Position numbers and translations under genes: made by a program. A model generated the notes under the pieces. That model was not told the DNA's origin. It made no database searches and saw only the letters and a list, made by a program, of their open reading frames with translations. Below, piece by piece: positions 1 to 20,012 of a stretch of 20,012 nt of DNA. Where the stretch lies: contig JBBECD010000164.1 in the NCBI GenBank assembly GCA_040881995.1, positions 1 through 20,012 of the forward strand, in the 5' to 3' direction. Each line of letters starts with the position of its first letter. Positions within the stretch are counted from its first letter, which is position 1. Source of the stretch: Planctomycetaceae bacterium. Its GTDB lineage: Bacteria; Planctomycetota; Planctomycetia; Planctomycetales; Planctomycetaceae.

Positions 1-5
1 GCGGC

Positions 6-50
6 CACCCTCTCCCCGATGTCTTTCTTACGAAAGACGGGGAGAGGGTG
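6..50. other. Long, nearly perfect hairpin (about 19 bp stem with a small bulge, nested GTCTTTC-ttac-GAAAGAC)
   Basis: caccctctcccc...ggggagagggtg read directly. Downstream of the oxidoreductase gene on the minus strand. Possible 3' end or terminator structure. Confidence 0.5.
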
Positions 51-86
51 AAAAGGCGCAACTTAAAAACTTGCGCTTCGGGCTAA

Positions 87-1424
87 TTATACTTCTGGCA
101 ACACCCACGGCTTGCGCCACTCCGGCCGCCCGCGCAATGCGTTCGCTTCTTCATCGCCGATGAACATCTCGCTGTCGATGTCGAGCTTCAACTGACGGCC
201 GAGGCGTGCCGAGATGTTTCCGGCGTGGCATAACACCGAGGCGGGATGGCCCACGGTTTCGAGGTCGCAGTAGGGTTTTTGCCGCGATTTAATGCAGTCG
301 ATGAAGTTCTGCACGTGCGGTGCTTCGTGGCTGTCCCCCTGCCCTTCGCCGATGAGTTCGCCTCCTTTGGCGAAAGCCCGCCAGCGGCTGTTGCCGACGA
401 TGATGTAACCCTTATCGCCATAGAGAGCCGAGCCTTCGCTCTCCTCATGAAAATTGTACGGAGCCCAGATGCGCATTTCGTAGGTCAGAATCCGCGGCGG
501 TCTGCCGGGGTATTCGTAGTTGACTTGCAGCGTATCGGGGAATTCCTGGATATCATCGAAGTACCACTTGCCGCCGGTCGCACAAATCGACGAAGGCAGC
601 GTCATCAAGGGATGCCCTTCCTGTTCGAGTGAGGCGTTCAGTAGCGCGAACGCCATGTCGAGGCGATGCACGCCGTCGTTCCCCAAGTCGCCGGTGCCGT
701 AATCGTAGAACCACCGCCAATTGCCGTGGAACCGCATGGGGTTGAACGGCCGCTTGGGAGCCGCGCCCAGCCACATGTCGTAATCGACTTCCTTGGGAGC
801 TTCGCCGTCGGGCGGATTTCCGATCGAACCCTGCCGCGTGCTTTCCCACGCCTTGGCGACGAGGCATTTTCCGAGATGCCCTTCCTTGATGAACGCCAGG
901 GCCGACTGCAACCGCGTCGTCGCGCGGTGCTGCGAACCCATCTGCACGATACTGCCGTGCTTTTTCATCGCCGCGACCATCCGCATCCCTTCGACGATGT
1001 TGTGCGAATCGGGCTTTTCGACGTAAACGTCTTTCCCCGACTGACACGCCAGAATCGTGGGGATCGCATGCCAGTGGTCGGGAGTTCCCGCGACAATGGC
1101 GTCGAGAGACTGGTCGTCGATGAGCTGGCGGAAATCACCCGTCGTCTTCGGCGCTTTGCCTTGCAGCTTAGTGACGAGTTCGACGGCGTTCGGAAGACGC
1201 CGGCTGTCGAGATCGGCGATCCAGACGATTTCGACGTTCGGATTCGCCGCGAACGATTGATTCAAGCTCAGCGCCCGGCCTCCCGCGCCAATCACGCCGA
1301 CGCGAATGTTTTCGCTGGCCCACGCCTTAGCGACCTGGCTGTCGGTGATCAACCCGGAAGCGGTAACCGCTCCCAACCCCACGGCGGCCTCTTTCAAAAA
1401 CGTCCGGCGGTTCAGATCGGCCAT
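87..1424 (-). CDS. Gfo/Idh/MocA-family NAD-binding oxidoreductase (GH109-like), Tat-secreted. ORF extends to 1529, but the start at 1424 is favoured
   Basis: Twin-arginine signal MADLNRRTFLKEAAVGLG...AKAWA. Rossmann motif VGVIGAGGRA. Conserved EKP motif (VYVEKPDSH) of the Gfo/Idh/MocA fold. RBS AAAGGA sits 7 nt upstream of the ATG at 1424. Confidence 0.85.
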   Translation of the reverse strand: MADLNRRTFLKEAAVGLGAVTASGLITDSQVAKAWASENIRVGVIGAGGRALSLNQSFAANPNVEIVWIADLDSRRLPNAVELVTKLQGKAPKTTGDFRQLIDDQSLDAIVAGTPDHWHAIPTILACQSGKDVYVEKPDSHNIVEGMRMVAAMKKHGSIVQMGSQHRATTRLQSALAFIKEGHLGKCLVAKAWESTRQGSIGNPPDGEAPKEVDYDMWLGAAPKRPFNPMRFHGNWRWFYDYGTGDLGNDGVHRLDMAFALLNASLEQEGHPLMTLPSSICATGGKWYFDDIQEFPDTLQVNYEYPGRPPRILTYEMRIWAPYNFHEESEGSALYGDKGYIIVGNSRWRAFAKGGELIGEGQGDSHEAPHVQNFIDCIKSRQKPYCDLETVGHPASVLCHAGNISARLGRQLKLDIDSEMFIGDEEANALRGRPEWRKPWVLPEV

Positions 1425-1470
1425 GATGTGATCCTTTCGTGTTGATAAGGAATTGTTCGCGGTCAAAATT

Positions 1471-1521
1471 CTCGTTCCCATGCTCCGCTTGGGAACGCAA
1501 GGTCTTCGAAGCTCCGCTTCG
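1471..1521. repeat. Dispersed repeat family A, copy 1 (CTCGTTCCCAWGCTCCGCTTGGGAACGCAAGGTCTTCGAAGCTCCGCTTCG)
   Basis: Near-identical ~50-bp copy at 2797..2848. Contains two hairpins (ttcccaNgc/gcttgggaa and cgaagc-tcc-gcttcg). Confidence 0.8.
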
Positions 1522-1535
1522 TCGAGCATGCAGCT

Positions 1536-1576
1536 AGCGCTCCGCTGCGGAAGCCCTTCGCGTCGCGGCTAAACGT
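1536..1576. repeat. Dispersed repeat family B, copy 1 (AGCGCTCCGCTGCGSAARCCYTNCGCGTCGCGGCTAAACG)
   Basis: About 40 bp. Other copies at 5088..5130 and 10792..10836. Shares the GCTCCGCTKCG core with family A. Confidence 0.8.
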
Positions 1577-1707
1577 CGAATCGTAAGTGTCTTCCTCTGG
1601 CCCTGAACCCTGGACTCTTGACCCTCGACTCACGAAGATTGTACCACGCGAGTCGCCGATGCCCAATTCAAAAGGCCGGAACTGCAAAAATCTCCGGACC
1701 GATATTT

Positions 1708-2787
1708 ATGTCCTCCGTCGATCGTTTTTCCGCCGAGCTGATTGTCGAGCGCTATCTCAACGGCGTGCGGATCGACAGTTTTCTCAGCAAGCATCTGCGG
1801 AATTACACCTCGTGGCGGATCGCCCGCATCGTTCGGGCGGGGGGCGTGCGGATCGAAGGGGTGACGATCGAACTCCGCGAGCGCGTCCGTACCGGGCAGC
1901 ACGTCGAGATCGATCTGATCGAGCCGCCCGACAAGCTGCTCAAATCGGTGCCGTTCGATCTGCCGATTATTTACGAAGACCCGTGGCTGATCGTGATCAA
2001 CAAACCCCCCGGCGTGATCGCCCATCCCGCGGGAGAGTTTCAGACGCATTCGCTGGTCAACGCCGTGCAGTCGCACCTCGATGCGCAGACGGCCCGGCCG
2101 GGGTTGCTGCGAGCCGGGATCGTGCATCGGCTCGACCGCTTGACCAGCGGCGTGATCGTGGTCCCCAAAGAACATCTCTCGCATCGCATGTTGTCGATTC
2201 AGTTTCAGCAAAATCGGATTTCGAAAAACTATCTGGCGATTGTCGAGGGGGTCGTGTCCAAGGATCGCCAGACGGTCAACCTGCCGATCGGCCGGGCGCC
2301 GGGCGGGCGCGGCGTGCTGATGTCCGCCAAGCCGGACGCCATTGAAGCCCGGCCGGCCAAGACGATTATCGAAGTCGTCGAACGATTCGCCGAGCACACG
2401 CTGGTGCGGGCGAAACCGCTCTCGGGGCGATTGCATCAGATCCGCGTGCATCTGGCGGAACTCGGTTACCCGGTGGTCGCCGACGATTGCTACGAAGCCT
2501 TCGGCCGGTTGAAACCGGCGCCGGAGCGACGTGAGAAGATTTCAGCGCGGCAGACATCGACGTTGGACGACGTCGATGTCGACGAGGAAGTCGAACCGAT
2601 CGAGATCATCGACGAGGACGATGAGCCGAACGTCGAGATCGCAACGACCGGCGATGCGCTGATGCCGCGTCACGCCCTGCACGCCAGCCAGCTCGGTTTT
2701 CAACATCCGATCTTCAATGAATGGATGACCTTCACCGCCCCCCTGCCGGTGGACATGCAACGGACGCTTGATCGTTTGCGCGGCTGA
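1708..2787 (+). CDS. rluD: RluA/RluD-family 23S rRNA pseudouridine synthase with an N-terminal S4 domain
   Basis: S4-like N-terminus (FLSKHLRNYTSWRIARIVRAGGVRIEGV). Catalytic HRLDRLTSGVIVVPK motif. C-terminal RHALHASQLGFQHP motif. An acidic ~45-aa insertion (DDVDVDEEVEPIEIIDEDDEPNVE) precedes the last motif. ATG at 1708 chosen inside the longer ORF. Confidence 0.85.
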   Translation: MSSVDRFSAELIVERYLNGVRIDSFLSKHLRNYTSWRIARIVRAGGVRIEGVTIELRERVRTGQHVEIDLIEPPDKLLKSVPFDLPIIYEDPWLIVINKPPGVIAHPAGEFQTHSLVNAVQSHLDAQTARPGLLRAGIVHRLDRLTSGVIVVPKEHLSHRMLSIQFQQNRISKNYLAIVEGVVSKDRQTVNLPIGRAPGGRGVLMSAKPDAIEARPAKTIIEVVERFAEHTLVRAKPLSGRLHQIRVHLAELGYPVVADDCYEAFGRLKPAPERREKISARQTSTLDDVDVDEEVEPIEIIDEDDEPNVEIATTGDALMPRHALHASQLGFQHPIFNEWMTFTAPLPVDMQRTLDRLRG

Positions 2788-2796
2788 CAACGATCT

Positions 2797-2848
2797 CGTT
2801 CCCAAGCTCCCGCTTGGGAACGCAAGGTCTTCGAAGCTCCGCTTCGCC
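2797..2848. repeat. Dispersed repeat family A, copy 2
   Basis: Same sequence as 1471..1521 with a 1-nt indel. Sits between the rluD stop and the low-GC islet. Confidence 0.8.
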
Positions 2849-2927
2849 GAGTGTGTGTTGGCTGGCGAATGTGGTTCGGGTATCATTCAGACTCAGGCGT
2901 CAATCCCCTCAGTTTCCAGGATCAAAC

Positions 2928-3461
2928 ATGCGAATCGTCGTTGACATCATCGTGGACGATCTCGTCGCCGTTGCGAATCACTACCGCACAAAATCCACCT
3001 CGATCAATAAAATCAAACGACGCAGTACGCTGGTGATCGGCGGCGCCTTTATGATCGCTTTTGCTCTGCTGGCATACGTATCACATCGCCCCGGTTTTCT
3101 CATCTTCGGCGGCATCATCGCCGTTCTTTTCATGTTGCTCCACTCCTGGCGGTTCAACCGCTCGTTCGCCGCCAATTCCAAGAGTATCTATATGGAGAAG
3201 AACGGAAAAGGAATCCTCGGCATGAAGGAATTGAGAATCGATGAGGCGGGATTATTCAGCCGGAGCAACTATGCCGAAGCGACCTACTACTGGCATGGCA
3301 TCGATGACGTCGATGAGACGGACGACTATTACTTCGTCTCGGTCGGTGCATCGGGAACCATTATCATCCCCAAAGCCCGCATCCTCGAAGGGGACGCCGA
3401 TGCCTTTATGAATGAAGTCGAAAAACGCTGGATCGCTCACACGGCCGAGGTCGAGGCATAA
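2928..3461 (+). CDS. YcxB-like membrane protein (two TM helices plus PH-like C-terminal domain)
   Basis: N-terminal IVVDIIVDDLVAVANHY region. Two hydrophobic helices. C-terminus KNGKGILGMKELRIDEAGL...YYFVSVGASGTIIIPKARILEG, which matches the pattern of B. subtilis YcxB from memory. Paralog of 3949..4476. Confidence 0.7.
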   Translation: MRIVVDIIVDDLVAVANHYRTKSTSINKIKRRSTLVIGGAFMIAFALLAYVSHRPGFLIFGGIIAVLFMLLHSWRFNRSFAANSKSIYMEKNGKGILGMKELRIDEAGLFSRSNYAEATYYWHGIDDVDETDDYYFVSVGASGTIIIPKARILEGDADAFMNEVEKRWIAHTAEVEA

Positions 3462-3703
3462 CAGATTACCGGCTTTGTCTTCCAGTTTCTCCGTATGGTG
3501 TCGCGCCACACAATCAGGTGCCGCGACACCGCATGCGGACGGAAACGCGACTTTTTCGAGCCCGCAAAAAAGGATTTCAGTCTCGCTTGAATTTTTTGTA
3601 CAGATAAATAAGATCGTATCAGTTCGCACGATCATCTCATCGTCCCCGACGGTCGGGGGAACGAACCTTTCAGAACCGACAGTCGGAATGTTATGGAGTC
3701 ATC

Positions 3704-3949
3704 ATGATCGCGGCCCCTTATTATCTTCTCGCAGCGGGTATTTTGCTGATCGTTCTGGGTGTGATTTTCGCGGCGGTAATGCGGCCGACGATCGACAAAA
3801 CTTACATCGACCCGCGGATGAGCGACAAGCAGATTAAGAAACAACTCGAAAACGCCGACGGCAACCCCGCCGCGGCAATTGTGATTTTGCTGGGATTTGT
3901 GCTCTGCGGGGTGAGCGTCATTTGGCGGGTAGTGCGGATATTTGTGTGA
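3704..3949 (+). CDS. Small 81-aa membrane protein with two TM helices, unknown function
   Basis: GGAG RBS 8 nt upstream of the ATG. Two clear hydrophobic helices (LLAAGILLIVLGVIFAAV and AIVILLGFVLCGVSVIW). Its stop overlaps the next gene's ATG (TGATG). Confidence 0.5.
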   Translation: MIAAPYYLLAAGILLIVLGVIFAAVMRPTIDKTYIDPRMSDKQIKKQLENADGNPAAAIVILLGFVLCGVSVIWRVVRIFV

Positions 3950-4476
3950 TGGAGATTGTCAAGCGAATCGTCGTTGACCTTACTCTGAACGATTTCATGG
4001 CCTTTACGCGATTTGAACTTGCAAATTCGTCCACAATCCGCCGCATGAATAATAGAACGCTCACCGCGTTTATTCTGATGTTTGTGGTTCCCATTGTCGC
4101 GATCTTTTGGCTTTTCGAGCAGGATCGGATGACAATCGTTTCGGGGCTGATTCTCGTCCTGATGTGCATGTTTATCTGGCCGAGGCAAGTGAAAAGAGCC
4201 GAAGAAGAAAGAACAAAAGCCTTCTACAGTCAGTTTTGCCGCGATGAGTTAGTCAATAAGTTGGAAATGCAAATTGAAGACTCCGGACTCGTCATCATTA
4301 CGAATGCGAGCATGACGAATTGGAACTGGCACTCGATCAAACGCATCGAAACGACGGACGATCATCATTTTGTGTTTGTTACCGACACTTCCGCCCTCAT
4401 CATCCCTCGCCAGCACGTGGCTGAAGGAAATGTCGACGCATTTGCAGCGGAAATGAAACGACGCCTGTCAGATTGA
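3949..4476 (+). CDS. YcxB-like membrane protein, paralog of 2928..3461
   Basis: Same architecture as 2928..3461. C-terminal HHFVFVTDTSALIIPRQHVAEGNVDAFAAEMKRR aligns with YYFVSVGASGTIIIPKARILEGDADAFMNEVEKR. ATG overlaps the upstream stop by 1 nt. The six-frame ORF begins at a TTG at 3922. Confidence 0.7.
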   Translation: MEIVKRIVVDLTLNDFMAFTRFELANSSTIRRMNNRTLTAFILMFVVPIVAIFWLFEQDRMTIVSGLILVLMCMFIWPRQVKRAEEERTKAFYSQFCRDELVNKLEMQIEDSGLVIITNASMTNWNWHSIKRIETTDDHHFVFVTDTSALIIPRQHVAEGNVDAFAAEMKRRLSD

Positions 4477-4777
4477 CCGACGTTCGGCTTGAGTACGCCG
4501 CGGTTTCGTGTTATCGTTTTTCCTTCCATCACCTCGAATTTCACCGGATCGATCTTGAGCCGATCGGTCTGAGACGCCCTCGCTCACCACATGCCGTCAT
4601 TGATTTTTGACGTGACTTTCCCCCTGCGTCGCCGCATTCGCGGGCCTCCCCTCGTCGTTTCGCGCTCATGCTCCGTCCTACGAAGACGACGCCATTTCAA
4701 TTCCGTATTCCTTGTTCGAAGAATTCAACCCCCGTCGACCATGAGCCACTCGGCGGTGAAACTCATCGGCTCAATCC

Positions 4778-5017
4778 ATGTATCGATGCGAAAAGTGCGG
4801 CGTGCTTGTCCCGCCGCGGACCCCTGCCAACCGACTTGTGATCGAGACGCGAGAGAAACATTACCCATACCGGTCGAAAGCGAACCGGGTGGCCTACATC
4901 GACGAGAAAGGGAAACACAAGATCGATTACGTCGACGATCCCGGCGGGACGGGTTTGGAGATCGTGCAAGAGCTTAACGTCTGTCCGAAATGTGCGCGGG
5001 CGGCGACAATAGCGTGA
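4778..5017 (+). CDS. Small zinc-ribbon protein (CxxC...CxxC, FmdB-like N-terminus MYRCEKCG)
   Basis: Two CxxC pairs (CEKCG and CPKCA). A perfect 13-bp stem-loop terminator starts 11 nt after the stop. No strong RBS. Confidence 0.45.
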   Translation: MYRCEKCGVLVPPRTPANRLVIETREKHYPYRSKANRVAYIDEKGKHKIDYVDDPGGTGLEIVQELNVCPKCARAATIA

Positions 5018-5027
5018 CCGATTTGCT

Positions 5028-5065
5028 GCCACTGCTGACCGCTTTGGTCAGCAGTGGCTTTATGG
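5028..5065 (+). terminator. Rho-independent terminator-like hairpin GCCACTGCTGACC-gcttt-GGTCAGCAGTGGC followed by TTTA
   Basis: Perfect 13-bp inverted repeat read directly in the sequence. Lies between the convergent zinc-ribbon gene and ribBA, so it may act in both directions. Confidence 0.6.
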
Positions 5066-5087
5066 CGAATTCGCGTCGGCACACGAT

Positions 5088-5130
5088 TGAAGCGCTCCGC
5101 TGCGCAAAGCCTGCGCGTCGCGGCTAAACG
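5088..5130. repeat. Dispersed repeat family B, copy 2
   Basis: gaagcgctccgctgcgcaaagcctgcgcgtcgcggctaaacg, just past the ribBA stop. Confidence 0.8.
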
Positions 5131-5144
5131 AAGAAACGGCGCGA

Positions 5145-6419
5145 TCACCGCGTCTCGCTTCCGTTGCCGGGGAGGCGGTGGCCCATTTTGTCGCGTTTGG
5201 TGTTCATGTAGACTTCGCGGGTTTTTTCATGCGGGGCGATGATGGGGACTTGCTCGACGACCGTCAGATCGAATGCGTTTTCGAACGGTTCAGTCTTCTT
5301 CGGGTTGTTCGTCAGCAGGCGGATTTTCTTGAGACCTAAATCCTTGAGAATCTGCAGGCCGATGCCGTAGTCGCGCTGGTCGACGCGAAATCCGAGTTCG
5401 GTGTTGGCATCGACGGTGTCGAGTCCCGCATCTTGCAGTTGATACGACTTGAGTTTCGCAACCAGACCGATGCCGCGGCCTTCCTGCGGCAAGTAGACGA
5501 CCGCTCCCGTGCCGTGCTGGTGGATCATCGCCATCGCCATGTGCAACTGGTCGCCGCAATCGCAGCGGAGCGACCCGAGCAGATCGCCGGTGAAGCACGA
5601 GGAGTGCATGCGGATCAGCGGAGCCTCGACGGACTTCAAATCGCCCCAGACGAGGGCCAGCGGCTCCTGATGTTCGTGTTCGACTTTGTAGGCAACGACG
5701 CGCACGCTGCCGTACTGAGCCGTGGGGATGTCGACTTCGACCGCGCGGTGAATCAGCCGTTCGCGCTGCATGCGGTAACGAATGAGGTCGGTCGTGCTGA
5801 TGATCGGCAGCGAATAGGTCTGCGAGAGTTCGGCGAGCTCGCGGTAATCGGCCATGCCGTCGCCGGTGGCACTGCAGATTTCGATCAGCGCTCCGACCGG
5901 CTTGAGTCCGGCGAGTTTGAGCAGATCGATGGTGGCCTCGGTATGACCGGCCCGGCGCAGAACGCCCCCCTCTTTCGCCGAGAGAGGCATGATGTGTCCC
6001 GGGCGGACGAAATCGATGGCGTGCGCTTCGGGGTCGGCGAGCGATTTGAGCGTCAAAGCTCGCGCGGAGGAGCTGACTCCCGAGCCGGAATTGCGGTGAT
6101 CGACGGGCGTGAGAAAATGCGTGCGGTTGGGGGCGTTGTTGTTTTCGCTGCTGACGATCGGGACGAGACTGAGCCGGTCGGCGATCTCTTTGGTCATCGG
6201 GGCGCACAGCACGCCGCGTCCGTTGCGGAGCATGAAGTGCACCATCTCGGGGGTGATCGATTCGGCGGCGCAGATGAAGTCCCCTTCATTCTCGCGGTCG
6301 GCCTCGTCGACGACGATAATCATTTTGCCTTGTTTAAGGGCTTCGAGTGCCGCGTCGACGGAATGATATGCAATACCCGGCGAGGGATCGGGGGAGGTGA
6401 GCAGCGAGCGTTCGATCAC
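5145..6419 (-). CDS. ribBA: Bifunctional 3,4-dihydroxy-2-butanone-4-phosphate synthase / GTP cyclohydrolase II
   Basis: N-terminal DHBP synthase domain (VVDEADRENEGDFICAAE...HTEATIDLLKLAGL). C-terminal GTP cyclohydrolase II with zinc-binding CFTGDLLGSLRCDCG and LTNNPKK motif. GTG start at 6419. Confidence 0.95.
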   Translation of the reverse strand: MIERSLLTSPDPSPGIAYHSVDAALEALKQGKMIIVVDEADRENEGDFICAAESITPEMVHFMLRNGRGVLCAPMTKEIADRLSLVPIVSSENNNAPNRTHFLTPVDHRNSGSGVSSSARALTLKSLADPEAHAIDFVRPGHIMPLSAKEGGVLRRAGHTEATIDLLKLAGLKPVGALIEICSATGDGMADYRELAELSQTYSLPIISTTDLIRYRMQRERLIHRAVEVDIPTAQYGSVRVVAYKVEHEHQEPLALVWGDLKSVEAPLIRMHSSCFTGDLLGSLRCDCGDQLHMAMAMIHQHGTGAVVYLPQEGRGIGLVAKLKSYQLQDAGLDTVDANTELGFRVDQRDYGIGLQILKDLGLKKIRLLTNNPKKTEPFENAFDLTVVEQVPIIAPHEKTREVYMNTKRDKMGHRLPGNGSETR

Positions 6420-6523
6420 GTTTGGTTCTCTTTTTCACGCAGTTTCGAGAAAGGCAGTTGTCATACCGCTTTCATTGTATGACGAGACGGGGCGTGAAAG
6501 AAGAGCGCGGGAGCGGGAATGGC

Positions 6524-6663
6524 GAATGTCGAAGCTCGAATGTCGAATCAAGTCCGAATGACGAATGACCAAATGTCGAATGGCACGCTAATGTCAACGT
6601 TTCGACATTCGGGCTTTGGACTTCGTCATTGATTCGTCATTCGGATTTCGTCATTCGACATTC
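6524..6663. repeat. Palindromic array: about 4 direct GAATGWCGAA decamers on the left arm, and 4 of the complement TTCGWCATTC on the right arm
   Basis: Read directly: gaatgtcgaa x3 and gaatgacgaa on the left, ttcgacattc/ttcgtcattc x4 on the right, centred near 6590. Spans from the SPFH gene stop to the ribBA leader. Confidence 0.7.
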
Positions 6664-8344
6664 ACCGCGAGACTTTGGGCGCACTCGCCGGCTTCACCGG
6701 CGGGGAATATTCGGACGTCGCTTCGTCCTGCTTCATCTGGCGGCCGAGCATCACGTCGGTGAAGCCTTTGAGGTCGGTCCAGAAGGTTCCCTGGCCGGCG
6801 TAGAGCAGATTGAGCTGGATGTCGTCGGGCAAGCCGGAAGCGAACACCCATTGGTTGTAGGCTTCGCCGCTGCCGAAGGCCTCGACGGCGAGCTGGAACT
6901 TCTGCGATTTGGCTTCCTGCATCAGCTTCTCGGCGTCGGCATCGGCCCGGCCCAACAGCACGACGGCCTGCGCGTCGAGTTCGGCGGTCTCCCTAGCAAT
7001 CGTGGCGACTTTCTTCTGCGTCTCGGCTTTGGTCTGCTCGGCTACCTTTTGCCCCTCGGCGATCGCTTCGGCGACGAGCTTGCCGGTCTCGAGTTCGGTT
7101 CGTTCCGATTCGAGTTCGACCTTCTGTTCTTCCTCGCGCAAAGTCGCCTCGGTTTTCGCGGTCAACTGTTCCTGATCGCGGGTCAACTTAAGTTCGTTGG
7201 CGATGTTCGACAGTTGAATCGGCAGACGCACTTCCCGCGGGATGTACATGTGACGCACGAGTCCGTACAGCAGCGAGAGTTCTTTTTCTTCAAGAACCTT
7301 CTTAAACGATTCGGTCGTTTCGTCCTGAAAACCCTGGCGGGTTTCGCCGACGAGCAGATCGACTGCGCCGACTTTTGAACCCATGTTGCGGCAGATGCTT
7401 TCGATCTGCGGGCCGATGACTTTGGTTTCCACGGCGTCGATGTTGCCGAACTTGCGAATCACTTCGGGGGCCTGTTCGGGCAAGATGCCCCAGATCGCCG
7501 TGAAATCCATGTGAATCTTGAAACCGTCTTTCGACGGGAAGGTGATGCCGCTCTCCTGGTCGGCGAGCATCGGTTCGCCGCTTTCGTCGAAAATCAGATC
7601 GCCGGCCTGATCGGCTTTCAGGTTGACGGTCAGAGAGAGTTCGCGATAGCCGATTTTGACGAGATCGACATGTTGCTCTTTGGGATTGATGGCGTAGAGT
7701 CCGGGAGGGAGCGTCTGATCCTGGATACCGGCTTTGGCCCCGGTCTCTTTATCGCCGGTCAAATTGGTGACGACGCCGATATATCCCGCCGGGATATCGA
7801 CCCAGCCGTTGTGCCGTTTGTCGTAGGTGACAGCGGCATCTTCGGTCGCGACGATCTCAAATTTGTAGGCGTAGTCGTTGATGCGATACCGGCCGGGGCC
7901 GAAGACGCGGCGGACGATGCCCTTGTGCTGCGTCGCGCCGAGATCCCCTTCGACGAGGAATTCTCCTTTCGGCAGGTCGTTCCCCATCTTGCTGCTGGCG
8001 ATGCCGACTTGACCGGGCTTGACTTCGACGTCCTCGATCAGCGTGCATTCCCACCAGAGCGGGTTATAAAAATGCCGCCCTGGGCCGACCATCTGTTCGA
8101 GCACGCCGACCTGGGTCGGTCTGCCCTGTTCGTCGACTTCGGCGAACGTTCCCGGTGTGACGGCCGGCAGACTCCCCGGCAGCCCTGGCAGCGGCGGGCC
8201 TTTGTATCTCAGCCTCATGCTATAGCCGACCGGGACGTAACGGTAGTTGACGGTCCACTGGACCGCTTCCCAACCGGCATACACGCCGGGGACGAGCAGC
8301 AGGACGGCGACGATCAGATAACTGGTCCATTTTTCGCGGAACAT
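6662..8344 (-). CDS. SPFH/band-7 (flotillin/YqiK-like) membrane protein. N-terminal TM, duplicated beta-rich module, SPFH domain and coiled coil
   Basis: N-terminal TM helix (YLIVAVLLLVPGVYAGW). SPFH core FPSKDGFKIHMDFTAIWGILPEQAPEVIRKFG. Long Glu/Ala/Lys-rich coiled coil (EQLTAKTEATLREEEQKVELE...). GAGGA RBS 8 nt upstream. Confidence 0.85.
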   Translation of the reverse strand: MFREKWTSYLIVAVLLLVPGVYAGWEAVQWTVNYRYVPVGYSMRLRYKGPPLPGLPGSLPAVTPGTFAEVDEQGRPTQVGVLEQMVGPGRHFYNPLWWECTLIEDVEVKPGQVGIASSKMGNDLPKGEFLVEGDLGATQHKGIVRRVFGPGRYRINDYAYKFEIVATEDAAVTYDKRHNGWVDIPAGYIGVVTNLTGDKETGAKAGIQDQTLPPGLYAINPKEQHVDLVKIGYRELSLTVNLKADQAGDLIFDESGEPMLADQESGITFPSKDGFKIHMDFTAIWGILPEQAPEVIRKFGNIDAVETKVIGPQIESICRNMGSKVGAVDLLVGETRQGFQDETTESFKKVLEEKELSLLYGLVRHMYIPREVRLPIQLSNIANELKLTRDQEQLTAKTEATLREEEQKVELESERTELETGKLVAEAIAEGQKVAEQTKAETQKKVATIARETAELDAQAVVLLGRADADAEKLMQEAKSQKFQLAVEAFGSGEAYNQWVFASGLPDDIQLNLLYAGQGTFWTDLKGFTDVMLGRQMKQDEATSEYSPPVKPASAPKVSR

Positions 8345-8406
8345 GTTCGTTCCTCACTTTCAAATAACACGCGATCCACCATCAGCCACGACTTACCACG
8401 CACGAC

Positions 8407-8442
8407 TCACTATCCACTGACCACTATCCACTATCCACTTCA
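8407..8442. repeat. Short tandem nonamer repeat CTATCCACT (about 3.5 copies) in the intergenic region between the two SPFH genes
   Basis: cactatccactgaccactatccactatccacttcac read directly. Confidence 0.6.
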
Positions 8443-8455
8443 CGGATCAGGCGTT

Positions 8456-10045
8456 TCACTCCCCGGCGGTTTTTACTTCCGCTTCGCTGACGGGCGCAGT
8501 CCCTTTGGCGTCTTCACCGATCTGCTCGGGGGCGAACTGATCGAAGATCTTCATGATCGGGCTGTCGGCGGTATTCACCATGATCCGCTGATACGCCGAC
8601 GAAAGTTTCTGATACAGCACGTACTGCGAATACTGGCGACCGTTTCCGGAGAACGCCGCCACCGCGGCTTTCCAGCCTGCGGCTTCGGCCTCGTTCTGGA
8701 ACTCGATGACTTCGGCTTCGGCCTTGCCCTTCGCCATAATCGCCGCCGCTTCATCGTTTGCGGCATCGAGGCGGAACTGGGCCACGGCCTTCTTTTCATC
8801 GGCCTTAGTGAGGGCCACTTCCTGTTCCTGCTTGGCCTGCGTGGTCAGCTTGATGACCTGCTGATCGGCGGAAACCAACGCCTGCTTCTGCAGCACGAGA
8901 GCTTTTTCGATCGCCAGTTTCTGTTCCGATTCCTGCTGTAGAATCTGCTGCTGAAATTGTTTTTCGAGCTGCTTGGCGATTTCCCGTTCGCGCACCGGCT
9001 TGAGAATCTGCTCGGGAGGACTGATTCGCGTGATGAGCGCCTGCACGATGTCAATTCCCTGCGGCTGGCATTCCGTCCGCAACTGATGTTGAAACGCCTC
9101 CTGGAACTTGCTGCGGTCGCCCATGAACTCGCGTCCGAGGATGTTCGACCCCTGCAGCCGGCAAAAACTTCGGGCGTTCGGCAAAATGATCTTGCGGATG
9201 ATGTCTTCGTCGATGTTTTGGCCGTTCGCCATCTCGTTGTAGATCACGTAGACTTCGGCGGCCTTTTCGGGCATCACGTGAAATTCGATCACGCCGTCGA
9301 GGCTCACCCAGAAGCCGTCTTTCGACGGGAATCCCATATCTTTTTTATCCGCGAGGTTGAAGCGCTGGCTGCGGCAATCGACGAGGCTGATCCGTTCGGC
9401 GTACGGATTGTAATAATACGTGCCCGGGTCGAGAGCTTCTTTTTGCACGCCCCGTTCGCCCGGTGCGGCCAGCAACGCATTGAGATCTCTCGGCAGTTTT
9501 CCGGCGAGATTTGTGACCACTCCCTTAAAGCCGGCGGGAACCGTTTGCGGTTCGTGAATCTCGACAACAAACATATAAGGGTTGACCGGATAACGGCCGG
9601 GATTGAGCACCTGCGGAATGATCCCCTTCGTCGTCACGATATCGGGATCGGCGAGCACGTTTCCTTCAGATTTGAGATGGGCCAGAAACTCGCCATGCGG
9701 TAAATCGTCGCCGCACAGGTTGATCAGCACCCCCAACTCTCCCGCGGGGATTTCGATCTGCTTGTGGATTTCCCAATCCCAATAGAACGGGTTTTTGAAG
9801 TAGCGCCCTTCCGTCAGCACTCGGCGCTGCACCCCTTTGTATTCTTCGCTGGGGGCGATTTCCATATCGTTGGCGAGATCTTTTCCCGCCTTGGAAATCA
9901 ACACGGCAATCTCGCCGGTTCCGACGTCGATGCGGAACATCTTGTAGACCATGTAACTCCCGGCGAAGAGCATCACGAGGCCCAGGGTCACGGGAATCCA
10001 CGATTTTCCCTTCGGCCGTCGTTCCAGAAAGATGGTGTGTGACAT
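8456..10045 (-). CDS. SPFH/band-7 (flotillin-like) membrane protein, paralog of 6662..8344
   Basis: TM helix (IPVTLGLVMLFAGSYMVY). SPFH core FPSKDGFWVSLDGVIEFHV...ILPNARSFCRLQGS. Gln/Glu-rich coiled coil. N-terminal modules share GxxGVxxNLxGxxLPxGEFL with the paralog. ATG at 10045. Alternative GTG start at 10078. Confidence 0.85.
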   Translation of the reverse strand: MSHTIFLERRPKGKSWIPVTLGLVMLFAGSYMVYKMFRIDVGTGEIAVLISKAGKDLANDMEIAPSEEYKGVQRRVLTEGRYFKNPFYWDWEIHKQIEIPAGELGVLINLCGDDLPHGEFLAHLKSEGNVLADPDIVTTKGIIPQVLNPGRYPVNPYMFVVEIHEPQTVPAGFKGVVTNLAGKLPRDLNALLAAPGERGVQKEALDPGTYYYNPYAERISLVDCRSQRFNLADKKDMGFPSKDGFWVSLDGVIEFHVMPEKAAEVYVIYNEMANGQNIDEDIIRKIILPNARSFCRLQGSNILGREFMGDRSKFQEAFQHQLRTECQPQGIDIVQALITRISPPEQILKPVREREIAKQLEKQFQQQILQQESEQKLAIEKALVLQKQALVSADQQVIKLTTQAKQEQEVALTKADEKKAVAQFRLDAANDEAAAIMAKGKAEAEVIEFQNEAEAAGWKAAVAAFSGNGRQYSQYVLYQKLSSAYQRIMVNTADSPIMKIFDQFAPEQIGEDAKGTAPVSEAEVKTAGE

Positions 10046-10136
10046 GATTGGTACTCGCTTTTGGCTGTTCGAATCCACCGGAGGGAAACTCGTGCGGATC
10101 TAAAATCAATTGCCGGGATTGCCTTCTTGGTGTTCA

Positions 10137-10343
10137 GGCCCAAGGGGCCGGCAAGTCTAATAGCCAGGCCCGCAGGGCCTGGTAGGCAGTTCCCTAAAAT
10201 CTTCTTCTCGGCCCAACGGGCCAACAGTTTATTGCCCTCACGTCGTTCCGTTTGAACTGCCGGCCCTTCAGGCCTCTTGCCTATTGGGGGGCTCGATTCC
10301 AGGGGCTTCGCCCCTGGCTGGGTGAACTGCTGGCCCTTTGGGC
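10137..10343. repeat. Array of six GC-clamp mini-hairpins GGCCC-N3-4-GGGCC spaced 25-50 nt apart
   Basis: Six hairpins read directly: ggcccaaggggcc, ccaggcccgcagggcctgg, ggcccaacgggcc, ggcccttcaggcc (imperfect), ccaggggcttcgcccctgg, ggccctttgggcc. Confidence 0.6.
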
Positions 10344-10791
10344 CGGAAGAGAAAGGCTGTTTCGTCAATCGAGAGTTGTGACATTATTAACCTGAGACTC
10401 AATAACCATCTATGCGCGTCGCAGTTCTTTCTGGCTCTTGTCTCTTGACCCTTGATAGACAACGGAAGATGTCCCCGCGCGGTTCACGAAAATTCCGCGG
10501 CTGCGATCCTTTGCCCGGAAAAGTTGACGTCACCTCTTCAGTTAACGCTTCCATCGGAAGAATAACCGTCGGGAGACTCTTCGAAGTTTTCCGTTTCTGC
10601 CTGAACGGAAGAGTCACCCGTCGAGTTGATGGATTGTAACGATTACGACGCCGGATTCACACTGTCAGAATCGGCGTGATCGCTATTCTTGACGGAAGCT
10701 CGTTACTCTCGCCACGGATTAAGGTCTTTCCATCTTTGCCATCCCGCCAGGCGTTCGATGTAGATCGTGCGACAATGAGTCAGGATGAGAA

Positions 10792-10836
10792 GCCTAGCGC
10801 TCCGCTGCGGAAACCCTCCGCGTCGCGGCTAAACGG
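10792..10836. repeat. Dispersed repeat family B, copy 3
   Basis: cctagcgctccgctgcggaaaccctccgcgtcgcggctaaacg, 18 nt upstream of the sthA RBS. Confidence 0.8.
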
Positions 10837-10853
10837 AAAAAAGAGGTGCAGAG

Positions 10854-12509
10854 ATGACATACGATCTGATCGTGATTGGCAGCGGGCCCGCGGGGCAAAA
10901 GTCGGCGATCGCCGCCACGAAACTCGGCAAAAAAGTGGCGATCATCGAACGCCAGAAATCGCTGATGGGGGGGGTCTGCCTGCATACCGGCACCATCCCC
11001 TCCAAAACGATGCGCGAAGCGATTCTGCACCTCACCGGATACCGGCAGCGCGACGTCTACGCCGATCAATACCGCCGCAAGCGGTCGATTACCATGAACG
11101 ACCTCCGCCGCAAACTCGCGCACGTCACGCAGCTCGAACTCGAAGTCATTCACGATCAGCTCGAACGCAACGGCGTCGAATTCTTTTCGGGTCAGGCCCG
11201 GCTCGCCAGTCCGCATCACGTCGAAGTCCATTCACACGATGGCGGCACGCAAGTCCTCTCGGGCGAATTCTTCATGTTGTGCTGCGGCACCAAACCCGCG
11301 CGGCCCGCTCACATTCCGTTCGACGGCAATTGCATCTTCGACTCCGATGAGATCCTCAATCTCCAGCACATTCCCCGTTCGATGATCGTCGTCGGCGGCG
11401 GCGTGATCGGCATCGAATACGCCATCATGTTCGCCACCCTGGGCGTGCAGGTCACGGTCGTCGACGGCCGCGAACGCTTGCTCGATTTCTGCGACCGCGA
11501 AATCGTCGACACGCTGCTGCATCATGCCCGTTCGTTGAATATGACGTTCCGCCTGGGTGAAGAAGTGGTCGGCATGGAACGCCGCGGACCGCAACTCGCC
11601 GCCGTCCATCTCGAAAGCGGCAAACGTCTGATGGCAGAGACCGTGCTCTACAGCGTGGGACGAGTGGGTGACACTGACGATCTGAACCTCGCCGCCGCCG
11701 GCCTCGAACCCGACGAACGAGGCCGGCTGTGGTGCAACGAGTTTCATCAGACGTGGGTGCCGCACATCTACGGCGCCGGCGACGTGGTCGGATTTCCCGC
11801 GCTGGCCAGCGTGTCGATGGAACAAGGCCGCCGCGCCGTCTGCCATGCCTTCGGAGCCTCGTTCGACGCCTGCAATCACATGCCGTACGGACTGTTCACG
11901 ATTCCCGAAATTTCGATGGTCGGCAAGACCGAGCAGCAACTCACCGCCGAAAAAGTTCCGTACGAAGTCGGCATCGCCCGGTATCGGGAAATCGCCCGCG
12001 GGTACATCGTCGGCGATCAGACGGGGATGCTCAAACTGCTGTTCCACCGCGAAACCCGCAAGCTGCTTGGCATTCACTGCATCGGCGAAATGTCGACGGA
12101 GATCATCCACATCGGCCAGGCGGTCCTCGCCCTCGGCGGCACGATCGATTACTTCCGCGACACGGTCTTCAATTACCCGACGATGGCAGAGTGTTACAAG
12201 GTCGCCGCGTTCGACGGGCTGAAAAAGTTGAGCTACGACTGCGAACCATGCGAGGTCGTTCCGAGCGTCGACGCCGACGTCAACGACTATATGGCGGTCG
12301 CGTCGCGAAAGGCATCGGCGTCGGAGCGAAACGCGACCCCGACCGAGAGCACAAACTTCTCAGTCCGCCGCGAAGTGAAACGAAATCTGATTACGACGGG
12401 CGAGACGACCGGGATCGTCCCCCCTGCCGTCGCCAATCCATTCGAAACGATCGCGACGGTCCCGCAGTCAATCGACAGCGAAGCGGAGGCGGACGAGTTG
12501 GCGGTTTGA
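10854..12509 (+). CDS. sthA: Soluble pyridine nucleotide transhydrogenase (Si-specific NAD(P)+ transhydrogenase) with an ~85-aa C-terminal extension
   Basis: FAD motif IVIGSGPAG. Single-Cys [13 protein letters not shown] as in E. coli SthA (GGGCTHWGTIPSK). Near-identical block [27 protein letters not shown] (E. coli [27 protein letters not shown]). RBS AAGAGGTG. Confidence 0.9.
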   Translation: [551 protein letters not shown]

Positions 12510-12531
12510 GCCCATATCCCCACGAACTACG

Positions 12532-12969
12532 TCACGTCCCCGATGTCTTCAGTTCGAGTTTCAATTCCCCGTCGTGAGGAATCGTCACCGTGAGCGGCGT
12601 TTTGTCTTCCGTGGCGTAGACTTCGGGGAGCAGCGATTTCATCGCTTCGGTCTTGCCGGTCGAGGGGTCGAATTTTTGGACGGTGATTTTGTATTCGCCC
12701 GGTTTGACCCCTTCGTTCTGGATCGTGACCATCTTGAACTTGCCGCCGTCGCGCGTGCTGGCGTGGGCATGTTTGCCCGTGTTCTCGTCCAGGGGAATCA
12801 GCACGATCGAGGCATCGTCCACCGGCGCGCCGTCCAACGTGACGACGCCGGTCGTTTCGTGATAGGTTTCGCCGCTGCCGCAACCGCCGATAAACGCCAG
12901 CGCTAGAATCGCCGGCAGACAACGCCAGCGGGCTGCGCCGATCTTCTTGTCGTTGTGCACGTTGCTCAT
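12532..12969 (-). CDS. Small lipoprotein (lipobox LAFIGGC), carboxypeptidase-regulatory-like beta domain. The usual partner of DUF1559 genes
   Basis: Signal peptide plus lipobox. ATG overlaps the upstream TAA stop (TAATG), so translationally coupled. Beta-rich 145-aa product. Confidence 0.7.
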   Translation of the reverse strand: MSNVHNDKKIGAARWRCLPAILALAFIGGCGSGETYHETTGVVTLDGAPVDDASIVLIPLDENTGKHAHASTRDGGKFKMVTIQNEGVKPGEYKITVQKFDPSTGKTEAMKSLLPEVYATEDKTPLTVTIPHDGELKLELKTSGT

Positions 12970-13910
12970 TATTCCGTCACCGCCTCATCGCCTGCCACCG
13001 TGCCGAGATTCTGCCAGATCTGCATGCTGATGTTCTCGGAATAGAACTTGACGGCGCCATCGGCCATTAAAGCGAAGACGCCCCCTTCGTGAAAACTCTT
13101 GAATCCGCGAGCGATCGGCCAGTTCCCCCAGTTGCCCCCTTTGAGGCCGCAGGTATCATACAGCCGCAGGTTGATGCCGTTGGAGGTCGTGTAGCTGTTC
13201 ATGTCGCCATAGGCCCAACTCGACCAGTTGCAGCAGTTGGGAATAATTTCGGCGATGGCGATCGTCGAACTCGACCCGTCGATGATGTGCTTCATGCCGC
13301 GACGCCGGGGATAAAACGAGTCCCCCGCGAGGCTCTTGTCGGATGCGAACCCTTCGCCTCCGGTCGCCGAACAAAATCCGTTGGGGCTTGTCGACGGGCA
13401 AGTATAGACTGGGCCGGAGTACAGATAACTCGTGGCGGAGCTCCGCGCGACGCCGTTCATAAAATCGCGGCCGTAACGGTCGCCGCTGTCGATGACTTCC
13501 GTCGCCGTGGGATCGGAGGGACACGTAAAACCGGGGATCACCGCTCCCGCCAGGTCGGCGTTGGGAGCCACGCGGCCGCTCACGCTGAAGTTGAACTTGT
13601 TGTACAGCGGGGCCTGATCCATGTAAGGCAACAGGTACACGTGGAAGTTAAACGTCGGTGTGAAATCGACGGAATATCCGGGCCACGAATGCTGACTGAA
13701 CGAAGGAGGAAAGAGCTGGTGGGCGTCGTGATAATTGTGCAACGCCAGCCCGAACTGATGCAGATTATTCTGACATTGGCTCCGCCGGGCCGCTTCGCGG
13801 GCCTGCTGAACGGCGGGTAACAATAGCGCGATCAGCACCGCGATAATCGCGATGACGACCAACAGTTCAATCAAGGTAAATCCCCGCGTAATACGCCTAT
13901 TTCGATTCAT
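12969..13910 (-). CDS. DUF1559 (H-X9-DG) prepilin-type N-terminal cleavage/methylation domain protein
   Basis: N-terminus [54 protein letters not shown] is the canonical Planctomycetota DUF1559 signature. RBS AAGGGGA. Confidence 0.9.
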
Positions 13911-14134
13911 CGAATACTCCCCTTAAATACCAGCGAGCGACATCAGAATATTTGCGCGGAAGCGACGTCTCCGTCAGCCATCTCGTGCACAAATGAATGG
14001 AGCCATTGCGTTAATCCACGATCTTGACGAGGGCGAAAAACCGTTCATGCTATCCTAACCTCGCCGCCGCGACGTTGTCCAGCGGCGACAGGGTGATGCC
14101 GTAAATATCGCAAGAAGTCCCCTGTCTGAAGAAA

Positions 14135-14296
14135 ATAATGGTGGTGTCCTAATTTGGAAGAACTCAGCGGGTGGCACGTCCCTGAGCGGCTGTTCGGATG
14201 CAATACCGTGCGAAGGGCGTGGTTCTCTTCAGCAATCGACACGCCCGTCGAAGACTCCGGGACGTGCCACCCAAATTAGGACACCACTAAAATAAT
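14135..14296. mobile_element. MITE-like element or large structured palindrome. About 35-bp terminal inverted repeats around a ~75-bp core
   Basis: Left arm aataatGGTGGTGTCCTAATTTGG(12-nt insert)GGTGGCACGTCCC. Right arm GGGACGTGCCACCCAAATTAGGACACCACtaaaataat. Nested imperfect hairpin in the core (cgaagggcgtg...cacgcccgtcg). Confidence 0.5.
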
Positions 14297-14315
14297 CGAG
14301 AGACGGCAATGCGGC

Positions 14316-14343
14316 TTGCATTCTACATATTTTTGTGTAGAAT
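14316..14343 (+). promoter_or_regulatory. Sigma70-like promoter TTGCAT-N16-TAGAAT overlapped by a palindromic operator ATTCTACA-N8-TGTAGAAT. Candidate Rrf2 autoregulatory site
   Basis: Read directly. The -10 element ends about 30 nt upstream of the Rrf2 ATG. RBS AAGGAGAG follows. The 8+8 palindrome has an AT-rich centre typical of Rrf2/NsrR sites. Confidence 0.55.
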
Positions 14344-14372
14344 AGAGTCCGTTCTTCAAAAGGAGAGACGCG

Positions 14373-14801
14373 ATGCTCACGAAAACGGCGGAATACGCGC
14401 TTCGCATCGCCGCCTGCCTGGCGGCTGACGGCGAAGCTCCGGAATCGGCCGATCGCCTTGCCGAAGTCACCAAGATTCCCAGGCGATATTTGCCGACCGT
14501 GCTGCAAGATCTCGTTCGCGCGGAACTGGTTCGATCCCGTTCCGGTCCCGGAGGGGGATATTCGTTGGCGAGACCCGCCGATAAGATCACGATTCTCGAC
14601 GTCGTCAACGCCGTCTCTCCCCTCGAACGAATTCGACATTGCCCCCTTGGATTGCCCTCCCATACGCGGCTTTGCCCGCTACATAAAGTGCTCGACCAGG
14701 CCTATGCGGAAACCGAAAAGGCTTTCGCCGGCGTGACGATCGCGGACGTGCTGAACTCCGTCACAGACGTCGTCCCCCTCTGCGATGTTTCATGCTCATG
14801 A
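14373..14801 (+). CDS. Rrf2-family transcriptional regulator (NsrR/IscR-like) with non-canonical Cys spacing
   Basis: N-terminal wHTH MLTKTAEYALRIAACLA. GGGYSLARP motif. Cys cluster CPLGLPSHTRLCPLH plus C-terminal PLCDVSCS. Strong RBS. Confidence 0.85.
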   Translation: MLTKTAEYALRIAACLAADGEAPESADRLAEVTKIPRRYLPTVLQDLVRAELVRSRSGPGGGYSLARPADKITILDVVNAVSPLERIRHCPLGLPSHTRLCPLHKVLDQAYAETEKAFAGVTIADVLNSVTDVVPLCDVSCS

Positions 14802-14893
14802 GATGTCATGCGCCGTCATCCACGCACGACATCAAACGTTGTGTCCCGCCATCAACTTAAAAAACTCCCTCATATAGACGCAGGAACAAATCG

Positions 14894-15550
14894 ATGAACA
14901 TCATCCATGCTATTCGCCCGAAAATCGTTTGTGCAGCCGCTCTCGGGCTGAGCTTTGCGTCGGCCTTTTGCGTCGCGACGGCTCAGGACGAAGTCCCCGC
15001 CGCGAAATCCAAAAAACGCGCTCGACCGGCACTCACCATCGAAGACAAAGATCGCGTCTCGGTCGACGTCGCACGCGACCGAGCCAGAACCATGCACGAA
15101 GTTTACGCGGCGACGCTGGAAACCATGCATCACCATTATTTCCACGGCGACAAGGCAGCCGTCCCGGCGCGTGCGATGGAAGACACCTTCTACTCGATCA
15201 AGCACGAGCTCAAAATCGAGGCACGCTGGATTGCCGTAAACGCCAGAGCCATGAGCATCGATCACGAAGCCGAAACCGAATTCGAAAAGGACGCGGTCCG
15301 CGTTCTCTCGTCGGGCAAGTCGGCTTACGAAAACGTAGATAAGGGCTTCTATCGTCGCGCGGGAACGATACCGCTGCACGGGGGCTGCATCCGCTGCCAC
15401 AGCAATGTGTTCGGAGAGCCGCCTAAAGTCGCGAAATTCGCGGGGCTGGTGATCAGCGTGCCGATCCATCTCGAGGGCGAACAGGCCGATCCCGACGCGG
15501 CTGAGTCGGACAGCGTCGAAGCCAAAAAAAGCAGCGCCCCCGCCGAATAA
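14894..15550 (+). CDS. Secreted c-type heme protein, DUF3365/Tll0287-like (PAS-like heme sensor domain). Paralog of 15632..16192
   Basis: Signal peptide (AFCVATA-QDE). Single CXXCH (GGCIRCHSN). Conserved blocks HEVYAATLETMHHHYFH, RWIAVNARAMSIDH, GFYRRAGTIPL shared with the downstream paralog. Confidence 0.7.
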   Translation: MNIIHAIRPKIVCAAALGLSFASAFCVATAQDEVPAAKSKKRARPALTIEDKDRVSVDVARDRARTMHEVYAATLETMHHHYFHGDKAAVPARAMEDTFYSIKHELKIEARWIAVNARAMSIDHEAETEFEKDAVRVLSSGKSAYENVDKGFYRRAGTIPLHGGCIRCHSNVFGEPPKVAKFAGLVISVPIHLEGEQADPDAAESDSVEAKKSSAPAE

Positions 15551-15631
15551 CGGACTTCACCCCCGCCGCGGTCATCCGCCGACCGCAACTTCCCTCCTGT
15601 TTTTCTCCCTCAACTCACCCCGAGGACCATC

Positions 15632-16192
15632 ATGACGAACTCCATAGGGATCATCTCCCCGATCGCGGTCTGTCTATCGGTATTGACCATCAGCCACGGC
15701 AGCGATTCCTCTAAGACGGCGCCTCAAACCGCCGGCAGTTCCGCTGAGAAAATCGCAGCAAAAATTGAACCTCCCACGTTGGCGGCAGCCCGCCGGCAGG
15801 CTGAAATCCTGCACGAGGCGATGCACGATACGCTGCAGATCGTGCATCACCAATATTACCGCGAAGACCAGGGTCTGCCGATTCCCGCCGCGATTTTGAA
15901 GGAGGTTTTCGCCGAACTCGAAAAAGAACAGCACGTCACGCTCCGCTGGCTCGCCGTCGAGGGGCAGGCGATGAACACCGACCACAAACCCCAAGACGAT
16001 TTCGAACGCGCGGCGGCGAAGGCGTTAGGTTCGGGCCAACGGGCCTATGAGGCGGTCGAAGCAGGCCTCTACCGCCGAGCCGGCCCGATCACGCTGAACA
16101 ACCATTGCCTCAAATGCCACGTCCCCGACCGCAAGAGCACCGAAGACCGCACCGCGGGATTGATCATCTCGATGAAGATTGAAGCGGATTGA
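15632..16192 (+). CDS. Secreted c-type heme protein, DUF3365/Tll0287-like. Paralog of 14894..15550
   Basis: Signal peptide. CXXCH (NHCLKCHVP). Blocks HEAMHDTLQIVHHQYY, RWLAVEGQAMNTDH, GLYRRAGPITL. RBS GAGGA. Confidence 0.7.
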   Translation: MTNSIGIISPIAVCLSVLTISHGSDSSKTAPQTAGSSAEKIAAKIEPPTLAAARRQAEILHEAMHDTLQIVHHQYYREDQGLPIPAAILKEVFAELEKEQHVTLRWLAVEGQAMNTDHKPQDDFERAAAKALGSGQRAYEAVEAGLYRRAGPITLNNHCLKCHVPDRKSTEDRTAGLIISMKIEAD

Positions 16193-16226
16193 TCACAAGA
16201 GCACTCCTAGCAGCCCGCGTTCTTCC

Positions 16227-16517
16227 TCAGAGGGTGAATATTTGGAAGAGATACCAGATCACGGCCAAGCCGGCGACAGCCAGGATGACAATCAACACGA
16301 CCGCCAGCCATTGAGTCGACGCGCGGTCGATCGTGCGGACATCGATGGCATGCCGCAATTTCGCGGCTTCGGGATTCTCATGATACTCAGGATGAGGGTG
16401 ATCGAACGGAGCCGTCAACTTCTCCTCGAATTTTTTCTTGTCGAAGTCGGGAGGGGTCGGATTATCGCCGAATTCGGTTTCGGTGTTCATGATCTCGCTC
16501 CTGAAAACATTGCTCAT
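16227..16517 (-). CDS. Small 96-aa tail-anchored membrane protein (C-terminal TM), unknown function
   Basis: RBS AAGAGG 5 nt upstream of the ATG. Acidic, His-containing N-terminal part (FDHPHPEYHENPE). Single C-terminal TM helix WLAVVLIVILAVAGLAVIWYLF. Confidence 0.5.
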   Translation of the reverse strand: MSNVFRSEIMNTETEFGDNPTPPDFDKKKFEEKLTAPFDHPHPEYHENPEAAKLRHAIDVRTIDRASTQWLAVVLIVILAVAGLAVIWYLFQIFTL

Positions 16518-16762
16518 ATCGGCCTCTTATCATTCTACCTATTCGGGTGTGGTGTCGCAAAGTTGACGAGTCTTATTTTGGGAAGTTCGGGGTGGCTGGG
16601 GTCGAGTCTTCGAGCCCCCAGCTTTTCGCGCAATCACTGTGGGCGGTCGAAGCGACCGACCACAGCCACCCACCATAAGATCACATCTGCGTGCGACGTC
16701 ACACAAGAGCAAACCAAGAAAACAGCGGTCGCTTTTGAACCGCGGGTTTCGCATCACGACGT

Positions 16763-16799
16763 AAAAAAACTGCCGAACCCCATCAGCGGGTTCAGCAGT
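16763..16799 (-). terminator. Rho-independent terminator on the minus strand (stem ctgcCGAACCC/GGGTTCagcag followed by a U7 run)
   Basis: On the minus strand: gctgaacccgctgatggggttcggcag then TTTTTTT. It lies 35-70 nt downstream of the stop of the His-rich gene. Confidence 0.6.
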
Positions 16800-16831
16800 C
16801 GTTTGTCAACTTATGATCGTATTCCGAGTGA

Positions 16832-17449
16832 TTAACGCCGCGGAAATCCCGGCGGCCGATTGCCGATGGGGGGATTATTTCGATTGCGGTCGTGGTCATG
16901 ATCGTGATCGTGGTCGCCATGCCCGTGGCGGGTTTTTACGCCGTAGTCGTCCATCAGGTGATGCAGCGTTTGTTCGCATTCGGCGATCTCGACGTGCAGC
17001 GCGGCACGGGGCGTGTAGCGTGAATCGGGACGCCAGTTTTGTACGTCCGCCTGGAATTCGTGAAACTGCCGGTCGAGTTCATAGAGTTCGTGAGCGACGC
17101 GGTCGTCGAGGCGAGGATGTTGGCCGGCATGTCCGCGGACGATGAAATCGAGCTTCTTCGCCGTTTCCTTAATCGCATACATGTCGCGGTAGACCGACTT
17201 GAAACCGCGGTTGTCGCGATAGTGCCGGTGCATTTCCCAGCAGATGTCGTTCGCTTCGCGGTACAATCGCTTCGCCAACACGTCGACGTGAGAACGTCCG
17301 CCAAACCGGTATTCGTTGGGACCAGCCGGCCCGCGCGGACCCTGCGGCCGAGGCCCTTGAGGCCGCGGTTGAAACTGCGCCGACGCCGAACCGGCGCTCA
17401 GCACCGAGAACGCCGCCAACAAAACAAATGCGAGAATGGGTCGAGACAT
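16832..17449 (-). CDS. Secreted His-rich protein with a C-terminal (His-Asp)n repeat. Putative periplasmic metal-binding protein
   Basis: Excellent RBS AAGGAGGAAG. Signal peptide MSRPILAFVLLAAFSVLSAGSASA-QF. Pro-rich QPRPQGPRPQGPRGPAGP. About 20 His. C-terminus HGHGDHDHDHDHD encoded by tandem gatcgtgatcgtggtc repeats. The ORF extends to 17596, but the signal-peptide ATG is favoured. Confidence 0.7.
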   Translation of the reverse strand: MSRPILAFVLLAAFSVLSAGSASAQFQPRPQGPRPQGPRGPAGPNEYRFGGRSHVDVLAKRLYREANDICWEMHRHYRDNRGFKSVYRDMYAIKETAKKLDFIVRGHAGQHPRLDDRVAHELYELDRQFHEFQADVQNWRPDSRYTPRAALHVEIAECEQTLHHLMDDYGVKTRHGHGDHDHDHDHDRNRNNPPIGNRPPGFPRR

Positions 17450-17510
17450 GGTCTTCCTCCTTGAGATGATGTAGAAACACTTTCCGCGGGTCATTCCTGG
17501 GAACGCGGGG

Positions 17511-17538
17511 ATAGTATCGATGAAACGAAAATGCGTCA
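17511..17538 (-). promoter_or_regulatory. Near-consensus sigma70 promoter TTGACG-N17-TACTAT driving the His-rich gene
   Basis: On the minus strand: ttgacgcattttcgtttcatcgatactat, read directly. The -10 element is ~60 nt upstream of the ATG at 17449. Confidence 0.5.
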
Positions 17539-17647
17539 ATCGGGGTATTTTTTTCGTCTCTGCGTTCCTCCGCGCCCTCGATTTAACGGGATTCAAATCG
17601 ACCCGTTCCCATTTCTCTTCCCCTTGGGCTATCCCACCCAGTCTGTG

Positions 17648-18091
17648 TCAAAGCGCCGTGGGGCTGGCCGAGAGATCGCACAACGGGTGACTGGTGGTCG
17701 GCTCGGCCAAAACTTCCGCGAGCGTGGTTTGCCGGAATGCATCCTCGACCAGGGCCATCGCGTGATCCATGCGTTTGTGCAAAGGGCAAAGTCGAATGCC
17801 GTGCGATTTCAAACCGAGAGGACATTGGCGAATGCGGACAATCGGTTCCACGGAATTGACGACGTCGAGAATGGTCAGTTCGGAGGGTGTTTTCACCAAA
17901 GCGACCCCGCCCCCGACGCCCCGTTTGGAGTGCGCGATCCCGGATCGGCATAAACCCTGAACGACCTTCGAGAGATAAGGTCTCGGCACAAGCGTGGCGA
18001 CGGCGATCTGTTCGGTCGTCCGAGGCGACGGCGCATGCTCGGCAAGATGCACCACCGCGCGCAACGCATATTCGACGGTCTGAGAAAACAT
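17648..18091 (-). CDS. Rrf2-family transcriptional regulator (NsrR-like), paralog of 14373..14801
   Basis: MFSQTVEYALRAVVHLA wHTH. GGGVALVKTP. Same Cys pattern CPLGLKSHGIRLCPLH plus PLCD. Divergent from the globin gene. Confidence 0.85.
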   Translation of the reverse strand: MFSQTVEYALRAVVHLAEHAPSPRTTEQIAVATLVPRPYLSKVVQGLCRSGIAHSKRGVGGGVALVKTPSELTILDVVNSVEPIVRIRQCPLGLKSHGIRLCPLHKRMDHAMALVEDAFRQTTLAEVLAEPTTSHPLCDLSASPTAL

Positions 18092-18146
18092 TAAAAATAT
18101 TCCAAAAAAAAGTTAAACTGGACCTTGACGTCTAATTAACGATCTC

Positions 18147-18169
18147 ATATCCTGTTCGAAATTGGATAT
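18147..18169. promoter_or_regulatory. Candidate operator ATATCC-N11-GGATAT (TTCGAA core) in the divergent Rrf2/globin promoter region
   Basis: Inverted 6-mers read directly. A TTGACG -35-like element lies at 18125-18130. Confidence 0.3.
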
Positions 18170-18226
18170 TCACATCCTATTATCCACGGCCATCCGAGCA
18201 CCGTCAACCGCAAACAGGAGCAGAAC

Positions 18227-18814
18227 ATGATTAAAATCGACGAAAAGCGACTCGAAACCGACCTCGGTTATCGCTTCGACTACCTCATCAAATTCATGGG
18301 ATTCGGCGAAGACGACGTGGCGGCCATCCACGGCGCCGCACCGGCCATTGCCCCGCTCGTCCCGGCCCTGGTCGACGCCGTCTACGAAAAGCTGCATACC
18401 TACGACGCCACCTGGAGGCACTTTCTGCCGCGGCAGTCGGGATACGAAGGAGCCGTGCCGAAAAGCCTCGAAGAGGTCACCCCCGATCACGAGATGATCC
18501 GCTTCCGCAAAGAGCATCTGGCTCGCTACCTGGCGGCGCTGGTCACCAAACCGTACGACGGCAAGATGGTCGGCTATCTCGACATGGTCGGAAAAATTCA
18601 CACGCCGAAAGCAGGATCCACAGAACTCAACGTCCCGCTGGTCCAAATGAATGCCTTGCTCGGTTTTGTGGCCGACGCTTTGACGAATACGATCTTGAGC
18701 CTGGAACTGGAACGAGCCGTCGAAGTCCAAACGCTGCGTGCGTTCAACAAGTTGCTCTGGCTGCAAAACGACCTTATCAACCGCCATTACCAGGACGCCG
18801 CGCTGCTGAGGTGA
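18227..18814 (+). CDS. Single-domain protoglobin-like globin (globin-coupled-sensor type fold)
   Basis: 195 aa. Pattern FDYLIKFMGFGEDDVAAIH...LVDAVYEKLHTY...RKEHLARYLAALVTKPYDGKMVGYLDMVGKIHTPKAG matches protoglobin/GCS globins, including a proximal His in the GxxH motif. RBS AGGAG. Confidence 0.8.
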   Translation: MIKIDEKRLETDLGYRFDYLIKFMGFGEDDVAAIHGAAPAIAPLVPALVDAVYEKLHTYDATWRHFLPRQSGYEGAVPKSLEEVTPDHEMIRFRKEHLARYLAALVTKPYDGKMVGYLDMVGKIHTPKAGSTELNVPLVQMNALLGFVADALTNTILSLELERAVEVQTLRAFNKLLWLQNDLINRHYQDAALLR

Positions 18815-18827
18815 TGTTGATCCAAAA

Positions 18828-18848
18828 CCCTTCTCCCCCCGGGAGAAG
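18828..18848 (+). terminator. GC-rich hairpin CCTTCTCCC-ccc-GGGAGAAGG immediately after the globin stop. Terminator-like but lacks a U-tract
   Basis: 9-bp perfect stem read directly. Confidence 0.35.
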
Positions 18849-19287
18849 GTGGCCGCAGGCCGGATGAGGGTGCCTTTCGACGAAGTGACCGACACCGTCT
18901 GCGAAACTCGCCGTCGTCATCGGCACGATATGACCTGCTCGAACCGCCCCGGCAACCGTTTCCCGATCCGCCGTTCAACCAAGGCATCGCGGCTGAAGTG
19001 ATCAATCAAAAGACAAAAACCCAAAGGCACACTGGCGGAGCCAGTGCCACCCGAAAAAAGACAAGGCCCTTCGCGTCAAGCCCGTTCGACAGTGCCATCC
19101 CCCGTCCCCACGGACATTTGCAGATTTTCGCCGAAATCGGCATTTTTTCGTTGTTTTCTCGTGCGTTCGTGTTAATCTGCAGTGTGAACTCAGTCGGTCG
19201 CACCCCTTGCTTTCTCCTCGGTTGCACCGTCGTTCGTCGGAGGCAGCATACCGGGTGACGACCCCACTTACCGAAAGGGGCCCGAAC

Positions 19288-19992
19288 ATGTCTCGCAGAG
19301 CCACGACCATTCTTGTGCCATTGTTGCTGTCGGTGTTTGCAAGTTCGACCACAGAGGCCTCTCCCCTGTTTTCGATCGGTGAAGGGGGAGAAAAGACCTG
19401 GACCCAGGCTATCGCCGATGGAAATGTGGTGGCCGTCACACCTGGCGGTGCAGTCGGGCCCGGCAGCGGCCTGACCTACTCGGCCAATCAGTTCTACACG
19501 GCGCAGACTGCCGGCAACTTCGAACAATCGCTGGTCACGCTGACACCCGACATTGCTATCTCCGACGGCTCCGAATCACATCAATCGCTCGTCATGTCGT
19601 GGGATCCGCCGGAGGATGATCCCGATCGGCTGGGCGTGGCGGCATGGGATTACGTTTACGACATCGATCCCGACCTCACCAGGACGATGCTCCACTTTTC
19701 GCTGTTTCCGCCGCCGGGCGTGTGGGACTTCTCGCTGGAACTGATCGATGCCGCCGGTCGTTCGCGCGGCTGGTTTGCCAGCGGCCCCGCCCCCGCCTGG
19801 GCCACCTATTGGATCAGCCCCGATATCGCTGCCGTGCAGGGACCGTTTACGATGTTCTTCGACCAGCCCGGCTTCGACATCACCACGGTGGTGGCGATCC
19901 GTCTCGACGAGGCGGGCATGCAAAGCGCGCCATTCCCGGTGGACCCCACATTTAATGGCCTAGTGCTCTGTCAGGCTTTAATCTTGGGGTAG
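19288..19992 (+). CDS. Secreted hypothetical protein (signal peptide, Gly/Pro/Trp-rich), unknown function
   Basis: Signal peptide MSRRATTILVPLLLSVFASSTTEA. RBS AAGGGG. The ORF continues upstream to 19207, but the signal-peptide ATG is favoured. Confidence 0.6.
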   Translation: MSRRATTILVPLLLSVFASSTTEASPLFSIGEGGEKTWTQAIADGNVVAVTPGGAVGPGSGLTYSANQFYTAQTAGNFEQSLVTLTPDIAISDGSESHQSLVMSWDPPEDDPDRLGVAAWDYVYDIDPDLTRTMLHFSLFPPPGVWDFSLELIDAAGRSRGWFASGPAPAWATYWISPDIAAVQGPFTMFFDQPGFDITTVVAIRLDEAGMQSAPFPVDPTFNGLVLCQALILG

Positions 19993-20012
19993 AGTCGCTT
20001 CAGTTTTAGGCG

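What the first reader, a model, noticed from the sequence alone, without database searches (positions are those of the whole stretch)
14135..14296. MITE-like 160-bp inverted-repeat element upstream of the Rrf2/heme operon
Two arms share 17-18 bp and 12 bp perfect inverted matches, ggtggtgtcctaatttgg and ggtggcacgtccc, around a ~75-bp core with its own nested hairpin. The size and architecture fit a miniature inverted-repeat transposable element inserted in the divergent promoter region. Alternatively it is a large regulatory or ncRNA structure. In either case it sits where it could affect expression of both the DUF1559 gene and the Rrf2 operon.
Basis: seen in the sequence. Interest (0 to 1): 0.6.

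Follow-up and report, generated by a model that had tools for sequence, protein, structure and literature searches.

The report
IS1-type miniature transposon upstream of Rrf2
A 149-bp non-coding "hitch-hiker" transposon (a MITE, which depends on an IS1-type transposase encoded elsewhere) has inserted between two divergent promoters in a planctomycete genome. This is an ordinary kind of mobile DNA, although its family of end sequences is widespread across soil bacterial phyla.

Summary
Window 14140-14288 is a 149-bp element. It has 18-bp terminal inverted repeats (GGTGGTGTCCTAATTTGG, 17/18 matched), a perfect 14-bp inner inverted repeat and a nested hairpin. The same terminal repeat bounds elements of 36 bp to 3.5 kb in more than 114 genome loci and 65 IMG/VR contigs, from Acidobacteriota, Planctomycetota, Verrucomicrobiota, Proteobacteria and others. 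Of 54 paired elements, 39 carry 7-8/8 matching 8-bp duplications. The long versions encode a 273-aa IS1-family DDE transposase, and a few encode an IS1595 transposase. The window has no transposase, no Rfam hit and no coding capacity in the element. Relatives conserve the Rrf2 promoter/operator but not the element. It therefore fits a non-autonomous IS1-superfamily MITE lying between the divergent core promoters and interrupting neither. I could not test copy number of this subfamily in the host genome; the only hint is that Logan contigs break about 30 nt inside each end. This is a new member of a known kind and of low interest. One side observation: about 10-15% of family insertions sit exactly 15 bp from a TTGACA-like motif.

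The parts
14132..14139 (.). Left copy of the 8-bp target-site duplication, AAAATAAT
   Evidence: Read directly. It is identical to 14289-14296 and abuts the element tip, as do the 8-bp duplications in 39 of 54 family members.
14140..14157 (+). Left terminal inverted repeat, GGTGGTGTCCTAATTTGG
   Evidence: The same 17-18-mer is the tip of elements in L003-L116 and L128-L192. The family consensus is GGTRGTGTCCTAATTTG.
14158..14168 (.). 11-nt unpaired stretch (AAGAACTCAGC) present on the left side only
   Evidence: it forms the internal loop in the predicted fold.
14169..14182 (+). Left arm of the inner inverted repeat, GGGTGGCACGTCCC
   Evidence: (I2); 14/14 complementary to 14259-14272.
14183..14258 (.). 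76-nt non-coding core with a nested hairpin (14211-14221 / 14240-14250)
   Evidence: (I9). It has no similarity to any fetched family member, no Rfam match and no Pfam match for the overlapping 65-aa ORF (protein 8).
14259..14272 (-). Right arm of the inner inverted repeat
14271..14288 (-). Right terminal inverted repeat. It reads AGTGGTGTCCTAATTTGG on the - strand, with one mismatch at the tip.
14289..14296 (.). Right copy of the 8-bp target-site duplication, AAAATAAT
   Evidence: Read directly.
14316..14343 (+). Context, not part of the element: the native Rrf2 promoter/operator. It reads TTGCAT-16 nt-TAGAAT, overlapped by the palindrome ATTCTACA-N8-TGTAGAAT.
   Evidence: I17. The module is conserved in relatives L117 and L120. 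It starts 19 bp beyond the right-hand duplication, so the element does not interrupt it.
14052..14081 (-). Context: a promoter-like site facing the DUF1559 gene (TGGACA-18-TAGGAT)
   Evidence: a consensus match only. It lies 58 bp outside the left tip of the element.

Best explanation
[quoted passage not shown] The following mechanism is inferred from how such elements work. A DDE transposase encoded elsewhere, of the 273-306-aa IS1-like type found inside full-length elements with the same ends, binds the 18-bp terminal repeats. It joins the element into a target cut with an 8-bp stagger, and repair of the gaps produced the AAAATAAT duplication. The insertion landed in the AT-rich spacer between the divergent core promoters of the DUF1559 gene and the Rrf2(NsrR-like)-Tll0287 operon. 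It lengthened the intergenic region by 157 bp and left both core promoters and the Rrf2 operator intact. The internal inverted repeats give the hairpin-forming body typical of MITEs. The interior is unrelated to the autonomous elements fetched, which is the 'type II' pattern in the terminology of PMC6382973. Any effect on expression would be a side-effect, not a designed function. Possible effects are displaced upstream sequences, altered promoter coupling, or a weak hybrid promoter GTGCCA-18-TAAAAT formed at the right junction.
For: Shown in the sequence: terminal repeats matched 17/18 and a perfect 8-bp flanking direct repeat.

Family evidence:
- 54 loci have a partner repeat in inverted orientation, bounding elements of 36 bp to 3.5 kb. 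Of these, 26 have perfect 8-bp duplications and 13 have 7/8.
- One Planctomycetota MAG (CAVRBU01) carries about 20 fetched copies of a roughly 122-bp MITE with these ends, each with a different duplication.
- An independent scan of IMG/VR found 65 more stretches, with 8 perfect duplications among 12 pairs.

Transposase evidence:
- 20 loci carry a roughly 273-aa protein next to or inside the repeats.
- That protein passes Pfam DDE_Tnp_IS1 at 27.7 and 37.3 bits against a cut-off of 24.1.
- Its best NCBIfam match is transpos_IS1.
- It is 44-46% identical to plasmid genes, three of the four best of which are annotated 'IS1 family transposase'. Two of those elements end in the related sequence GGTAGTGTCTCAGTTTGA.
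- Three loci carry an IS1595-family transposase instead.
- A Planctomycetaceae MAG (L091) has the repeat with an IS1-like 306-aa gene.
- A published IS1-family element has the terminal repeat GGTGGTGTTTC... and 8-bp duplications (PMC6382973).

Locus evidence:
- The window has no transposase and no Rfam hit.
- Relatives with the same Rrf2-Tll0287 operon have intergenic regions of 215-337 bp. The window has 462 bp, which becomes 305 bp once the 157 inserted bases are removed.
- Two relatives share the promoter/operator but nothing upstream of it.
- Two Logan contigs from SRR27977658 stop 29 and 28 nt inside the two ends of the element. This is what a k=31 assembly graph does at a repeat that has several different flanks.
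Against: I found no second copy of this subfamily, meaning the same interior. It was absent from the 190 fetched loci and from two scans of JGI metagenome contigs. The host genome beyond this contig could not be searched, so 'multicopy in the host' is untested. No transposase gene from the host genome is in hand. No empty site was seen, because the nearest relatives are only about 75-78% identical in Rrf2 protein. The Logan contig breaks could also come from low read coverage over a strong hairpin.
Confidence: 0.88

Rival explanations
1. This is an in-situ remnant, not a mobilised MITE. A full-length IS1-like element inserted here, making the duplication, and later lost its interior by deletion. 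That would leave the two ends as a single-copy relic that was never mobile as a 149-bp unit.
For: No second copy with this interior was found. The family contains many size classes from 36 bp to 3.5 kb, including obvious deletion derivatives such as L026 (36 bp) and L066 (64 bp).
Against: The 113-bp interior has no similarity to any autonomous element fetched. It is itself organised as a perfect 14-bp inverted repeat plus a nested hairpin. That organisation is typical of amplified MITE families, such as the 122-bp CAVRBU01 family, and is not expected from a random deletion. The Logan contig breaks about 30 nt inside both ends suggest more than one genomic context in the sample.
Confidence: 0.08
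2. This is a native regulatory palindrome or structured non-coding RNA belonging to the Rrf2/DUF1559 intergenic region, for example a large operator, attenuator or sRNA.
For: The predicted structure is very stable (z = -7.3 and -6.7). The element lies in a divergent promoter region.
Against: There is no Rfam match even at E <= 10. Orthologous upstream regions that conserve the promoter/operator lack it. Its outer arms are identical to transposon ends found in unrelated contexts in many phyla, and it is flanked by a perfect 8-bp duplication. It lies upstream of the predicted Rrf2 promoter, so it would not be part of that mRNA.
Confidence: 0.02
3. This is an invertible DNA switch: a segment flipped by a site-specific recombinase acting on the inverted repeats, giving phase-variable expression of the neighbouring genes.
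For: Inverted repeats flank a roughly 110-bp segment between two genes. The Logan assembly breaks inside the repeats, which could in principle reflect two orientations in the population.
Against: The 20 window ORFs scanned against Pfam include no recombinase, though I did not search for recombinases specifically. The interior is itself nearly palindromic, so flipping it would change little. No good promoter is predicted inside it. The 8-bp direct repeats and the family-wide association with DDE transposases fit transposition, not inversion.
Confidence: 0.01

Closest known systems
IS1 family insertion sequences (E. coli IS1; ISAba3-like elements of Tn6645, PMC6382973)
   Same: The terminal repeats start GGTGGTGT/GGTRRTG, and insertion makes an 8-bp duplication (8-9 bp for IS1, from my own knowledge). 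The autonomous elements that share this repeat encode a protein that passes the Pfam DDE_Tnp_IS1 cut-off. Its closest annotated relatives are mostly named 'IS1 family transposase'.
   Different: The window element has no transposase at all. The partner transposases are single 273-306-aa ORFs with no InsA/InsB frameshift arrangement. They score below the NCBIfam IS1 equivalog cut-off (59-68 bits against 100). The autonomous elements are 2.4-3.5 kb and carry passenger ORFs, against about 0.77 kb for IS1 (size from my own knowledge).
IS1595 family insertion sequences
   Same: Insertion makes an 8-bp duplication. Two fetched elements with exactly this terminal repeat (L060, L112) encode clear IS1595 transposases, at 149 bits for DDE_Tnp_IS1595 plus the zinc ribbon.
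   Different: Most transposase-bearing elements with this repeat carry the IS1-like protein instead: 20 loci against 3. Which enzyme moved the window copy cannot be decided.
Bacterial MITEs as defined in PMC6382973 (e.g. MITEAba12, 113 bp, mobilised by ISAba12)
   Same: It is a small (50-600 bp) non-coding element with terminal inverted repeats. It has a target-site duplication of the same length as the parent IS, sits in an intergenic region and has hairpin potential.
   Different: The parent family is different (IS1/IS1595 type). The element is not AT-rich (about 56% G+C). Transposition activity and copy number have not been demonstrated for this copy.
The roughly 122-bp MITE family of Planctomycetota MAG MFD04944.bin.1.246 (CAVRBU01; loci L005, L020, L022, L033, L042, L080, L097, L101 and others)
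   Same: It has the same 17-18-bp terminal repeat, an 8-bp duplication, a palindromic interior and a planctomycete host.
   Different: The interior is unrelated and the length differs (122 against 149 bp). That family is demonstrably multicopy (about 20 fetched copies), whereas the window subfamily is known from one copy.

Membership tests
Bacterial MITE | Small size (about 50-600 bp) and no coding capacity | tested here: met
   The element is 149 bp. The only ORF overlapping it (14045-14242, 65 aa) has no Pfam match. tblastn with the family's transposases finds nothing in the window.
Bacterial MITE | Terminal inverted repeats | tested here: met
   18-bp arms matched 17/18; expected 0.00 by chance.
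Bacterial MITE | Target-site duplication directly flanking the ends, of the same length as in the parent IS | tested here: met
   AAAATAAT at 14132-14139 and 14289-14296. Family members show 8-bp duplications: 26 perfect and 13 at 7/8, out of 54.
Bacterial MITE | Ends shared with an autonomous element that encodes a transposase | tested here: met
   The same repeat bounds 2.4-3.5-kb elements encoding IS1-like or IS1595 transposases, including one in a Planctomycetaceae MAG (L091).
Bacterial MITE | Several copies in the host genome at different sites, and a co-resident parent IS | not testable with these tools
   Only this 20,012-bp contig of the MAG is available. Metagenome scans found no copy with this interior. 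The only indirect hint is that Logan contigs end 28-29 nt inside each tip.
Bacterial MITE | Presence/absence polymorphism (an empty site in close relatives) | tested here: inconclusive
   The nearest relatives are only 75-78% identical in Rrf2. They lack the element and have shorter intergenic regions (215-337 bp against 462 bp). Outside the promoter/operator the flanks no longer align.
IS1 family (as the source of the ends) | Terminal repeats of the GGTRRTG... type and 8-9-bp duplications | tested here: met
   The repeat is GGTGGTGTCC... with an 8-bp duplication. Compare the ISAba3-like repeat GGTGGTGTTTCAAAAAGTATGCTG with 8-bp duplications (PMC6382973), and the ends of elements annotated as IS1-family on plasmids.
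IS1 family (as the source of the ends) | Partner transposase belongs to the IS1 DDE family | tested here: inconclusive
   Pfam DDE_Tnp_IS1 is passed (27.7 and 37.3 bits against 24.1), and the closest annotated homologues are mostly 'IS1 family transposase'. However, NCBIfam transpos_IS1 scores 59-68 bits against a cut-off of 100, with weaker hits to IS481, IS6 and IS1595.
IS1 family (as the source of the ends) | InsA/InsB arrangement with a programmed -1 frameshift (classical IS1 only; from my own knowledge) | tested here: not met
   The partner transposases are single uninterrupted ORFs of 273-306 aa. From my own knowledge, single-ORF subgroups of the IS1 family exist, so this does not exclude family membership.
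IS1595 family (alternative source of the ends) | DDE_Tnp_IS1595 transposase with an N-terminal zinc ribbon, between these ends, with an 8-bp duplication | tested here: met
   L060 (3382 bp) and L112 (1957 bp) have perfect 8-bp duplications and transposases scoring 149 bits and 42.5 bits on the two Pfam models. This applies to those loci, not to the window.
Known structured RNA (Rfam) | Match to a covariance model | tested here: not met
   No match at gathering thresholds in the whole window. No match at E <= 10 in 13900-14400.

The most novel reading that the evidence does not exclude
The transposon family to which this MITE belongs may choose its targets by reading a promoter-like signal. In 22 of 152 flanks (genomes) and 7 of 78 flanks (IMG/VR), a TTGAC(A/G/T) motif lies exactly 15 bp outside one tip of the element, that is 7 bp beyond the duplication. 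Other offsets give 0-3. The motif is always on one side only, and in 4 of 4 autonomous elements it is on the side distal to the transposase start. If this reflects directed insertion just upstream of sigma-70-type -35 boxes, through the transposase's own HTH domain or through promoter-bound RNA polymerase, these elements and their MITEs would be systematic promoter-proximal insertions across several phyla. The window copy, sitting 19 bp upstream of the Rrf2 -35 box, would then be a relaxed example that may modulate an NsrR-like regulon.
Probability: 0.2. Interest if true: 0.55.

Novelty: new member of a known kind. Interest (0 to 1): 0.25.

Why it matters
For this locus the practical message concerns annotation. 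The 157 extra bases upstream of the Rrf2(NsrR-like)-Tll0287 operon are mobile DNA, not a riboswitch, sRNA or operator. The native promoter/operator begins only at about 14316.

For the wider picture, the terminal repeat GGTRGTGTCCTAATTTG marks a transposon family that I did not find in the open-access literature available to me. The family spans Acidobacteriota, Planctomycetota, Verrucomicrobiota, Proteobacteria, Saccharibacteria and predicted viral contigs. It produces MITE bursts (about 20 fetched copies in one planctomycete MAG) and carries passenger genes. Such elements break short-read assemblies and are easily mistaken for regulatory RNA structures. If the fixed-register TTGACA association proves to be true target selection, the family would be a useful natural system for studying promoter-directed transposition.

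Tried and rejected
- Rfam at gathering thresholds on the whole window, and at E <= 10 on 13900-14400, found nothing.
- I looked for more copies of this MITE's interior. BLASTN against all fetched loci gave only 12-17-nt chance matches. A metagenome scan with the right junction 21-mer gave 0 hits. A metagenome scan with the repeat plus inner-arm pattern gave 3 hits. These are other MITEs or elements of the same repeat family with unrelated interiors. Their shared GTGGCACG is imposed by the search pattern and carries no weight.
- The window has no other copy of the repeat within 3 mismatches. The contig ends show no trace of the element.
- An empty-site comparison failed because there are no close relatives. 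Only the promoter/operator aligns.
- I tested whether the TTGACA-bearing flanks are real promoters. A co-directional ORF within 40-300 nt occurs in 75% of them against 68% of controls, which is uninformative in high-GC DNA. A -10-like hexamer at 16-18 nt occurs in 10/22 against 38/130, p = 0.14, not significant. The 'promoter' reading of the motif therefore remains unproven.
- A literature search for the repeat sequence itself returned only unrelated primer matches. Searches for IS1-derived MITEs and for planctomycete MITEs gave nothing specific. The FEMS IS review could not be retrieved.
- The first 60 residues of three copies of the recurrent small passenger ORF have no Pfam family.
- I considered searching the protein database with a translation of the MITE to catch copies inside spurious ORFs. 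I rejected this as low-yield for its cost.

Full report
**1. What is in the sequence**

The intergenic region between the DUF1559/N-methyl gene (12969-13910, minus strand) and the Rrf2 regulator gene (14373-14801, plus strand) is 462 bp long.

- The outer arms are GGTGGTGTCCTAATTTGG at 14140-14157 and its reverse complement at 14271-14288, with one mismatch at the outermost base.
- The inner arms are GGGTGGCACGTCCC at 14169-14182 and 14259-14272, with no mismatch.
- A nested 11-nt hairpin lies in the 76-nt core.
- An 11-nt stretch (14158-14168) separates the outer and inner arms on the left only.

Shuffled versions of the window never contain the 18-mer. The region folds far better than shuffles on either strand, with z = -7.3 and -6.7.

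AAAATAAT occurs at 14132-14139 and again at 14289-14296, directly abutting the two tips. The element proper is therefore 14140-14288, 149 bp.

**2. It matches no known RNA**

No Rfam family matches the window at gathering thresholds. Nothing matches 13900-14400 even at E <= 10.

**3. The outer arms are the ends of a widespread transposon family**

A random 17-mer would be expected about 70 times in 596 Gb by my arithmetic, so the count alone proves nothing. The structure of the hits does.

- In 54 loci a second copy in inverted orientation (up to 4 mismatches) lies downstream. These pairs delimit elements of 36 bp to about 3.5 kb.
- In 26 of these the 8 bp outside the two tips are identical, and in 13 more they match 7/8.
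- The hosts are mostly soil and peat MAGs of Acidobacteriota, Planctomycetota, Verrucomicrobiota and Alpha-/Gammaproteobacteria. Single loci come from Saccharibacteria, Nitrospirota, Dormibacterota and others.
- One Planctomycetota MAG (CAVRBU01) has about 20 fetched copies of a roughly 122-bp element with these ends and a palindromic interior. Each copy has a different duplication, for example GGGCACAG, ACTGGCTG and CATTCGTC. This is a textbook MITE burst.
- A second, independent scan of IMG/VR contigs with GGTRGTGTCCTAATTTG gave 65 more stretches. Eight of 12 pairs there have perfect 8-bp duplications.

The unbiased partner ends give the family consensus GGTRGTGTCCTAATTTG. Conservation stops after position 17-18.

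**4. Which transposase**

Elements of 2.4-3.5 kb with these ends contain a single ORF of about 273 aa, found in 20 of the 114 loci.

- The ORF passes the Pfam IS1 transposase model, at 27.7 and 37.3 bits against a cut-off of 24.1.
- NCBIfam transpos_IS1 is its best match, although below that model's equivalog cut-off.
- It is 44-46% identical to plasmid genes, three of the four best of which are annotated 'IS1 family transposase'.
- Two of those plasmid elements end in a related sequence, GGTAGTGTCTCAGTTTGA.
- A published IS1-family element (ISAba3-like) has the terminal repeat GGTGGTGTTTCAAAAAGTATGCTG and makes 8-bp duplications (PMC6382973).

Three loci instead carry an unambiguous IS1595-family transposase between the same ends. 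The repeat therefore serves two related transposase types, and I cannot say which one moved the window copy. A Planctomycetaceae MAG (L091) has the repeat followed by an IS1-like 306-aa gene, so the machinery exists in the window's family. The window itself encodes no transposase or recombinase among the 20 ORFs scanned against Pfam. tblastn with both family transposases also finds nothing in the window.

**5. The locus in relatives**

The window is a complete 20,012-bp contig of an NCBI MAG labelled Planctomycetaceae bacterium. The nearest Rrf2 homologues are only 75-78% identical, and several are annotated by JGI as nitric-oxide-sensitive repressors.

Four relatives keep Rrf2 followed by Tll0287-like genes. 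Their upstream intergenic regions measure 215-337 bp. The window's 462 bp becomes 305 bp once the 149-bp element and one copy of the duplication are removed.

Two relatives (L117, L120) share with the window a conserved module, CTTGCATTCTACA...TGTAGAAT. This is a TTGCAT-16-TAGAAT promoter overlapped by an 8-N8-8 palindrome, presumably the Rrf2 operator. In the window it lies at 14316-14343. Nothing upstream of that module is conserved, and none of the relatives has the repeat.

The element plus its duplication ends 19 bp upstream of the -35 hexamer. On the other side, the only promoter-like site facing the DUF1559 gene (14081-14052) lies 58 bp outside the left tip. The insertion therefore sits between the two divergent core promoters and interrupts neither.

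**6. Copy number in the host: the open point**

I could not search the rest of the host genome. No locus in hand, and no JGI metagenome contig, contains this element's interior.

One indirect hint exists. In the Logan assembly of run SRR27977658, the contig carrying the DUF1559 gene stops at window position 14168, 29 nt inside the left tip. The contig carrying Rrf2 starts at 14261, 28 nt inside the right tip. From my own knowledge, Logan assemblies use k = 31. In such a graph, contigs coming from unique flanks end about k-1 = 30 nt inside a repeat that has several different flanks. The 1-2-nt offsets are what chance identity of neighbouring bases would give. This fits a multicopy element. Poor read coverage of a strong hairpin could also cause the breaks, so I treat this as suggestive only.

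**7. How it most likely works**

*Shown:* a non-coding 149-bp element with family-typical ends and a perfect 8-bp duplication, in a genome region with no transposase.

*Inferred from how DDE transposons and MITEs work (PMC6382973):*
- An IS1/IS1595-type transposase made elsewhere recognises the 17-18-bp ends.
- It inserts the element into an 8-bp staggered cut, and gap repair duplicates AAAATAAT.
- The interior is unrelated to the autonomous elements fetched. This is the 'type II' pattern, where unrelated DNA is captured between two ends.
- The near-perfect ends, the perfect inner repeat and the perfect duplication suggest a fairly recent insertion.

*Regulatory consequences are speculative:*
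- The insertion moves whatever lay upstream of -55 of the Rrf2 promoter 157 bp away.
- It separates the divergent promoters.
- It creates a weak consensus promoter, GTGCCA-18-TAAAAT, across the right junction at 14264-14293 (9 of 12 matches).

**8. Rivals**

- *In-situ deletion remnant of a full-length IS.* This is not excluded, because only one copy is known. The highly ordered palindromic interior and the Logan breaks argue against it.
- *Native regulatory palindrome or RNA.* The transposon ends, the duplication, the lack of conservation in relatives and the lack of any Rfam match all argue against this.
- *Invertible switch.* There is no nearby recombinase, the interior is itself nearly palindromic, and the direct repeats fit transposition.

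**9. Side observation on target choice**

Reading outward from the element tips, a TTGACA-like hexamer (at least 5 of 6 matches) starts exactly 15 nt from the tip in 24 of 152 flanks, and the exact pentamer TTGAC does so in 22. That position is 7 nt beyond the duplication. Every other offset tested gives 0-3.

- The IMG/VR set replicates this: 7 of 78 flanks (6 unique), against 0-2 elsewhere.
- The motif is never on both sides of an element.
- In the four autonomous elements that have it, the motif is on the side distal to the transposase start.
- Many of these flanks continue with a -10-like hexamer 17-18 nt further out, but that is not significantly more frequent than in controls (p = 0.14). 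A crude test for downstream genes was uninformative.

The register-specific motif is real. Whether it means promoter targeting is open. The window copy does not have the motif at that register: its neighbouring -35 box is 27 nt from the tip.

**10. Verdict**

The element is a new member of a known kind: a MITE of the IS1/IS1595 superfamily. I did not find this repeat group in the literature I could search. The finding is of low interest in itself. The family-level features are recorded for whoever wants to follow them: near-identical ends across phyla, two transposase types on one repeat, passenger genes, and a fixed-register TTGACA association.

Noticed in passing
Loci L003-L116 and L128-L192 (flanks of the terminal repeat); not present at window 14140-14288: A TTGAC(A/G/T) motif lies exactly 15 nt outside one tip of the element, 7 nt beyond the 8-bp duplication. 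It occurs in 22/152 flanks (genomes) and 7/78 flanks (IMG/VR), against 0-3 at other offsets. It is on one side only. In 4/4 autonomous elements it is on the side distal to the transposase start. This could be oriented target selection next to -35-like boxes. Enrichment of a -10 hexamer was not significant.
   Followed up: partly
L060 (locus-oriented 2148-5529) and L112 (325-2281) compared with L047, L065, L092, L074 and others: The same 17-nt terminal repeat bounds elements that encode two different transposase types: an IS1-like 273-aa protein (20 loci) and an IS1595-family 316-aa protein with a zinc ribbon (3 loci).
   Followed up: partly
L081 (676-bp element), and also L040, L047, L010 and L029: Elements with perfect 8-bp duplications carry passenger ORFs. 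One is a recurrent 100-120-aa ORF (motif ...VPV..F.G...W.G.V.VF.L.GHP....YAW), which is the only ORF in the 676-bp element of L081. The first 60 residues have no Pfam family. Several long elements also carry ORFs of roughly 250-350 aa that look like secreted proteins.
   Followed up: partly
Loci from CAVRBU01 (e.g. L005, L022, L033, L038, L080, L097, L101): One Planctomycetota MAG (MFD04944.bin.1.246) holds about 20 fetched copies of a roughly 122-bp MITE with this repeat and a perfect 21-bp internal stem. In the L038 copy the central loop (GTACGAGAATCAC) is inverted relative to the other copies, as if flipped by hairpin-mediated template switching.
   Followed up: no
window 6517-6663: A second long hairpin lies in the intergenic region between the ribBA gene (5145-6419, -) and an SPFH/Band 7 gene (6662-8344, -). 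It consists of arrays of the heptamer GAATGTC/GAATGAC on the left, facing their reverse complement on the right (arms 6518-6547/6601-6630 and 6550-6566/6632-6648). The fold z-score is -4.8. It has no terminal repeat of the IS1 type and no Rfam hit. It may be a different repeat element.
   Followed up: partly
window 14320-14343; L117 and L120 about 30-60 nt upstream of their Rrf2 start codons: A conserved palindrome, ATTCTACA-N8-TGTAGAAT, overlaps the -35/-10 region of the Rrf2 promoter in the window and in two relatives. It is probably the autoregulatory operator of this NsrR-like repressor.
   Followed up: partly
L128-L192 (IMG/VR contigs): The terminal repeat occurs in 65 stretches of predicted viral contigs, nine of them with the IS1-like transposase. 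Phages or prophage regions may help carry the family between phyla, or these contigs may be misclassified host DNA.
   Followed up: no
window 6-50: The contig starts with a GC-rich hairpin (CCACCCTCTCCCCG...CGGGGAGAGGGTG) just downstream of the stop codon of the GFO/IDH/MocA oxidoreductase gene (87-1529, -). It looks like an intrinsic terminator.
   Followed up: no

Follow-up and report, generated by a model that had tools for sequence, protein, structure and literature searches.

In the 20,012-nt stretch of planctomycete DNA analysed here (hereafter the window), a gene for an Rrf2-family regulator (Rrf2a) is followed on the same strand by two paralogous genes, TllA and TllB, whose predicted secreted products carry one CXXCH motif each, as the earlier note on this DNA had described from the ORFs. 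The arrangement recurs in other planctomycetes together with a conserved dyad in front of the regulator gene, and in some relatives the dyad-bearing region also heads genes of nitric oxide (NO) detoxification. We favour, with somewhat better than even confidence, the reading that this is an autoregulated operon of the NO or nitrosative-stress response, composed of an Rrf2a repressor and two periplasmic proteins that would handle NO. The features of the operon are the following:

14316-14343, + strand: promoter-like hexamers TTGCAT (14316-14321) and TAGAAT (14338-14343) with a 16-nt spacer, read from the sequence, 5' of Rrf2a
14320-14343: dyad ATTCTACA-N8-TGTAGAAT, putative site of an Rrf2a dimer, overlapping the promoter-like hexamers
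14373-14801, + strand: Rrf2a, 142 aa, winged-helix regulator of the Rrf2 family
14894-15550, + strand: TllA, 218 aa, predicted secreted stand-alone heme-c Cache (Tll0287-like) protein
15632-16192, + strand: TllB, 186 aa, predicted secreted stand-alone heme-c Cache (Tll0287-like) protein

Operon layout and the upstream dyad

Gaps of 92 nt (Rrf2a-TllA) and 81 nt (TllA-TllB) separate the three genes, and the terminator scan predicted no intrinsic terminator on the + strand between them. No Rfam family was found in the window. The TTGCAT/TAGAAT pair is absent from the output of the consensus promoter scan, since TTGCAT fits TTGACA at only 3 of 6 positions and the scanner follows a 4-of-6 rule, and TTG(A/C)AT-16-TAGAAT is present at the equivalent place in orthologous loci.

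Among 80 Tll loci from different planctomycete species, 38 have the order Rrf2-TllA-TllB and 5-6 the order Rrf2-TllB, so the pairing of Rrf2 with DUF3365 proteins, for which a survey of other Planctomycetota had been proposed, does recur. TllA-TllB without Rrf2 was found in 13 loci, 6 of them ending at a contig edge. Natural single-chain fusions of TllA and TllB also exist (P0123, on 20 contigs, P0126 and P0127). Clustered at 50% identity, the whole TllA/TllB clade falls into 424 clusters, and all sequenced loci examined are planctomycete.

The two arms of the dyad ATTCTACA-N8-TGTAGAAT are perfect, with 8 nt each, and even when up to 3 mismatches are allowed the motif matches nowhere else in the window (chance expectation 0.03). 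A dyad of this type was seen in all 45 loci compared (44 orthologous loci and the window), about 52 nt 5' of the Rrf2 start, the distance being -46 to -64 in 43 of them and -79 and -132 in the remaining two. Between 11 and 16 of the 16 arm positions are kept across these loci, and symmetric substitutions in the arms are more frequent than in shuffles (24 observed versus 12.9). In four loci where Rrf2 is not adjacent, the dyad lies immediately 5' of TllA/TllB.

The palindrome could be a mere conserved promoter, with the three genes being neighbours without any regulatory tie. Its right arm holds the -10-like TAGAAT and its left arm abuts the -35-like TTGCAT, so partial conservation of the dyad would be expected from the promoter alone. 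However, the left arm ATTCTACA sits in the spacer, which is not a conserved part of promoters. At most positions, moreover, the two arms pair with each other in 30-40 of the 40 distinct sites, and they show symmetric changes such as AATCTACA/TGTAGATT and AATCTATA/TATAGATT. The motif also stays with the Tll genes in the loci lacking an adjacent Rrf2, and the paralogue Rrf2b, described below, comes with a different dyad. We therefore regard this explanation as highly improbable. Phylogenetic footprinting strongly backs the control by Rrf2 through the upstream palindrome that the earlier note had proposed, with Rrf2a presumably regulating its own operon through this putative operator.

Rrf2a and the two Tll proteins

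Rrf2a belongs to the Rrf2 family, as had been supposed: it matches PF02082 above the curated threshold in the Pfam search (E=6.9e-29, 101 bits against a cut-off of 30, residues 2-128) and TIGR00738 with 108 bits (cut-off 73), and among the NCBIfam models it reaches rrf2_super only. The label "NsrR-like", on the other hand, fails at the sequence level. The NsrR equivalog NF008240 gives 47 bits versus the 182 needed, and the three invariant cysteines are spaced C-X10-C-X35-C (C90, C101 and C137), unlike the C-X5-C-X5-C of NsrR, so we rejected Rrf2a as an NsrR orthologue; its likeness to NsrR is functional and comes from the genomic context, not from orthology. The N-terminal acidic position is Glu7. 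Six residues (E7, C90, H97, C101, H104 and C137) are invariant in 45 Rrf2a orthologues, and the region that they form is a putative Fe-S site.

The best relative in the PDB is RsrR (6HSD, E=1e-15), while NsrR (5N07) was matched with E=1e-4. Since RsrR senses redox state and not NO, this favours the alternative of a redox- or oxygen-responsive module, in which Rrf2a would be an RsrR-like Fe-S redox switch and TllA and TllB would carry electrons or buffer the redox state in the periplasm. In the alignment, E7 and C101 of Rrf2a correspond to E8 and C110 of RsrR, two of its cluster ligands. Against this alternative, the RsrR [2Fe-2S] ligand set (Glu8, His12, Cys90, Cys110) is incomplete in Rrf2a, where His12 is replaced by Arg11 and Cys90 is unaligned, and Rrf2a has three invariant cysteines instead of two.

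Both TllA and TllB are members of the DUF3365/Tll0287 group, now confirmed by HMM and by fold. The matches to PF11845 (gathering cut-off 24.1) are of 26.0 bits for TllA (E=1.4e-5) and 39.7 bits for TllB (E=8e-10), and the proteins are paralogues sharing 34% identity (E=4e-34). The models of both fit the Tll0287 crystal structure, with a Cache-type fold; for the TllA model (AF2, pLDDT 80.9), the best Foldseek match is Tll0287 itself (5B82, E=9e-4). Searches of the PDB sequences with TllB alone and with a clade profile did not retrieve Tll0287, so the tie to this protein comes from Pfam and the fold comparison only.

The single CXXCH (C165/C168/H169 in TllA and C159/C162/H163 in TllB) is invariant in the 121 TllB-type and 68 TllA-type homologues compared; its loss in orthologues was a possible refutation named by the earlier note. 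In the models it is placed on a helix directly before the last strand (164-170 in TllA, 157-163 in TllB). Both proteins start with a hydrophobic segment, as do 116 of 118 TllB-type and 64 of 68 TllA-type homologues, which would fit the location outside the cytoplasm that attachment of heme c requires. The signal peptides were called from sequence and hydropathy alone; TllA has an ATA/QD cleavage-like site, and TllB is without a basic n-region. No transmembrane or output segment was found in either protein.

The Cys/His heme ligation known from Tll0287 was ruled out for TllA and TllB, since the mature proteins have no cysteine beyond the CXXCH, and their homologues show no further conserved Cys column. 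The axial cysteine, which is Cys68 of Tll0287 and Cys59 of the P. putida protein, is thus absent, which makes a displaceable distal ligand likely. Candidates for this position are the invariant His72/79, Met114/120 or His118/124, and the residue spacing would favour His72/79; in TllA, H79, M120 and H124 are, like the CXXCH, invariant in 68 homologues. Among family members without the axial Cys, the P. azotoformans sCache_heme binds NO (koff ~6e-4 s-1; bioRxiv 10.64898/2026.02.01.703092), and so do GSU0582 and GSU0935, whether oxidised or reduced (PMC8396549). The idea that the Tll0287-like domain is normally fused to kinases or MCPs had to be dropped: about half of the family stands alone (Deshpande et al. 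2026, bioRxiv 10.64898/2026.02.01.703092), so a free DUF3365 protein is not unusual.

Nitric oxide genes in relatives and the protoglobin module

In five loci (L058, L060-62 and L066), hmp lies on the divergent side of the dyad-bearing region, with the assignment given by the NCBIfam model "NO-inducible flavohemoprotein" (540 bits, cut-off 432). In three others, the divergent region with the dyad heads c3-qNOR (L016) or c3-TllB-qNOR (L074 and L075), where c3 is an uncharacterised monoheme protein of about 450 aa with no match in Pfam, NCBIfam or the PDB. A weak NnrS-like gene is found close by. In Planctomicrobium sp. SH661 (NZ_CP195791.1, locus L057), a cultured carrier, c3 is oriented divergently to Rrf2-TllB. 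The window itself has no NO-metabolism gene detectable by tblastn with hmp, qNOR, c3 and NnrS queries, and the NO link is based on 8 of the 80 loci, in few lineages, plus one protoglobin locus (L163). Because the promoter region is common to flavohemoglobin, qNOR or c3 in these relatives, and because of the protoglobin cluster in L163, a role in NO stress is supported, which suggests that the Rrf2-TllA-TllB operon helps cells to cope with NO. The gas or NO theme of the earlier note is likewise backed by flavohemoglobin, qNOR and protoglobin as neighbours in related genomes. Literature searches for Rrf2 with protoglobin or NO, and for NsrR in Planctomycetes, found nothing on such a system.

The same neighbours bear on the redox alternative. 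Both Hmp and qNOR consume NO and are classic components of an NO regulon, which argues against it, yet together with protoglobin they are typical of micro-oxic adaptation too. The c3 protein and qNOR could serve as redox partners; against this, the electron donor of qNOR is quinol, not cytochrome c. Redox roles have been proposed for stand-alone sCache_heme members, and the only one tested so far, the P. putida protein, has Cys/His ligation, binds NO weakly and was provisionally called "redox-related" (bioRxiv 10.64898/2026.02.01.703092), but TllA and TllB lack the cysteine that accompanies its redox-type behaviour. On balance, we consider a redox module unlikely.

A second Rrf2/heme module was found in the window:

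17648-18091, - strand: Rrf2b (PF02082, E=1e-25), Rrf2a paralogue and putative regulator of the protoglobin module
18116-18137 and 18160-18181: two dyads AATTGGAT-N6-ATCCAATT in the Rrf2b/protoglobin intergenic region, putative Rrf2b operators
18227-18814, + strand: protoglobin (PF11563, E=6e-38), cytoplasmic heme-b globin

Rrf2b is 48% identical to Rrf2a, and both have E7, C90, H97, C101, H104 and C137. In 43 of 53 metagenomic loci, Rrf2b and protoglobin are arranged divergently. The two boxes between them differ from the Rrf2a dyad, and both recur when the intergenic regions of protoglobin loci are aligned, as well as in L163. We also considered a single regulator for both modules in the source genome. 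This was rejected, as the Rrf2a dyad is confined to its own operon, being found neither upstream of Rrf2b/protoglobin nor elsewhere in the window. In L163, protoglobin, c3 and TllB are clustered on one strand, and an Rrf2b orthologue points away from them; this ties together the two modules of the window. This gene arrangement is rare: the 80 Tll loci have no protoglobin in the surrounding 6 kb, and the 80 protoglobin loci have no Tll gene in the surrounding 4 kb.

Another explanation is that signalling is split, with TllA and TllB being periplasmic heme sensors that dock on a membrane kinase or another transducer encoded elsewhere while Rrf2 only sets their level. In about half of the family the domain is fused to a signalling output, one HAMP-only receptor acts via a separate kinase, and some distant solitary TllB-like genes lie beside HAMP histidine kinases (L024, L080, L028 and L059). 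Nevertheless, none of the 38 Rrf2-TllA-TllB loci has a conserved transducer gene next to the operon, the two proteins lack both a membrane-spanning and an output segment, and the conserved partner genes c3, hmp and qNOR encode enzymes or heme proteins rather than signalling proteins. We take this explanation to be quite improbable.

Under the NO-stress reading, the cytoplasmic Rrf2a dimer would probably hold an Fe-S cluster through C90, C101, C137 and E7 of the partner subunit. It would sit on the dyad over the -35/-10 hexamers and repress its own gene and tllA-tllB, until the cluster is damaged or modified by NO or by a closely related nitrosative or redox stress; in that state Rrf2a would leave the DNA and the operon would be transcribed. 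TllA and TllB, exported by their predicted Sec signal peptides and presumed to carry one covalent c-type heme each, would be periplasmic partners, probably in a heterodimer, and may bind or buffer NO or hand electrons to periplasmic NO-handling partners, as a Cache-fold counterpart of cytochrome c'. A bolder version is possible, but we hold it only tentatively: TllA-TllB could be a domain-swapped heterodimeric NO binder in a planctomycete nitrosative-stress regulon with c3, protoglobin, flavohemoglobin and qNOR, run by two paralogous Rrf2 proteins that would differ in their operators and share a C-X10-C-X35-C (+Glu) Fe-S site of a kind not known to have been described before.

To our knowledge, none of the stand-alone DUF3365/sCache_heme proteins has an established physiological role. 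If the domain-swapped NO-binder reading is true, it would give the first such role for the stand-alone half of a family of more than 20,000 members. The locus offers a concrete testable context, with a conserved operon, a defined predicted operator, a regulator clade with an unusual cysteine pattern and genomic links to flavohemoglobin, qNOR and protoglobin that recur in related genomes. The family has been proposed to divide into stand-alone redox proteins and fused NO sensors, a division that stand-alone DUF3365 proteins lacking the axial cysteine, such as these, do not follow neatly. As far as we know, the NO responses of Planctomycetota are essentially unstudied, and this locus sketches how these bacteria may organise their nitrosative-stress defence.

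Comparison with known systems

NsrR of E. coli, B. subtilis and Streptomyces coelicolor (PDB 5N07) is an Rrf2 protein that senses NO through a [4Fe-4S] cluster and represses hmp along with further genes of NO detoxification; the cluster is held by the C-X5-C-X5-C cysteines and Asp8 of the partner subunit. Rrf2a resembles it in family, in having three invariant cysteines and an N-terminal acidic residue, and in the putative dyad operator over the promoter; moreover, the operator region in relatives is common to hmp and qNOR, the archetypal NsrR targets. In contrast, the operator sequence is unrelated to that of NsrR, and NsrR is not known to target genes for periplasmic heme-c Cache proteins, the predicted core products of the Rrf2a operon. 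The nearest solved homologue is RsrR (PDB 6HSD), an Rrf2 regulator of Streptomyces venezuelae that senses redox state with a [2Fe-2S] cluster. Its Glu8/Cys110 are matched by Glu7/Cys101, but the Rrf2a clade has an additional invariant cysteine, the C-terminal Cys137 in a PLC motif, as well as two invariant histidines, His97 and His104, and its genomic context is NO-related.

TllA and TllB are only 12-13% identical to Tll0287 (Thermosynechococcus, PDB 5B82) and differ from it in the missing axial cysteine; unlike Tll0287 and sCache_heme, they are a conserved paralogue pair, or a fusion, under a predicted Rrf2 operator. The Geobacter chemoreceptors GSU0582 and GSU0935 (PDB 3B47 and 3B42) are also periplasmic heme-c proteins of this domain family without a Cys ligand, and their domain-swapped dimers are a plausible model for a TllA-TllB heterodimer. 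Their heme has water or Met60 as the distal ligand, which gives way to NO or CO. They are fused to MCP signalling modules, whereas TllA and TllB are free and soluble, with no output domain. Cytochrome c' of denitrifiers and Neisseria is a functional analogue only, with no homology to TllA and TllB: its fold is a four-helix bundle and its heme is five-coordinate and high-spin. It is a small periplasmic NO-binding monoheme c protein with no fused enzymatic partners, which is co-expressed with genes of NO detoxification and presumed to act as an NO buffer.

Operon conservation and its putative operator

In the window, which is a complete NCBI MAG contig, the ORF listing and the raw sequence place three genes on one strand, with intergenic gaps of 92 and 81 nt:

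14373-14801 (+): Rrf2a, Rrf2-family regulator, 142 aa
14894-15550 (+): TllA, Tll0287-like/DUF3365 predicted heme-c protein, 218 aa
15632-16192 (+): TllB, paralogue of TllA, 186 aa

Each has a Shine-Dalgarno-like purine run ahead of it, and no intrinsic terminator is predicted between them on the + strand. Rrf2a matches the Pfam family Rrf2 (PF02082, E=6.9e-29), while TllA (26.0 bits) and TllB (39.7 bits) both exceed the gathering score of 24.1 for PF11845 (Tll0287-like/DUF3365) and are paralogues (34% identity, E=4e-34). The ORFs, the Pfam matches and the paralogy confirm the gene content described in an earlier note, an Rrf2 gene with two same-strand CXXCH DUF3365 paralogues. In the contig, TllA (P0121) is already annotated as 'DUF3365 domain-containing protein'.

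An 11-nt inverted repeat (GATGTCATGCG-N10-CGCACGACATC, 14802-14833) lies directly 3' of the Rrf2a stop, inside the 92-nt gap, which is mostly far shorter in orthologous loci. Upstream of the cluster lies a gene for a pyridine nucleotide-disulfide oxidoreductase of 551 aa, much extended at its C-terminus (10854-12509, +); L001 and L002, the two closest relatives, are the only ones to keep it in this position. The protein encoded at 16832-17596 (-) is secreted, has a C-terminus rich in His and Asp (HGHGDHDHDHDHD) and matches no Pfam family; L002, the closest relative, has its orthologue in the same place after TllB.

With one genome scanned per GTDB species, 80 loci were obtained, all assigned to Planctomycetota bar a few evident MAG mislabels, and their six-frame ORFs were searched with the proteins of the window. 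The survey bears out the Rrf2-DUF3365 neighbourhood, with genes abutting or overlapping in many loci.

Gene arrangements among the 80 loci
Rrf2a-TllA-TllB, same strand: 38 loci
Rrf2a-TllB: 5-6 loci
TllA-TllB without Rrf2: 13 loci (6 of them cut by a contig end)
Rrf2 divergent, adjoining TllB: 2 loci
Solitary, more distant TllB-like gene: 22 loci

The palindrome that the earlier note had named upstream of Rrf2a is real (ATTCTACA-N8-TGTAGAAT, 14320-14343), being the sole match within 20 kb at up to 3 mismatches (0.03 expected). It overlaps the hexamers TTGCAT (14316-14321) and TAGAAT (14338-14343), separated by 16 nt. We compared the DNA upstream of the Rrf2a start in 44 loci and the window. The dyad was found in 45/45, retaining 11-16 of its 16 arm positions and overlapping TTG(A/C)AT-16-TAGAAT in every one; 43 of the copies lie at -46 to -64 relative to the start codon. 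Since the left arm sits in the promoter spacer, promoter conservation alone is insufficient to explain the dyad. In several lineages both arms have changed symmetrically (AATCTACA...TGTAGATT; AATCTATA...TATAGATT; AATAATACA...TGCATTATT), with 24 symmetric double changes against 12.9 expected from column shuffles, a count reached in 1 of 1000 shuffles by a control that ignores phylogeny. A weight-matrix scan of all 820 kb fetched recovered the motif essentially only at these sites, and directly upstream of TllA/TllB in four loci with no adjacent Rrf2 (L019, L030, L032 and L046). The site thus travels with the heme-protein genes, and this is the strongest evidence that TllA/TllB are the regulatory target of the predicted operator. 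Rrf2 control of the operon, as previously proposed, is therefore well supported as a prediction.

Rrf2a and a DUF1559 gene diverge from a common 462-nt region, which contains, shortly before the Rrf2a promoter, a very stable nested hairpin (14122-14306; arms of 34 nt and 18 nt; deltaG -89 kcal/mol; z=-7.7 vs shuffles). No Rfam family matches the hairpin, and those of its arm sequences that were tested are absent from the other fetched loci and the rest of the window.

Predicted heme proteins of the Cache family

TllA and TllB each contain one CXXCH and a hydrophobic N-terminal segment. Homology searches returned 545 (TllA) and 434 (TllB) clusters at 90% identity, nearly all of 170-220 aa with PF11845 and no other domain, and planctomycete in every case where the source-given name states an organism. 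The CXXCH is invariant among 121 TllB-type and 68 TllA-type aligned sequences, and so are His72/79, Met114/120, His118/124 and Trp106/112 (TllB/TllA numbering).

AlphaFold2 gave models with a confident core (pLDDT 83.6 for TllB, 80.9 for TllA). For both, the top Foldseek match is the Tll0287 crystal structure 5B82 (E=2.8e-4 and 9e-4), in agreement with the relationship first suggested, followed by the Geobacter heme-c sensor domains GSU0935 and GSU0582. Neither TllB nor the clade profile retrieved 5B82 from PDB sequences, and the clade is remote in sequence from Tll0287. Against 1.84 billion representatives a profile search found no more than 424 clusters at 50% identity, and almost all of these are short proteins that stand alone.

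DUF3365/Tll0287 was renamed sCache_heme by Deshpande, Xing, Gumerov, Crane and Zhulin (bioRxiv 10.64898/2026.02.01.703092), who report a Cache rather than PAS fold, CXXCH in ~99% of members and 'nearly half' of all members as stand-alone proteins. The PAS description consequently does not hold up, and the free form, supposed earlier to be unusual, is not so. In the same preprint, a stand-alone P. putida protein has Cys/His ligation, weak NO binding and a proposed redox role, while a HAMP-linked P. azotoformans domain without axial Cys binds NO tightly (koff ~6e-4 s-1); a follow-up preprint has this receptor signalling via a Ser/Thr kinase. The Geobacter domains are helix-swapped dimers with His/water or His/Met60 ligation, binding NO in both redox states (PMC8396549).

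Cys/His ligation, given in the earlier note for Tll0287, is ruled out for TllA/TllB, since outside the N-terminal segments the CXXCH pair are their only cysteines. His72/79, at the end of helix 1, is a candidate ligand that falls by its spacing from the proximal His at about the place of Tll0287 Cys68 and GSU0935 Met60; Met or His of the invariant 'AM(N/S)xDH' loop are alternative candidates.

In three database proteins (P0123, on 20 contigs, P0126 and P0127), TllA and TllB are fused into a single chain that has one signal peptide and two CXXCH domains, which argues that the two act jointly. A heterodimer resembling the swapped Geobacter dimers would be an attractive model.

Rrf2a and a second Rrf2 module

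The 'NsrR-like' label given to the regulator does not hold. In NCBIfam, Rrf2a and its paralogue Rrf2b belong to the Rrf2 superfamily only, scoring 30-54 bits against the NsrR, IscR, RirA and SufR equivalogs (cut-offs 110-275), and the best solved relative of Rrf2a is the redox sensor RsrR (E=1e-15; NsrR only 1e-4). E7, C90, H97, C101, H104 and C137, the last within a PLC motif, are invariant in 45 Rrf2a orthologues and Rrf2b. Because of the three invariant cysteines and E7, and since E7 corresponds in the alignment to the RsrR ligand E8 and C101 to the ligand C110, an Fe-S cluster in Rrf2a can reasonably be inferred. In having three cysteines plus an N-terminal carboxylate contributed by the partner subunit, the site would resemble NsrR chemically, although the spacing C-X10-C-X35-C is unlike that of NsrR.

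Rrf2b belongs to a second module:

17648-18091: Rrf2b, 48% identical to Rrf2a
18227-18814: protoglobin, divergent from Rrf2b

This divergent pairing is kept in 43/53 metagenomic loci, together with two dyads of the form AATTGGAT-N6-ATCCAATT (18116-18137 and 18160-18181). In one genome (JGI Ga0500020_0000044, L163:7443-10576), an Rrf2b orthologue (80% identity) lies opposite a same-strand cluster of protoglobin, TllB and c3, an uncharacterised monoheme protein, with Rrf2b-type dyads. There, the two modules of the window are joined in one putative operon.

Neighbouring genes, signal and function

Neighbour genes of the 80 loci were clustered in search of clues to the signal. The protein c3, secreted and ~450 aa long with one CXXCH (NCL[VI]CH), accompanies the Rrf2-Tll cluster more often than any other additional partner, in 27/80 loci (L019:182-1537(-), L074:4427-5776(+) and 25 others); it is absent from the window and matches nothing in Pfam, NCBIfam or PDB. 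Its usual place is on the far side of the dyad-bearing region, in divergent orientation, or immediately before TllB, and quinol-dependent NO reductase (qNOR, PF22085+PF00115) often follows it.

Hmp (flavohemoglobin) and qNOR both consume NO, and NO regulons canonically include them. Flavohemoglobin, an NCBIfam 'NO-inducible flavohemoprotein' equivalog (540 bits; cut-off 432), is immediately divergent from Rrf2a in 5/80 loci. qNOR occurs in 6/80, downstream of c3 in a divergent operon in L016 and L060-62, and in L074/L075 in the order Rrf2(-), then c3-TllB-qNOR-cupin(+), with a weak NnrS-like gene upstream. These genes (for example L058:3434-4762(-), L016:1037-3295(-) and L074:6243-8708(+)) either have the dyad-bearing region in common with the divergent Rrf2a or belong to one operon with TllB. 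Such single-copy genes within 6 kb in 8/80 loci are far above chance, even with loci that are not phylogenetically independent. Given this co-occurrence and that of the second module, NO or nitrosative stress is the preferred signal, with a redox or micro-oxic one as its chief competitor; the window itself holds no NO-metabolism gene. The loci L058 (6618-12516), L060-62 and L066 also carry a third Rrf2 gene, some 3 kb downstream of the Tll operon. It is the first gene of an operon for a multiheme cytochrome c, a 4Fe-4S ferredoxin and NrfD, and a molybdopterin oxidoreductase gene diverges from it.

Of the earlier interpretation, Rrf2 regulation and the gas/NO theme survive, the latter through flavohemoglobin, qNOR and protoglobin near related loci, and the unusual free form, PAS fold, Cys/His ligation and NsrR identity do not. 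The component families were already known, with the genes annotated as Rrf2 and DUF3365. The preprint on sCache_heme makes no mention of Planctomycetes, Rrf2, NsrR or operons, our literature searches found no description of an Rrf2/Tll system, and the linkage of Rrf2 to DUF3365 proteins appears undescribed. The same applies to the conserved operon and operator, to stand-alone heme-Cache proteins that come in pairs, lack the Cys and are sometimes fused, to this distinctive clade of Rrf2 regulators, and to the association with hmp, qNOR, protoglobin and c3.

TllA and TllB have no output domain, and no transducer gene is conserved beside them; they are predicted to be regulated products, not a cytoplasmic sensor. 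Most economically, the two would make up a heterodimer with two hemes in the periplasm, serving to bind or buffer NO or, alternatively, to shuttle electrons to partners such as c3. In such a role they would functionally resemble cytochrome c'.

Follow-up and report, generated by a model that had tools for sequence, protein, structure and literature searches.

Genes at the locus

The window, by which we mean the whole stretch of DNA analysed (20,012 nucleotides of contig JBBECD010000164.1 from a Planctomycetaceae bacterium), carries two divergent genes separated by an intergenic spacer of 135 bp (18092-18226). The gene on the minus strand (17648..18091), designated rrf2B, encodes a 147-aa regulator of the Rrf2 family, as indicated by matches to Pfam Rrf2 PF02082 (E 9.8e-26, 90.9 bits, cutoff 30) and TIGR00738 (99.6 bits, cutoff 73.3), by NCBIfam searches and by the conservation of its orthologues. 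The gene on the plus strand (18227..18814) encodes a 195-aa single-domain globin of the S family (sensor type). This protein matched Pfam Protoglobin PF11563 with an E value of 6.2e-38 (130.7 bits, cutoff 25) over profile positions 3-155 of 158, and profile alignment, an AF2 model and a Foldseek search agreed with the assignment. Its PGAP name is 'protoglobin family protein'. A preliminary description of this DNA had reported a divergent Rrf2/globin pair, and both ORFs were found with the coordinates and family matches that it implied.

A GC-rich hairpin (CCTTCTCCC-loop-GGGAGAAGG, 18829..18849), detected in a scan for terminator-like elements and by reading the sequence, starts 15 nt past the stop codon of the globin gene and may mark the end of a transcript; a T-run is present on its minus-strand side only. 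The ORFs at 16832-17596 and 19207-19992 had no family match in profile searches. The first 13 kb of the window contain unrelated genes encoding a GFO oxidoreductase, a pseudouridine synthase, RibBA, SPFH proteins, a disulfide oxidoreductase and a DUF1559 protein.

Conservation of the divergent pair

When 80 species-representative genomes were searched with tblastn, an Rrf2B orthologue was found divergently upstream of the globin in 64. ORF clustering gave a figure of 79/80, which we set aside because antisense shadow ORFs of the globin had merged with the Rrf2 cluster. The Rrf2B orthologues in divergent pairs were 61-82% identical. The genomes that bear the pair, almost all of them with a Planctomycetota label, were labelled Pirellulales, Gemmatales/Gemmataceae, Planctomycetales/Planctomycetaceae or Isosphaeraceae, and cultured carriers include Fimbriiglobus ruber, Schlesneria sp. 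T3-172, Bremerella cremea and Gemmata algarum. Judged by this genome comparison, the divergent arrangement of Rrf2B and globin is far beyond chance. Three flanking ORFs of the window (16227-16517, 16832-17596 and 19207-19992) showed no co-localisation with the globin in the 80 loci by tblastn.

Operators and predicted promoters in the spacer

The conserved operator is a 24-bp palindrome, AAAyTGGAY-N6-RTCCAnTTT, present in two copies per spacer. We scored the window with a position weight matrix built from the sites of other genomes, without those of this window. Operator O1 (AAACTGGACCTTGACGTCTAATTA, 18115..18138) scored 24.9 bits and operator O2 (AAATTGGATATTCACATCCTATTA, 18159..18182) scored 28.3 bits. 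Only these two sites scored; the third-best site in the window had -0.6 bits, and 500 resampled windows reached at most 17.7 bits. Across 584 kb of globin loci, the matrix gave 119 matches of at least 16 bits, all but one of them just upstream of the globin. Further, eight globin loci without an adjacent Rrf2B still carry the operator. O1 and O2 are presumably binding sites for Rrf2B.

Consensus scanning predicted a promoter for each gene. The predicted globin promoter (18125..18153, plus strand) consists of a -35 element TTGACG at 18125-18130, a 17-nt spacer and a -10 element TATCCT at 18148-18153. The predicted rrf2B promoter (18179..18207, minus strand; 10/12 consensus matches) consists of TTGACG at 18207-18202, a 17-nt spacer and GATAAT at 18184-18179. 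The 6-bp spacer and right arm of O1 carry the -35 element of the globin promoter, while O2 lies over both predicted transcription start regions and its right arm is overlapped by the -10 element of the rrf2B promoter. Transcription is predicted to start near 18160 for the globin gene and near 18172 for rrf2B. O2 is located about 44 bp downstream of O1. In 48 aligned spacers this spacing was 42-49 bp with a mode of 44, and the position of O1 was conserved as well. The TTGACA-N17-TAnnnT arrangement of the globin promoter was kept across orthologous spacers, most of which also ended O2 with 'ATTAtc' and had a 'ccGTCAAcc' block about 20 nt to its right. The architecture O1(TTGACA)-17 nt-TAnnnT-O2-about 20 nt-GTCAA was kept in 48 spacers.

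The preliminary description had proposed a different element, ATATCC-N11-GGATAT, as the operator. This sequence occurs exactly once in the window (18147-18169), where it spans the -10 box of the globin promoter and the left arm of O2. With up to three mismatches there were 4 matches, compared with 4.3 expected. In the 64 orthologous spacers its best matches covered 6-11 of the 12 positions and fell at other elements, and we rejected it as an operator. That the only repeat noticed beforehand in the window is statistically ordinary would suit a chance adjacency of an ordinary Rrf2 gene and a globin gene, with no regulatory link between them. The comparative data refute such an adjacency, and we give it practically no credence: the pair is kept in the 64 species mentioned above, and the operator pair is restricted to the spacer and overlaps both promoters.

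A neighbouring Rrf2A unit

The window contains a second Rrf2-family gene on the plus strand, encoding Rrf2A (14373-14801; Pfam PF02082). It is accompanied on the same strand by two ORFs for stand-alone Tll0287-like c-type haem proteins (14894-15550 and 15632-16192; Pfam PF11845), which carry CIRCH and CLKCH motifs. Thus, the locus of an Rrf2 regulator with haem proteins to which the preliminary description had drawn attention is real. The operon of rrf2A and the two Tll0287-like genes (14373..16192) was kept in about 11 metagenome loci. Its operator in the window is a perfect 8-8-8 inverted repeat, ATTCTACA-N8-TGTAGAAT (14320..14343), and the form ATTCTrCA-N8-TGyAGAAT was conserved upstream of Rrf2A orthologues in the metagenome loci. 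The operators of Rrf2A and Rrf2B follow a related logic but differ in sequence, and a search of 198 kb of Rrf2A loci gave no operator of the Rrf2B type.

A linkage of the two Rrf2 loci was examined by tblastn of Rrf2A and both Tll0287-like ORFs against the 80 globin loci. It was rejected, as in none of the 80 genomes did these genes lie less than 4 kb from the globin, and as the two operators differ. These comparisons indicate that the Rrf2A/Tll0287 unit is a neighbouring, independently conserved unit.

Operons with a nitric oxide reductase

In 8 of the 70 loci that had enough downstream sequence, the gene immediately after the globin encodes a canonical quinol NO reductase (qNOR; PF22085 + PF00115), and the globin-qNOR order was seen in two further metagenome contigs. 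The window itself has no qNOR gene. Because a 'Planctomycetia-type' NO dismutase has been described (bioRxiv 10.1101/2023.11.21.568154), we considered this identity for the gene downstream of the globin. Its alignment to solved qNORs (E about 1e-253) and the intact HLWVEGFFEVF and HHLYF motifs argue for a canonical qNOR, and the dismutase was rejected on these sequence grounds. A 450-aa CxxCH protein, which has no Pfam or NCBIfam match, often follows the globin.

The operator pair of the rrf2B/globin spacer also stands before globin-qNOR operons and Tll0287-like-qNOR operons of other genomes. Two loci have a second Rrf2B-type gene together with this operator pair: in one (L133) it faces a Tll0287-like-qNOR operon, and in the other (L137) a Tll0287-like gene. 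The two Rrf2 loci of L133 lie about 7 kb apart and are both of the B type. The position of the operator pair before qNOR operons suggests that the signal is nitric oxide. The preliminary description had joined the two Rrf2 loci of the window into one circuit responding to NO or O2. The idea of such a circuit of Rrf2 regulators and haem proteins across the lineage gains independent support from the operators before qNOR operons elsewhere, but the two loci of the window use different operators.

Rrf2B and its candidate sensor site

In NCBIfam, Rrf2B had a match at the superfamily level only. The scores against the NsrR equivalog NF008240 (44.1 bits, cutoff 182) and the IscR equivalog (36 bits, cutoff 207) were far under cutoff, as was that of the RirA equivalog; the RirA and SUF-regulator models matched weakly. 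In 60 orthologues and a further alignment, E7, C90, H97, C102 and H105 of Rrf2B were invariant and C138 was kept in 97%. The AF2 monomer had a pLDDT of 86, with values below 50 for residues 138-147, so that C138 lies in a low-confidence tail.

We compared these residues with the cluster ligands of known Rrf2 proteins. E7, C90 and C102 of Rrf2B fall at the positions of D8, C93 and C105 of Streptomyces NsrR, which are three of its four [4Fe-4S] ligands. The middle cluster cysteine of NsrR, C99, aligns with position 96 of Rrf2B, where A, S or K but no Cys occurs. Rrf2B therefore lacks the combination of Asp8 with C-x5-C-x5-C (C93/C99/C105) that is found in the Streptomyces protein. The equivalog score and the missing middle cysteine rule out Rrf2B as an NsrR orthologue. 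Rrf2B appears to share with NsrR the control of NO-detoxifying genes, as judged from operator position and synteny only. Of the NsrR-hmp arrangement with which the preliminary description had compared the locus, the divergent Rrf2/globin pair stood, and an assignment of the regulator to NsrR did not.

The closest solved homologue of Rrf2B was RsrR of Streptomyces venezuelae, a [2Fe-2S] redox sensor (PDB 6HSD), with E values of 6e-9 (single sequence) and 6.6e-19 (profile); the value for NsrR was 5.8e-9. This homology raises the possibility that the same operators and repressor respond to oxygen tension or redox state, with an RsrR-like Rrf2B and a globin that manages O2 under hypoxia by storage, delivery or scavenging. 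E7 and C102 of Rrf2B align with the RsrR ligands E8 and C110, and the invariant histidines suggest that Cys, His and Glu ligands are mixed, as is typically the case in [2Fe-2S] redox sensors. Further, qNOR and globins are typical low-oxygen genes, often induced at low oxygen, and hypoxia or redox state could therefore be the signal instead of NO. However, Rrf2B does not reproduce the RsrR ligand set (E8, H33, C90 and C110): the His33 position is an invariant Thr in Rrf2B orthologues, and C90 of RsrR and C90 of Rrf2B are 7 residues out of register. The targets of the two regulators also differ, and qNOR, the sole recognisable enzyme found repeatedly under the operator, acts specifically on NO. 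We therefore regard a redox or oxygen signal as unlikely.

The cluster ligands of E. coli IscR, which we take to be C92/C98/C104/H107, have a C92...C104-x2-H107 spacing identical to the C90...C102-x2-H105 spacing of Rrf2B, although the middle cysteine is again absent from Rrf2B. Rrf2B might accordingly report the supply of iron, Fe-S clusters or haem, like IscR or RirA, and tie the production of haem proteins to the availability of their cofactor. Every identified target is a haem or iron protein (the globin, the Tll0287-like cytochromes and qNOR), and the weak RirA and SUF-regulator matches point in the same direction. On the other hand, the sampled loci showed no isc or suf genes and none for haem synthesis or iron uptake, all equivalog models were far under cutoff, and the set of targets is narrow and centred on NO reduction. 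An iron or cofactor signal is thus very improbable. The candidate sensor site of Rrf2B (E7, C90, H97/H105, C102 and C138) most likely holds an iron-sulfur cluster.

The globin

H125 is the predicted haem ligand of the globin; Y53 occupies position B10, and F66 lies in the CD region. In profile alignments, H125 corresponds to His120(F8) of Methanosarcina acetivorans protoglobin (MaPgb) and to the proximal histidine of the Geobacter globin-coupled sensor GsGCS, and Y53 corresponds to Y61(B10) of MaPgb. H125, Y53 and F66 were kept in all 82 globin orthologues. The globin is therefore predicted to bind haem, and the proximal histidine within GKIH that had been proposed in the preliminary description is upheld. 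The AF2 model (pLDDT 92.8) has the S-globin fold. In a Foldseek search it matched the globins of AfGcHK, MaPgb, HemAT and GsGCS with a probability of 1.0, consistent with the 3-on-3 fold of sensor globins. The best match was the sensor-globin domain of AfGcHK (target-normalised TM 0.90, rmsd about 2 A), compared with TM 0.70/0.71 and an rmsd of 3.8 A for MaPgb.

A phmmer search of the PDB with the globin sequence gave zero matches even at E values up to 1, and alignment to MaPgb required a profile of the family. With this profile, GsGCS was the best match (7e-5) and MaPgb the next (1.4e-4). The globin shares with MaPgb and with ApPgb of Aeropyrum pernix the PF11563 domain, a single-domain length of about 195 aa, the aligned proximal His F8 and Tyr B10, and the 3/3 S-globin fold. 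In contrast, its identity to MaPgb is only about 15%, and about 13-20 additional residues form a loop between its helices C and E. The MaPgb-like character that had been ascribed to it thus holds for the domain family, size and fold. A strict protoglobin of the MaPgb/ApPgb type was rejected on account of the low identity, the failure of phmmer and the globin-coupled sensor domains, which match at least as well. The Pfam search found a single S-type domain without an output domain and without a C-terminal FAD/NAD(P)H reductase domain, in agreement with the earlier view that the target is not a flavohaemoglobin (Hmp).

Sequence clusters contained homologues at 35-53% identity in Rhizopus, Blastocladiella, Physarum and Cyanophora. 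By sequence, the globin is a member of the clade of single-domain sensor globins (Sgb/SSDgb, also SDSgb) that is common to fungi and protists. The grouping of planctomycete Sgbs with fungal Sgbs has already been reported (Hoogewijs et al. 2012, PMC3287990).

The globin was 69-86% identical across orders, with a mean column identity of 78%, and its conservation exceeded that of its regulator. Such conservation would fit a constrained protein-protein interface, and we considered a switch in which the globin itself is the gas sensor, a haem ligand changes its interaction with Rrf2B, and the Cys/His site of Rrf2B is structural or serves docking. The membership of the globin in the sensor family, its lack of an output domain and the co-inheritance of rrf2B and globin as a pair are in keeping with this switch. 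Against it, Rrf2B-type genes with the same operators also face Tll0287-like genes with no globin adjacent, eukaryotic homologues of the globin exist where no Rrf2 partner is expected, and the operators upstream of the globin mark it as a target. Further, the three NsrR cluster-ligand positions kept in Rrf2B argue that the regulator senses by itself. We consider the two-protein switch improbable.

Discussion

We propose, with a probability of roughly 0.6, that rrf2B and the globin gene form an autoregulated divergon, in which Rrf2B on O1 and O2 represses both genes, NO relieves the repression and the globin handles NO. The pair is probably part of a nitric-oxide defence circuit. Sequence and comparative data provide the basis of this proposal, namely the gene identities, the conserved haem ligand, the pair itself, the two operators, their overlap with the promoters and the links of the regulon to qNOR and Tll0287-like genes.

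In the proposed divergon, Rrf2B, presumably as a dimer, would bind the two 24-bp operators, which lie about four helical turns apart. Occupancy of O1 would block the globin -35 element, and occupancy of O2 would cover both starts and the rrf2B -10 element. Because the operators overlap both promoters, occupancy would shut off globin and rrf2B alike, and we infer repression rather than activation by Rrf2B. NO, the presumed signal, would damage or nitrosylate the sensor site, upon which Rrf2B would leave the DNA and both genes would be derepressed. The product, a cytoplasmic single-domain S-family globin predicted to bind haem, would then consume or buffer NO, through NO dioxygenation in air or, at low O2, through NO/nitrite chemistry. 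In related genomes it may work beside the co-transcribed qNOR. The linkage to qNOR, found in only about 10% of loci, is a counterpoint to NO as the signal. S-family globins are classically sensors, which is a counterpoint to the enzymatic role suggested here.

NsrR is a repressor of hmp in many bacteria and, in Neisseria, of norB (qNOR). The divergon resembles the NsrR-hmp and NsrR-norB systems of E. coli, Bacillus, Streptomyces and Neisseria in that an Rrf2 repressor would stand beside, or control, a haem globin and an NO reductase. The palindromic operator of about 23-24 bp that overlaps the promoter, the proposed autoregulation of the regulator and three of the four cluster-ligand positions are further likenesses. 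In contrast to NsrR circuits, the spacer holds a pair of operators with a distance of 44 bp, the regulator, which is no orthologue of NsrR, has H97, H105 and C138 as conserved extras, and the target is a single-domain globin instead of a flavohaemoglobin. The operator half-site TGGAY/RTCCA is also not known to resemble published NsrR boxes. Searches of the accessible literature found no description of this pair, and no paper there named both protoglobin and Rrf2. The rrf2B/globin pair is a real, conserved and apparently undescribed variant of NsrR-hmp logic.

A bolder and rather doubtful reading is that Rrf2B represents a new class of Rrf2 sensor that runs a planctomycete-wide NO-stress regulon. 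Its cofactor site would then comprise Cys90, Cys102, a histidine (97 or 105), Glu7 of the partner subunit and the C-terminal Cys138. The sensor globin, the stand-alone Tll0287-like haem-c proteins, the 450-aa CxxCH protein and qNOR would constitute one NO-handling pathway. If this reading were true, planctomycete 'sensor' globins would be enzymes that metabolise NO, or NO buffers, rather than sensors, and by descent the same would apply to the 'sensor' globins of fungi and protists.

The literature on single-domain sensor globins is purely phylogenetic and offers neither a function nor a regulator or operator (Hoogewijs et al. 2012, PMC3287990). A conserved regulator, a defined operator and the repeated co-transcription with qNOR would give this clade its first concrete functional context, which is the handling of NO. 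Further, Rrf2B appears to be a natural variant of the NsrR/IscR/RsrR cluster site, in which the middle cysteine was lost and two histidines and a C-terminal cysteine are conserved. This variant bears on the question of how Rrf2 proteins tune the type of their cofactor and the specificity of their signal, and the Rrf2B regulon would be among the few transcriptional regulons defined in Planctomycetota.

Rrf2B and the Globin Form a Conserved Divergent Pair

The gene of the Rrf2-type regulator Rrf2B (147 aa; 17648-18091, minus strand) matched Pfam PF02082 (E = 9.8e-26) and TIGR00738 (99.6 bits), and the 195-aa globin encoded at 18227-18814 on the plus strand matched nearly the entire Pfam Protoglobin model (PF11563, E = 6.2e-38). 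The two genes diverge from a 135-bp spacer (18092-18226), so that the divergent pair of the preliminary description was borne out. In the source, a Planctomycetaceae MAG, PGAP had already named the products "Rrf2 family transcriptional regulator" and "protoglobin family protein". Apart from a second Rrf2 locus, the remainder of the window contains unrelated genes.

When one genome per species was scanned, 190 loci with a relative of the globin were found. Among the best 80 of these, 64 possessed an Rrf2B orthologue (61-82% identical) placed divergently and directly upstream of the globin, usually at a spacing of 125-150 bp. Chance adjacency of the two genes is thus excluded. The genomes with the pair were labelled Pirellulales, Gemmatales/Gemmataceae, Planctomycetales/Planctomycetaceae and Isosphaeraceae. 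Labels of other phyla were rare (contigs L012, L036 and L080; Armatimonadetes, Nitrospiraceae and Verrucomicrobiota MAGs). Since only one base separates the spacer of L036 from its counterpart in L020, a Planctomycetota MAG, these labels likely reflect mis-binning. In a complete planctomycete chromosome (L015, 3674-5464), globin copies flank rrf2B on both sides, one divergent with operators and the other convergent behind rrf2B.

Downstream of rrf2B, the product of an ORF at 16832-17596 (minus strand) has a signal peptide (MSRPILAFVLLAAFSVLSAGSASAQ) as well as a tail rich in His and Asp (HGHGDHDHDHDHD); a separate promoter-like site for this ORF lies at 17539-17511. A family search with the ORF gave no match, and it is not conserved beside the pair in other genomes; it may encode a periplasmic metal-binding protein. 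Directly past the globin stop codon lies a GC-rich hairpin with a 9-bp stem (18829-18849), whose U/T run is confined to the minus-strand side; it may terminate transcripts of both strands or of the minus strand alone.

Two Predicted Operators Cover Both Promoters

Alignment of 64 orthologous spacers revealed a 24-bp palindrome, AAAyTGGAY-N6-RTCCAnTTT (approximately 26 bits), occurring twice per spacer. With a matrix from which the sites of the window were withheld, the window scored 24.9 bits at 18115-18138 (O1) and 28.3 bits at 18159-18182 (O2), and the next-best score in the 20 kb was -0.6 bits. The score never exceeded 17.7 bits in 500 resampled windows. Further, 119 sites of at least 16 bits were detected in 584 kb of related loci, all but one directly upstream of a globin gene; eight loci with operator sites have no adjacent Rrf2 gene. 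Eight other globin loci (L009, L014, L029, L037, L050, L066, L079 and L080) lack both Rrf2B and operators. In L026, L052 and L059 (some Gemmata, Gemmataceae and Planctomycetia), only lower-scoring overlapping variants, AAATyGGAAnTTGGAGTCCGAATT, replace the standard O1 and O2.

The layout of operators and promoters is fixed across spacers. TTGACA lies within O1, in its 6-bp spacer and right arm, and TAnnnT 17 nt past it completes the predicted globin promoter (in the window, -35 TTGACG at 18125-18130 and -10 TATCCT at 18148-18153, plus strand). O2 begins 42-49 bp after O1 (mode, 44) and covers the predicted globin start site. A conserved GTCAA approximately 20 nt beyond O2 and the "ATTAtc" at the end of O2 constitute a predicted minus-strand rrf2 promoter, which in the window reads TTGACG-17-GATAAT (18207-18179). 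Given this fixed layout, the repeat ATATCC-N11-GGATAT at 18147-18169, previously proposed as the operator, joins the -10 box of the globin promoter to the O2 left arm; it is not conserved in orthologous spacers and was rejected as an operator. Two predicted operators over both promoters would be a classic mark of a repressor that controls its own gene, and from operator position and family behaviour we infer that Rrf2B represses.

Rrf2B Resembles NsrR but Belongs to a Distinct Subfamily

Rrf2B scored far below the NCBIfam equivalog thresholds of NsrR (44 bits vs. 182), IscR (36 vs. 207) and RirA (46 vs. 193), matching none. JGI pipelines automatically label many of its orthologues "nitric oxide-sensitive repressor". 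E7, C90, H97, C102 and H105 are invariant in 60 Rrf2B orthologues, of which 97% retain C138. C90, C102 and E7 align with C93, C105 and D8 of Streptomyces NsrR; in contrast, the position matching C99, the middle NsrR ligand, is not Cys and adjoins the invariant H97. We conclude from these sequence comparisons that Rrf2B represents a distinct Rrf2 subfamily, working like NsrR without being NsrR, and that it very probably carries a cofactor. Control by cofactor supply is a distinctly improbable account of the circuit. The best solved homologue of Rrf2B is the redox sensor RsrR, as would suit a response to O2 or redox state, but the position of the RsrR ligand His33 is occupied by Thr in Rrf2B, and we regard such a signal as unlikely.

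The Globin Belongs to the Sensor-Globin Lineage

A single-sequence PDB search with the globin gave no match. A profile of 26 family members, however, matched the globin of a Geobacter globin-coupled sensor (GsGCS; 7e-5), MaPgb (approximately 1e-4) and HemAT. In the profile alignments, H125, the "GKIH" residue put forward earlier as proximal His, falls on MaPgb His120(F8) and the GsGCS proximal His, and Y53 on MaPgb Tyr61(B10). Y53, F66 and H125 are kept in 82 of 82 planctomycete orthologues. The AlphaFold model (pLDDT 92.8) has an S-family globin fold, and its best structural match was the sensor-globin domain of AfGcHK (target-normalised TM 0.90, rmsd approximately 2 Å), compared with TM 0.71, rmsd 3.8 Å and 15% identity for MaPgb. 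From these matches and the profile alignments, the protein very probably belongs with the haem proteins of the sensor-globin lineage and is not a MaPgb-type protoglobin. Thus, the earlier protoglobin assignment stands for the Pfam family and fold but not for the likeness to MaPgb; that both are 195 aa long is coincidental. That this globin is a co-sensor acting together with Rrf2B is improbable.

The family is small (584 representatives at 50% clustering, E up to 1e-3) and belongs to the "single-domain sensor globin" clade common to Planctomycetes and fungi (Hoogewijs et al., 2012; PMC3287990), for which no function is assigned in the searchable literature. Eukaryotic homologues with 35-53% identity were found in Cyanophora paradoxa (P0121), Rhizopus (P0132), Physarum (P0172) and Blastocladiella (P0208); the protein of the glaucophyte C. 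paradoxa (2207 aa) has the domain in four tandem copies. Such a distribution suggests that the gene has passed between Planctomycetes and eukaryotes, an exchange already proposed in 2012 for fungi. Conservation is unusually high, at 69-86% identity across orders and 78% mean column identity between the window and the 80 loci, with long invariant stretches such as PLVQMN and KLLWxQND; the globin is better conserved than its own regulator.

The Operator Also Precedes NO Reductase and Haem-c Genes

A full-length quinol NO reductase (qNOR) gene lies directly downstream of the globin in 8 of the 70 loci with enough downstream sequence, and in two further cases among six sampled metagenome contigs. 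These proteins match PF22085 and PF00115, align with solved qNORs at E of approximately 1e-253 and retain the active-site His/Glu motifs. In 11 loci (L013, L015, L018, L020, L021, L031, L037, L048, L057, L065 and L077), the globin is followed by a secreted protein of approximately 450 aa that has one CxxCH motif (…DNCLVCHGSSH…; e.g., L077, 4531-5895) and no match in Pfam or NCBIfam. In L018 its gene is separately transcribed with its own predicted B-type operator (5964-5987), and it is likely an unannotated regulon member.

Contig L133 has two Rrf2B-type loci (204-1309 and 7268-8438). In one the regulator gene faces the globin; in the other, the regulator is 83% identical to the window's Rrf2B and its gene faces a Tll0287-like-qNOR operon. 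The same operator pair is present in each spacer. These loci are approximately 7 kb apart, resembling the two-locus layout of the window. In L137 (4403-5537), Rrf2B faces a Tll0287-like gene, again with the operator pair. With the pair standing before all three kinds of gene, the B-type operator would govern the globin, stand-alone haem-c Cache-type proteins and NO reductase. A 2026 preprint identifies the Tll0287/DUF3365 domain as a c-haem Cache domain, whose stand-alone forms act as redox proteins and whose signalling forms bind NO.

Rrf2A Defines a Putative Separate Circuit

The other Rrf2 locus was also confirmed: Rrf2A (14373-14801, plus strand) is followed by two same-strand Tll0287-like ORFs with CxxCH motifs (unit 14373-16192). 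Rrf2A and Rrf2B are 47-49% identical and have their Cys/His pattern in common. Rrf2A has a predicted operator at 14320-14343, the perfect 8-8-8 palindrome ATTCTACA-N8-TGTAGAAT, which lies approximately 30 nt ahead of its start and overlaps a TTGCAT...TAGAAT promoter-like pair. In many metagenome loci, Rrf2A orthologues are preceded by a conserved 24-bp element, ATTCTrCA-N8-TGyAGAAT, a putative second Rrf2 operator distinct from the B-type. The three-gene operon recurs in approximately 11 metagenome loci (L083-L085, L089-L095 and L115); downstream of many other Rrf2A orthologues, the genes are different or unseen.

The B-type operator was absent from 198 kb of Rrf2A loci, and Rrf2A/Tll0287 genes were not found near the globin in 80 genomes. 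On these grounds, the two loci would be paralogous circuits with separate specificities, whose closeness in the window is not conserved. A theme links them, since in other genomes Tll0287-like proteins, beside qNOR, are predicted targets of Rrf2B as well. Of the single two-locus circuit proposed previously, both loci are real, but the operators differ and the proximity is not conserved.

A Candidate Response to NO

The best-supported reading, to which we assign a probability of roughly 0.6, is that NO inactivates Rrf2B, which would free O1 and O2 and so induce the cytoplasmic haem globin, with qNOR where linked; the globin would then remove or buffer NO. The logic of Rrf2 repressor, globin and NO reductase is already known from NsrR systems. 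The searchable literature describes neither the Rrf2B subfamily and its pattern of ligands nor the dual operator or an S-family single-domain globin as target. An orphan globin clade, one shared with eukaryotes, thereby gains a testable physiological context.
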